50,949 nt of DNA from an uncultured Clostridia bacterium (GTDB taxonomy: Bacteria; Bacillota; Limnochordia; DTU080), in NCBI GenBank assembly GCA_964390985.1, contig CAYMKM010000001.1, positions 1 to 50,949 of the forward strand, in the 5' to 3' direction. The position numbers were made by a program, and so were the translations under genes. This document shows positions 1 to 50,949 of the stretch, one piece after another. The number at the start of each line of letters is the position of its first letter. Position 1 is the first letter of the stretch. The notes below the pieces were generated by a model. It saw only the letters and a list, made by a program, of their open reading frames with translations. It made no database searches and was not told where the DNA came from.

Positions 1-678
1 GAGGATGCAATGCGTTCGTTCGATTTGCGTAATGTACAAGGGCGGATGGCGGCTGCCAAGGCGGTAATACCAATATTACAAAAAATATCCAGCCGCTTAG
101 AACGCGATGTATATATTCAACGTGTAGCTGCTAGGTTAGAACTACCGTTGGAGAGCTTAGCTGCCGAAGTAGCAGAGGCTCGGCATACAAATCGGGAAAT
201 CCGCAATACTAGTAAAGATTTACAAAGTAGACCAAAACGGGTTGTGTTAGGGCCGCGACAATTGGCTGAACGGGAACTGCTGCGCTGTTTGATACAAGAT
301 CGCACAGCAATTCCCCAGGTGGTAGCCCAGTTAGGTGAGGCACCATTTACTAACGAAACATACAATGTCGTATTTAGGGTACTTGCTGCTAACCAGTCTT
401 TGGCCACAGCTTTGGAGAATATGAAGGGCGAAGACGACATAGCAGTCTTAACACAGTTGGTGGAGCAAACTGATAGTCCACTTACCTACCAAGTATGTTT
501 GGATAAGTTGCGTATTGAGCAGCTACGAGAAGAACTAGGGGTTATTGAAGAGGGGTTGGCGACGCTCGTGCACCAAGATCCGACGAGGTATATGTTGCAA
601 TGGCGGCAAAGCCTGCTGGCATTTTGGCGTTGGCGTCGTTTGGCACAACAAGTTACTGATAATGGTAAAGCAGGCTGA
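1..678 (+). CDS. dnaG: DNA primase DnaG, C-terminal part (5' end lies outside the window)
   Basis: The frame is open from base 1, with no stop before the ATG at 10. It lies directly upstream of the primary sigma factor, as in the conserved dnaG-sigA operon. The sequence is helical and resembles the DnaG C-terminal domain. The call rests mainly on synteny. Confidence 0.7.
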
Positions 679-695
679 AAGGGAGGGGGGCAAAC

Positions 696-1829
696 ATGGC
701 AAATAGGGATAACTTAGCCGATATTGAAGGTCTGAATGAACTGATTCAGCGCGGCAAGCAAACTGGAGTTCTCACATATCAAGAAATAGTGGACGCGCTG
801 CAAGAGGTTGACCTCACTCCCGAACAGATAGAGGATGTCTACGCTCGCCTAAATAGTCACGGTGTAGATATAACTAAAGACAATGCTAATCAAAATGAAC
901 TACGGAGTAACGCTCAGACTGATGAATCCGTAAACACCGCTAATGGTGGCGAGGCTGATACCGATACCGATACCGATACTGGATCAAGCTTTCCTGAAGG
1001 CGTGGAGCAGGACCATGTTCGCATGTACCTGAAGGAGATAGGTAGAGTACCACTTCTTACAGCTGAAGAAGAGGTAGAGTTGGCTAAACGGATTGAAGAA
1101 GGCGATGAAGAGGCTAAGCGGCGGTTAGCAGAAGCTAATCTGCGGTTAGTTGTGAGCATTGCCAAACGGTATGTAGGTCGTGGTATGCAGTTCCTTGATT
1201 TGATTCAGGAAGGTAACCTGGGCCTGATCAAAGCAGTGGAGAAATTTGATTTTCGCAAAGGATTTAAGTTTAGCACCTATGCTACTTGGTGGATACGCCA
1301 AGCTATCACTAGGGCTATTGCCGATCAAGCACGTACAATTCGCATTCCGGTGCACATGGTGGAAACTATTAACAAGCTAATTAGGGTCTCCAGGCAACTG
1401 TTACAAGAACTAGGCCGCGAACCCACACCGGAAGAGATTGCTGAACAGATGGATCTTCCGGTGGAGCGTGTACGAGAGATCATGAAAATCGCGCAGGAAC
1501 CGGTCTCCTTGGAGACGCCAATTGGCGAGGAAGAAGATAGCCATTTGGGCGATTTTATTGAAGACCAAGAAGCACCTGCTCCTGCTGAAGCAGCCGCCAT
1601 TTATATGCTTAAAGAGCAGCTGGAAGATGTGCTAGATACCTTAACTCCCAGGGAAGAGAAGGTATTACGGCTGCGCTTTGGCTTAGATGACGGGCGTTCT
1701 CGTACTTTGGAAGAAGTAGGGCATGAATTTGGTGTTACCCGCGAACGCATTAGACAAATAGAGGCTAAAGCGTTACGTAAACTGAGGCATCCAAGTCGCA
1801 GCAAGAAACTGAAGGACTTTTTGGAGTAA
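696..1829 (+). CDS. sigA: RNA polymerase primary sigma factor (sigma-70/SigA)
   Basis: Region 2 ([53 protein letters not shown]), region 3 and region 4.2 ([30 protein letters not shown]) are all present. SD GGGAGGGGGG lies upstream. Confidence 0.97.
957..980 (+). repeat. In-frame hexanucleotide tandem repeat (GATACC x3 + GATACT) encoding (DT)4 in the acidic N-terminal linker of SigA
   Basis: Read directly from the sequence: gataccgataccgataccgatact. Confidence 0.9.
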
Positions 1830-1846
1830 TAATAAGAGGTGACTTA

Positions 1847-3382
1847 ATGGAGCGGCTAAAGAGGTTGAGTTCCATTGGTATCGCCTTATCTTCAGAAAGC
1901 AACTTAGAAAAATTACTAGAAATGATTGTGGATGAAGCCCGCAATTTTACCAATGCCGATGCAGGCTCACTTTATTTGCGGCAAGACGATCAGCTGCACT
2001 TTGCTATTGTACATAACAGTACACTAGGTGTCCGTATGGGGGGAGCAAGCGGTCATGAAATAAGCTGGCCCGCCATACCGCTATATGTAGATGGCAAGCC
2101 TAACACGGCTAATGTCTGTGCTTTTGCGGCCATAAATCGGCGCATAGTTAATATTCCTGATGTTTACAACGCCCCTGGCTTTAATTTCGAGGGGACTCGC
2201 ATCTTTGATGCCAGATCGGGTTATCGCTCACAATCGTATCTAACAGTACCCTTGTGTGACCATGAAAACCAGGTGATTGGCGTTTTGCAGCTTATAAACG
2301 CTAAAGATAATGCTGATGTGATACCTTTTGATATTGAACTTGAACCACTGGTAGCCTCTTTGGCATCACAAGCCGCTGTAGCTTTGACTAATGCTAAATT
2401 AATTCGCGATACAAAAGCCCTCTTTGAATCGTTTGTTAAGGTAATGGCTACAGCTATTGACGAACGCTCGCCAAGCACTGCTGGTCATATAAAACGGGTG
2501 ACCGACATTACCCTGGCTTTAGCGCTAGCAGTAAATGAAATAAATGAAGGTAAGTATGCCAACACGTATTTTGACGAAGATCAAATCAACGAAATGCGAA
2601 TTGCCGCCTGGATGCACGATGTTGGTAAAGTTACTACACCTATTCACATAATAGAAAAGCGCATGAAGCTAGAAGCAATATTCGATCGCATAGAAATGGT
2701 GCGTCTGCGAATTGAGTTGTGCAAACAGCAAAAAATTAATGATTACCTAAAAATGTGTTTGCATATATGTAAACCTGGCGATGACGATGTTCAGACCAGC
2801 ATTGCCCAAAGTGAAAAGGATTTAAAAGTAGAACTGGCCCGCCTGGACGATGACATGGCGTTTCTTGTTGAAATGAATAAATCATGCGAATTTGTACCAC
2901 CTCCAAAAATAGATAAGTTGCATGAGATAGCCAGCCGCACCTATTGTTTGCAGGGTGAACCGCAGCCGTTGCTAACAAGCGATGAGCTAGAAAACTTATC
3001 TGTGACTCGGGGTAACGTTACTGGTGAGCAATTAGCCATAATGCGTGAGCATGCGGATGTGACCATAAAGTTATTGCAACAAATACCATTCACCCGTAAA
3101 TTATCCGCTGTATGTGAAATAGCTGGCGGACACCACGAGAAGTTGAATGGCAAGGGGTATCCTCTCCACCTGAAGGCGGAACAAATTCCCATACAGACTC
3201 GCATGATAACCATTGCCGATATATACGAAGCGTTAACAGCTCGTGATCGTTCGTATAAAAAGGAACGCACTCCGCAAGAGGCACTCCGGATCTTAGGTTT
3301 TATGGCCGCTGACGGAGAGATTGACGCCGAATTGTTACGCATCTTTCAAGAAAAAGTTGTACCTAACATCATTTGCTTGTAA
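1847..3382 (+). CDS. GAF domain + HD-GYP domain protein (putative c-di-GMP phosphodiesterase / signalling protein)
   Basis: The N-terminal region is GAF-like (FTNADAGSLYL...VLQLINA). The C-terminal part has HD (AAWMHDVGK) and HHEKLNGKGYP (the HD-GYP signature). It starts 18 nt after the sigA stop. Confidence 0.85.
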   Translation: MERLKRLSSIGIALSSESNLEKLLEMIVDEARNFTNADAGSLYLRQDDQLHFAIVHNSTLGVRMGGASGHEISWPAIPLYVDGKPNTANVCAFAAINRRIVNIPDVYNAPGFNFEGTRIFDARSGYRSQSYLTVPLCDHENQVIGVLQLINAKDNADVIPFDIELEPLVASLASQAAVALTNAKLIRDTKALFESFVKVMATAIDERSPSTAGHIKRVTDITLALALAVNEINEGKYANTYFDEDQINEMRIAAWMHDVGKVTTPIHIIEKRMKLEAIFDRIEMVRLRIELCKQQKINDYLKMCLHICKPGDDDVQTSIAQSEKDLKVELARLDDDMAFLVEMNKSCEFVPPPKIDKLHEIASRTYCLQGEPQPLLTSDELENLSVTRGNVTGEQLAIMREHADVTIKLLQQIPFTRKLSAVCEIAGGHHEKLNGKGYPLHLKAEQIPIQTRMITIADIYEALTARDRSYKKERTPQEALRILGFMAADGEIDAELLRIFQEKVVPNIICL

Positions 3383-3390
3383 TATGCAGG

Positions 3391-3419
3391 TTGCAGCAGT
3401 AATATACCCGTGTTATAAT
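3391..3419 (+). promoter_or_regulatory. Sigma-A type promoter for the tRNA pair
   Basis: TTGCAG (3391-3396), exact 17-nt spacer, then TGtTATAAT (extended -10; TATAAT at 3414-3419). It lies about 20 nt upstream of the first tRNA. Confidence 0.5.
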
Positions 3420-3439
3420 GACTGTTGTGAATTATGGAG

Positions 3440-3515
3440 GGGCCTGTAGCTCAGTGGTTAGAGCGTCCGACTCATAATCGGCCGGTCGCAGGTTCAAATC
3501 CTGCCAGGCCCACCA
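3440..3515 (+). tRNA. tRNA with CAU anticodon; probably tRNA-Ile2 (lysidine), otherwise elongator tRNA-Met
   Basis: A cloverleaf was folded by hand. Acceptor is GGGCCUG/CAGGCCC, T arm is GCAGG-UUCAAAU-CCUGC, anticodon loop is CUCAUAA, and CCA is encoded. It lacks initiator features (1-72 is paired and there is no GGG/CCC anticodon stem). The acceptor stem is Ile-like. Confidence 0.88.
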
Positions 3516-3522
3516 ACCTTTT

Positions 3523-3598
3523 GCCACCATCGTCTAGAGGCCTAGGACGCTGCCCTTTCAAGGCAGTAGCGCGGGTTCGAATCCCGCTGGTGGTACCA
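3523..3598 (+). tRNA. tRNA-Glu (UUC)
   Basis: Acceptor is GCCACCA/UGGUGGU, the D region GUCUAGAGGCCUAGGAC is typical of tRNA-Glu, the anticodon loop is CUUUCAA, the T arm is GCGGG-UUCGAAU-CCCGC, and CCA is encoded. Confidence 0.9.
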
Positions 3599-3603
3599 TT
3601 TGG

Positions 3604-3640
3604 AAGCCTCAAGAGTATACACTCTTGAGGCTTTTATCTT
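3604..3640 (+). terminator. Rho-independent terminator after the tRNA pair
   Basis: Perfect 13-bp stem aagcctcaagagt/actcttgaggctt with a 4-nt loop, followed by a T-rich run. Confidence 0.8.
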
Positions 3641-3710
3641 TAGTAGGGCAGGAGGCGACTTGCTTAAGCACGAAAGTACTAAGTGTTCCAAATAGTGAAG
3701 GAGAACTCAA

Positions 3711-4811
3711 ATGGACTGCCGTGTATGTAATATCATAGAGTGGCTCGAACAACTTGCCCCTGCTAACTGGGCAGAGGGTTGGGATAATGTCGGTCTGCAA
3801 ACCGGTAGTATTCATCAACCAGTGCGCACAGTAATGACATGTCTTACAGTTACCGATGCGGTAGTTGATCAAGCTATAGCTGCTGGTGTCGACTTATTGG
3901 TAGCACATCATCCGCTGATAATGCATCCGTTGAACAATTTGAGTTTACAAAGCGAAACGCGTTTACCTTTGCGTTTAGTGCAAGAAAGCATTGCATCATA
4001 TGTCATCCATACTAACCTCGATGTGGCTCCCCAAGGGGCCGGGCACTGGTTAGGAGAGGCCCTGGGTCTAGATAATATGTCGCTTTTAGTGCCAGTGGAT
4101 GTTGATCATATCTACAAAATAGCGGTATACGTGCCTAATACTCATGTGCAAAAAGTTCATGCCGCTTTGTGCGCAGCCGGGGGCGGTTATATCGGTAATT
4201 ATAGCTGCTGCACATTTGCTAGTTCAGGTCAGGGTACTTTTCGGCCTATGGCCGGGAGTCACCCATACCTGGGCAAAAAAGGCGAGTTGGAGACTGTAGC
4301 TGAAGTAAAGCTAGAGACGGTGGTGCCACGCTCCAAATTAACAGCAGTGATAGAATCTATGAAAGCTGCTCATCCGTATGAAGAAGTGGCGTACGATTGC
4401 TACCGTTTAGAGTTGCCTTCACGCTTGGGTTATGGAAGGGTCGGTAGGCTTCCTGCCAGTATGGATTTAGCGGCATTTCAAAGATTGGTTGAGACTGCTT
4501 TATCTACAGCTAAAGTGCGGTTGGTTGGTAGAGAATGCTCCAAAGTGAGAAAAGTTGCTGTGCTAAATGGCAGCGGAGCTGATTATATCAATACAGCGCA
4601 CGAGTGCGGTGCTGATGTATATGTTACAGGGGATTTGAAGTACCATGATGCGCAAAAAGCAGAGTGTTTAGGTTTATGTGTAATAGATGCTGGTCATTTT
4701 GCCACTGAAATATTAATACCAAATAACTTAGCAGCATACATGCGAAGTGTAGCGGATAAAGAGGATGTATCACTAAAGGTACTGGTTGCTAAAGAACAGG
4801 ATTTACTGTAG
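3711..4811 (+). CDS. Nif3-family dinuclear metal centre protein (YqfO / GTP cyclohydrolase 1 type 2 homolog)
   Basis: Has the N-terminal WDNVGLQ and LLVAHHPLI motifs and the C-terminal DAGHFATE motif with an inserted middle domain. Its position downstream of sigA matches B. subtilis yqfO. Confidence 0.85.
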   Translation: MDCRVCNIIEWLEQLAPANWAEGWDNVGLQTGSIHQPVRTVMTCLTVTDAVVDQAIAAGVDLLVAHHPLIMHPLNNLSLQSETRLPLRLVQESIASYVIHTNLDVAPQGAGHWLGEALGLDNMSLLVPVDVDHIYKIAVYVPNTHVQKVHAALCAAGGGYIGNYSCCTFASSGQGTFRPMAGSHPYLGKKGELETVAEVKLETVVPRSKLTAVIESMKAAHPYEEVAYDCYRLELPSRLGYGRVGRLPASMDLAAFQRLVETALSTAKVRLVGRECSKVRKVAVLNGSGADYINTAHECGADVYVTGDLKYHDAQKAECLGLCVIDAGHFATEILIPNNLAAYMRSVADKEDVSLKVLVAKEQDLL

Positions 4812-4825
4812 GGAGGTGTTACCCT

Positions 4826-5008
4826 ATGCAACGCAAATGTGAGCTATGTGGCAAAGAAATACCATTGGCGCGGCTGGAAGCACTGCCGGAAACAAAACGG
4901 TGCGTTGAGTGTGCTCGCCAAAAGGGATCTGATGTTGTAGCACGCCGCGTTGATACGGGGATGGATATCGACACATATAAGGATTTGTTAGGTGCAACTC
5001 GTAGTTAA
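4826..5008 (+). CDS. TraR/DksA-family C4 zinc-finger protein (small)
   Basis: CELCG...(16 aa)...CVEC four-Cys motif with the LEALPETKRC spacing typical of the family. SD GGGAGG lies upstream. Confidence 0.7.
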   Translation: MQRKCELCGKEIPLARLEALPETKRCVECARQKGSDVVARRVDTGMDIDTYKDLLGATRS

Positions 5009-5094
5009 ATAAAAAGAACGAACAGAAACGAAAATTTATGATGGAGATGGGTGGGGTATGTAACCTATTCTCCCTTTCACATGATGTATTTGCG

Positions 5095-5124
5095 TACACA
5101 GGCTGCTTGCCTGTGTATTTTCTT
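5095..5124 (+). terminator. Rho-independent terminator
   Basis: 9-bp stem tacacaggc/gcctgtgta, loop tgctt, followed by ttttctt. Confidence 0.75.
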
Positions 5125-5255
5125 ACATGTATTTAACAGAAATCTGTTAGCAATGCTCGCTACCAGTTAACTTTATCACTAACAAAAAGAGAAAAAACGG
5201 TAAATAACCTCTCTGCAACTAGCAGGAAAAGCACTAGTGGTTCTAGAAAAGCGGG

Positions 5256-5285
5256 TTTGTGGGGCGAAGTGGGGCAAAGTGGTAG
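5256..5285 (+). promoter_or_regulatory. Candidate MraZ operator: three direct GTGG(G/T) repeats at 10-bp phasing
   Basis: GTGGGG at 5259, GTGGGG at 5269 and GTGGTA at 5279, each preceded by (A/T)A(A/T). The array lies about 45 nt upstream of the mraZ start. Confidence 0.5.
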
Positions 5286-5329
5286 AAAAAGGAGCCATTT
5301 TGGGTAGTGAGTAAAGGAGGTGGGCTACG

Positions 5330-5761
5330 GTGTTCCTTGGTGAGTATGCACATACCATTGATAACAAAGGGCGACTCATCATTCCCTCTCGATTTCGTGA
5401 CGGTTTAGGCGAACGCTTTGTAGTCACCCGCGGCCTTGATCACTGCTTATTTGTTTATCCGAATGACGAATGGCAAAATTTGGCGGATAAATTAAAGAAT
5501 CTACCCCTTACAAAAGGCGATGCCCGTGCTTTCGCTAGGTTTCTTTTTTCCGGTGCCAGCGAATGCGAGCTTGATAAACAAGGACGCATATTGCTAGTTC
5601 CCGGATTACGCCAATATGCACGCATAGACAAAGAGATCATGGTTATTGGCGTATCTAATAGAGTAGAAATTTGGGCTGCTGAGGAGTGGCTTACCTACAG
5701 TGCTACTGCAGAAGCAGCATACGAAGATATTGCCGAGAAAATCGTTGATTTAGGCATATAG
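5330..5761 (+). CDS. mraZ: Transcriptional regulator MraZ
   Basis: MFLGEYAHTIDNKGRLIIPSRFR and a second DKQGRILLVP repeat (two SpoVT/AbrB-like halves). GTG start with SD AAAGGAGG upstream. It heads the dcw cluster. Confidence 0.95.
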   Translation: MFLGEYAHTIDNKGRLIIPSRFRDGLGERFVVTRGLDHCLFVYPNDEWQNLADKLKNLPLTKGDARAFARFLFSGASECELDKQGRILLVPGLRQYARIDKEIMVIGVSNRVEIWAAEEWLTYSATAEAAYEDIAEKIVDLGI

Positions 5762-5790
5762 TTTCTACAAATAATTGAGGAGATAGCTGT

Positions 5791-6726
5791 ATGGAATTTG
5801 CACACATTTCCGTACTGCAAAACGAGGTGATAAAGAGTCTACGTGCCGTTGATGGCGGTGTGTTTCTCGATGCCACTGTAGGAGGTGCTGGTCACTCTAT
5901 TGCTATTTTAGAGGCCAATGCTGCCAACAGTGTTATTGGTATCGACCAAGACGAGACCGCATTGCAGGCGGCAAGAGAACGCCTAGCCCGTTGGCCAAGC
6001 AGGGTGCAGTTGTGCAAAGCCAATTTCGCCCAATTGGAACAAGTGCTAGAGTCATGCGGTGCAAACAAAGTTAATGGAATCTTATTTGATTTAGGGGTAT
6101 CCAGCCCACAGCTAGATCAAGCCGAGCGGGGATTTAGCTACCAACATAATGCACCACTCGATATGCGTATGGATGTAACGCAAGGTAGAAGTGGGGCAGA
6201 TTTGGTTAATTTGGCATCAAGTGAAGAATTGGCCAAGATAATTTACCAATATGGTGAGGAACGCTGGGCGAAACGCATTGCCGCAAATATTATTAGAGTG
6301 CGACAAATACGGGCCATATCCACCACGGGTGAACTGGTAGAGGTTATTAAGGAAGCAATTCCAGCAGCTGCTCGTCGCAGTGGGCCCCATCCAGCTCGAC
6401 GCACGTTTCAGGCACTACGCATTGCGGTTAACAATGAGTTGGAGAATCTGGAAAAAGGATTACAAGCGGCTGTGAACAGTTTGTACCCAGAAGGCCGAAT
6501 AGCAGTTATTACGTTTCATAGCTTGGAAGATCGCATTGTGAAGCACTTTTTTCGTACAGAAGCCGATCCATGCACATGTCCGGTATCATTACCGGTTTGC
6601 GTATGTAACAAGCAGCCCCGTTTAAAATTGATCACACCCCGCGGTATCACGCCATCAGCGGCTGAGCTGGCGAGTAACCCACGTGCCCGCAGCGCACGGT
6701 TACGAGTAGCACAGCGGGTTCTGTGA
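5791..6726 (+). CDS. rsmH: 16S rRNA (cytosine1402-N4)-methyltransferase RsmH
   Basis: HISVL, DATVGGAGHS, DLGVSSPQLD and SLEDRIVK motifs, with the canonical position after mraZ. Confidence 0.95.
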   Translation: MEFAHISVLQNEVIKSLRAVDGGVFLDATVGGAGHSIAILEANAANSVIGIDQDETALQAARERLARWPSRVQLCKANFAQLEQVLESCGANKVNGILFDLGVSSPQLDQAERGFSYQHNAPLDMRMDVTQGRSGADLVNLASSEELAKIIYQYGEERWAKRIAANIIRVRQIRAISTTGELVEVIKEAIPAAARRSGPHPARRTFQALRIAVNNELENLEKGLQAAVNSLYPEGRIAVITFHSLEDRIVKHFFRTEADPCTCPVSLPVCVCNKQPRLKLITPRGITPSAAELASNPRARSARLRVAQRVL

Positions 6727-6746
6727 ATTGAGGTGTATGCATAGCC

Positions 6747-7235
6747 ATGACAGCAGCGAGACAACTGCAAAGAACTGATGTAGCACAACAAGTGGCAACA
6801 ACCATGCCAGTTCACTACCCAGCACGCCGTGCTAAGCGAAAGGTTAACCACCTACCAAGGGCTATCCTGTTAACACTGTTGTCGCTAGGTCTAGCCATGG
6901 GGTATGTAAGCAGTACAGTGCGAGTTATGAATATGACATACACCCTTGCCGACCTTCGTTCAGAGTTAGCTGTTGCACAACGAGAGTATGGTTACCTTTC
7001 TATTGCAGTAGAGAAAGCACGTTCACCGCAGCAAGTAGAGAAATTAGCTCGAGAGCGCTTAGGCATGGTAACTCCGAAGAGCGTTGAATATATAGTACTA
7101 AACGAAACACTTGTAGAGAAAAACGATGCTCCCGATATGCAGCAAACTAAACCCGGTTTAGTGCGTACTGTGGCGGCATGGTTGCAAAAGTATTGGCCAC
7201 ATAAGGCTACTGTGGTGGCAGCTAGCAGACTGTAA
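6747..7235 (+). CDS. ftsL: Cell division protein FtsL-like (septum formation initiator family)
   Basis: A single TM segment (LLTLLSLGLAMGYV) is followed by a coiled-coil-like region. Its position between rsmH and the PBP supports the call. The exact start is uncertain. Confidence 0.6.
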   Translation: MTAARQLQRTDVAQQVATTMPVHYPARRAKRKVNHLPRAILLTLLSLGLAMGYVSSTVRVMNMTYTLADLRSELAVAQREYGYLSIAVEKARSPQQVEKLARERLGMVTPKSVEYIVLNETLVEKNDAPDMQQTKPGLVRTVAAWLQKYWPHKATVVAASRL

Positions 7236-7271
7236 TCGCCCAAATAAGCATCAATAGCGGGAGAGGTACTT

Positions 7272-9374
7272 GTGAGGAAATTTTCGATGGTGACCGTACG
7301 CAAGCGGGTAGTGACTCTTCTGTTATTTTTCAGCGGCGTTTTTGCCTTATTATTCCTGCGGTTATCGTATCTGGAAGTGATCGCTGGGGATCGTCTTTTC
7401 TCTTGGGCTATCGATCAACGGCAAAGCATAATTCCTATTCTGGCTGACCGCGGCGAGATACTCGATCGTAATTTAACTAAGTTGGCAGTGAGCATGAGTA
7501 CAGATGCTGTATTTGCCATACCAGCTGAGGTAAAAGATGTAGAGGATACCGCGGCTAAGCTGGCACCTTTGTTACAGCTGGATAAAGAGTGGTTGCTAGA
7601 TCGCCTACAGAAACGGCAACGGATGGTATGGCTCAAGTTGCGGGTGGATCCGGTAACAGCTCGAGCAGTGCGGGAACTCGAGTTACCGGGCATTGATATT
7701 GTTGTGCGTCCGCAGCGCTTTTACCCGCATGACGAATTAGCTGCGCAACTACTCGGGTTCGCTGGCATAGATAATCAAGGTTTGGAAGGACTTGAAGCCT
7801 ATTACGATCGGTACTTGCGGGGCGTCGATGGCATGCTACTGCAAGAACGCGATGCCACCGGACGTATAATCCCCGGTACGCTGGAGCAACACATACCACC
7901 GCTAAGCGGAAACAGTTTAGTGCTGACTATAGATCACGTTATACAATACATTGCCGAACGAGAGTTGGCCAAAGCGGTGCAAGAGACTAACTCCGAGTTT
8001 GGTATCAGCATATTTGTGCAACCAAAGACGGGCGAAATTTTGGCTATGGCTGTGTATCCTTCGTTTAATCCCAATTATTACAGCAGTTGGACTGCAGATG
8101 TTTGGCGTAATAGGGCTGTTACAGATCAATTTGAACCAGGTTCCACGTTTAAGGTGGTTACCGGGGTTTCTGCGTTGGAAGCAGGAGTAACCCGGTTAGA
8201 TGAAGTGTTTGTTGACCCAATCCATTTATCCAGGTGGGGTGGTCGGGTTAATTGCTGGCGCAGCCAAGGCCATGGTCAGCAAACCCTGGTTGAAGCTACG
8301 GAGAACTCATGTAACCCAATTTTCGCTATATTAGCTGCTGATCGCTTGGGCCCTCAGAAATTTTACCGCTATGCTTCTGCTTTTGGGTTTGGTCAAAAGA
8401 CAGGAATCGATTTGCCCGGTGAGGCAGTTGGTATGTTACCAAAACCTGGTGATACTCGGCATGGCGAATTGTTACAATGGGCAAATATTGGTTTTGGCCA
8501 AGGTGTCGCTGTTACGCCCTTGCAAATGGCTATGATGGTTTCAGCACTAGCCAACGACGGCAAACTGATGCGTCCCCACATTGTAAAAGAGATTCGCGAT
8601 CGCAATGGTAAAATTGTGCAATCGTTCCCACCAGAAGTGGTGCGGCAGGTGATATCTAAGCAGGTTGCTAACGATTTTGCCAAAGTTATGCGTTCGGTTG
8701 TGGTAAACGGTTCTGGTTTGCGCGCAGAAGTGCCGGGTTATCGCGTAGCGGGTAAAACAGGTACTGCTGAAATGCCCTCGCCTTTGGGTGGATACTCCGA
8801 TGATCGGATAGCTTCATTTATCGGCTTTGCGCCTGTGGATGATCCACAGATAGCGGGCGTGGTGATGCTGGTTAAGATTGGTGTACGACCTGCTTATGGT
8901 GGCACATGGGCGGCACCAGTGTTTAGTGCTGTGGTGGGCGATGCCTTGGAATACATGCAAGTGGCACGCAAAGCAGAGGTTTCGTTACCTAACACGAACG
9001 GGCAGGCATATGTGCCCAACGTCCAGAATTTGCCTCGTAGTGAAGCACTTAATGTTCTTGCACAAGCAGGCTTACAAGTTGCATGCACTGGGACTGGCGA
9101 ATATGTTGAGCAACAACTGCCACGGCCAGGCGCTCAGGTTAAAATTGGCAGCACGGTGCAGTTATCGTTTGAAACTGAAGGTGAAGCATGTGATGAAGTA
9201 GTAGTCCCCGATGTAGTGGGACGAACCATGCGCGATGCCGCCGTCAGTTTAGGCCAAGCTGGCTTAGTTATTGTAGTGGAAGGCTCAGGTATAGCTACCC
9301 AACAGCAGCCGGCCGCTGGAACTCATGTAGAGTGTGGCGAGCGGGTAGTGGTAAAATTCACCTTACCCCGGTAG
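7272..9374 (+). CDS. Class B penicillin-binding protein (PBP2B/SpoVD type) with two C-terminal PASTA domains
   Basis: STFK active-site motif (PGSTFKVV), SCN (ENSCNP) and KTGTA. Two PASTA-like repeats sit at the C terminus (VPNVQNLPRSEALNVL..., VPDVVGRTMRDAAVSL...). Confidence 0.9.
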   Translation: MRKFSMVTVRKRVVTLLLFFSGVFALLFLRLSYLEVIAGDRLFSWAIDQRQSIIPILADRGEILDRNLTKLAVSMSTDAVFAIPAEVKDVEDTAAKLAPLLQLDKEWLLDRLQKRQRMVWLKLRVDPVTARAVRELELPGIDIVVRPQRFYPHDELAAQLLGFAGIDNQGLEGLEAYYDRYLRGVDGMLLQERDATGRIIPGTLEQHIPPLSGNSLVLTIDHVIQYIAERELAKAVQETNSEFGISIFVQPKTGEILAMAVYPSFNPNYYSSWTADVWRNRAVTDQFEPGSTFKVVTGVSALEAGVTRLDEVFVDPIHLSRWGGRVNCWRSQGHGQQTLVEATENSCNPIFAILAADRLGPQKFYRYASAFGFGQKTGIDLPGEAVGMLPKPGDTRHGELLQWANIGFGQGVAVTPLQMAMMVSALANDGKLMRPHIVKEIRDRNGKIVQSFPPEVVRQVISKQVANDFAKVMRSVVVNGSGLRAEVPGYRVAGKTGTAEMPSPLGGYSDDRIASFIGFAPVDDPQIAGVVMLVKIGVRPAYGGTWAAPVFSAVVGDALEYMQVARKAEVSLPNTNGQAYVPNVQNLPRSEALNVLAQAGLQVACTGTGEYVEQQLPRPGAQVKIGSTVQLSFETEGEACDEVVVPDVVGRTMRDAAVSLGQAGLVIVVEGSGIATQQQPAAGTHVECGERVVVKFTLPR

Positions 9375-9429
9375 TTCCTTCATGCACGGGGTATGGTAAA
9401 GGTAGGATAATGGTGCGGGGGGAGCATTT

Positions 9430-10956
9430 ATGCTATTAGCAAATACAGCAACTTTGATGGAAATAGCAGCTGCCACTGGTGCGACTCTTATTGGCAGCCC
9501 AAATGTGCAAATTAGTTCTCTTGTTTACGATACGCGCAATAGCATTCCGCCCCAAACCCTTTTTGCTTGCATTAAAGGGCTTTCTTATGACGGTCATGAT
9601 TTTGGCGAATCAGCGGCTAGCGCTGGGGCGAGTGCCTTATTGGTGGAACGCCAGTTAAACATTAAGCTACCCCAGCTGCTAGTGGCCGATACTCGCCAAG
9701 CTATGGGTAAGGCAGCTGCCGTTATATATGGTAATCCGTCGCAAGCAATGCGTGTTATAGGTGTAACAGGTACCAAAGGAAAAACAACCACTACATATTT
9801 GATTAAACAATTGCTGGAAAAAACGGGAAAAGAAGTAGGCTTAGTGGGGACCACAGGCTTGGTAATTGGCGATCAGGTGGATACTACACCATTCTCCACT
9901 ACAAGTACACCTGAAGCACCCGATTTACAAATGATGCTAGCCCGCATGGTGCGTGCTAACTGCAGTGCAGCGGTAATGGAGGTTACATCGCACGCAGCGG
10001 CGCAAGCGCGCATTTACGGTACTGAGTTCGACGTATCTGTCTTTACCAACATTGCGCCCGATCATTTGGATTACCACGGTAGTTTCAACGATTATTTAGC
10101 AGCTAAAACTGACTTTTTCCGTTATGCTAACCAAGCGGGAATAAAAAAGAATAAGGGCGCCGTAATTAACCGCGATGATCCGCATTGGCAAGCATTTGCA
10201 CAAGCAACTACCTTACCGGTTATAACGGTGGGCGTTGATAATGGCGCTGATCTGCAGGCTGTAAATATACAAGTGCAACGTGGCGGTACCAGGTTTCAGT
10301 TAGTAGGACGTTTTGGCGAGGCTGATGTGTTTATGCCATTGCCTGGCCTTTTTAATGTGTATAATGCTTTATGTGCGGTTGGCGTTTTGTTGCATGAAGG
10401 TGTACCTTTGGCAGAAATTGTGCCTGCCCTAGAGCAATTAAAAGTTGTTCCAGGGCGGTTTGAACGCATTGACTGCGGGCAAAATTTCGAAGTATACATC
10501 GATTACGCCCACACTGGTCCAAGCATGGAGAACGTCCTTCGCTTAGCCCGTTCTTTTGTGCAAGGTCAGTTGATTGTCGTGTTTGGCGCTGGCGGTGATC
10601 GGCCTCGCCAGCGGCGTTATGAAATGGGGCAAGCTGCCGGTAGTTTGGCTGATAAAGTTATTATCACCTCTGATAATCCGCGCAGTGAGCCGCCAATGTT
10701 TATCTGTGCAGAAATTGCCCAGGCAGTAAAGCAATCGGGAATGCCAGATGATCAATATAAAGTGATAGTTGATAGGCGGGAGGCAATCGATTATGCCATT
10801 AATATGGCGGCTGCTGGCGATACGATTATAATTGCTGGTAAGGGCCATGAAACATATCAGGAAGTGCAAGGGAAAAGGTCACACTTCGACGATAGCGAAG
10901 AGGCACGAAGGGCCTTGCAAGAGCGAGGTGTGGCCGATGGCTCAGTTAACTGTTGA
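9430..10956 (+). CDS. murE: UDP-N-acetylmuramoyl-L-alanyl-D-glutamate--2,6-diaminopimelate ligase
   Basis: Mur ligase P-loop GVTGTKGKTTT. The DNPR motif (ITSDNPRSE) is associated with meso-DAP specificity. Position in the dcw cluster agrees. Confidence 0.92.
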   Translation: MLLANTATLMEIAAATGATLIGSPNVQISSLVYDTRNSIPPQTLFACIKGLSYDGHDFGESAASAGASALLVERQLNIKLPQLLVADTRQAMGKAAAVIYGNPSQAMRVIGVTGTKGKTTTTYLIKQLLEKTGKEVGLVGTTGLVIGDQVDTTPFSTTSTPEAPDLQMMLARMVRANCSAAVMEVTSHAAAQARIYGTEFDVSVFTNIAPDHLDYHGSFNDYLAAKTDFFRYANQAGIKKNKGAVINRDDPHWQAFAQATTLPVITVGVDNGADLQAVNIQVQRGGTRFQLVGRFGEADVFMPLPGLFNVYNALCAVGVLLHEGVPLAEIVPALEQLKVVPGRFERIDCGQNFEVYIDYAHTGPSMENVLRLARSFVQGQLIVVFGAGGDRPRQRRYEMGQAAGSLADKVIITSDNPRSEPPMFICAEIAQAVKQSGMPDDQYKVIVDRREAIDYAINMAAAGDTIIIAGKGHETYQEVQGKRSHFDDSEEARRALQERGVADGSVNC

Positions 10957-12349
10957 AGAGTATTTATCTGCACTTGACGGTGAATTAATATGGGGTACGC
11001 CAGTAGACTGTGGTGGCGTATTCACTGATAGTAGGCGCCCTTTACCCGCAGGTTTATTTCTCGCACTAATTGGTGAACGTTTCGATGGTCACGATTATAT
11101 TGAGGCAGCCGGCAGAGCAGGAGCCCTAGGAGCTATTGTCGATCGCCGACGGCAACAAAAGGCTATACAACAGGCAGTTAATCTTGCTGAACACCATTCG
11201 CAGCCGTTATTTTTAATGGCTGTTAGCGATACCCTGGAAGCATTACATAAGCTAGCAAATGCGCATCGCCGTAAATTTACCGGGCCAGTAATTGCTATTA
11301 CCGGTAGCAATGGTAAAACATCGACAAAAGAGATGACTGCGCATTGTTTGCGTACACAGTATAAGGTATTAGCTACTGAACGCAATTATAATAACGAAGT
11401 AGGGCTGCCCCTAACCTTACTGGGATTAACCCCAGAACACAATATTTGCGTGGTAGAGATGGGAATGCGCGGTTTGGGGCAGATCGCTCGTTTGGCAGCT
11501 GTGGCTGAACCGAACATTGGCGTTATCACTAACATAGGCCCGGTTCACTTAGAGCTATTGGGCGACATAGATAATGTGGCCGCTGCCAAATCGGAGTTGA
11601 TCCAAGCGTTATCGCCAAGCGGAGTGGCTGTACTCAATGGCGACGATGATAAAGCGGCTGCTATGGCCAAACAGGCGAAAGGAACCGTGATCACTTACGG
11701 TATTTCCCACAACTGTCGTCTGCAAGCCCGTAACATAGAACTTCATCCCAGTGAGAGTACGTTTCAGGTTTGGTTTGATGGCGAAAAAGTGACCGATGTG
11801 TTGCTTAGTCTACCTGGCGAGCACAATGTATATAATGCGCTGGCAGCGTTAGCGGCTGTACTATCAATCGGAGGGGATTTGCCTGTAGCTGCAGCCACCT
11901 TGGCCACTATGGCGCCGTTACCTATGCGCTTGGAACGAACAGCGCTTCCTTCGGGGACCGTGCTGATAAATGACGCCTATAACGCTAGCCCAACCTCTAT
12001 GCAGGTGGCATTAGATGTACTCTCCCGCAGTGAAGGTCGGCGGGTGGCAGTTTTGGGGGATATGCTTGAGTTGGGCGTCGATTCACAAGCACAACACCAC
12101 GAAGTAGGTAGGCTAGCGGTAACCGCTGGTGTGCAAAAGTTAGTGGTGGTAGGTAAAGGTGGCAAGGCCATTGCCCAAGGTGCCCTATCAGCCGGCTTAT
12201 CTCCTAAAGCGATTCAGCATTATCCAACAGCAGCAGCAGCCAGTGCGGCCATAGACAATTGGTTGCATTCGGGCGATTGCGTATTAGTAAAAGCATCGCG
12301 TGGAGTGCGGTTAGAGCAAGTGGCTGAAGCTGTAATTAGAAAGCGGTGA
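10937..12349 (+). CDS. murF: UDP-N-acetylmuramoyl-tripeptide--D-alanyl-D-alanine ligase
   Basis: ITGSNGKTSTKEM P-loop and Mur ligase middle and C-terminal domains. The start was moved to the ATG at 10937 (SD GAGGTG). The longer ORF-track start lies inside murE. Confidence 0.92.
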   Translation: MAQLTVEEYLSALDGELIWGTPVDCGGVFTDSRRPLPAGLFLALIGERFDGHDYIEAAGRAGALGAIVDRRRQQKAIQQAVNLAEHHSQPLFLMAVSDTLEALHKLANAHRRKFTGPVIAITGSNGKTSTKEMTAHCLRTQYKVLATERNYNNEVGLPLTLLGLTPEHNICVVEMGMRGLGQIARLAAVAEPNIGVITNIGPVHLELLGDIDNVAAAKSELIQALSPSGVAVLNGDDDKAAAMAKQAKGTVITYGISHNCRLQARNIELHPSESTFQVWFDGEKVTDVLLSLPGEHNVYNALAALAAVLSIGGDLPVAAATLATMAPLPMRLERTALPSGTVLINDAYNASPTSMQVALDVLSRSEGRRVAVLGDMLELGVDSQAQHHEVGRLAVTAGVQKLVVVGKGGKAIAQGALSAGLSPKAIQHYPTAAAASAAIDNWLHSGDCVLVKASRGVRLEQVAEAVIRKR

Positions 12350-13317
12350 GTACCTTGAGTGACTTCAGCCACATAACACTGACTGGAATATTATCCTTTG
12401 CTATAGCTTTAGCTATTGGGCCAGGTATCATAAGTTACCTTTATAAATTAAAATTTGGTCAGTCTATTCGTCAAGCGGGCCCAGCAACTCACCAAAAAAA
12501 AGCAGGGACACCTACCATGGGTGGCATCATTATTATTTTTGCTTTTGTGGTGGCTACTTTGTTGATGGTAAAGCAATTTGAACTAGTTCCTTATGCGTTA
12601 TTTGCTGTAGTAGGTTTTGGCCTAATAGGACTGCTTGATGATTATGTTAAGGTGACTAAGAGGTCATTAGGATTAAAAGCTAGGCATAAACTACTTGGTC
12701 AGGTGCTAATTGCTTTACTGGTGGCCTTATATGCGCTAAATGAACCACGAATAGGCCCAGTATTGCTTATGCCCTTTTCGCAGGTGAACATAGTGTTGGC
12801 CGATTGGTTATACCTGTTAATAGTTATGTTTACTTTACTAGGGGCAGTTAATGGGGTGAACTTCGCCGATGGACTTGATGGCTTGGCAGCGGGTGCTACA
12901 GCAGTGGCTGCCGTAGCTTACGCCGTAATTGCCTACATGCTAGGGAACACAGAGCTTGCCGTATTTGCTGTAGCAGTAGCCGGTGCCTGTTTGGGGTTTT
13001 CCTGGTTTAACTCGCATCCAGCACAGGTAATTATGGGGGATCTTGGCAGTTTGGCTTTAGGTGGTGCCCTAGGTGTATTGGCCGTCTTCACCAGAACAGA
13101 ACTGTTATTGCCCATTATAGGTGGAGTATTTGTTATTGAGATTTTATCTGTAGTGATTCAAGTGGTTTATTTTCGTTTGACGGGCGGCAGACGTTTTTTC
13201 CGGATGAGTCCGATACACCATCACTACGAATTAGCTGGCTGGGCAGAGACAAAAGTGGTGACACGGTTTTGGTTGGTGGCCTTGATCTTTGCTTTGCTGG
13301 GATTACTGGCATTTTAA
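12346..13317 (+). CDS. mraY: Phospho-N-acetylmuramoyl-pentapeptide transferase
   Basis: Polytopic membrane protein with the KxGTPTMGG, DDYxK, NGVNFADGLDGLA and HHHYE motifs. The GTG start overlaps the murF stop (GTGA). Confidence 0.95.
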   Translation: MSTLSDFSHITLTGILSFAIALAIGPGIISYLYKLKFGQSIRQAGPATHQKKAGTPTMGGIIIIFAFVVATLLMVKQFELVPYALFAVVGFGLIGLLDDYVKVTKRSLGLKARHKLLGQVLIALLVALYALNEPRIGPVLLMPFSQVNIVLADWLYLLIVMFTLLGAVNGVNFADGLDGLAAGATAVAAVAYAVIAYMLGNTELAVFAVAVAGACLGFSWFNSHPAQVIMGDLGSLALGGALGVLAVFTRTELLLPIIGGVFVIEILSVVIQVVYFRLTGGRRFFRMSPIHHHYELAGWAETKVVTRFWLVALIFALLGLLAF

Positions 13318-13326
13318 CCTGGAGCT

Positions 13327-14451
13327 TTGGCTTTTGGGGGTGAAAGAATGGCCGGAGCTAAGCGCCCGGATGCATGGATCATCATAATAACCATGTGTAT
13401 ATTGGCAATTGGCATTGTTATGGTATATAGTGCCAGCTACGCTACGGCTGGTGAAACCATTAACGATACATATTACTTTGTAAAACGGCAGTTACTTTGG
13501 GCGCTTGTTGGTTTAGTTGGTATGTATGTTATGTCTCGCATTGATTACCACATATGGCGTTTATGGGCATTACCCGGATACTTACTGGCTATTGCGTTAC
13601 TTGGCTTGGTTTTAGTGGTGGGTGGCGATGTGATGGGTGCTCAGCGCTGGATTCACGTAGGCCCACTCAGCATGCAACCCTCCGAGTTTGCTAAGTTAGC
13701 CCTCATTAATTTTTTAGCTGCCTATTTGGCTAGTCGTCGCGCTGATATTGAGCGCTTTATAAATGGCTTCGCTTTACCCTTGGGTTTAATTTTGTTGGCC
13801 GTGGCCCTCATTATGCTGGAACCGGATTTAGGTACCAGCGTAGCAATTATTGGCATCGCCGTGATGATGTTATATGCCGCTGGTACCCGTATAAGGCATC
13901 TAGTGATGTTGGCGGTTGCTGCGGTACCAGCAGTTTACGCTTTAATACGGTTGGCACCGTACCGCATGCGGCGTTTTACAGCATTTATAAACCCATGGAG
14001 TGACCCACTTGATTCGGGTTGGAACATTATTCAATCGCTTTTAGCAATAGGGTCCGGTGGTTTGTTCGGCTTAGGCTTGGGTGCTAGTCGGCAAAAATAC
14101 CACTATTTGCCAGAGCAATACACAGACTTCATTTTTGCTATTCTAGCGGAAGAACTGGGGTTAATTGGTGCTGCCACACTAATGTTGCTGTTTTTAGTTT
14201 TGGCTTGGCGTGGGTACCGGGCTGCATTGAGGGCTCCAGACTTATTTGGTTGCTTATTCGCGGTTGGGATCACAACAATGATAGCATTACAAGCATTTTT
14301 AAACATAGCTGTGGTTTGTTCAATTGTTCCCGCCACTGGCATCACATTACCCTTAGTGAGTGCCGGAGGTTCGTCGCTCTCTATCACCTTAGCTGGGCTT
14401 GGTGTGTTACTTAACATTTCTGCTGCTGGTGTGTCGCGTAAGGAGGGGTAG
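13327..14451 (+). CDS. ftsW: SEDS-family peptidoglycan polymerase (FtsW/SpoVE)
   Basis: About 10 TM segments with PSEFAKL, EPDLGT and PLVSAGGSS motifs. The start may be the internal ATG (MAGAKR). Confidence 0.9.
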   Translation: MAFGGERMAGAKRPDAWIIIITMCILAIGIVMVYSASYATAGETINDTYYFVKRQLLWALVGLVGMYVMSRIDYHIWRLWALPGYLLAIALLGLVLVVGGDVMGAQRWIHVGPLSMQPSEFAKLALINFLAAYLASRRADIERFINGFALPLGLILLAVALIMLEPDLGTSVAIIGIAVMMLYAAGTRIRHLVMLAVAAVPAVYALIRLAPYRMRRFTAFINPWSDPLDSGWNIIQSLLAIGSGGLFGLGLGASRQKYHYLPEQYTDFIFAILAEELGLIGAATLMLLFLVLAWRGYRAALRAPDLFGCLFAVGITTMIALQAFLNIAVVCSIVPATGITLPLVSAGGSSLSITLAGLGVLLNISAAGVSRKEG

Positions 14452-14453
14452 GT

Positions 14454-15584
14454 ATGCGTGTTTTAATAGCTGGTGGAGGGACAGGCGGACACATATACCC
14501 AGGTATAGTTGTAGCGCAACACCTGCAAGCCAAAGGTGCTAAAGTGCTGTTTGTCGGCACAAAAAAAGGAATGGAAGCCGATATTATCCCTCGCTACGGT
14601 TTCGACTTCACCACTATTAGCTCTCGCTATATACCGCGGCGAATATCACCAGCAGTGTTTGTAGCCTTAGCAAGTGCTGGCCGGGGTTTTTTAGAAGCGG
14701 CGGCAATTGTGCGCGATTTTCATCCTGATGTTGTTGTTGGCATGGGTGGTTATGTAGCTGGACCTATGGTGTTAATGGCAGCATTTAAGCGTGTTCCCAC
14801 ATTAATTCATGAGCAAAACGCATATCCGGGTGTAACCAATAAAATATTGGCACGCTTTGTGAGCAAGGTAGCTTTAGGATACCGAGAAGCTGCTCGGTAT
14901 TTGCCTGCTCATAAAGTGGTGGTAACCGGTAACCCTGTGCGACCCGAAATAACGAAGTACACCAGAGAAGAAGGTCGGCGCTATTTTGGATTTGCCAATA
15001 ATAAAAAAGTGTTGCTAGTGGCTCCGGGTAGTCAAGGAGCACGTCAAATTAACCAAGCAATGCTCGATGCCGCTGAAGTGTTCCACCTCCGTCAAGATTT
15101 ACAGGTATTGCATGCCACCGGAAAAAGACAATTCGATGACGTGAAAGAGGAAATAACTCGTCGTGGCGGACGATTCGATAAAAAGGAGCAATGCTGTTAT
15201 TATGGCAACTATAAAGTGGTGCCATATATATACGATATGCCGCAGGCTTATGCAGCAGCAGATCTTTTGGTGGGTCGGGGTGGTGCATTATCATCTGCCG
15301 AAATAACGCTGCGTGGTCTGCCGGCTTTGCTGGTGCCATATCCGCATTCAGCAGAGAACCATCAACTATTTAATGCACGTGTACTAGAAGCTAATGGTGC
15401 TGCTTGGGTATTACTAGATAAGGATGTCAATGGTAACTCACTCAGTCGGGCGGTATTACAATTGCTAGATGCGCCTGCAACTCTGGCCGCTATGCAAAAG
15501 GCCAGTCACCGATTGGGTAAACCCGAAGCGGCCGATGATGTGCTCAGGTTAATATGTGAGCTGGCGAAAACAAAAGCAAAATAA
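14454..15584 (+). CDS. murG: UDP-N-acetylglucosamine--N-acetylmuramyl-(pentapeptide) pyrophosphoryl-undecaprenol GlcNAc transferase
   Basis: N-terminal GGGTGGHIYPG motif and a C-terminal GT28 domain (RGGALSSAEI). Confidence 0.93.
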   Translation: MRVLIAGGGTGGHIYPGIVVAQHLQAKGAKVLFVGTKKGMEADIIPRYGFDFTTISSRYIPRRISPAVFVALASAGRGFLEAAAIVRDFHPDVVVGMGGYVAGPMVLMAAFKRVPTLIHEQNAYPGVTNKILARFVSKVALGYREAARYLPAHKVVVTGNPVRPEITKYTREEGRRYFGFANNKKVLLVAPGSQGARQINQAMLDAAEVFHLRQDLQVLHATGKRQFDDVKEEITRRGGRFDKKEQCCYYGNYKVVPYIYDMPQAYAAADLLVGRGGALSSAEITLRGLPALLVPYPHSAENHQLFNARVLEANGAAWVLLDKDVNGNSLSRAVLQLLDAPATLAAMQKASHRLGKPEAADDVLRLICELAKTKAK

Positions 15585-15611
15585 GAACATAGGAGTCGAG
15601 AGGTACATAGC

Positions 15612-16529
15612 ATGTGGGAGAAAGGCCTAAATCTGCAAGGTGAGGTATGTTTTGCCGAGGCGATGAGTTCTCATACCAGTTTGCGTGTGGGTGGTCCGGC
15701 GGATATTTGGATTATGCCTCACAACGTGGATAATTTGTGTTCGGCACTACGCACCTTGCATGAGCAAAAAGTGCCGATAACAGTAATTGGTCGGGGGACT
15801 AACTTGCTGGTGGCTGAAGCAGGTGTAAGAGGTGCAGTAATAAGTCTGTCAAAACTAGATAAGGTAGATTTTGCTGGAGAACAAGTGCGTGCACAGGCAG
15901 GCGTCTCTTTGGCTAAATTAGCTAAAATGACTGCAAAACGTGGTCTTTCTGGTTTGGAGTCACTGGCGGGTATACCCGGGACGGTGGGTGGAGCAGTAGC
16001 TATGAATGCTGGTGCCTATGGCAGTAACATGGCTAGCATTGTAGAGCAAGTGCATATGGTGAACTTTAACGGACACGAACAACATGCAGATAAAGCAGAG
16101 ATGGAGTTTGGGTATCGTACTAGCGTTCTGAATAAGTGTCCCAATTTGGCAGTGGTGGAAGTCCTTCTCAATTTGAGGGCGGATACATCAAATGCCGTGA
16201 AAGAACGCATGATTGAATTCGCCAGAAAAAGAGCACGCACACAACCATTAGGCCAGCCTAGTTGTGGTAGTGTATTCAAAAATCCACCGGGTGATTATTC
16301 AGCTCGTCTCATACAGGAGTGCGGTTTGAAAGGGGTATCAAAAGGGGGGGCTACAATTTCACCACGGCACGCTAATTTTATTGTGACCGGGCCAGGTGCT
16401 CGTGCGCAAGATGTAATGGATTTAATTGAGATGGCTAGGCAAACAGTGGCCCAGCGTTTTGGGGTGTGGTTGGAGTTGGAGGTTCAGCTTCTAGGATGGG
16501 ATTCATGGGCACAGGTGAAAGAGGTGTAG
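15612..16529 (+). CDS. murB: UDP-N-acetylenolpyruvoylglucosamine reductase
   Basis: FAD-binding PCMH-type domain (GRGTNLLV, GIPGTVGGAVAMNAGAYG) and the C-terminal SCGSVFKNP motif. Confidence 0.93.
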   Translation: MWEKGLNLQGEVCFAEAMSSHTSLRVGGPADIWIMPHNVDNLCSALRTLHEQKVPITVIGRGTNLLVAEAGVRGAVISLSKLDKVDFAGEQVRAQAGVSLAKLAKMTAKRGLSGLESLAGIPGTVGGAVAMNAGAYGSNMASIVEQVHMVNFNGHEQHADKAEMEFGYRTSVLNKCPNLAVVEVLLNLRADTSNAVKERMIEFARKRARTQPLGQPSCGSVFKNPPGDYSARLIQECGLKGVSKGGATISPRHANFIVTGPGARAQDVMDLIEMARQTVAQRFGVWLELEVQLLGWDSWAQVKEV

Positions 16530-16532
16530 GGG

Positions 16533-17816
16533 ATGGAGCATTTATACATTGAGGGTGGCCGGCCCCTAGTTGGTACGATGCATATCAGTGGGGCTAAGAA
16601 CGCTGTCCTCAAGTTGATGGCTGCCAGCCTGATGACCTGTGAGGACTGCGTTATACGTAATGTACCGCGTATTAAAGATGTAGCCAATATGATGGCTGTT
16701 TTGCGTGGCCTGGGTGCCCAGGTGCATTTGGATGCACGCGGTGTTATGCGAATTTCCAGTGGGGAGGAGCTCTCATGGGAGGCACCTGATAACAGTGCCC
16801 GTGAGATGCGCGCCTCCATTCAGGTGATGGGGCCATTGCTCTCCCGCTTACACCATGTACGCATCGCTCATCCAGGCGGATGCGCTATAGGAGCTAGGCC
16901 CATAGACTTACACATAGCTGGATTGCGTAAATTGGGAGCACAGATCACCGAGGAATATGGACACATAAACGGTTATTGTGAGCGTCTAAAAGGTGCCGAT
17001 ATTCATTTGGATTATCCTAGTGTAGGGGCTACAGAGAACTTGATGATGGCCGCTACGCTCGCCGAAGGGGTAACGACAATATATAACGGTGCCCGCGAAC
17101 CAGAAATTATTGAAGTGCAAAATTTCCTTAACTACATGGGTGCTCGAGTGCGCGGGGCTGGTACTGATACAATTCGTATTACCGGAGTAGACTCATTGGG
17201 TGGCGCCGACCATACGGTAGTACCCGATCGCATAGAAGCGGGCACATATATGGTCGCAGCAGTGATGACAGGGGGTGAGTTATTATTAGAACCAGTGATT
17301 GCTGATCACTTACAAATGGTAATAGCTAAGTTGCGGGAGGCAGGAGCAGCAGTAGAGGTAGAAGGAGAACGAGTTTATGTGCGGGGGCAAGGGCGCATTC
17401 GACCCTTACAGTTACGCTCGGCACCGCATCCGGGCTTTCCTACAGATATGCAACCTCAGTTTATATCCATGCTTACCATGGCTAATGGTACCAGCATAGT
17501 GAGTGAAAACGTTTATTCCAGCCGTTTTAGACATGTAGATGAGTTTGTACGCATGGGTGCTGATATTAGCGTTGATGGCCGCATTGCAATTATCCGCGGT
17601 CCCAACAGATTAACCGGAGCGCAAGTGCAAGCTTGGGATCTGCGTGCTGGTGCTGCGGTTGTACTAGCCGGATTGGCAGCTGAAGGTATTACGCGTGTCG
17701 CAAATATACACCACATTGACAGAGGTTACGAGCAGCTAGAGGAGAAATTAAAGGGCGTAGGTGCCAATATCGAGCGGCGCGAAACAGTTAATATAGAAGA
17801 ACCAGTATTAGTGTGA
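16533..17816 (+). CDS. murA: UDP-N-acetylglucosamine 1-carboxyvinyltransferase
   Basis: ISGAKNA is at the N terminus. The GGCAIGARPIDLH loop contains the catalytic Cys. EPSP-synthase-like fold motifs are present (FPTDMQ, HIDRGYE). Confidence 0.95.
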   Translation: MEHLYIEGGRPLVGTMHISGAKNAVLKLMAASLMTCEDCVIRNVPRIKDVANMMAVLRGLGAQVHLDARGVMRISSGEELSWEAPDNSAREMRASIQVMGPLLSRLHHVRIAHPGGCAIGARPIDLHIAGLRKLGAQITEEYGHINGYCERLKGADIHLDYPSVGATENLMMAATLAEGVTTIYNGAREPEIIEVQNFLNYMGARVRGAGTDTIRITGVDSLGGADHTVVPDRIEAGTYMVAAVMTGGELLLEPVIADHLQMVIAKLREAGAAVEVEGERVYVRGQGRIRPLQLRSAPHPGFPTDMQPQFISMLTMANGTSIVSENVYSSRFRHVDEFVRMGADISVDGRIAIIRGPNRLTGAQVQAWDLRAGAAVVLAGLAAEGITRVANIHHIDRGYEQLEEKLKGVGANIERRETVNIEEPVLV

Positions 17817-17845
17817 AGGGAAGCAGGGTGGCTGTGTGGTACTAA

Positions 17846-18577
17846 GTGCCTGTAGTGAGGGGGCACAGCATGCAGCGGAATCGGGCTGAACGCGGTTTTT
17901 CTATAGCATTGGGCTTATTCGCTTGTGTGCTTGCTATTCATCTTTTTGTGCAATCACCTTTCTTTATTGTTAAATCAGTATCTGTACGCGGTCTGCAACA
18001 ACTAGACGAATCATCTATTATCGCCCATTCAGGTATACGGTCCGGGGTGAACATTTTCGATGTCGATGTAGCGCAAGCTCGGCAACGACTATTAAAAGAA
18101 CCGAGGTTAGATACAGTTCGGATATTGCGTCGGTGGCCAGCACGCATAGAAATAATAGTCCAGGAGCGTGTGCCAGTTGCTATGCTTGCAGCAGCCGATA
18201 CTTTATGGTTGGTGGATGATAAGGGAGTAGTTTTAGGTAATAGCACAGGAGAAGAGAGCCTAATGGTGCTTACGTACCCTACGGCAATCTCCCCAGTGCT
18301 TGGAGAAGCGTTACCGCCACCAGCATTGCGGGCAGCAGCAGGGTTAGCTGGTGATTTACCTGTGTTGTTAGCTGTAGAAATGGCGGAGATACGCGCCTTG
18401 GCAGTGGACAACCTTGAATTAATAACGCGCAATGGAGTGGTTATATATTTTGGTTCCTGGAGCGAAACCAAACTGAAGTACGCTGTATTGACGACGTTGT
18501 TCGCACAAATATCCGCAAATGATACTCAACCGACGAGAATTGACGTAAGTCGTCCTGAAACCCCTGTAGTGAGGTAA
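17846..18577 (+). CDS. ftsQ: Cell division protein FtsQ/DivIB (POTRA domain)
   Basis: A TM segment is followed by a POTRA-like segment (VKSVSVRGLQQLDESSI...RRWPARIEIIVQER). It sits immediately upstream of ftsZ. The start is uncertain (alternative ATG at MQRNRAE). Confidence 0.75.
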   Translation: MPVVRGHSMQRNRAERGFSIALGLFACVLAIHLFVQSPFFIVKSVSVRGLQQLDESSIIAHSGIRSGVNIFDVDVAQARQRLLKEPRLDTVRILRRWPARIEIIVQERVPVAMLAAADTLWLVDDKGVVLGNSTGEESLMVLTYPTAISPVLGEALPPPALRAAAGLAGDLPVLLAVEMAEIRALAVDNLELITRNGVVIYFGSWSETKLKYAVLTTLFAQISANDTQPTRIDVSRPETPVVR

Positions 18578-18656
18578 TTCTTGCGCAGGAATGGTTCTAT
18601 AAACGTTGAACATATTTATTCAGTACTTACCAGGAGCTGGTAGGAGGAGAGACTCC

Positions 18657-19712
18657 ATGTTCGAGTATGATGCCGAGGGGACCCAGTTTGCCCAAATAAA
18701 AGTGATTGGCGTTGGAGGGGCCGGCAGCAATGCCGTAAACCGCATGATCGAAGCCGGATTGCAAAATGTGCAGTTTATTGCCATGAATACTGACTCCCAA
18801 GCGCTGCTTTCGTCTAATGCACCATACAAGGTTTTACTAGGCGAAAAGCTCACCCGGGGGCTAGGGGCTGGTTCTGACCCACAAGTTGGGAAAAAAGCTA
18901 CAGAAGAGAGTCGCGAGGATATCCGTAAAGTTGTTGAAGGATCTGATATGGTTTTTGTCACTGCTGGTATGGGTGGAGGTACGGGTACTGGTGGTGCCCC
19001 GGTAGTGTGTGAAATAGCTAAGGAACTCAATGTGTTAACGGTGGCGGTAGTTACTAAACCTTTCGCTTTTGAAAAGCAACGGCGGCGTAGCCAGGCCGAT
19101 ACTGGCATTGAGCAGATGCGGGGCAAGGTCGATACACTCATCACCATTCCTAACGATCGTCTGCTACAGGTTATTGATAAACGCACCTCAATTATTGAAG
19201 CTTTTCATATTGCCGATGATGTATTGCGTCACGGTGTACAAGGTATATCGGACCTAATTACCATGCCCGGCCTAATTAACCTGGATTTTGCTGATGTACG
19301 CACTATTATGACTGATGCAGGCTCTGCACTGATGGGTATTGGACAGGCTTCTGGCGATGATCGAGCGGTTAAAGCCGCACGCGATGCTATTTGCAGTCCA
19401 CTGCTGGAAGCATCTATTGAGGGTGCGAAAAACATTCTTATTAACATCACCGGGAGCTCGGCGTTAGGCATGTTTGAAGTGAATGATGCAGCCGAAACTA
19501 TTGCCCAGGCAGCTGATGACGAAGCTAACGTGATATTTGGTTATGTAGTTGATGAAACAATGCAAGATGAAATAAAAGTGACAGTGGTGGCCACTGGTTT
19601 TGATACGAGGAAAGATGGGTTTAAACCTAAAGCGCTCAAAGAACTGGAAATCCCCCAGTTTATGAATGATAACATTGAGATCCCAGCTTTCTTGCGTCGT
19701 CGGCCTTCATAA
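18657..19712 (+). CDS. ftsZ: Cell division GTPase FtsZ
   Basis: [10 protein letters not shown], the tubulin signature [18 protein letters not shown], and the C-terminal peptide IPAFLRRR. The start was set at the ATG at 18657 behind SD TAGGAGGAG. Confidence 0.97.
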
Positions 19713-19734
19713 GAATGTAATTGCAAAGCCGTAG

Positions 19735-19763
19735 GAGGGTGTCCAAGGATTTGAGGCACCCTC
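19735..19763. terminator. Weak hairpin between the convergent ftsZ and sigE ends
   Basis: 7-bp stem gagggtg/caccctc with a 15-nt loop and no clear U-tract. The 3' arm abuts the sigE stop codon. Confidence 0.3.
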
Positions 19764-20491
19764 TATTCCATACGCTTAATTTCCCGTCGCATCTTCTTTA
19801 AGATGCGTTTTTCTAATCGCGATATGTAGGATTGTGATATTCCCATTTCGTCGGCGACTTCTTTTTGTGTTTTTTCCTGCCCATCTTTTAAACCGAAGCG
19901 GAGCTCCATAATGCGTTTTTCCCTTCCGGAAAGCCGACCTAGTGCGCCGACAAGCAATGAGCGATCCACTTGTTCTTCTATGTATTTCATCACATCGCTC
20001 TCGGTACCTAACACATCAGAGAGCAGTAGTTCGTTGCCATCCCAATCAGTATTTAGTGGTTCATCAAAGGATATTTCAGCTCTGGTCTTATTATTGCGGC
20101 GTAAATACATAAGAATTTCGTTTTCTATACAGCGGGATGCATAGGTAGCCAGTTTTATTTTTTTGCTGGGGTCAAATGTATTCACCGCTTTAATTAGACC
20201 GATAGTCCCAATAGAGACCAGATCTTCTATTGGCACGCCAGTGTTCTCAAATTTACGGGCAATATATACCACCAAACGTAGGTTGCGCTCTATTAAAACA
20301 GTCTTTACAGAAAGATCACCGCTGCTCAACCGTTCAAGGAGTGAAGCTTCCTCATCGCTGGATAAAGGAGGCGGCAACACTTCGCTCGATCCAATGTAGT
20401 AAATGCGTGCTTTCAGCACACCCCAAAACCGTAAAAAGCGAACAAAAATTAATTGGGTGGCTAAGCGAGTTTTAATTAATAGTGGCCGCAT
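19763..20491 (-). CDS. sigE: Sporulation sigma factor SigE (pro-sigma-E)
   Basis: An N-terminal pro-sequence is followed by [39 protein letters not shown] and C-terminal [14 protein letters not shown]. It overlaps the end of spoIIGA by 16 nt. Confidence 0.93.
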
Positions 20492-21420
20492 AAGAGCACT
20501 CCCCCTTTAATGTCAACCTGCAATAACTCGTTTTGCAGCAAATCCGGGCCAATTAGAGCCTGATAATAGCCGACTGGGTCCAATTGGTGGCAGCAAAGGG
20601 CGATAACACAATCACCTACTGGTTGCGCTTTGCCATCAATCCACATGGTGGCTTGTTGGGGGCGAAAACCGGCCATTACACCGGGCGTTGCACCTAAAGC
20701 AGTATATGGAATTACATGGAAGCGCTGAGCCCAGCTGGTGGTGGCTAAATCAGCTATCAGAGCATTGTATCTACCCGCGGCCAATTCTTCGGTGGCTCTA
20801 AGTAATGACGCCGGTAAAATGTCGCTTAAAGCAGCCCGTTCTACCACTAGTACAGCTCGCGCGGATAGGGGATCTTTTAAATGGTTGCCAGTGTCGTATA
20901 AAGCTATCACGCGGGCTTGGCATCCTGGTTCGAAGGAAATATCTAAGGGAATATACAGTGGCTGATGTTGTAAACGTTGTCTAATGACTCCCCAACCTAG
21001 TTCCGCACTGAGTAGTAACGTAATAAAAGCGGTTACAGTACCAGCTACCAGATGAGGTGAAGTTGGACTACCTAGTAGTTGTGAGGCGGCTACGCCGCTA
21101 CCTGCCGATAACATGCTAATTAAATAAAACACTCCACTAACATGCCAATAACGTGCCGTAGGGTAAAAGGCCGCTACCAGCATGACAAGGGGAAAGGTAA
21201 TCAGTAGCAATGGAGAGCGTAATAAACCGTACCCGGGTATTAGGCTCCAGTAAGCTAGCATTGTGAGAGCGTAGTAAAAAGTGCCGCTGGCAGCCCCGAG
21301 GGCTAACCGACCACGGCGGACAGGCAGTCGGGTGGCAGTGGCGGTAGCCCACAAAAGTAAGTAATCGAAAACAAAGTTTACCATGGCCAATAACAGCTGC
21401 ACATCCACATAAACAACCAT
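20476..21420 (-). CDS. spoIIGA: Sigma-E processing peptidase SpoIIGA
   Basis: Five N-terminal TM segments starting MVVYVDV...FVFDYLLLW. The C-terminal aspartic protease domain has the DTGN motif (ALYDTGNHL). It lies immediately upstream of sigE. Confidence 0.88.
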
Positions 21421-21489
21421 ATGCGCCCCGCCTCCTTATCCATTTTACCCAGACCGCCCTCTGGTTCCTTTCCTTAACATTACCTATCA

Positions 21490-21519
21490 GAATATGGCTG
21501 CTCGGGCTGGGCAATAATG
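21490..21519 (+). promoter_or_regulatory. Candidate forespore (sigma-F/G type) promoter of sigG
   Basis: GAATA (21490-94), 15-nt spacer, then GGCAATAATG (21510-19). This fits my recollection of the sigma-F consensus GYATA-15-GGnnAnAHTR, with one mismatch in the -35 element. It lies 38 nt upstream of the sigG ATG. Confidence 0.3.
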
Positions 21520-21556
21520 GGCTTAGGGATGGTTTTAGAAGAGGCGGTGCCAGAGC

Positions 21557-22330
21557 ATGAACAAGGTGGAAATATGTGGTGTAAATACATCGAAACTCCC
21601 TGTACTTTCTAATGAAAAAATGCGGGAGCTGCTCAGAAAAATGCACAAAGGGGATAAAGCAGCCCGCAATGCATTGGTGCAAGGGAATTTGCGTTTAGTA
21701 CTCAGCGTGATTCAACGTTTTAGTAACCGGGGTGAAATGGTTGACGATCTTTTTCAAGTAGGTTGCATTGGCCTCATGAAAGCCATAGATAATTTTGATC
21801 TCAGCCAAAATGTCCGATTCTCTACATATGCCGTTCCCATGATCATCGGCGAGATACGTCGTTATTTACGCGATAACAATCCAATTCGCGTCAGCCGTTC
21901 CTTGCGCGATATTGCCTATAAAGCCCTGCAAGTACGCGATTCGTTAGTCAGTCGTCATAGTAAAGAACCCACTATTAACCAAATATCGGAAGAACTAGGT
22001 ATTCCACGCGAAGAGATTGTTTACGCGCTGGATGCTATTCAAGAACCGATCTCATTATTTGAACCTATATACCACGATGGTGGTGACCCCATTTTTGTGA
22101 TGGACCAAATTAGCGACGATAAACAAGACGACGCCGGTTGGTTAGAGGGTATCTCAATTCGCGAAGGGCTCGCACACCTTTCTGATCGCGAAAAATTAAT
22201 ATTGACTATGCGCTTTTTCGATGGCCGTACACAAATGGAGGTAGCTGATGAAATTGGTATATCCCAAGCACAAGTATCGCGGTTAGAGAAAGCTGCCTTA
22301 AAGAATTTACGACGACACATGGTCGTGTAG
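21557..22330 (+). CDS. sigG: Sporulation sigma factor SigG
   Basis: NKVEICGVNTSKLPVL at the N terminus is SigG-specific. Also present are NLRLVLSVIQRF, FQVGCIGLMKAIDNFD, YAVPMIIGEIRRYLRDNNPIRVSRS and ISQAQVSRLEK. Confidence 0.95.
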   Translation: MNKVEICGVNTSKLPVLSNEKMRELLRKMHKGDKAARNALVQGNLRLVLSVIQRFSNRGEMVDDLFQVGCIGLMKAIDNFDLSQNVRFSTYAVPMIIGEIRRYLRDNNPIRVSRSLRDIAYKALQVRDSLVSRHSKEPTINQISEELGIPREEIVYALDAIQEPISLFEPIYHDGGDPIFVMDQISDDKQDDAGWLEGISIREGLAHLSDREKLILTMRFFDGRTQMEVADEIGISQAQVSRLEKAALKNLRRHMVV

Positions 22331-22352
22331 TCCCACAGGCGAGGAGGTTCTT

Positions 22353-22946
22353 ATGATGCTAGTTATATATAAAACACGCCGACGTATAACCTTAGGTATA
22401 CTCGGCGTAGCTGTCACGGCGATAGCTACTGTAGCAGTATTAGGTAAGTATGGATCACTAATAGCACACAACAACGATAATTTGTTGCGGTTACATGTGG
22501 TTGCCAACAGTAATACTCCAGCGGATCAACAATTAAAACTGCAAGTACGTGATGCCTTGCTACCATTGCTGCAGCAAATAGTTTCCGAGAAAAATACGGC
22601 CGATGAAGTTGCTGCGGCAGTGGCTGCCAAACAAGCGCAACTAACCAATGAAGCTGCTGCCGTAGTTTCCAACGCTGGCTTCACCTACCCGGTTCGGGTA
22701 GAACTAGGTGTTTACCCCTTTGATGCTAAAAACGATAATAGGGGAGTGAGAGTTCCAGCTGGTTATTATAGTGCATTGAAAGTGATATTAGGCGAGGGCG
22801 AAGGGAACAACTGGTGGTGCATCCTTTTCCCGCCATTATGTTTTGGCCCCAATGATGTAGAAGTGGCAGCAGGAAAAACGAATGTGCAATGGCGCTGGCG
22901 TTTTTGGCCGTCAAAAAGCCGTGTGGTCTACGCTGGTGCAAAATGA
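22353..22946 (+). CDS. spoIIR: Stage II sporulation protein R
   Basis: An N-terminal signal/TM segment is followed by LRLHVVANSNTPADQQLKLQVRDALL and NWWCILFPPLCF, both characteristic SpoIIR motifs. Confidence 0.85.
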   Translation: MMLVIYKTRRRITLGILGVAVTAIATVAVLGKYGSLIAHNNDNLLRLHVVANSNTPADQQLKLQVRDALLPLLQQIVSEKNTADEVAAAVAAKQAQLTNEAAAVVSNAGFTYPVRVELGVYPFDAKNDNRGVRVPAGYYSALKVILGEGEGNNWWCILFPPLCFGPNDVEVAAGKTNVQWRWRFWPSKSRVVYAGAK

Positions 22947-22994
22947 TCATATATGTAAGGGGGTGGAGGTATCGCCGGGAAGGAGGCAACCCCC

Positions 22995-23249
22995 TTGCTG
23001 CAGAAAGCATCAGAACTAAGGATGATGGATGTCATTAATGTAGCTGATGGAAGACGTTTGGGAAATGTATGTGATTTGGATATGGATGAGGTTACTGGCC
23101 AAATAACAGCCGTTATATTACCCGCTTTCGCAGGCCACATTGTAGGTTGGAACCGCCGATCAGAGTTGGTTATTACTTGGCCGCAAATCGTTCGTATTGG
23201 CCAGGATGTTATTTTAGTAAATTTGCCCCTCAGCAACCTGAGTGCCTAA
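22995..23249 (+). CDS. YlmC/YmxH-family PRC-barrel sporulation protein
   Basis: ASELRMMDVINVADGRRLGNVCDLDMDEVTGQITAVILP matches the family pattern. TTG start, with an internal ATG as an alternative. Confidence 0.8.
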   Translation: MLQKASELRMMDVINVADGRRLGNVCDLDMDEVTGQITAVILPAFAGHIVGWNRRSELVITWPQIVRIGQDVILVNLPLSNLSA

Positions 23250-23262
23250 TTGGAGTGCATAA

Positions 23263-24063
23263 TTGTTCGATTTATTTTCTGACAACGACCTCATAATAGT
23301 ACAATCGCATCTTCTAAATGATTTGGGAGTAGTAAATGGGTTCACCATGCGCATGGGTGGAGTTAGTCAGCCACCTTATGCCGAGTTGAACATGGCATTT
23401 CATACGGGTGATAATCCCGATGACGTGCGTGAGAATCGCCAAAAGGTAGCTCAAGCGCTTGGCATTAAGGTGTCAGCAATGGTAGCCGCTGAACAGGTTC
23501 ATGGCGCTAATGCTTATGTAGTGACAGCCAAAGATGCCGGACGTGGCAGTTTATCGTCTACCTTGGCTATTCCTCATACCGATATTATGCTTACAAACAC
23601 CGATGGTATCGTTTTAACCAGTTTTTATGCCGATTGTGTGCCCATACTATTGGCCGATCCAGTACAGCGAGTGGTGGCGAGCGCCCATGCTGGTTGGCGG
23701 GGTACGCGCTTGCATGTAGGCGCTGTGGCATTGCGAGTTATGCATGAACACTTTGCGAGTGACCCTGCCGATGTACGCGTTGTGATAGGGCCGGCCATTG
23801 GGCCATGTTGTTATCAGGTTTCTCAGCAAATGGCAGATGAATTTGGTCAGGAGTTTGGTGCTGATGTTGCGCTAGGGCGGCAACTAGACTTGCGGCTGGC
23901 TAATAAGCGTAGCCTTGAGCGTGCGGGTGTGCCATCAGTACAAATTCACAGTGCGCCCTGGTGTACAAGCTGCCAGCACGAACTGTTTTTTAGCCATCGA
24001 GCGTCAGGTGGGGTAACAGGACGTTTTGCAGCGCTAATTGGCATGCATCGTGCAGGGCAATAG
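23263..24063 (+). CDS. pgeF: Purine nucleoside phosphorylase / laccase-domain protein YlmD (PgeF family)
   Basis: DUF152-type motifs: TADCVPILL-like (YADCVPILLAD), AHAGWRG and a C-terminal CTxC...FSHR. Confidence 0.85.
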   Translation: MFDLFSDNDLIIVQSHLLNDLGVVNGFTMRMGGVSQPPYAELNMAFHTGDNPDDVRENRQKVAQALGIKVSAMVAAEQVHGANAYVVTAKDAGRGSLSSTLAIPHTDIMLTNTDGIVLTSFYADCVPILLADPVQRVVASAHAGWRGTRLHVGAVALRVMHEHFASDPADVRVVIGPAIGPCCYQVSQQMADEFGQEFGADVALGRQLDLRLANKRSLERAGVPSVQIHSAPWCTSCQHELFFSHRASGGVTGRFAALIGMHRAGQ

Positions 24064-24119
24064 CAGGAGTCAGGTGGTATTTAGACGAAGGTTTTAGCTT
24101 TGTTGAGAGGTGAAACCTT

Positions 24120-26447
24120 TTGTCTGCACGCAAACGTGTCCGCAAGCATCGTCGATATAGAGATTTACTGGCCATAGGGGCCCTTACACTAGCTGTATTG
24201 GCGCTTATCAGCATACATTCAACCGCCGCTGGTGTTATTGGCAACTACTTGGCTACCAGCTTACGTTGGGCGGTTGGTCAAGCTGCCGATTTGCCGCCTA
24301 TTCTTTTATGCTTGTGGGCTTGGTGGTTGTTGCGCGGTAAAACGCGTGTCAAAGGTAGCCTGCGCGGTCTAGCTATAGGGATACTCAGCTCTGTTGTCGT
24401 AGCTGCCATTGATTTAATTCCTTCCATATACGAAGAACCTGCTGGCATCATTGGTGCATTTTTAGGTGGCTGGTTGGTGGAAGCGTTCGGTTTTACCGGT
24501 GCATGGGTAGTGTTGGTATCGTTAACGCTGGTAGCGCTGATCCTATTGATAGAATCGCCTGCTTACCAATTACTCTCAACCATTGCAACAGCTGTATCTT
24601 CTGTTTTTCGCATAGTGGCCAACGCTGTTATGCAATTATTTTCTAAAGTAGCAGCCTCGTGGCAAAACATGAGTGAGGCTAGGAGTAAGCGTCGTGAATT
24701 GCGGCAAGCAGCACGCGCCGAAAAAGCAGCCAGAAGAGAAGAGGCTGAGCCAGAGCTCGAGCCAGAGCCAGCAGCAGAGTTAGCTGCTAGCTCAGCAGAG
24801 CTAGTAACTGACCCTCCTCATTCGTCGACACCAGAGTTTACTGATCCGTTTAAACTACCTATACGGGGCAGGGCCAGGGCAAAGCAGCAGCATACAGATA
24901 CTATGCCTGCGTCAAAAACTGAAACCAAGACTAACCAGACAGCACCAGCTGACCAAATTGGTTGTCAGCAACCCATACCGGCTATTGAATCCACAACTGC
25001 TGGTGTTATTCAATACCGTTTACCACCACTCACTATTTTCAAGCGTTCAAAAGAGCCAGCATCAAGGCGTAAAGGCCCTTTTAAAGATCAAAGCGCCATG
25101 CTGGAAGAGACATTGGCTAGCTTTGGTGTGGAAGTGAAAGTAGTGGATGTCCGGCATGGGCCTGTTGTCACGCGTTACGAACTACAGCCAGCTCCGGGCG
25201 TGCAAGTTAGACGCATCACCAGTCTTGCCGATGATCTAGCATTAAACCTAGCTGCTGCTGGTGTACGTATTGAGGCACCTGTACCGGGCAAATCCGTAGT
25301 AGGTATAGAAGTGCCAAATAAAGAACCGGCCAAAGTCTTATTCCGCGAAGTGGTGGAGAGCGATACCTTTTCTCGGGCACGCTCGCGCCTCAGTTTCGTA
25401 GTAGGTATGGATATCGCCGGTACACCGGTGGTGGGTGACCTTACTCGCTTATTACACGTGCTTATTGGCGGCGCTACGGGTTCAGGTAAAAGTGTTTGCT
25501 TAAATAGCATTATCTGCAGCATTCTTACCAAAGCAAAACCACATGAGGTGAAATTGCTCCTCGTTGATCCAAAACGTGTCGAATTGGCTGTATACGATGG
25601 TATTCCACATTTGATGGCCCCGGTAGTCACCGATGCTAAATTGGCGGCCGGAGCCTTGCGATGGGCAGTTAAAGAAATGGAGAACCGGTATAAAATATTT
25701 GCTGAACAAAGTGTGCGGAATATAGATGCTTATAATCAGCAGGTTTTACGCACAAAAAATACTGGAGAAGAGCCAGCTCAAGAAGGACTACCGCACATTG
25801 TTATAGTCATTGATGAACTGGCCGATCTTATGATGGTTGCCAAAAACGACGTGGAAGATAGTATTTGTAGGTTGGCGCAAATGGCCCGCGCCGCTGGCAT
25901 GTTTTTGCTAATTGCTACGCAGCGACCATCGGTCGATGTAATCACAGGTTTAATTAAAGCTAATGTGCCTAGCCGCATCGCTTTTAAAGTGAGTGCTAAC
26001 CAGGACTCCCGCACTATTCTAGATCGCATTGGGGCAGAACGCTTGCTTGGCAAGGGCGATATGCTCTATTTCCCTATTGGTTTACCAGAACCAATAAGGG
26101 TACAAGGAGCTTTTATATCCGATAAGGAAGTTCAAGCTGTAGTTGATTTTTGGAAGAGCCAGGGTAGCCCAGAGTACCAAGAAGAAGTGTTCAGCATAGA
26201 AGTGACAGAGAGCGAGGCGCAATTCGAAGATAACAGCGACGAATTGCTGGCTGATGCCGCTCGTTTGGTGGTTGAGACAGGAAATGCATCAATATCTATG
26301 ATTCAAAGGCGCTTCAGGGTTGGTTACGCTCGCGCCGCCCGCCTGATGGATATGTTGGAGCTGCGCGGTGTTGTTGGTTGCTACCAGGGTAGTAAGGCCC
26401 GAGAGGTGCTTAAAACCATGGAAGAGTTAGAGGAAATAGTGTTTTGA
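24120..26447 (+). CDS. ftsK: DNA translocase FtsK/SpoIIIE
   Basis: Has four N-terminal TM segments, a low-complexity E/P/A linker, a motor domain with [13 protein letters not shown] and [11 protein letters not shown], and a C-terminal gamma wHTH ([20 protein letters not shown]). Confidence 0.93.
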
Positions 26448-26462
26448 TTAAGGTGGTGCATT

Positions 26463-29132
26463 ATGTTTAAAAGAATGGGTTGGACGGCGCTGTTGGTCTT
26501 TCTGGCTGTATTGGTGATTATCACTCTTTTTTCTCATTTCTTCACCGATATGTGGTGGTTTGGCCAGCTGGGTTTTGCGCAAACCTTCTGGCTCCGTTTG
26601 GGCTGGCTGTGGGCCGTCCGCTTGGGTGCGGCAATTATAGCAGCCTTGTTTATTTACCTTAACTTGAGTTTAACGCGGCGTTCGGCAGCGCAAGCCATGT
26701 TTCGTATGCAAGATAGATTGCAGAATATATCGTGGCGAGCGGTTCGTTGGGGATACGCTTTAGCCGCAATTGCATTGGGCGTTTTATATGGCATGGCAGC
26801 CGCATCCAATTGGGATAAGATCGCACTTTTTATCAATGGTCAATCATTTGGCATCGCTGATCCTATTTTTCATAAGGATGTAGGCTTCTACGTTTTTCAA
26901 ATGCCCTTTTACAGCTTAGTTCATTCACTGGGCATGGGCTTATTAATTATTTCATTAATAGCAGTGGGCGTTGTGTACTTGTTTACAGGTGCTTTTCAAC
27001 TGGAAGGTTTTCGGTTACGTCTTACGGGTTCTGCTCGCTGGCATATGAGCATTTTACTGGCCAGCATCCTTGGTTTCAAAGCCTGGGGGTATATACTTAA
27101 CCTGTATAATTTACTCTCTTCACCAACAGGCGTGGTATACGGGGCGACTTACACCAATATGGTGGCTAATCGGCCGGCATTATATATTATGGCCGTGTTG
27201 GCCGCCCTTATTGGCCTGGCTATATTAATAAACGCCTTTCGTCCGGGTGCCGCCCGCTGGATTGTTGTTGGCTTGGTCACTTTAGGTGTCTCATCGTTCC
27301 TGTTGGGTAGTGTTTATCCAGGCTTAGTCCAAAAAGTGAGGGTAGATCCCAACCAACTCAAGCTGGAGCAGCCGTATGTTGGTCACCACATCGCTATGAC
27401 GCGAGTGGCTTACGGTTTAGACAAAGTGATAGAGAGCGACTTTAACCCTGGCTCTGAATTGACTGCAGCTATGCTCAATGAGAACAGCGGCACTGTAAAA
27501 AACATCCGTCAGTGGGATTGGCAGGCCTTGCTGAAAGTGTACCGGCAGTTACAGGAGTTTAAAAACTATTATCGCTTCTCAGATATGGATATTGACCGTT
27601 ACACTATTAACGGGGTATATACACAGGTGATGATCGCTCCCCGCGAGCTATATACCCGTGGTTTACCCACACCGAATTGGATCAATCAGCATTTGGTGTA
27701 TACACATGGGTATGGAGTAGTGGCTAGTCCAGTTAACCGAGTAACAGCCGAGGGAATGCCCGAGTATTTATTGTCGAACATTCCTCCCACTGGTGTAGAG
27801 GAGTTAAGTGTGACTCGACCTGAGATTTACTACGGGGAGATGGCCGATCGGTTTAACCCTTATGTGATAGTGAACACCAATATAAATGAATTCGATTATC
27901 CCAAGGGCGATATGGATGTTTATACTGAATACACTGGTCATGGTGGCGTACCATTGAACTCACCCTTGCGGCGATTAGCTTTTGCTACTCGATACAATGC
28001 TCTTGGTTTTATTCTTAATACCGATATCAAAGCGAATAGCCGGGTGATGATGTATCGCAACATCAATGAGCGTGTCAAACGTATCGCACCTTTCTTTGCG
28101 TATGATGACGATCCTTATGTTGTTATTGACGAGGGTAAGTTGTATTGGATCATTGATGCCTACACTACGAGCAATCGTTTTCCATATGCGCAGCCCCGGC
28201 GCGTGCAAGAATGGGGAACAAGCATTAACTACATCCGCAACTCCGTGAAAGTGGTAATTGATGCTTATAACGGCGATGTCACATTTTACCTTATGGATTC
28301 CTTAGAACCAGTGGCTGTGGCGTTGCTGACCACTTACGGTTTGCCGTATCAAACGGTTGACAATATGCCAGAAGGGTTAAAAGCTCACTTGCGTTATCCG
28401 GAAGATATGTTCGAGATTCAATCGTACCTTTACACTGATTACCACATGGTCGATACAAGGGTGTTTTACAACAGGAGCGATGCGTGGGAAGTGCCTAGCA
28501 CTGCTAATAACAGTTACATTGAGCCGTACTATGTAATTATGCGCCTGCCGCACGAATCGCAAGAAGAGCTAATTATGCTGCGACCGTATACGCCGCTAGG
28601 TAAGGAGAACATGACTGCCTGGTTAGCAGCGCGTAGTGATGGCGAAAACTACGGTAAGCTGGTCTTATATAAGTTCCCCAAGCAAAGCCTAACCTATGGG
28701 CCGGCACAAATAGAGGCCCGTATTGATCAAGATGGTGAAATATCGCAGCTACTCACTTTGTGGGGGCAAAAAGGTTCCGATGTAATTCGCGGTAATTTGT
28801 TGGTAATACCTATCGCCAATTCTCTTTTGTATGTAGAACCTATATTTCTCCAGGCGGAAAAGAGCCAAATGCCCGAGCTGAAGCTGGTAGTAGCCGTACA
28901 TGGCGCTCAGGTGGCAGCAGGGTCCACGCTTGATGAAGCATTGGAGCGTCTTGTTGGCGGTAGGGTGGCGACATCGGTTTTGAAGGAAGCCACATCAAGC
29001 ACTGGTGTGGTTAGTAACACAGCTGCTAGACGTTTGAATGAAGCGTACTCTAGGCTAGAAAGTCAACTAAAGAGTGTTAGTAAGGCTCTATCGGAGCTAG
29101 AAAAGGCAATTCAAACGCTAGACGAGCAGTAA
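26463..29132 (+). CDS. UPF0182-family large membrane protein (function unknown)
   Basis: 889 aa with about 7 N-terminal TM segments. The DPIFHKDVGFYVFQMPFY and NLLVIPIANSLLYVEPIFLQAE segments match my memory of the UPF0182 family signature. No database search was run to confirm this. Confidence 0.7.
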   Translation: MFKRMGWTALLVFLAVLVIITLFSHFFTDMWWFGQLGFAQTFWLRLGWLWAVRLGAAIIAALFIYLNLSLTRRSAAQAMFRMQDRLQNISWRAVRWGYALAAIALGVLYGMAAASNWDKIALFINGQSFGIADPIFHKDVGFYVFQMPFYSLVHSLGMGLLIISLIAVGVVYLFTGAFQLEGFRLRLTGSARWHMSILLASILGFKAWGYILNLYNLLSSPTGVVYGATYTNMVANRPALYIMAVLAALIGLAILINAFRPGAARWIVVGLVTLGVSSFLLGSVYPGLVQKVRVDPNQLKLEQPYVGHHIAMTRVAYGLDKVIESDFNPGSELTAAMLNENSGTVKNIRQWDWQALLKVYRQLQEFKNYYRFSDMDIDRYTINGVYTQVMIAPRELYTRGLPTPNWINQHLVYTHGYGVVASPVNRVTAEGMPEYLLSNIPPTGVEELSVTRPEIYYGEMADRFNPYVIVNTNINEFDYPKGDMDVYTEYTGHGGVPLNSPLRRLAFATRYNALGFILNTDIKANSRVMMYRNINERVKRIAPFFAYDDDPYVVIDEGKLYWIIDAYTTSNRFPYAQPRRVQEWGTSINYIRNSVKVVIDAYNGDVTFYLMDSLEPVAVALLTTYGLPYQTVDNMPEGLKAHLRYPEDMFEIQSYLYTDYHMVDTRVFYNRSDAWEVPSTANNSYIEPYYVIMRLPHESQEELIMLRPYTPLGKENMTAWLAARSDGENYGKLVLYKFPKQSLTYGPAQIEARIDQDGEISQLLTLWGQKGSDVIRGNLLVIPIANSLLYVEPIFLQAEKSQMPELKLVVAVHGAQVAAGSTLDEALERLVGGRVATSVLKEATSSTGVVSNTAARRLNEAYSRLESQLKSVSKALSELEKAIQTLDEQ

Positions 29133-29149
29133 ATTACCGGACATACACT

Positions 29150-29185
29150 CCCCCTTATGAGACATATACATGTCCCATAAGGGGG
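29150..29185 (+). promoter_or_regulatory. Strong hairpin that sequesters the spoIIP Shine-Dalgarno sequence
   Basis: cccccttatgagacat / atgtcccataaggggg pair at 15 of 16 bp around a 4-nt loop. No U-tract follows on either strand. The 3' arm contains AAGGGGG, 8 nt before the ATG at 29194. Confidence 0.45.
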
Positions 29186-29193
29186 TCGATCAC

Positions 29194-29952
29194 ATGGTGC
29201 GGCCAAGAAGATCAGGGTATGGCGGACAAGATCGGGACGGATCGGGCCTTACTTTCCTATTAGTGATTCTGGTTGTAGTGGCCATTGCGGGAGCAAAGCT
29301 TGTTGGATTTAAGCCCAAGAACGCTGAACCGGTTGCTGGTAACGGTACTTTGGTACCAGAAACACAAGCAGCAATGGTGTTAATTTCTTCCGCTCATCCC
29401 AGCGAGAACTACTCTCCGGCGTCGCCGCATGCTAAAGGGGCTGGTGATGTGGTGACGGTGAGCCAGGCTTTGGTAGCGGCGTTACAAGCAGAGAAACAGC
29501 AAGCACAGCTAGTTATACCAACTGGTACAATTCCTTGGAGTGAGGCTTTTAATATTGCACGGACAGCTTTGCAACCCGCATTAGGCGATGGCAGTAAAGT
29601 GGCGGCTATTATTGATATACACCGCGATGCCTTGGATGATAAACCGGATGGTTATTGCACAGTGTTCGTAGAAGGACGCCCTGTGGCTAAAGTGTTGTTA
29701 GTGGTAGGCGATCTAGATAACGCTAAGGTAGAGGAAAACTTGGCCTTTGCCCAGCAACTCCGGGCCAATTTGGAAGCGGTTGCTCCTGGCATCACTCGTG
29801 GGGTGAAAATACTTCACCAGGCAATAAATGGGGATTTGCATCCGCGTTTTGTACAACTGCATATAGGTGAGTATACTGATAATAACATTGATGAGGCGTT
29901 AGCGGCTGCGCAAATAGTAGCAAAGGCTTTGGTTAAGACGCTCAAACAATAG
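29194..29952 (+). CDS. spoIIP: Stage II sporulation protein P-like (SpoIIP family amidase/endopeptidase)
   Basis: An N-terminal TM segment is followed by SAHPSENY (compare the HTHxxEAY pattern) and IIDIHRDAL. Size and layout are SpoIIP-like. The start at 29194 is preferred because the ORF-track ATG at 29170 has no SD and lies inside the hairpin. Confidence 0.62.
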   Translation: MVRPRRSGYGGQDRDGSGLTFLLVILVVVAIAGAKLVGFKPKNAEPVAGNGTLVPETQAAMVLISSAHPSENYSPASPHAKGAGDVVTVSQALVAALQAEKQQAQLVIPTGTIPWSEAFNIARTALQPALGDGSKVAAIIDIHRDALDDKPDGYCTVFVEGRPVAKVLLVVGDLDNAKVEENLAFAQQLRANLEAVAPGITRGVKILHQAINGDLHPRFVQLHIGEYTDNNIDEALAAAQIVAKALVKTLKQ

Positions 29953-29989
29953 AGAACGGTCCCTGCCGCACTTAAGCCTGCTGCAGGTT

Positions 29990-31384
29990 GTGCCGCGGGG
30001 GAGTGATAATGTGCATCGGCATGTCCACATGGTAGGAATTGGCGGTATCGGCATGGCGGCGATCGCCCATGTGCTATTGGAGATGGGTGTTACTGTCAGC
30101 GGATCCGATCAAGTCGCAAGTGAAGTAACAAGCAAGTTGGCACAAAGCGGTGCTACGGTGTATATTGGCCATCGGCAACAGCAAGTAACCGGGGCTAGTG
30201 TTGTTGTTGTATCGACCGCTATTCCACCAAATAACGTAGAGGTACAGGCAGCTAAGGCAGCGGGTATACCAGTATGGCATCGTTCGCAGATGCTGGCAGA
30301 GATCCTAAATGTCAAATATGGCATTGCCATAGCCGGCGCACATGGGAAGACTACTATTACATCAATGTTATCTTGGGTGCTATATCAATGCGGTATGGAG
30401 CCCACATTTGTTATTGGCGGCACTTTACCCGGTCTAGGCGGCGCTCATTATGGTACTGGGCCCATGGTTGTGGCGGAAGCGGATGAGAGTGACCGCTCAT
30501 TTTTGTGTTATCGACCTCGAGTAGCCGTGGTCTCCAGCATTGAGGCTGATCATTTGGAGTATTACGATGGGCAATTCTCTAGGTTGGTAGAGACTTTTCA
30601 ACAATTTTTATCGAATGTTGTGGTACCTGATGGCCTGGCTATACTATGCGCAGACGATAAAAACCTAGTAGATATAGGTGAAAAATTATCATGCCAGGTC
30701 ACTTGGTACGGTAGGCACGAAACAGCTGATTACCGGGTATTACAAATCAAAACCAACGGCAAAGGCACCTGCTTTCAAGTCAGCGAGAGGGGCGAGCTAT
30801 TAGGGGAATTCACCTTGGCCATCCCTGGTGAGCACAATGTGATGAACGCCTTAGCAGTAATAGCAATCTGTCGTCATTTAGGTTTACATGTAGCAGGAAT
30901 TGCTGCCGCACTGGCCAGCTTCCCTGGAGCTAAACGCCGGTTCCAAATAATATATGAGCATAATAACATAACAGTAGTTGACGATTACGCCCACCACCCA
31001 TCAGAAATCAAGGCCACTATTAAGGCTGCTCGCCGCGGTTGGCCAAACTCCCGCCTAATTGCCGTGTTCCAGCCACAGCGTTATACACGTACCCACTTTT
31101 TAATGAACGACTTCGCTCGTGCCTTTGGAGAGACAGACCTAGTGGTGTTGACAGAAATATACTCGCCACCTCCCGAGGAACCAATACCAGGCGTAAGTGG
31201 TGAACGCTTAGCCCAACTAGTGCAAATGAATGAACCTAATTTGCCAGTTAGGTATATTGCTGAACGGAGTGAATTGGCACCGTATCTTTATGGTGAGGTT
31301 CGCCCAGGAGACATTGTGCTGATTATGGGTGCCGGCGATATTTGGCGTACCTCGCGGGAATTGGCGGAGAAGTTGCGGGCATAA
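29990..31384 (+). CDS. murC: UDP-N-acetylmuramate--L-alanine ligase
   Basis: HMVGIGGIGMAAIA Rossmann motif, the IAGAHGKTTITSM P-loop and DDYAHHPSEI. The true start may be an internal codon. Confidence 0.93.
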   Translation: MPRGSDNVHRHVHMVGIGGIGMAAIAHVLLEMGVTVSGSDQVASEVTSKLAQSGATVYIGHRQQQVTGASVVVVSTAIPPNNVEVQAAKAAGIPVWHRSQMLAEILNVKYGIAIAGAHGKTTITSMLSWVLYQCGMEPTFVIGGTLPGLGGAHYGTGPMVVAEADESDRSFLCYRPRVAVVSSIEADHLEYYDGQFSRLVETFQQFLSNVVVPDGLAILCADDKNLVDIGEKLSCQVTWYGRHETADYRVLQIKTNGKGTCFQVSERGELLGEFTLAIPGEHNVMNALAVIAICRHLGLHVAGIAAALASFPGAKRRFQIIYEHNNITVVDDYAHHPSEIKATIKAARRGWPNSRLIAVFQPQRYTRTHFLMNDFARAFGETDLVVLTEIYSPPPEEPIPGVSGERLAQLVQMNEPNLPVRYIAERSELAPYLYGEVRPGDIVLIMGAGDIWRTSRELAEKLRA

Positions 31385-31403
31385 TACTGTAGGGTTGGTT
31401 TAC

Positions 31404-33113
31404 ATGCATGTTTTGCACGATCCACGCAGTGTTAATGTGTTGCACACGTTCTTATCGGGTAAACATGATAGCAAGGAATGGTTCGACCTAAAAACACAAG
31501 CCGACCAGCTGCGATTAACGCGCGGTTTTGACCGGTTAATCTCCCTTGATGTTCTGGATATTGACCTTTATGAGCATCAGCAGGAGGCGGTTCTTTGTGT
31601 GTTGCGCCAGATGCGCGGGCGGGCTGTGTTGGCCGATGAAGTGGGGCTAGGTAAGACCATTGAAGCGGGAGTAATATGTAAAGAATATTTACTGCGTGGG
31701 TTAATTTGCCGTGTCCTAATACTCGTTCCCGCCTCGTTAGTGACGCAATGGAAGACAGAGATGGCCGAGAAAATTGGCCTTGATTTAGCAGTGGCACGCC
31801 AACCAGGTGCTTTTCGTAAGCATAACTTGGTACTAGCTTCGCTCGACACCGCCAAACGAGCTGATAACGCTGCGGTGATTCATGCCACCCACTGGGATAT
31901 GGTGGTGGTAGACGAAGCTCACCGGTTAAAGAACAAGACCACTGTGAACTGGAGTTTCGTTAATGCGATAGAGAAAAAATTCCTACTTTTGCTTACTGCC
32001 ACTCCAGTGCAAAACGATTTGCGTGAGTTATACAATCTAATCACCCTGCTACAGCCTGGTCAGTTACGCACCTACTCCCAGTTTAAAAAGGAGTTTATGC
32101 TCGACCGCCATTCACCCAAAAATACTGGTCATTTGCGTGAGCTCCTAGCGGAGGTGATGGTACGCAAATGTCGCCGGGAAACCCTTATTCGTTTTCCACA
32201 CCGGGAAGTGCGCTCGCTGAGTGTGCCATTACAAGGTGTTGAAGCACATTTTTATCAGAGTATGCTAACTGCGCTAGGCGAAGCCTACAGAGCACAACCC
32301 GCCAAAAAACGAAATTTGCTCCCATTTTTACTCCTGTTGCGGGAGACCTGCAGTCACCCGCTTGCAGCTTGCCGCACTATGCAAGCCATGGCTAATAAAG
32401 TTGGAAAAGGGGTGATTAAGCAAAGTGTCCTGCACCATCTGCTTACGCTGTGTCCTCAAGAAAAGCCAGCTAAGTTACGGCTAGCTATGGATTTTCTGCA
32501 GAAAATAGACGAACGAGCTATTGTTTTTACAGAGTTCAAAACGACGCAAAAGGCTATTATGGCTGCTTGCAAGGAAGCTAGTATGACAGCGCAAGCTTTT
32601 TACGGCGGGTTAACACCTGGTGAAAAGGAGGAGGTTATTAATAAATTCCGCCGCCGCGGTGGCGTGTTGGTAAGCACCGAATGTGGCAGTGAAGGCCGTA
32701 ATTTGCAGTTTTGCCGTACTATGGTTAACTACGACCTACCTTGGAACCCCATGCGTTTAGAGCAACGAATAGGACGCATTCATCGGTTAGGCCAGACTAG
32801 TGATGTGCTGATCATTAATTTGGTTACAGAAGGTACGGTAGAAGCATACTTGCTTTATTTACTTGAACGGAAAATCAACATGTTTCAAAAGGTGATCGGT
32901 GAAATTGAAGCAGTAATGGCTACTCTGCCAGCACCATACGAGCGTATATTAGCTCACTTGGTGCTAGACTCCGAAAGTGAGGCGCAAGTGGCAGAGCGCT
33001 TTGCCGCTTTTGGCAATGAGCTAGCACAAGCTTGCGAGACTTACGAACGAGTGCGCCGTCTTAACCATCAGCTTTTTTCATCCAATGGTCACCTAGGTGA
33101 AACGGGGGAGTAG
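31404..33113 (+). CDS. SNF2-family helicase/ATPase, paralog A (569 aa)
   Basis: Motif I LADEVGLGKTIEAG, motif II VVVDEAHRLKN, motif III LLLTATPVQN, and motifs V/VI STECGSEGRNLQ and NPMRLEQRIGRIHRLGQ. The start was set at the ATG at 31404, 20 nt after the murC stop. The longer ORF-track start lies inside murC. Confidence 0.85.
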   Translation: MHVLHDPRSVNVLHTFLSGKHDSKEWFDLKTQADQLRLTRGFDRLISLDVLDIDLYEHQQEAVLCVLRQMRGRAVLADEVGLGKTIEAGVICKEYLLRGLICRVLILVPASLVTQWKTEMAEKIGLDLAVARQPGAFRKHNLVLASLDTAKRADNAAVIHATHWDMVVVDEAHRLKNKTTVNWSFVNAIEKKFLLLLTATPVQNDLRELYNLITLLQPGQLRTYSQFKKEFMLDRHSPKNTGHLRELLAEVMVRKCRRETLIRFPHREVRSLSVPLQGVEAHFYQSMLTALGEAYRAQPAKKRNLLPFLLLLRETCSHPLAACRTMQAMANKVGKGVIKQSVLHHLLTLCPQEKPAKLRLAMDFLQKIDERAIVFTEFKTTQKAIMAACKEASMTAQAFYGGLTPGEKEEVINKFRRRGGVLVSTECGSEGRNLQFCRTMVNYDLPWNPMRLEQRIGRIHRLGQTSDVLIINLVTEGTVEAYLLYLLERKINMFQKVIGEIEAVMATLPAPYERILAHLVLDSESEAQVAERFAAFGNELAQACETYERVRRLNHQLFSSNGHLGETGE

Positions 33114-33114
33114 T

Positions 33115-34713
33115 ATGCTAGCCAATGCCATCGTTCCACATGACCAACAGCAAGTTGTAGATGATGCTCAACAACGCGCGGTGCAAAAATTTGTAAAAAA
33201 CTTCCTACGTGCCCACCGTTGCCAGTTTCAATTGGTTGATGGTGTGTTGGTAGCATCTTTGCCTGCAGCGCTGGCAGCTGAATTGGGAGTGGGTTGTCAG
33301 CTGAGGTTGTGTTGGGATAAATCAAGTAATAGCAACGCAGAGTACATAACTTATGGCGTTCCGCTGCTTGACCGCATGTTAGAGTTGGCCAGCCAACGCG
33401 GCCAGGTTTGCAATTTGCTATGTACAGTAGGGTTAAATGTTAAGTTCATGCGGACTGTGTTAACCCAAACTCCCTTTCAAACACCTTCACTAGATGAACC
33501 GGCTACATTTCGTCGCCTTTGCCGAACAGTGGGGAGATTTAACTTAGTAAATGCTAAGTTTAAAATGAATCGCCGTCGCATCATTCACCATCTGCAGTTG
33601 TTATTTATCTTTCGCGTCGCTTTTGTATCTGATGAAAAGCAAGAGGTAATGGTACCCATTCTGATAGATCCTTTGACGGAGGAGACAGATAGGTTAATAG
33701 GTTTAGACCAGACAATATCATTAACACTGCCAATGGAATCTATAGCAACCATTGGTAGCAAAAGCTTTGATGGCGAAGCTCTACCGCTGGAAAGACTACT
33801 GCATAAAGCAGAACTGCCAGCGAGTGCCTATAGCATTGCTCGTTGTTACCAACGAGCGAGTGAGGCATTGGAAGTGAAGTTAACTCATGAATTTAACACA
33901 TATAGTCAGCAGACACAACTCCGTTTGAACAAAGAGTTAAAGAGGATTGATACATACTACAATGGGTTGGCGCAAGAGGTAATAGATCCGTTACGTAAAA
34001 CGTTCAGGCGGATTGCCACTTTATCGGTGCGTACGCAGCTGGCTCGTTCGTTCGATACACAACACCAGTTTAATTCTCAATTACACAAGATGAAGCAAGA
34101 GCGAATTCAACTGGAAAACGCTTGCGATGCTCAGTTGCAAGCTTTAGAAGACGAAAAGCAGCGGAGAATTAGTGAGTTGTACGCCAAGTATCGCACGCAC
34201 ATGGAAGTTCTATTAACAAATATTGCTGCTTTGCGTGTACCCAGGGTGGAGTATAGTCTTAGTACGGAAGGGTCGATTACGCGCAATATTAACTTTTTCT
34301 ACGATGTATTGCGCGATCGGGTGCTCGATTTAGTTTGCGAAAGCTGTGATAAACCGCTCACTGAGGCGTATATTTGTGATTGCGGTGAGCTGGTTTGTCC
34401 CGACTGCGCACATTATTGTACGGAATGTGGCTACTGGGTTTGTGTGAGTTGTGCCGAGACGCGTTGTCATATTTGCGCCAAGCCGAACTGCCCTCGTTGT
34501 GTAGTGCAGTGTCCACTACATATAGAATCAATGGCCACCACCACGGTCTGCCCAAATTGCGCTGAACTCTATTGCAGCTCATGTGTCCGCTGGCAGCCAT
34601 CTTTTGCGGCAATGGAGGGAGGTACAAACACCAACGCACATAAGACTGGCCGGGCTAGAGCGCGAGGCCGACAGCGTTTATTCACTTCAGACAAGCGCAA
34701 CGTATGCGATTGA
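33115..34713 (+). CDS. Unknown-function partner of helicase A: YqhG-like N-terminal region + coiled coil + 19-Cys zinc-ribbon array (532 aa)
   Basis: It is translationally coupled: SD GGGGGAG, helicase stop TAG at 33111-13, ATG at 33115. By eye the N-terminal ~250 aa are colinear with the 284-aa protein on the other strand. The C terminus has nine CxxC/CxC pairs. The function is not known. Confidence 0.65.
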   Translation: MLANAIVPHDQQQVVDDAQQRAVQKFVKNFLRAHRCQFQLVDGVLVASLPAALAAELGVGCQLRLCWDKSSNSNAEYITYGVPLLDRMLELASQRGQVCNLLCTVGLNVKFMRTVLTQTPFQTPSLDEPATFRRLCRTVGRFNLVNAKFKMNRRRIIHHLQLLFIFRVAFVSDEKQEVMVPILIDPLTEETDRLIGLDQTISLTLPMESIATIGSKSFDGEALPLERLLHKAELPASAYSIARCYQRASEALEVKLTHEFNTYSQQTQLRLNKELKRIDTYYNGLAQEVIDPLRKTFRRIATLSVRTQLARSFDTQHQFNSQLHKMKQERIQLENACDAQLQALEDEKQRRISELYAKYRTHMEVLLTNIAALRVPRVEYSLSTEGSITRNINFFYDVLRDRVLDLVCESCDKPLTEAYICDCGELVCPDCAHYCTECGYWVCVSCAETRCHICAKPNCPRCVVQCPLHIESMATTTVCPNCAELYCSSCVRWQPSFAAMEGGTNTNAHKTGRARARGRQRLFTSDKRNVCD

Positions 34714-35423
34714 TCGGCTTGCACTTTATGTTGGGCGTAGTAAGAGCGCAATGTACGCATTTCCACAGCTAAAGCCAGCAGTGCTTCACGAGCCCAACCG
34801 TCATCTTCGTGGCGGAGCTGATCGATGGTATACTCACGCGCCAACTCGAAAGCATCGGCTACCGTAATATTGCGAGAGGCTACTCTGGTGGGAACTTCGG
34901 GACTCAATTCTCCTTCCGCACAATACTTTGCCAGCATTGGGCACAGTTGTCCACTGGACAAGTTTACACCGATGGGTAGCAGTTTTTCATGGCGGTTGCG
35001 GCCAGCGAAGGAGACTTTCATATGTATTAACAAGTAAGGATAATATTGTTCATCGTAGGGTGGGGTATGTTCAGATGACAATATAGTAAACCGGCCCAAA
35101 TGTCCGTGGTGACGGGCTGAGGTGATCATTTGCTGTAGCCGATGACTGCCAGGCGCAATTAGTTCAGCACGTAGGTCATTAGCATCAGCAGTATTAAATG
35201 CCAGGTATATAACGGAATTAGCTTGTGCGTTGGTGTTACTGTAAATCCCCCAAGGCGATAGAGAACGCCCTTCTAACTCGGCAAACTGCTCCGCTGTGAA
35301 TTCAGCCCGCAGCAAAGGCCCTTCATATGTTAATGATGCTCCTAGTTCGTTCAAGTAAGTGGTTACGAATAGACGCAATTTTTCTGTTTGCCTGTTTGAA
35401 GTCATGGGCACGCTACACATCAC
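34569..35423 (-). CDS. Unknown-function partner of helicase B, YqhG-like (about 280 aa)
   Basis: Its start codons (GTG 35423 / ATG 35420) overlap the TGA of helicase B (GTGATG). The size and the pairing with an SNF2-like helicase recall B. subtilis yqhG/yqhH. The last ~48 codons overlap the convergent gene. Confidence 0.6.
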   Translation of the reverse strand: MMCSVPMTSNRQTEKLRLFVTTYLNELGASLTYEGPLLRAEFTAEQFAELEGRSLSPWGIYSNTNAQANSVIYLAFNTADANDLRAELIAPGSHRLQQMITSARHHGHLGRFTILSSEHTPPYDEQYYPYLLIHMKVSFAGRNRHEKLLPIGVNLSSGQLCPMLAKYCAEGELSPEVPTRVASRNITVADAFELAREYTIDQLRHEDDGWAREALLALAVEMRTLRSYYAQHKVQADQSHTLRLSEVNKRCRPRALARPVLCALVFVPPSIAAKDGCQRTHELQ

Positions 35424-37288
35424 CTTATGCTAAGCCAGCGATCTATTTTTGTGCGCTGTTCTTGTACCTGTTGTTGAGCGCTGCTGAAACTTTCAGCGAG
35501 TTCATCGAGGCGCTGGCGAACCAAAGCGGGGTCAGTATCGCTATCGGCCAAGATTTGATAAAGCTGTTTTTCAAAACCTTTACCATCGCCTAGTTGAGCG
35601 AGGATGGCATCTAGTTCACCCATCACCAGGTTAAACATGTTTATCTTTTCATGCAGTAAATAAAGGATATACTCTTCAATGGTACCAGCAGTAGACATGT
35701 TATAAATGTGCACGTCGCGGGTTTGCCCTAGTCGGTGCACTCTACCAATACGCTGTTCTATACGCATGGGGTTCCATGGTAAATCGTAATTGACCACATG
35801 AGAGGCAAATTGGAAGTTGAGCCCTTCGCCGCCTGATTCAGTACTCACTAGCACATCGCCTTGCCGACGAAACAGTTCTCGCACCCACTCTTTTCTGTTA
35901 GCAGAAAGCGATCCATCGAATCCTAACGCCATTAAACCTTCTTGTTCCAGACGCCAACGCAAATATTGTTGGGTCGTTCGGTATTCAGTAAAGACAATCA
36001 CCTTTTCGCCTATTTCATTAACCAGCTCTACCAGACGTTCTGCCTTACTACAAATAGGGCAGGCCAGGGCTGTTTGTAACAGCTGTTGCAGATGCTCCTC
36101 TAAAGGTGCATTTGTACCTTTGTTAATCATATTTTGCAGTGTAAAAGCTGTGGCTAGTGGCGACGAACAAGTTTCTCGTTCTAGGGTGAGTAAGCATAAG
36201 GCATTAGGTAGACTCCACTCGCAGCTATCAGATAGATGATGGCGCAACTCGCCGATGTCTTGATATAGCTTGCGTTCTTCTGGCGTTAGTTCCACTTGGA
36301 CCGTGCTAACTTGCCGGGCTGTGAATTCTACAGTATCCTTCCCTCTTCGGTTGCGAATCATCACTTCATCGAGTAAACGACGCAATGCTGGTGCATCGCG
36401 AGGTAGGCGTTTATCGTAAACATAACGGTCCAGAAACTGTGTGTAGGTGCCTAGCTGGCCTGGTTTTAGTAGGGTTATCAGGTTGAATAATTCCTTCAGA
36501 TCATTTTGCAATGGGGTAGCAGTTAACATCAGGAAGTACTTTTTGCTTAGACTATTAACTAATTGCCAGTTAGCGGTGTTGGCGTTCTTTAATTTGTGAG
36601 CTTCATCCACCACTAGTATGTCGTAACTCAAATTGCGAATTATATCGCAGTGCGGTTGCCGCTTAGCAGTATCCACGCTGGCTATAAGCACATCGCAGCG
36701 TTCCCAATCATACTCACTGCGTTGTAGCGTAGCGAGTATCCCGAATTTATCTTTCATCTCTTGATACCACTGCCAACATAAACTAGCCGGAGTTAGAATT
36801 AACACCCGCCTAGCCATGCCGCGCAACATATACTCTTTTATGATCATACACGCTTCAATGGTTTTGCCTAAGCCAACTTCATCGGCCAAAATGGCACGGC
36901 CGTCCATATGGGTGATAACACGTTTTGCGGTTGCCAGCTGGTGAGGGAAAGCTATAACACCAGCTCGTCGCCAGCGATCTTGTAGGTTAGCTAGTACGAG
37001 CAATTCTGTATCATCGGTAAGTAAGTCTAACTCCTGTGCCAAAAGAGCTAGTTGGTACCATGAGAGTTTAGCCCAGCGTTGGGCTTGCATACTCTGGCAC
37101 AGCTGGCGCACGGCTGTTATAGAAAGGTTCATAGTGTAATTTTCGGTGACAGCTTCCTCAAAGGTGAATTCTTCCTCTGGTAGGGGCCGAAAAAGGTTTT
37201 CGTAACGAAAGGTCATAATGGGTACTGTAATGGGGAATAGCCGTATAGGTACAGTCTCTTTATTGGGAATAGCTAATTCCAATAGCAT
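35420..37288 (-). CDS. SNF2-family helicase/ATPase, paralog B (about 622 aa)
   Basis: LADEVGLGKTIEAC, LVVDEAHKLKN, MLTATPLQN, STESGGEGLNFQ and NPMRIEQRIGRVHRLGQ. The start was trimmed to the ATG at 37288, because the ORF-track N terminus (to 37483) is an antisense read-through of tRNA-Ala. The SD is very close to this ATG, so the exact start is uncertain (alternative ATG at 37216). Confidence 0.82.
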   Translation of the reverse strand: MLLELAIPNKETVPIRLFPITVPIMTFRYENLFRPLPEEEFTFEEAVTENYTMNLSITAVRQLCQSMQAQRWAKLSWYQLALLAQELDLLTDDTELLVLANLQDRWRRAGVIAFPHQLATAKRVITHMDGRAILADEVGLGKTIEACMIIKEYMLRGMARRVLILTPASLCWQWYQEMKDKFGILATLQRSEYDWERCDVLIASVDTAKRQPHCDIIRNLSYDILVVDEAHKLKNANTANWQLVNSLSKKYFLMLTATPLQNDLKELFNLITLLKPGQLGTYTQFLDRYVYDKRLPRDAPALRRLLDEVMIRNRRGKDTVEFTARQVSTVQVELTPEERKLYQDIGELRHHLSDSCEWSLPNALCLLTLERETCSSPLATAFTLQNMINKGTNAPLEEHLQQLLQTALACPICSKAERLVELVNEIGEKVIVFTEYRTTQQYLRWRLEQEGLMALGFDGSLSANRKEWVRELFRRQGDVLVSTESGGEGLNFQFASHVVNYDLPWNPMRIEQRIGRVHRLGQTRDVHIYNMSTAGTIEEYILYLLHEKINMFNLVMGELDAILAQLGDGKGFEKQLYQILADSDTDPALVRQRLDELAESFSSAQQQVQEQRTKIDRWLSIR

Positions 37289-37359
37289 CACCTCCGGCTC
37301 AAAGTAGCATAGCCAGTTAGCGGGCTTAGCATACAAAGGTAATGTCACAAACGAACCTC

Positions 37360-37388
37360 TTGGCGGCAACGGACCTGTAGTGTATAAT
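37360..37388 (+). promoter_or_regulatory. Sigma-A type promoter for tRNA-Ala
   Basis: TTGGCG (37360-65), 17-nt spacer, TATAAT (37383-88). It lies 14 nt upstream of the tRNA 5' end. Confidence 0.45.
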
Positions 37389-37401
37389 ACATATGTTATG
37401 A

Positions 37402-37477
<76 letters not shown>

Positions 37478-37486
37478 GCTCAATTA

Positions 37487-37516
37487 GGCACCCGCGCTAG
37501 GCGGGGCCTTTTCGTT
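37487..37516 (+). terminator. Terminator-like hairpin after tRNA-Ala
   Basis: ggc(a)cccgc / gcggggcc forms an 8-bp stem with one bulge and loop gctag, followed by ttttcgtt. Confidence 0.5.
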
Positions 37517-37533
37517 ATCGGGAGGTAGTAATC

Positions 37534-38877
37534 ATGGCTGAGGCGGCACTAGATGCAATAACCGTAGGGTTAGTCTCGTTAGGTTGTGCCAAAAACACAG
37601 TCGATAGTGAACTGATGCTAGGAATGCTGTCAGCCCGAGGCTACATTGTGACTAATGACCCAGCGGAAGCAGAAGTCATTATTGTTAACACCTGTACATT
37701 TATTGAGGATGCCACCCGCGAATCAATCGAAACTATACTGGAAATGAGTCGTTATAAGCAAAATGGTCGCTGTCGCGCCTTAATACTTGCTGGCTGTATG
37801 GCTACTCGGTATAGCACGCAACTGCAACAAGAGTTACCCGAGGTAGATGCTATTATTGGTACTGGTGAATTACCAAGTATAGTTGAAGCGGTGGAGAAGG
37901 CGTTGGCCGGAGAAACCTACCTGGCAGCATCATCATCTCCAGCCTACATTTACGATGAAACAGCAGCGCGGCTACTAACTACCAACCATAATTTGGCTTA
38001 TGTAAAGATCGCCGAAGGGTGCGATCATCGCTGTGCATATTGCATCATTCCATCCATACGCGGTAAATACCGTAGTCGATCTATCGGCTCTATAACCGAA
38101 GAAGTACGCCAGTTGGTAGTAGCTGGGCGAAAAGAGATTGTTTTGCTAGCTCAAGATACTACTCGCTACGGCCTGGATATCTACGGTAATCGCAGTTTAG
38201 CGCAGTTACTAGAGGCTTTGGCACAGGTGGAAGGGTTAAAATGGCTGCGGTTCTTGTATGGGCATCCGGATGGGGTAACTACGCAGTTATTGCAAGTTAT
38301 GGCGGCATATCCGCAGATCTGCAAGTATATTGACATACCGTTACAGCATGCCAGCGCCAATGTATTGCGGCGTATGGGTCGGGGTGGCGATGCTAAGCAG
38401 TTGCTGGAGTTAGTAGACCGAGTGCGCCAAGTGATACCCGATGTCACTTTACGCACAACCTTCATTGTTGGTTATCCGGGCGAAAGTGATGAAGATTTTG
38501 CTCAGTTGTGCTCGTTCATAGAGCAAGCAGAATTTAATCATGTTGGTATATTCACCTATTCAAAAGAAGAAGGCACACCAGCGGCCTTGCTTGCTGGGCA
38601 AGTAAGTGGCAAGGTTAAACAGAAGCGGCGCCAGGTGGCCATGGAGCTTCAGCGCAGGATATCACGACGCCATAACGAACGCCTTGTGGGTACATGCCAA
38701 GAAGTAGTGGTAGAAACGGCAACTAACGATGGCGGTTGGGTTGCTCGCTGTGCTAGCCAAGCGCCTGAGGTCGATGGCGTCACCTATGTTTACGGAGCAC
38801 AATTGCATCCAGGCGATTTTATACAGGCACGAATTGTACAAGCCCAGGATTACGATCTGATAGGAGAGCAAGCATGA
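37534..38877 (+). CDS. rimO: Ribosomal protein S12 methylthiotransferase RimO (radical SAM, MTTase family)
   Basis: The N-terminal UPF0004 Cys triad context (SLGCAKNTVDSE...NTCTFI), the radical-SAM CDHRCAYC motif and a C-terminal TRAM domain are present. The rimO-pgsA order is common in Clostridia. Confidence 0.85.
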   Translation: MAEAALDAITVGLVSLGCAKNTVDSELMLGMLSARGYIVTNDPAEAEVIIVNTCTFIEDATRESIETILEMSRYKQNGRCRALILAGCMATRYSTQLQQELPEVDAIIGTGELPSIVEAVEKALAGETYLAASSSPAYIYDETAARLLTTNHNLAYVKIAEGCDHRCAYCIIPSIRGKYRSRSIGSITEEVRQLVVAGRKEIVLLAQDTTRYGLDIYGNRSLAQLLEALAQVEGLKWLRFLYGHPDGVTTQLLQVMAAYPQICKYIDIPLQHASANVLRRMGRGGDAKQLLELVDRVRQVIPDVTLRTTFIVGYPGESDEDFAQLCSFIEQAEFNHVGIFTYSKEEGTPAALLAGQVSGKVKQKRRQVAMELQRRISRRHNERLVGTCQEVVVETATNDGGWVARCASQAPEVDGVTYVYGAQLHPGDFIQARIVQAQDYDLIGEQA

Positions 38878-39383
38878 ATTTAGCCACCATGCTCACCTTA
38901 AGTCGCATATTTTTAGTGCCAGTTTTCCTTACATTACTATTAGAGAATGTACCCCATGGGGCTTATTGGGCTACGGTGGTTTTTATTATTGCTGCTATTA
39001 CCGATGGACTTGATGGGTATGCGGCGCGTGCTCGCCAGGAAGTGACAAAATTTGGCCAGCTAATGGATCCCGTGGCCGATAAACTCTTAATCTCCTCGGC
39101 CCTAATAGCCCTGGTGGAGCTAGGTCAGGTGTCTGCCTGGGTGGCAGTGATTATTATTGGACGTGAATTTGCTATATCGGGTTTGCGTTTGCTAATGGCT
39201 AGCGAAGGTATTATTATTCCAGCCAGTCCGTGGGGTAAACTTAAAACAGTAAGTCAGGTAGTGGCCATAGCCGCTTTGCTAATTCAACTGCCGGGTAGTC
39301 AATGGTGGCTTTGGCTGGCTGTTTTACTCACTATCGGTTCTGGAGTTGATTATTTTTACCGTACACAAAACTACTTGCGTTAA
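38874..39383 (+). CDS. pgsA: CDP-diacylglycerol--glycerol-3-phosphate 3-phosphatidyltransferase
   Basis: CDP-alcohol phosphatidyltransferase motif DGLDGYAARARQEVTKFGQLMDPVADK in a protein with 4 TM segments. Its ATG overlaps the rimO stop (ATGA). Confidence 0.9.
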   Translation: MNLATMLTLSRIFLVPVFLTLLLENVPHGAYWATVVFIIAAITDGLDGYAARARQEVTKFGQLMDPVADKLLISSALIALVELGQVSAWVAVIIIGREFAISGLRLLMASEGIIIPASPWGKLKTVSQVVAIAALLIQLPGSQWWLWLAVLLTIGSGVDYFYRTQNYLR

Positions 39384-39389
39384 TAGGAT

Positions 39390-40448
39390 GTGGTTACGTT
39401 GAAAATAGGTATTGTTGGCCTACCCATGTCGGGGAAAACGACCTTTTTTCGTTTACTCACCCATACACAGCCAGAGTTAGGTAAAGGGCGTTCGGCCATT
39501 GGCATGGCCATGGTGCCCGATGCCCGAGTCGATTATTTATCGGCATACTACAAACCCCGCAAAATTGCATATGCCCAAATTGCCGTGACCGATGTGCCGG
39601 GAATTGAGGCTGGGCGTAGTGAGTTTATAAATGAATTGCGCGATGTAGATCTCTTGGTGCAAGTTGTTAGAGCGTTCACTGCTGCTCACGTACCTTCTCA
39701 GCGAGTTAGCGGCCCTGATCCGTTAGCTGATGCGAAAATGATACAAGAAGAGCTAGCCTTGGCGGATTGGAGTTTAGCTGATACCAGACTTACCCGTTTG
39801 CGCAAAGGTAGTCGTCAACCGCAAACAGAGGCTGATTTGCAGGTGTTCACGCACATAACCAATGCATTGGAATCCGGCCAACCACTAAGAAAACTGGAGT
39901 TAAATGAAGAGCAACGAGAAGCTTTGCAAGGGATCTCTTTTCTCAGTGATAAACCGTGCCTTGTAGTGGTCAATACCGATGAACAGCAGTTTCGTTCCGG
40001 TAACTATCCGGGCAAAAATGAATTGACAGTTTGGTGTGAAAGGGAAGGCATGCCGCTTTTGGAAGTGTGTGGGCAGCTGGAAATGGAGATGGAAGAGCTT
40101 GATGGCGAAGATAAGGCTGCTTTCTTGGCTGATTTGGGAGTAGAAGAGACTGGTTTAACCAGGTTAGCTCGCGCTGCGTATGAATTGTTAGGCCTAATAT
40201 CATTTTTTACTGTAGGTGAAGATGAAGTTAAAGCTTGGACTGTACGTAAAGGTAGCAGTGCCAAGGAAGCTGCTGGTAAAATTCATTCCGACATTGCCCG
40301 CGGGTTTATACGCGCCGAAGTCGTACCATATACCTCCTTTGTAGAGCATAACGGCTTCCGGGTGAGGGAGAACGGCGGCCCGCGCTTAGAAGGGCGCGAT
40401 TATATAGTAGAAGATGGAGACATTATGCACATTCGCTTTAACGTATAG
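39390..40448 (+). CDS. ychF: YchF/OLA1-family ribosome-binding ATPase
   Basis: G1 motif GIVGLPMSGKTTFF and G3 motif TDVPG. The C-terminal TGS-like segment FFTVGEDEVKAWTVRKGSSAKEAAGKIHSDIARGFIRAEVV is also present. Confidence 0.85.
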   Translation: MVTLKIGIVGLPMSGKTTFFRLLTHTQPELGKGRSAIGMAMVPDARVDYLSAYYKPRKIAYAQIAVTDVPGIEAGRSEFINELRDVDLLVQVVRAFTAAHVPSQRVSGPDPLADAKMIQEELALADWSLADTRLTRLRKGSRQPQTEADLQVFTHITNALESGQPLRKLELNEEQREALQGISFLSDKPCLVVVNTDEQQFRSGNYPGKNELTVWCEREGMPLLEVCGQLEMEMEELDGEDKAAFLADLGVEETGLTRLARAAYELLGLISFFTVGEDEVKAWTVRKGSSAKEAAGKIHSDIARGFIRAEVVPYTSFVEHNGFRVRENGGPRLEGRDYIVEDGDIMHIRFNV

Positions 40449-40450
40449 TG

Positions 40451-40492
40451 ACCGGGGCCATTCCCGGGTTAGGATAGCCCCGGTTAATTTTT
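40451..40492. terminator. Bidirectional terminator candidate between convergent genes
   Basis: 8-bp GC-rich stem accggggc/gccccggt with an 18-nt loop, followed by taattttt. Confidence 0.5.
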
Positions 40493-41204
40493 AGAAAGGG
40501 TGCTCAAACGATGCAGCCACTTCAGGACCAGCTTGCGTAGCAGCGGTTTCGCTTTGGTTGGATAAGGCTGCCAACTCATTTAAGAAGGTATCTTTGTTGC
40601 CGAAAGCGTAAACAATTTGCCCATATTTAAGGCCAGCTTCTCTAGCTACAGCAGCTAACGATAAAGAACGTCCCGCTATGGCCATGGTTTTAGCAGTATC
40701 CAGTGCCAAACGGCGCGCTTCTTCTTTAGCTAATCTTTGTCCGCTCACAAATTGACGTTGAACGCCTACTGCCGCCGACGTTCCGCTTACACTAACATGA
40801 GCTGTATCTACCTCGGCAAGCTGTCTGAAGGCATCTAGCGTATACTTATCAATGCGTCGCATACCCGATTCGACATTTGCCAGTGATAATTCCAGTTTCG
40901 AAAGTTGCTCTTTTACACCATTAATATCCTCTGATATCTTAGCTAGGGTTACGTCGATTTTCCCGCTTGTATCCACCATGCTACCAGCAGCCATTCCTTC
41001 TAATGCCGCCCGTCGCCCCGAACCTAAACCAGCTAACCAATCTAGGCAACTTTGAAATGCAGCAAAGGTGCGTACGCCCATGTCAACATACAATTCGTCT
41101 AAACTATCTTTATCACCCCGCTCCGTTTGCCCTTGAGCACGTAAGGAAGCCTCAGCGGCACGTTGCCTTTCTAAGCTGGCATAATAGCGTTGCTTGCTAT
41201 TCAT
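40491..41204 (-). CDS. Hypothetical protein: coiled-coil region + C-terminal TetR-like helix-turn-helix (237 aa)
   Basis: ATG at 41204 behind SD GGAGGAGGA (6-nt spacer). The segment LSLAAVAREAGLKYGQIVYAFGNKDTFLNEL resembles the TetR-family HTH signature. No other recognisable domain was seen. Confidence 0.6.
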   Translation of the reverse strand: MNSKQRYYASLERQRAAEASLRAQGQTERGDKDSLDELYVDMGVRTFAAFQSCLDWLAGLGSGRRAALEGMAAGSMVDTSGKIDVTLAKISEDINGVKEQLSKLELSLANVESGMRRIDKYTLDAFRQLAEVDTAHVSVSGTSAAVGVQRQFVSGQRLAKEEARRLALDTAKTMAIAGRSLSLAAVAREAGLKYGQIVYAFGNKDTFLNELAALSNQSETAATQAGPEVAASFEHPF

Positions 41205-41400
41205 TATAATTCCTCCTCCCACCATAATATCTATGGAGTTGTTCTATATTCTTATGTTCGAGAAAGAGCCAATTTATGCATACCTAACCACAATCTTTAA
41301 TTCAATGCCGTCACCAGTTGAAATTGAAGCCCGAATGTCCTATTGTTAACAGAGGGAAGGCAACATATAGGCGGCTTTCCGTGACCGGAGGGTTAGCAAT

Positions 41401-41946
41401 TTGACTAAAAAATTATACCGATCTCAGCGCGATCATGTTGTGGCGGGCTTAGCCGGTGGCATAGGCGAATATTTCGGAATAGATGCCAACGTAATAAGGC
41501 TAGGGTTACTTTTAACCATGGTCTTTGGCGGTGGTGGCATAATTGCATATATTGTTGGCTGGATTATTATTCCGCCAGAATCTGGCGATAGCGCCGAGGC
41601 TAGTATGTTTCATAAGAGTGAGGTTTGGCGTCGACGTCTCATGCACGGTGCCAAACAAATGGAAGCGCACTTGCATACTCATACCACTCCGGTTACCGAG
41701 CCAGCGCCAATGCCTGATGCAAACCAGCCAGAGCAGCCAGAGCAGCCAGAGCAGCCGGAGCAAACAATACCACATGAGTCAGCACTTACACACCGTCAGC
41801 AAATAGGTGGAGCCATTCTGATTGCTATAGGATTATTCATGATAGTACTTAGGTTCTTTCCTTGGATTAACATAGTGGCATGGTTGTGGCCATTTATCAT
41901 AGTTGGTCTAGGTGTTATTTTGATTGTACGCGGTTTGCATGAATAG
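41401..41946 (+). CDS. PspC-domain membrane protein
   Basis: LYRSQRDHVVAGLAGGIGEYFGIDANVIRLGLLL is a PspC domain. It is followed by a TM segment, a (QPE)4 linker and two C-terminal TM segments. TTG start. Confidence 0.8.
   Translation: MTKKLYRSQRDHVVAGLAGGIGEYFGIDANVIRLGLLLTMVFGGGGIIAYIVGWIIIPPESGDSAEASMFHKSEVWRRRLMHGAKQMEAHLHTHTTPVTEPAPMPDANQPEQPEQPEQPEQTIPHESALTHRQQIGGAILIAIGLFMIVLRFFPWINIVAWLWPFIIVGLGVILIVRGLHE
41725..41760 (+). repeat. In-frame 9-bp tandem repeat x4 (CAGCCAGAG x3, CAGCCGGAG) encoding (QPE)4
   Basis: Read directly from the sequence. Confidence 0.9.
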
Positions 41947-42850
41947 AGGGATACCTTTGAGAGTAGGGCGTATAAACCTGGGCGCAGCCTTGGTTGTTAT
42001 TGGGCTGCTCTTGGCTTTAATGAAATGGGGCTTCCTAGATTGGAGTTTATGGTGGAAGCTAGGCAGATGGTGGCCGGCTTTTTTAGTGGTATTCGGCCTT
42101 AACTTGGTGCTGCAGCGTACACGTTTATGGTTCATACCAACGGTGTTAGGTTTGTTAGTTGTTATTTTTGCTGTAACAATAGGTGGAATTAACCCTGGTG
42201 ATTGGCAAACCCATACCTTGGTTGCTAACCAATCGCTGCCAGCAGGCACTCAAGAAGCTCGTATTTGTTTGGATATGGGGGCGGGCCGAATTCGTTTGGT
42301 AGGTCCGGCAAAAGGGTTGTACGAAGCAGAGTTTCGTTATTTCGGAGATGAACCCAGCCGCAACTTAACACCGTTGTCTGCGCAAGCCGTAAAGGTCGAT
42401 ATACGTCAAGAAGACAGACGAGCGCCAAAATGGATGCGGGGGTTATCGGAACGTTGGGATTTACAGCTTAGTTCCGAAATTCCTAACGATGTAGAGGTCT
42501 TTGCAGCAGCTGTTGATTTAGGGGTGTTTTTTGGGGATTACCCATTGCGAGTTTTAGATGTTTCGGCAGGATATGGTCGCATTGAGCTGCAATTAGCTGA
42601 GACCGGTTTTCGCACGGATATTTTTATTAATGCCACTGTAACCGATATTACGTTGATAGTGCCACCGCGAGTTGGAGTTTTGGTACAAATGGCCAGTTTG
42701 CTCACCAGTCACAACATGAAGGAAATAGGTTACATTCCGGCAGAAGATGGTTACCGATCAGCCAACTACAGTGAGGCGGAATCAGCGGTCTATATTTATG
42801 TAGCAGCTACAGCGGCCAGGCTAAAGGTGAAACCACAAAACAGTATATGA
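41939..42850 (+). CDS. Membrane protein, LiaF-like/DUF-type partner of PspC (putative cell-envelope stress module)
   Basis: The N-terminal W-rich TM hairpins (LLLALMKWGFLDWSLWWKLGRWWPAFLVVFG) are typical of the LiaI/LiaF-like TM region. The C-terminal region is beta-rich. Its ATG overlaps the pspC-domain gene end by 8 nt. Confidence 0.45.
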   Translation: MNRGIPLRVGRINLGAALVVIGLLLALMKWGFLDWSLWWKLGRWWPAFLVVFGLNLVLQRTRLWFIPTVLGLLVVIFAVTIGGINPGDWQTHTLVANQSLPAGTQEARICLDMGAGRIRLVGPAKGLYEAEFRYFGDEPSRNLTPLSAQAVKVDIRQEDRRAPKWMRGLSERWDLQLSSEIPNDVEVFAAAVDLGVFFGDYPLRVLDVSAGYGRIELQLAETGFRTDIFINATVTDITLIVPPRVGVLVQMASLLTSHNMKEIGYIPAEDGYRSANYSEAESAVYIYVAATAARLKVKPQNSI

Positions 42851-42881
42851 AAAACGGCTACCTGCTAATTGGAGGTAGCCG
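42850..42881 (-). terminator. Rho-independent terminator of spoVT (also a hairpin for the + strand gene)
   Basis: 9-bp stem cggctacct/aggtagccg with a 9-nt loop. On the minus strand it is followed by TTTTT. Confidence 0.6.
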
Positions 42882-42893
42882 CTATCTCTACTT

Positions 42894-43421
42894 CTATCCA
42901 AGTTGTTTCGCCAAAAAGTCAGCGGCAGTTTGGCATAAGGTGTGTTCTAAATCAGCTAGCGGTTTATCCTTGGAAAGCAAAGCTACTGCACCCACTACAT
43001 CGCCCTCATGAATAATGGGTACCAGAAGTTGGTTAGCATCCTCGAAGCCAGGAATGGGCAGCTTCCGATTGGCTTGTGCGGAGTTCCAAGATCGGCGTTC
43101 TTCCATAAGATCGGATACCTCATCTACAACCGATTTACCAAGGAACAACTTTTTGCTGGTACCGGCAGCGGCGATGTAGGTGTCGCGATCCATAATAAGA
43201 GAGATGTGGCCAGTCGATTCAAAGAGGGAATCGGCATACTCTTGTGCGAAGTCTTCTAGATCAGCAATGGGGGAGTACTTTTTCAAAATCACCTCCCCAT
43301 CACGATCAGTGAAGATCTCGAGTGCGTCTCGTTCACGAATGCGTAAGGTGCGTCGTATTTCTTTTGGTATGACAATTCTGCCCAAATCGTCGATCCTTCG
43401 GACGATGCCGGTTGCTTTCAT
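42894..43421 (-). CDS. spoVT: Stage V sporulation protein T (AbrB-family regulator with GAF-like C-terminal domain)
   Basis: MKATGIVRRIDDLGRIVIPKEIRRTLRIRERDALEIF is the SpoVT/AbrB swapped-hairpin domain. At 175 aa it is close to B. subtilis SpoVT. The ATG at 43421 sits behind SD AGGAGG. Confidence 0.9.
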   Translation of the reverse strand: MKATGIVRRIDDLGRIVIPKEIRRTLRIRERDALEIFTDRDGEVILKKYSPIADLEDFAQEYADSLFESTGHISLIMDRDTYIAAAGTSKKLFLGKSVVDEVSDLMEERRSWNSAQANRKLPIPGFEDANQLLVPIIHEGDVVGAVALLSKDKPLADLEHTLCQTAADFLAKQLG

Positions 43422-43488
43422 GGTGAATACCTCCTGGAATGTAACATTCACATTACGATTGCCAGTTATGCCTTGGTAAGCAGGAAGT

Positions 43489-44145
43489 TTGTGCTATTCA
43501 TTGACAGAAGGGGGCAAAAGAGGTATGGGAAAAAATGCCTGTAAGCACATTGCCTTGTTGTTGATTATCGTAATTTTTGGGGTCAATCTGCCAAACACAT
43601 GTGCGCAAACTCCTGTAGGTACCGATGAGTTGGTAATGGCAGGAACCGCATTAGCTATCACTTATAAACTTGACCAACCTTGGTCACAAGCGTGGCGTTT
43701 ACCACAGGAATCGCCTTTATACCAGGTAGCAGCATTCACCTCAAAGGTTGGTAGTGCAAAAGGGTACGTGGTGGTCCTACCCGCATTGTATTTGGCCGAT
43801 CAATCGGTGGGAATTCGGGCGATAAAAGCGGTTGGTGTAGCAAGTGCGGTAACCTACACAACTAAAATACTAGCCGGAAGGCAGCGACCCAATGTGCCAG
43901 GTGGGAGCGGGGAGTTTACGGGCTTTTCATTCTCTGATGGAGAGCAATCGTTTCCCAGCGGACATACTGCGGCAGCATTTGCTTTAGCCACTGTTTTAGC
44001 GCGCACTGATACCAGACACAGTTGGGCTTACTACTCGGGCGCTACGTTAATAGGTATTTCGCGCATCAACTTGGGCAGCCATTGGCCCAGCGATGTTTTG
44101 GCAGGGGCCCTGCTGGGTATGGCGGTTGGCCGGTGGGTTTTTTAG
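43489..44145 (+). CDS. PAP2-family phosphatase (membrane/secreted)
   Basis: PAP2 motifs KxxxxRxRP (KILAGRQRP), PSGH (SFPSGHTAAAFA) and SRxxxxxHxxxD (SRINLGSHWPSDV). The start is ambiguous (TTG 43489 or ATG 43525). Confidence 0.8.
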   Translation: MCYSLTEGGKRGMGKNACKHIALLLIIVIFGVNLPNTCAQTPVGTDELVMAGTALAITYKLDQPWSQAWRLPQESPLYQVAAFTSKVGSAKGYVVVLPALYLADQSVGIRAIKAVGVASAVTYTTKILAGRQRPNVPGGSGEFTGFSFSDGEQSFPSGHTAAAFALATVLARTDTRHSWAYYSGATLIGISRINLGSHWPSDVLAGALLGMAVGRWVF

Positions 44146-44167
44146 CCTACCCTGACAGTATTTAAAC

Positions 44168-44196
44168 AGCCCAGCTAGAAGCGATTTAGCTGGGCT
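44168..44196 (+). terminator. Terminator-like hairpin after the PAP2 gene
   Basis: 10-bp stem agcccagcta/tagctgggct with a 9-nt loop. The trailing tatgtt is a weak U-tract. Confidence 0.4.
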
Positions 44197-44254
44197 TATG
44201 TTATAATTGGCCTTGGTTACGGACAGTAAATCGAAATAGTGAAAGGAGAGCCCC

Positions 44255-44818
44255 ATGAGGGGTTTGAAAATTCATATTATAATCATTGCTTTTGTTACCA
44301 CTGTCGCTGTGGCAGTTGGTGGCAACTATTTTAGTTATCAGTATCGAGTAGTAAAACCGCTTATGACGTCTATTACTGCCATACCAGGCGTAACCGATGC
44401 CAGTGTGCAAAACGGTACTGCTCGCCACCGCGATATTGTGGTTTCGTTGCAACCAAAGGTTAATCGCGCCGTTTCCGCTTATCTCTTGGTGGAGCAACTA
44501 GCTCGTCAAAATTTGGGCACAGCCTTCGGTGAAATAAAAGTGAACGATAATCGGGATGAAAGCCTGGAAACAATCTTTTATAAAATGCATTTCCACTTGC
44601 AGCAAGCAATTGCGACCGGTATGTTCACACAAATGGAAGAGAGCATAAACGCAATTGCCCGACAAGAAGCACTGCAAGATCATCAGGTGATTGTAGAGCA
44701 AGAACGCGTAATTATATGCTTGAGCAAAGGTGAGCACATGCTGTTTACCGTAATGCCGCGGTTTTCTACAAATATCGGTCAGCAAACGGTTGAAAGGAGG
44801 GCGGTATCCTTATGGTAA
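44255..44818 (+). CDS. Hypothetical membrane-anchored protein (187 aa), upstream partner of the short FtsH paralog
   Basis: SD AAAGGAGAG lies upstream, and there is one N-terminal TM segment (IHIIIIAFVTTVAVAV). It overlaps the next gene by 7 nt. No motif was recognised. Confidence 0.55.
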   Translation: MRGLKIHIIIIAFVTTVAVAVGGNYFSYQYRVVKPLMTSITAIPGVTDASVQNGTARHRDIVVSLQPKVNRAVSAYLLVEQLARQNLGTAFGEIKVNDNRDESLETIFYKMHFHLQQAIATGMFTQMEESINAIARQEALQDHQVIVEQERVIICLSKGEHMLFTVMPRFSTNIGQQTVERRAVSLW

Positions 44819-46350
44819 CAGAGCTTATTATCGGTATAATATCCGGCTGTGTAATTGTAGCAGTCATTTTAGGGTTAGATATGACGCCCTTCCTATTACT
44901 AGGAGTCGTATATATGGTTTACCGTTTGCTAATGCAAGGAGGACAACTAGGTAAGCGTTTCGAGATGCTGGGAGGAGGCATGTCACCGGGCAGCTCTACT
45001 AATATCACCTTTGCCGATATTGGCGGTCAGGAGGAGGCCAAGCGTGAATTTCGCGAAGCGCTGGAACTAGCCTGCATGCCCGAGAAGGCAGCGCGATTAG
45101 GTATCCGCCCGTTGAAAGGTATTCTATTGGTCGGACCTCCTGGCACCGGGAAGACTCTTTTGGCTAAAGCTGCCGCCAATTTTACTAATTCGGTATTCAT
45201 CAGCGCTTCTGGTAGCCAGTTTGTGGAGATGTATGCTGGCGTGGGTGCTCAACGCGTCCGCCAAATTTTTAAACAGGCTCGCAGTGCAGCCACTAAAGAG
45301 AAGAAAACCAGTGCTATTATTTTTATCGATGAAATTGAAGTATTAGGAGGCAAACGTGGTCAGCATAGTAGCCACCTGGAGTATGATCAAACGCTGAACG
45401 AACTTTTAGTGCAAATGGATGGCATTGAATCAGACTCTAATAGCGTACGTATACTCGTTGTGGCCGCCACTAACCGGGCTGATCTGCTTGATTCAGCACT
45501 ATTGCGGCCGGGGCGTTTCGACCGCTTAGTGCAAGTGGAGCTGCCAGATCAACAAGGTCGGCTGCATATATTGAAAATACACAGTCGTCATCGGCCTTTA
45601 GCAGACGACGTTGATGTGGAGCAGTTAGCCAAAGATACCTACGGGTTCTCAGGAGCACATTTGGAAGCTGTAATGAATGAAGCCTCCATTCTGGCTTTGC
45701 GGCACGATAAACAGATGATTCACGCTACTGATCTGCACGAAGCAGTAGATAAGGTGTTGATGGGTGAGAAACTTGACAGACGCCCGCAACCCGATGAGTG
45801 CCAGCGGATAGCTTATCATGAAGCAGGTCATGCCTTTATAAGCGAGATGGTGCGACCTGGTTCAGTAGCGAGGGTTACAATAGTACCTCGAGGACGGGCC
45901 TTAGGTTACATGCGTCAGTCACCAGAAGCTGATCAATACCTTTACACCCGTCAGGATCTGCTCGATCAAATTTCGGTATGTTTAGGTGGAGCCATTGCTG
46001 AGGAAGTATTTATCGGGTCGCGCAGCACTGGGGCAGTAGGCGATCTTTCACAGGCTGTCGATTTAGTTGAACGGCTAATAAACAGTGGCCTTTCAGATTT
46101 GGGTGTGGTTAATCCGCAAACCCTACCCAATAACATGATGCACGAGGAGATGCAAAAAGTTATTCATCAGCAAGAAACATATGTAAGGCGTCAAGTAGAA
46201 GCCTGCCGCGATAAGCTTCAAGAGGTAGCTTTACACTTATTGGAGTATGAAAAGATGAGCGGCGACGATTTTCGGCGTATAATAGGTGAGACGCAGCCAT
46301 TATCTACCGACATGACACAAGCTTTGCACGCTGCTGTGAAGACAGGCTAA
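44812..46350 (+). CDS. FtsH-like AAA+ ATPase / M41 zinc metalloprotease lacking the extracytoplasmic domain (512 aa)
   Basis: Walker A GPPGTGKT, Walker B IIFIDEID-like (IIFIDEIE), SRH ATNRADLLDSALLRPGRFD and the zinc site HEAGHA. Only about 45 aa of back-to-back TM segments precede the AAA module. Confidence 0.85.
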   Translation: MVTELIIGIISGCVIVAVILGLDMTPFLLLGVVYMVYRLLMQGGQLGKRFEMLGGGMSPGSSTNITFADIGGQEEAKREFREALELACMPEKAARLGIRPLKGILLVGPPGTGKTLLAKAAANFTNSVFISASGSQFVEMYAGVGAQRVRQIFKQARSAATKEKKTSAIIFIDEIEVLGGKRGQHSSHLEYDQTLNELLVQMDGIESDSNSVRILVVAATNRADLLDSALLRPGRFDRLVQVELPDQQGRLHILKIHSRHRPLADDVDVEQLAKDTYGFSGAHLEAVMNEASILALRHDKQMIHATDLHEAVDKVLMGEKLDRRPQPDECQRIAYHEAGHAFISEMVRPGSVARVTIVPRGRALGYMRQSPEADQYLYTRQDLLDQISVCLGGAIAEEVFIGSRSTGAVGDLSQAVDLVERLINSGLSDLGVVNPQTLPNNMMHEEMQKVIHQQETYVRRQVEACRDKLQEVALHLLEYEKMSGDDFRRIIGETQPLSTDMTQALHAAVKTG

Positions 46351-46491
46351 TAATCACTGCTACACGCGTATTAATAATGTAGAAAAGGCTGTTCGGAAAG
46401 GCTATTTCTGGGCAGCTTTTTAATTTATGCAGGTGGAAGAGGGGCGCAACGAGAATCCTGCAACCTGAATCACCGACGAGGAGGAATCGCA

Positions 46492-47877
46492 TTGGCTGAT
46501 TTGGTTTCCCTGCACGAGGCTCTGGAGCAAACCCAGGAAGAAGTGCGGGCGCGGTCAAAGAAATATATAAATCCCAGCTTAGTTAGTATGATGAGCTTGC
46601 TAGATTTTGACAAACCGTTTGTAAGAGCACAAGGCGTGAGTGTATGGGATAACCAAGGCCGGGAATACCTGGACTTTTTAGGTGGGTATGGTGCGTTAAA
46701 CCTAGGCCACAATCCGCCTGAAGTGCTACAGGTTATAAAAGAGGTGGCACAGCGTCCTAACTTGCTCCAGGTGGGTTTAAACCCATTGGCTGCGGCCATG
46801 GCGGAAAACCTGGCCATTTTAACGCCAGGCGATCTTGGCCGTACCTTCTTTTGTAATTCCGGCGCTGAAGCGGTGGAAGGGGCGCTCAAATTAGCGAAAG
46901 CGTATAGCGATAAACCTGTCATCCTTTACATGGACGGCTCGTTCCACGGTAAATCGCTGGGTGCGCTATCGGTTACTGGTCGGACAAAATATCAAAAGCC
47001 TTTTAAACCATTGGTGCCAGGTTGTGAGAAAGTTCCTTTTGGAGATTTAACCGCCTTGCGTGAACGCATGCGTCAGGGCGATGTAGCTGCCGTTATAATG
47101 GAACCAATACAAGGTGAGGGCGGCATTCAAGTGCCACCTGATGGCTTCCTAAGCGGAGCGCGTGGTTTATGTTCCGAGTTTGGTGCACTAATGATTGTCG
47201 ACGAAATACAAACTGGTTTTGGCCGTACTGGCAAATTATTTGCGTGCGAGCATGAAGGTGTAGTACCAGACGTCCTTTGTTTAGCCAAATCACTCGGGGG
47301 CGGAGTAGTACCTATTGGTGCAGTGGTGGCTCGTCCTGCAGTTTGGGATAAAGTATACGGTGGTATGGAAAGGGCTACATTGCATACATCAACCTTTGGT
47401 GGCAATACACTGGCCATGGCGGTGGCACTCAGCTCCGTTGCATCAATTGTCGATCAGAATTTGGCGGAGCGTTCAGCTAAATTGGGTGCCTACTTTATGG
47501 ATAAATTACAGGAATTAGCCAAGAAGTACCCTATTATAAAGGAAGTACGGGGACGCGGTCTTTTTATTGGGTTAGAGTTTCGTGAGCAAGAAGGACTAGC
47601 CAATCTACTTAGCGCTGGTAAGTTAAATGAGGTAGCTCGTGAATATATGGGCGCTATGGTTGCTGGCTCGTTGCTTAACGAAGAACATATAATAACTGCT
47701 TTTACCTTGAACAACCCCAACGTTATTCGTCTTGAACCACCGTTGATAGTGACTCAAGAGCAAATAGACCGGGTGTTGGCTGCGCTTGATGCTACGTTGC
47801 AGCGCACAGGCTCCTTTTGGAAAGCGTCGCTCTCCACAGCAAAAACTGTGGTATCGGGTTTGTTCAAGAAACGGTAA
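46492..47877 (+). CDS. Class III PLP-dependent aminotransferase (putrescine/acetylornithine/GABA aminotransferase family)
   Basis: FLGGYGALNLGHNPP, NSGAEAVEGALKLA, DEIQTGFGRTG and LAKSLGGG (PLP lysine context). TTG start. Confidence 0.85.
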   Translation: MADLVSLHEALEQTQEEVRARSKKYINPSLVSMMSLLDFDKPFVRAQGVSVWDNQGREYLDFLGGYGALNLGHNPPEVLQVIKEVAQRPNLLQVGLNPLAAAMAENLAILTPGDLGRTFFCNSGAEAVEGALKLAKAYSDKPVILYMDGSFHGKSLGALSVTGRTKYQKPFKPLVPGCEKVPFGDLTALRERMRQGDVAAVIMEPIQGEGGIQVPPDGFLSGARGLCSEFGALMIVDEIQTGFGRTGKLFACEHEGVVPDVLCLAKSLGGGVVPIGAVVARPAVWDKVYGGMERATLHTSTFGGNTLAMAVALSSVASIVDQNLAERSAKLGAYFMDKLQELAKKYPIIKEVRGRGLFIGLEFREQEGLANLLSAGKLNEVAREYMGAMVAGSLLNEEHIITAFTLNNPNVIRLEPPLIVTQEQIDRVLAALDATLQRTGSFWKASLSTAKTVVSGLFKKR

Positions 47878-47888
47878 GGAGGTTACTA

Positions 47889-49124
47889 TTGGATAGTTAT
47901 ATTCAACAACAGTTTGCCGAACGCATTGGTGGCGCCGGTTTTGGCAAGGGTACACAAATTTATAAATTCGAGCGTATTAAGCGGGCAAAACAAGCCGCAC
48001 GGGCTGCGCACCCAAATGTAGAGCTCATTGATTTGGGCATTGGTGAACCCGATTGGGCAGCCGATCCAGGTATGGTTGAGGTTTTAGCAAAGGAAGCAGG
48101 TAAACCTGAAAACCGTTTTTACGCCGATAATGGCATACCGGAATTCCGTGAGGCTGCAGCCAACTATATGGCCGAGATTTACGGTGTAAAGGGCTTAGAT
48201 CCAGAACATGAAATCAACCATGCCATTGGCTCCAAACCGGCTTTAGCCATACTACCTGCTGCTTTTATCAATCCAGGTGACATTACGTTGATGAGCGTGC
48301 CTGGATATCCGGTAATGGGCACTCATACCATTTACTATGGCGGGCAGGTTTATAATTTGCCATTGCGTGAGGAGAATGACTTTCTCCCCGATTTAAATAG
48401 CATTCCTACTGAAGTTGTCCAATCTGCCAAAATGTTGTACATGTGTTATCCTAATAATCCTACTGCTGCGGTGGCTACACTTGATTTTTATAAACAAGTG
48501 GTTGCTTTTGCTCGTAAGAATAACATTGTTGTGGTGAATGACGCTGCTTATGCTGCCCTTACATTCGATGGAGAGCAGCCACTTAGCTTTTTGGCCACTC
48601 CCGGTGCTAAAGAGGTTGGTATTGAAGTGCAATCACTTTCCAAAGCCTTTAATATGACCGGTTGGCGGTTAGGTTTTGTAGCAGGCAATCCGTTAGTGGT
48701 AAATGCTTTTGCCACAGTGAAGGATAATATTGATTCTGGTCAGTTTCGGGCTATCCAAAAGGCAGGCATATATGCGCTTACACATCCGGAAATTACCGAG
48801 CGCACTAATGAGAAGTATAGCCGTCGGCATGCACTGTTAACTTCAGTCTTGCAACAAGTTGGTTTTAGGGCCCGCAAGCCGGCCGCTACGTTTTACCAGT
48901 ATGTACCTATTCCTAAAGGGACTCGTAGCGGTATTACATTTGATAATGCCGAAGATTTTTCCGATTATCTCATACGCCAGAAACTCATTTCCACTGTACC
49001 CTGGGATGATGTGGGGGCATATATTCGTTTATCGGTCACCTTCACCGCCGACGATGAGGCAGAAGAACGCCGAGTGCTGAATGAAGTGGGTGAACGGTTA
49101 GCTACGGCGGATTTTGTTTTTTGA
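47889..49124 (+). CDS. dapL: LL-diaminopimelate aminotransferase-like class I aminotransferase (DapL type)
   Basis: The N-terminal RIGGAGFGKGTQIYKFERIKRAK...IDLGIGEPD and SLSKAFNMTGWRLG (PLP lysine) are present. The start is set at TTG 47889, 6 nt after SD AAGGAGG. The ORF-track start overlaps the previous gene. Confidence 0.75.
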   Translation: MDSYIQQQFAERIGGAGFGKGTQIYKFERIKRAKQAARAAHPNVELIDLGIGEPDWAADPGMVEVLAKEAGKPENRFYADNGIPEFREAAANYMAEIYGVKGLDPEHEINHAIGSKPALAILPAAFINPGDITLMSVPGYPVMGTHTIYYGGQVYNLPLREENDFLPDLNSIPTEVVQSAKMLYMCYPNNPTAAVATLDFYKQVVAFARKNNIVVVNDAAYAALTFDGEQPLSFLATPGAKEVGIEVQSLSKAFNMTGWRLGFVAGNPLVVNAFATVKDNIDSGQFRAIQKAGIYALTHPEITERTNEKYSRRHALLTSVLQQVGFRARKPAATFYQYVPIPKGTRSGITFDNAEDFSDYLIRQKLISTVPWDDVGAYIRLSVTFTADDEAEERRVLNEVGERLATADFVF

Positions 49125-49156
49125 ATTAATGGCACCGCTATTTGGAGGTAACGTTA

Positions 49157-50857
49157 GTGAATTCGTTTAAAAATAAGGTCGTTGCCGTAGTGGAGCAGGC
49201 CTTGCCCGCTACTTTACTTGCGCAGGTTGATGTTAATAAGTTATTGGAAGTGCCACCGGACCCTCAGTTTGGCGATTATGCTTTTCCTACTTTCAGTTTG
49301 GCCCGCCACATGCGTAAAGCGCCAGCACTTATTGCTCAAGAGCTAGCTGCTGCTATACCAACCACATCGTGGCTAGACGAAGTTAAGGCTGTAGGCGGCT
49401 ACCTGAACTTTACTATTAACAAAGCCGAAATGGCTCAGGTTGTGCTTCAGCGGGTGTTCACAGAGGGTAATCGCTATGGAGCCTGTGCGATGGGTGATGG
49501 GCAAAGTGTGGTAATAGACTTCTCTTCGCCCAATATTGCCAAGCCCTTTGCTGTAGGGCTCATTCGTACTACGGTGCTTGGGCACGCGTTATCGCGTCTG
49601 TTTTCGTTTTGCGGTTACAAAGTAGAACGCGTCAACCATTTGGGCGATTGGGGCACACAAAACGGTAAATGGATTGTGGGTTGGCGTCTATGGGGTGATG
49701 AAGCTAAGTTACAAGAGAACCCCATTAAAGAGCTGCTCCGATTGTACGTTCGCTTTCACCAGGAGGCTGAAGAAAACCCGCAACTAGAAGATGAGGCGCG
49801 CCAGGCATTTCGTCAGCTAGAAGAGGGCGATCCCGAGGCCTATGCTCTTTGGTCGCGTTTTCGTGCGTTATCTATAGAGGAGTTTAAACGGGTATATGCA
49901 CGCATGGGAATTGAGTTTGACTCGTATGCGGGCGAAGCTTTTTATACCGATAAAATGGATAAAGTCGTCGATATGCTAAAAAGCAAAGGGCTTTTAGTGC
50001 AAAGCGAGGGCGCTGGGGTGGTAAACCTAGGGGACGATCTACCGCCTTGCCTTATTCTGCGCAGCGATGGCGCTACGCTGTATCCTACACGTGATTTAGC
50101 CGCTGCCTTGTATCGTTGGCAACAATATGAGCCGGTGCATGTACTGTATGTAGTAGATGTGCGGCAGTCGTTACACTTCAAACAGGTATTTGGGGTGTTA
50201 GCTAAGGCTGGTTGTGATTGGGTAGACCGCTACGAGCACATTGCCTTTGGGTTTATTAAATTTGGCGATGAAGTGATGGCCACCCGCAAGGGCAATGTGA
50301 TAATTCTAGAGGATGTTCTCGATGAAGCAGCAGCTAGAGCGTTAGCTATTATGCAAGAACGCAATCCGCAGTTACCCAATAAAGAAGCCATCGCGCAAGA
50401 TGTCGGTATCGGGGCTATTATATTCAGATTCTTAATGTACAATCGCTTGAAAGATATCTCCTTTGACTGGGAGTCGGCGCTGAATTTCGAAGGCGATACC
50501 GGGCCATATGTACAATACACGCATGCTAGAGCCAGTAGTGTTCTGCGCAAAGCTGGGGTTCAACTAAAGATGGATAAGTTGAATATCGGCTTGCTGAATG
50601 CGGCCGAAGAAGTGGCTTTGTTGCGGGAGATCGAACGTTTTCCTGCAGTGGTAGTCGAATGCGTAGAGGCGCGTGATCCGGCTGGTTTGGCGCACCATTT
50701 GTTAGAGTTGTGTCGGGCGTTCAATGCTTTCTACCATGTTCACAGGGTAGTTGGCAGCGAATCAATGCACGAGCGTTTGGCGTTGGTGGCTGCCACGCGT
50801 ACAGTAATAGCCAACGGACTTCACTTGCTAGGACTAGCTGCCCCGGAGGAGATGTAA
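49157..50857 (+). CDS. argS: Arginine--tRNA ligase (class I, short Streptococcus/Clostridium type) with a degenerate HIGH motif
   Basis: Family-typical blocks are GDYAFPTFSLAR, SSPNIAKPF, HLGDWG, DGATLYPTRDLAAALYR, ATRKGNV, and GPYVQYTHAR with a C-terminal ...APEEM. GTG start at 49157 behind GGAGGT. Confidence 0.88.
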   Translation: MNSFKNKVVAVVEQALPATLLAQVDVNKLLEVPPDPQFGDYAFPTFSLARHMRKAPALIAQELAAAIPTTSWLDEVKAVGGYLNFTINKAEMAQVVLQRVFTEGNRYGACAMGDGQSVVIDFSSPNIAKPFAVGLIRTTVLGHALSRLFSFCGYKVERVNHLGDWGTQNGKWIVGWRLWGDEAKLQENPIKELLRLYVRFHQEAEENPQLEDEARQAFRQLEEGDPEAYALWSRFRALSIEEFKRVYARMGIEFDSYAGEAFYTDKMDKVVDMLKSKGLLVQSEGAGVVNLGDDLPPCLILRSDGATLYPTRDLAAALYRWQQYEPVHVLYVVDVRQSLHFKQVFGVLAKAGCDWVDRYEHIAFGFIKFGDEVMATRKGNVIILEDVLDEAAARALAIMQERNPQLPNKEAIAQDVGIGAIIFRFLMYNRLKDISFDWESALNFEGDTGPYVQYTHARASSVLRKAGVQLKMDKLNIGLLNAAEEVALLREIERFPAVVVECVEARDPAGLAHHLLELCRAFNAFYHVHRVVGSESMHERLALVAATRTVIANGLHLLGLAAPEEM

Positions 50858-50949
50858 ATGTCTGTCGATCTGGGAGGCGCAGTAGCGATCTGGCATTCAT
50901 TGTCAGCTCCCAGACCGGCTTGTTTAATTATTGTTCGGCACGGAACTAC

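Follow-up and report, generated by a model that had tools for sequence, protein, structure and literature searches.

The window, the whole 50,949-nucleotide stretch of DNA analysed here, carried two convergent modules, each a helicase gene followed by a partner gene, in the interval between murC and a tRNA-Ala gene. The genes and features of this interval were as follows.

29990 to 31384, + strand: murC, upstream neighbour of helA (Mur ligase domains called in the near-identical contig L020)
31404 to 33113, + strand: helA, Snf2-family ATPase HelA, 569 aa (Pfam SNF2-rel_dom 1e-39, Helicase_C 1.3e-22)
33115 to 34713, + strand: partA, long-form YqhG-like protein PartA, 532 aa, translationally coupled to HelA
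33157 to 33819, + strand: PartA residues 15-235, YqhG-like or RapA-Spacer-like alpha/beta core
33820 to 34188, + strand: PartA residues 236-358, long antiparallel helical hairpin
34327 to 34593, + strand: PartA residues 405-493, cysteine-rich array, invariant columns of the alignment
34569 to 34713, both strands: 145-nt overlap of the partA and partB 3' ends, present likewise in L020
34569 to 35420, - strand: partB, canonical YqhG family protein PartB, 283 aa, its start overlapping the helB stop
35420 to 37288, - strand: helB, Snf2-family ATPase HelB, 622 aa (Pfam)
37402 to 37477, + strand: tRNA-Ala(CGC), divergent from helB, an adjacency kept in relatives

Junctions, assembly and synteny of the four-gene block

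The murC stop codon (TAA, 31382-84) and helA were separated by 19 nt, and orthologues of HelA aligned from residue 1 of the ATG at 31404. No terminator-like site was seen in this gap, in agreement with the first-pass annotation, which had found no hairpin there. The translational coupling that it had described was confirmed in both modules: a GGGGGAG sequence (33104-10) and the HelA TAG (33111-13) directly precede the PartA ATG at 33115, and the HelB TGA sits within the GTGATG of PartB. At the centre of the block, most of the 145-nt overlap consisted of conserved PartB coding sequence beneath a poorly conserved, low-confidence PartA tail, while at its opposite end the last PartA cysteine pair lay over a variable PartB tail.

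An assembly chimera, raised earlier as a possible source of the arrangement, was ruled out by a 126.6-kb contig (4 samples; proteins 99.3-99.7% identical to those of the window) with the same junction. Partners were also found end to end elsewhere (three more assemblies, two more distant lineages: L002, L003 and L015). GC content was flat across the block, and domain searches of the window and L020 detected no nuclease, methylase, integrase or transposase in the four genes or their neighbours, as had been noted at first reading. The block is neither a chimera nor an island.

Across Limnochordia MAGs diverged from species to family level, the block was syntenic among core genes, with UPF0182, spoIIP, murC, rimO-like, pgsA and ychF as conserved housekeeping neighbours. 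The murC linkage was not universal: L005, L006 and L008 had no murC there. In relatives, 3-5 kb occupied the position of the partA/partB junction, including an MrfA-like helicase. This gene (817-841 aa; DEAD, WHD_HRQ1 and MZB, PF09369) immediately followed partA, in the same orientation, in L004-L006, L008 and L009, and its 3' end was visible at the edge of L007. No MrfA-like gene was found in the whole window, L002 or L015, all of which keep both modules. The facing modules are a conserved feature of Limnochordia chromosomes and not a one-off duplication.

The helicases and their partner proteins

HelA and HelB had 44% identity across 499 aa (E 6e-141) and both kept the motifs DEVGLGKT, DEAH, TATP and QRIGRxHRLGQ, with motifs I, II, III and VI intact in HelA, which bears out their description as paralogous, intact Snf2 ATPases. 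The two helicase types formed separate old clades. What had been called a tandem-duplicated, head-in arrangement is convergent as described, but the modules belong to ancient paralogous clades and did not arise by recent tandem duplication. HelB did carry an extra N-terminal region, shorter than the ~90 aa first proposed: ~58 aa, or ~78 aa should translation truly begin at a GTG at 37348 (giving 642 aa), the start chosen by a gene caller for a near-identical contig.

The best solved relative of the helicases was RapA (E 3e-41), an E. coli factor whose Swi2/Snf2 ATPase frees stuck RNA polymerase (RNAP). E. coli RapA (HepA; PDB 6BOG, 4S20, 7M8E, 8T0L) comprises Tudor_RapA, SNF2-rel_dom, Helicase_C and RapA_C domains. 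The Snf2 core was ~32% identical to RapA 114-635. HelA 15-483 aligned with RapA 114-621 by hhalign, a correspondence that covers this range or extends beyond it, and HelB 67-614 matched positions 115-678 of the NCBIfam RapA profile, and the helicases cover RapA ~114-690. Unlike in RapA, whose NTD contributes much of the contact surface with RNAP, no N-terminal Tudor domain was detected in HelA or HelB, and both, at about 210 bits, fell short of the cut-off of 576 for the NCBIfam RapA model. Their best NCBIfam and PADLOC matches were DrmD models (E 1e-70 to 1e-77), at 244-258 bits and far under the cut-offs of 610 and 950.

PartB (AF2 model pLDDT 87.7) matched the Pfam YqhG family PF11079 with an E-value of 5.6e-18 and 65.3 bits against a cut-off of 25, which upheld the assignment of the B pair to the YqhH/YqhG type. 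In B. subtilis, YqhH is Snf2-like and is HepA to some authors, and the B pair, with its helicase gene placed first and the partner gene translationally coupled behind it, matches the B. subtilis yqhH/yqhG adjacency as the first-pass annotation gave it. The window differs from B. subtilis in its second, divergent pair facing the first and in PartA, which PF11079 does not recognise and which is roughly double in length. The possibility that the partners are unrelated to each other and to YqhG was contradicted by profile-profile comparison. Despite their different lengths, the orthologue sets of PartA and PartB aligned by hhalign with a probability of 96.3% (E 2e-9; A 15-284 on B 7-231), in exactly the three registers that had been matched by eye. 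The N-terminal half of PartA is, by this comparison, YqhG-like.

The coiled coil and cysteine array attributed to PartA also proved real. In its AF2 model (pLDDT 86.2, pTM 0.74), helices 236-309 and 313-358 formed a hairpin with pLDDT values of 95-98; this hairpin of ~120 residues is an expanded form of the short PartB helical hairpin (187-250). Between residues 408 and 490 the array held 19 invariant cysteines and one histidine, arranged as some ten CxxC-type pairs that would suffice for about five putative zinc sites, the most conserved being the first (C408, C411, C428, C431). Only weak B-box, FYVE and RING-like matches were obtained for this array. Curated models, PF11079 included, gave no match for PartA, and Foldseek with the PartA model gave no significant one. 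Among the Foldseek results were proteins of the HP0958 / CT398 / MSMEG_4306 type (PDB 4ILO, 5Y05; E 2.4-3.1, probability about 0.6, not significant), in which a long antiparallel helical hairpin is likewise joined to a zinc ribbon; these proteins have neither a YqhG-like core nor a cysteine array of several sites, and the parallel with them is no more than loose. An exhaustive profile search placed PartA in a family of 743 clusters at 50% identity, and in six of six other contexts examined the PartA-type gene lay directly 3' of an Snf2 gene, the stop codon of the first mostly overlapping the start codon of the second. One of these was an archaeal homologue pair on a Pacearchaeota contig. Long partners that bear a coiled coil and a zinc array also occur elsewhere.

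Correspondence of the partners to the RapA C-terminus

The first-pass annotation missed the likeness between YqhG and the C-terminal region of RapA, which our models and profile comparisons newly show. When the PartB model was searched against the PDB with Foldseek, RapA entries were the sole significant matches (6bog, E 1.8e-6, followed by 8t0l, 8so8, 8spg and 4s20), with the next match at E 0.29, although the TM-score was 0.34 and the rmsd about 10 Å. Using hhalign with RapA residues 681-968 from four genera, a set of 31 diverse YqhG-like sequences gave a probability of 87.4% (E 3.7e-6), with PartB 12-226 on RapA 712-923; a small 7-sequence PartB profile alone was not significant (E 0.2-0.4). 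The PartA family gave 88.7% (E 2.6e-6), with PartA 18-95 on RapA 710-794; PartA is tied to RapA by ~80 N-terminal residues and, transitively, by way of PartB. Curated profiles gave a consistent register: residues 7-248 of the partner homologue P0129 fell on positions 704-932 of the RapA profile, and residues 51-273 of P0127 on positions 772-985 of the DrmD profile. An HMM of the RapA C-terminus found in-register matches in 104 of about 185 family members, with a marginal best E-value of 1.3e-5, whereas the shuffled control returned 17 matches, out of register. The likeness is remote, and both partners appear to fall on RapA ~705-925 (Spacer/CTD), within Pfam RapA_C (PF12137; RapA 605-965).

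Helicase matches ended at ~678-686 of the RapA profile and ~710 of the DrmD profile, and partner matches started at about 698 and about 721, respectively. By profile alignment, helicase and partner therefore map to complementary, non-overlapping parts of RapA; together they are colinear with it and about its length, but divided into two polypeptides near residue ~690. Natural fusions of the Snf2 core and partner exist at about the length of RapA: five 987-aa sequences in the cluster P0037, one of which (P0166) occurred on 24 contigs, as well as P0056 (1007 aa) and P0171 (1011 aa).

Probable split RapA-like enzymes and competing explanations

We consider it reasonably probable (about 0.6) that the block encodes two paralogous two-subunit, or split, RapA-like Swi2/Snf2 enzymes, probably motors that dislodge RNAP. 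Each helicase gene would supply the ATPase core, the equivalent of RapA ~114-690, and each coupled partner gene a free-standing homologue of the RapA C-terminal Spacer/CTD (~705-925), with the autoinhibitory N-terminal Tudor domain absent from both enzymes. Helicase and partner may assemble 1:1, aided by coupled translation. The YqhG-like subunit would act as a docking or wedge element while the Snf2 core, through ATP-driven DNA translocation, takes post-termination or stalled RNAP off the DNA. In RapA, Spacer residue D744 contacts K66 of the beta' zinc-binding domain (ZBD), and the Spacer inserts as a wedge into the opened cleft (PMC8501970; bioRxiv 10.1101/2024.09.28.614012). B. subtilis YqhH has been treated as a HepA/RapA-like RNAP-associated translocase, among the RNAP-interacting SF2 translocases (PMC7385302); the RapA counterpart usually named in the B. 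subtilis literature is YwqA, not YqhH (PMC12448304). Module B is of the classical YqhH/YqhG type. Module A, which differs from RapA in the hairpin and zinc array of its partner, would have a longer probe and an extra nucleic-acid- or protein-binding head, and would presumably act on another substrate, such as polymerase that has stalled at DNA damage. Heterodimer formation, RNAP as the target and the division of labour between the two paralogous copies are what we infer from these correspondences.

Several other explanations were weighed. It is possible, if doubtful, that the modules are DNA-repair or replication-stress translocases acting on lesions or forks rather than RNAP, in which the YqhG-like subunit and the module A zinc array would recognise DNA structures and cooperate with the adjacent MrfA-type helicase of relatives. 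The position of that helicase next to partA supports this, and zinc ribbons often bind nucleic acids; a yqhH truncation was also singled out in the UV-selected B. thuringiensis mutant LLP29-M19, for a study of UV resistance (PMC10054049). However, the MrfA-like gene is missing from the window and two relatives that retain both modules, and the sole significant structural relative of the partner is an RNAP-binding factor. The existence of the archaeal pair is in keeping with repair and argues against dependence on RNAP features specific to bacteria. A repair role would not exclude RNAP removal at lesions, since RapA itself has been linked to the tolerance of conflicts between replication and transcription that follow DNA damage (PMC12871841).

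An anti-phage module or remnant related to DISARM, with DrmD-like helicases and the DUF1998/MZB helicase of relatives replacing DrmA/DrmB, seems very unlikely. DrmD is the top match of both helicases, its profile matches a partner homologue over the C-terminal part, and a helicase with a former DUF1998 domain is adjacent in relatives; DrmD indeed seems to share the build of an Snf2 core and RapA_C-like tail, so that RNAP recycling is not the only activity with which this architecture is associated. Against this stand the scores far under the DrmD cut-offs, the lack of DrmA/B/C in the window, of a methyltransferase and of PLD or other nucleases in the block or its neighbours, a PADLOC search of the partners that gave nothing significant, and a search for viral structural relatives that found none. 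Conserved synteny in a core region of housekeeping genes with flat GC is also unlike a defence island. Of the two functions first proposed, the evidence favours a RapA-type role over defence. We also regard it as quite unlikely that the partners are unrelated accessory proteins, for example lineage-specific adaptors directing generic Snf2 remodelers to nucleoid proteins, and that the RapA likeness is spurious. Such a reading would fit the TM-score, which is low, the hhalign probabilities, which stay below 90%, and the HMMER E-values, which are marginal. Four independent methods nevertheless agreed on the segment of RapA and on the register of the match, where the shuffled control failed, and helicase and partner are contiguous on both the RapA and DrmD profiles, with fusions known.

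The likeness of YqhG to the RapA C-terminus turns a partner of unknown function into a specific hypothesis, and the reading of these modules as split RapA-like enzymes would for the first time offer a testable role for the YqhG proteins, so far unexplained.

Gene layout and helicase cores

Each of the two Snf2 ATPase genes was directly followed by a partner gene, and the two pairs faced each other between murC and tRNA-Ala(CGC), with helA and partA (module A) on the forward strand and helB and partB (module B) on the reverse. The ORF map and tRNA scans agreed with the four-gene layout claimed by the first-pass annotation.

Genes of the two modules and their neighbours in the window (ORF map; tRNA scans for the tRNA gene)
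29990-31384, + strand, murC
31404-33113, + strand, helA, Snf2 ATPase of module A
33115-34713, + strand, partA, partner of module A
34569-35420, - strand, partB, partner of module B
35420-37288, - strand, helB, Snf2 ATPase of module B
37402-37477, + strand, tRNA-Ala(CGC)

The junctions described in that annotation were likewise borne out by the boundary sequences. Specifically, the murC TAA and the helA ATG were 19 nt apart, the helA/partA boundary read GGGGGAG-TAG-T-ATG, and the GTGATG at the partB start contained the helB TGA. Candidate starts for helB were ATG 37288 (GGAGG just 2 nt upstream), GTG 37291, and GTG 37348, the last with AGAGG 7 nt upstream and chosen by the gene caller on the near-identical 126.6-kb contig L020. 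The N-terminal surplus of HelB came to ~58 residues, or ~78 if GTG 37348 is the true start, rather than the ~90 first proposed. A longer helB ORF reaching 37483 was rejected as spurious, as it runs antisense through the tRNA-Ala gene.

The 3' ends of partA and partB overlapped by 145 nt (34569-34713), which implies convergent overlapping transcription. Most of the overlap placed an unconserved, low-pLDDT tail of PartA over conserved PartB coding sequence, and at its other end the last Cys pair of PartA lay over the variable tail of PartB. No terminator-like site was found between partA and partB, and promoter and terminator scans gave signals at chance level that were not relied on. Elsewhere in the window, a short tandem repeat (CAGCCAGAG, 4.2 copies, 96% matches) was located at 41725-41762, and tRNA-Met(CAT) and tRNA-Glu(TTC) lay 8 nt apart on the forward strand at 3440-3598.

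Both helicases passed the Pfam gathering cut-offs for SNF2-rel_dom (24.9 bits) and Helicase_C (23.5 bits), HelA with 136.8 and 80.5 bits and HelB with 116.6 and 84.9 bits, respectively. Motifs I (GxGKT), II (DExH), III (TATP), and VI (QxxGRxxRxGQ) were intact in both, reading DEVGLGKT, DEAH, TATP, and QRIGR(I/V)HRLGQ, and the two proteins shared 44% identity across 499 residues. Scores against the NCBIfam equivalog for RapA, the E. coli RNA polymerase recycling ATPase (NF003426, cut-off 576 bits), were below the cut-off at 212.6 bits for HelA and 207.2 bits for HelB. With hhalign, HelA corresponded to RapA 114-621 and HelB to RapA 132-635, and HelB covered positions 115-678 of the NCBIfam RapA profile. 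By either method the alignments start at RapA 114-132, and both proteins run out near RapA 680-690. On the NCBIfam profile of DrmD, the Snf2-like helicase of DISARM, both reached ~503-710. The Tudor-like domains PF18339/PF18337 had no Pfam match in either helicase at E ≤ 0.1, and a Tudor N-terminal domain was not detected in the N-terminal extension of HelB (66-88 residues) by Pfam, NCBIfam, or hhalign. Neither polypeptide carried RapA_C (PF12137) C-terminal to its ATPase core.

The partner family and its likeness to the RapA C-terminus

PartB matched the Pfam family YqhG (PF11079; gathering threshold, 25 bits) with 65.3 bits and E = 5.6e-18 over profile positions 3-245 of 258. PartA had no match to PF11079 at E ≤ 0.1, gave noise alone against Pfam, NCBIfam, and PADLOC (Siva, RimP, and LeoBC; E of at least 0.007), and was marginal in pairwise BLASTP against PartB (E = 0.004). 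The profile comparison proposed in the first-pass annotation showed that the two partners are related. Independent alignments of PartA with two orthologues (A1) and PartB with six (A2) were joined by hhalign with a probability of 96.3% and E = 2e-9, PartA 15-284 falling on PartB 7-231 in exactly the three registers picked out earlier by eye. A match between alignments A3 and A4 (E = 3e-79) was set aside as circular, with members common to both. Given this profile-level homology and the missing Pfam match, PartA is a YqhG-superfamily relative and not a current member of PF11079. Pfam domains, motifs, helicase identity, and the partner alignment together confirmed the earlier reading of paralogous SNF2 + YqhG-like modules.

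AlphaFold2 models of PartA (pLDDT 86.2, pTM 0.74) and PartB (pLDDT 87.7, pTM 0.68) agreed in the order of their secondary-structure elements. The helical hairpin of PartB (helices 187-204, 208-230, and 237-250) was stretched in PartA (helices 236-309 and 313-358), where it would measure ~110 Å if fully helical (74 residues x 1.5 Å). A long β-strand closed the hairpin in both (PartB 253-266; PartA 362-385), and PartA continued with more strands and a cysteine array of 19 invariant Cys and one His between 408 and 490. The first four-Cys site of this array was the most conserved across 38 homologues, and a profile search of PDB sequences gave weak FYVE and RING zinc-finger matches to the array. 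Searching PDB sequences with the PartB-family profile brought up no solved relative.

When the PartA profile was run exhaustively with HMMER over 1.84 billion cluster representatives, 743 matched at E ≤ 1e-3 (clusters at 50% identity), 307 at ≤ 1e-10, and 52 at ≤ 1e-30. A word-indexed search of 5.8 billion proteins recovered three PartA relatives and 7-15 PartB relatives; the fast word index badly understates the size of the PartA family. Of the 150 best matches, almost every one was also recognised by the PartB/YqhG HMM through its N-terminal part, and PF11079 was passed by 19 of the 31 sampled family members. The family formed a continuum from classical YqhG (~260-315 aa) through mid forms (~350-430 aa, 4-8 Cys) to long forms (~460-530 aa, ~20 Cys), the longest being 600-750 aa. 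The partner lay directly after a Snf2 gene in each of the six further contexts examined, and the stop and start codons usually overlapped. At L011 2200-5377 and L012 3363-6540, the gene for a 603-aa Snf2 protein overlapped that for a 463-aa long-form partner with ~22 Cys. NCBI lists this partner, PIN93824.1, under a Candidatus Pacearchaeota archaeon, and a contig carrying it was one of the six contexts, so the two-gene module is not confined to bacteria. Single-chain fusions of about the length of RapA also occurred. One cluster, that of P0037, held five 987-aa sequences of Snf2 core plus partner, and a second held P0056 (1007 aa) and P0171 (1011 aa), with a Snf2 core and a YqhG-like partner. 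The fusions are unlikely to be assembly artefacts, since P0166, a 987-aa member of the P0037 cluster, was present on 24 contigs.

When the PartB model was searched with Foldseek against 350,542 PDB chains, E. coli RapA was the sole significant match (6bog_A at E = 1.8e-6 and probability 1.00, then 8t0l_F, 8so8, 8spg, and 4s20_K at 4e-3; the best of the remaining hits was at 0.29), with a TM of 0.34. Profile comparison pointed to the same protein. Thirty-one diverse YqhG-like sequences matched RapA 681-968 (a profile of Escherichia, Proteus, Aeromonas, and Acinetobacter sequences) with a probability of 87.4% and E = 3.7e-6, placing PartB 12-226 on RapA 712-923, and the 38-sequence PartA family matched RapA with 88.7% and E = 2.6e-6, placing PartA 18-95 on RapA 710-794. 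With the single RapA sequence as target, both partner families fell on residues 711-791. The seven-sequence PartB profile found the same RapA segment at a non-significant E of 0.2-0.4; significance was reached with the 31-sequence alignment. Among individual proteins, residues 7-248 of P0129 aligned to NCBIfam RapA positions 704-932 (E = 0.025). An unfiltered search with a RapA C-terminal HMM matched 104 of ~185 family members in register (best E, 1.3e-5), and the shuffled control gave 17 matches, out of register. None of the sampled family members reached Pfam RapA_C (PF12137), which spans RapA 605-965, in HMMER. The RapA link of the partners is remote, with a TM of 0.34 and probabilities below 90%. 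A Foldseek search of the PDB with the full PartA model returned coiled-coil noise (Wzc, MORC2, PI3K p85 iSH2, and HlyD; E of at least 0.046), probably because the long hairpin dominates the match, and the PartB model found nothing among viral structures.

The coordinates of helicases and partners on the RapA and DrmD profiles abut without overlap. Between them, helicase and partner cover RapA from where its N-terminal domain stops almost to the C-terminus.

Conservation and origin of the locus

An assembly chimera had been named in the first-pass annotation as a possible source of the arrangement. The same junction, including the 145-nt overlap, was found on contig L020, which was recovered from four samples with 99.3-99.7% protein identity, and the partners lay end to end in three further assemblies (L002, L003, and L015) from two more distant lineages, which rules out a chimera. 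The scan of species-representative genomes found five Limnochordia or unclassified Bacillota MAGs, and across these and the metagenomic contigs gene order was kept at protein identities of just 25-65%: (FtsK/Hsp33)-UPF0182-SpoIIP-(MurC)-HelA-PartA ... PartB-HelB-tRNA-Ala-RimO-like-PgsA-YchF. This conserved order and a flat GC (0.45-0.50) rule out a mobile island. The tandem duplication proposed earlier was not upheld as a recent event. In a neighbour-joining tree of helicase cores (without bootstrap), the A clade, which also included the helicases of the single-pair loci L013 and L014, was apart from the B clade, and the two mirrored each other across species. Conserved order, flat GC, and mirrored clades indicate that the modules are old paralogues that were vertically inherited, and within the Limnochordia lineage such an arrangement of genes is nothing unusual.

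The flanks varied among relatives. The murC-helA adjacency of the earlier account held in the window and proved not to be universal, murC being missing between spoIIP and helA in L005, L006, and L008; the UPF0182-spoIIP-helA linkage, unlike murC-helA, was universal. Most Limnochordia relatives carried a gene for an MrfA-like helicase of 817-841 aa between the two modules, oriented like helA and partA.

MrfA-like helicase genes between the modules of relatives
L004 10859-13384, - strand, DEAD, Helicase_C, WHD_HRQ1, and PF09369 (MrfA Zn-binding domain, formerly DUF1998)
L009 9597-12050, MrfA-like helicase

The same gene was present in L005, L006, and L008, and its 3' end lay at the edge of L007. 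It was absent throughout the window (1-50949) and from L002 and L015. The partA/partB overlap looks like a scar from deletion of intervening genes and probably arose through loss of this MrfA-like helicase gene.

A predicted two-subunit RapA-like enzyme

DISARM was weighed as a known system with which the modules might be identified. DrmD has the Snf2 core in common with them and apparently also the tail module. Residues 51-273 of P0127 matched DrmD profile positions 772-985 (E = 3.5e-4), and among the 31 YqhG-like partners, P0127, P0039, and three others matched positions 772-999 of NF038317. These alignments suggest that DrmD has the same RapA_C-like tail module as RapA. The modules differ from DISARM in scores, gene content, and context. 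The helicases scored 238-258 bits, below the cut-offs of both NF038317 (610 bits) and NF038318 (950 bits); no DrmA, DrmB, DrmC, or methyltransferase was encoded in the block or in the 10 kb flanking it on each side, and relatives had just the MrfA-like DEAD+MZB helicase. Together with the conserved core-genome context, these scores and the gene content speak against a DISARM system. RapA is the closest known system. The likeness is architectural, and the pairs fall outside RapA proper on three counts: score cut-off, Tudor N-terminal domain, and single-chain RapA_C. Module B has its counterpart in B. subtilis YqhH/YqhG. YqhH has been named 'HepA' by some authors (PMC7385302), and YwqA is more often cited as the B. 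subtilis RapA counterpart than YqhH (PMC12448304). YqhG is a conserved family without an assigned function; the literature searched did not describe what its Bacillus-type members do, and the PDB sequence search gave no solved structure for it.

RapA strips RNA polymerase from post-termination complexes; D744 of its Spacer contacts K66 of the β' ZBD, and deletion of the β' ZBD nearly abolishes RNAP activation of the RapA ATPase (PMC8501970; PMC8666675). Within the PTC complex, the cleft is opened and the Spacer is wedged into it (bioRxiv 10.1101/2024.09.28.614012). As the region matched by YqhG includes the Spacer segment with D744, we infer for each pair a RapA-like heterodimer, in which the Snf2 core would be the motor and the YqhG-like subunit a docking or wedge element. 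The fusions, and the close coupling of translation within each pair, favour a 1:1 helicase-partner complex. In module A, the hairpin and zinc array may together make up a lengthened probe that has an additional binding head. The frequent linkage to an MrfA-type repair helicase, a UV-related report on yqhH (PMC10054049), and a preprint that connects RapA with tolerating conflicts between replication and transcription after DNA damage (PMC12871841) suggest as its target a polymerase stalled at DNA damage, or replication conflicts; this assignment is speculation. A mechanism strictly specific to bacterial RNAP is difficult to reconcile with the archaeal homologue pair.

The evidence supports and sharpens the first-pass reading, with the two ancient paralogous modules as probable split RapA-like enzymes. 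We give about even odds (a probability of roughly 0.5) to the wider proposal that YqhG and a larger uncurated set of relatives (743 clusters, including coiled-coil and zinc-array forms) are a detached RapA-type Spacer/CTD module. 'Snf2 core + YqhG-like subunit' would then be a widespread two-subunit RapA-like class of bacteria and DPANN archaea, of which Limnochordia would keep two specialised versions side by side, and the zinc-array version, by means of its long helical probe, would contact either RNA polymerase or damaged DNA as RapA is not seen to do.

The value of these findings is as a functional lead for the YqhG family and its large zinc-array subfamily. The YqhG-RapA link provides a concrete hypothesis for B. 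subtilis, that YqhH and YqhG form a RapA-like heterodimer acting on RNA polymerase. The apparent sharing of a tail with DrmD hints at a relation of defence helicases and transcription factors, and the coiled-coil and zinc-array partner family, with two retained paralogous systems in one lineage, offers a natural experiment on the retargeting of a Snf2 motor by accessory modules. If the proposal is true, RapA-like RNAP recycling would not be confined to the single-chain proteobacterial RapA, and many 'orphan helicase' Snf2 genes would be half of a two-gene enzyme.
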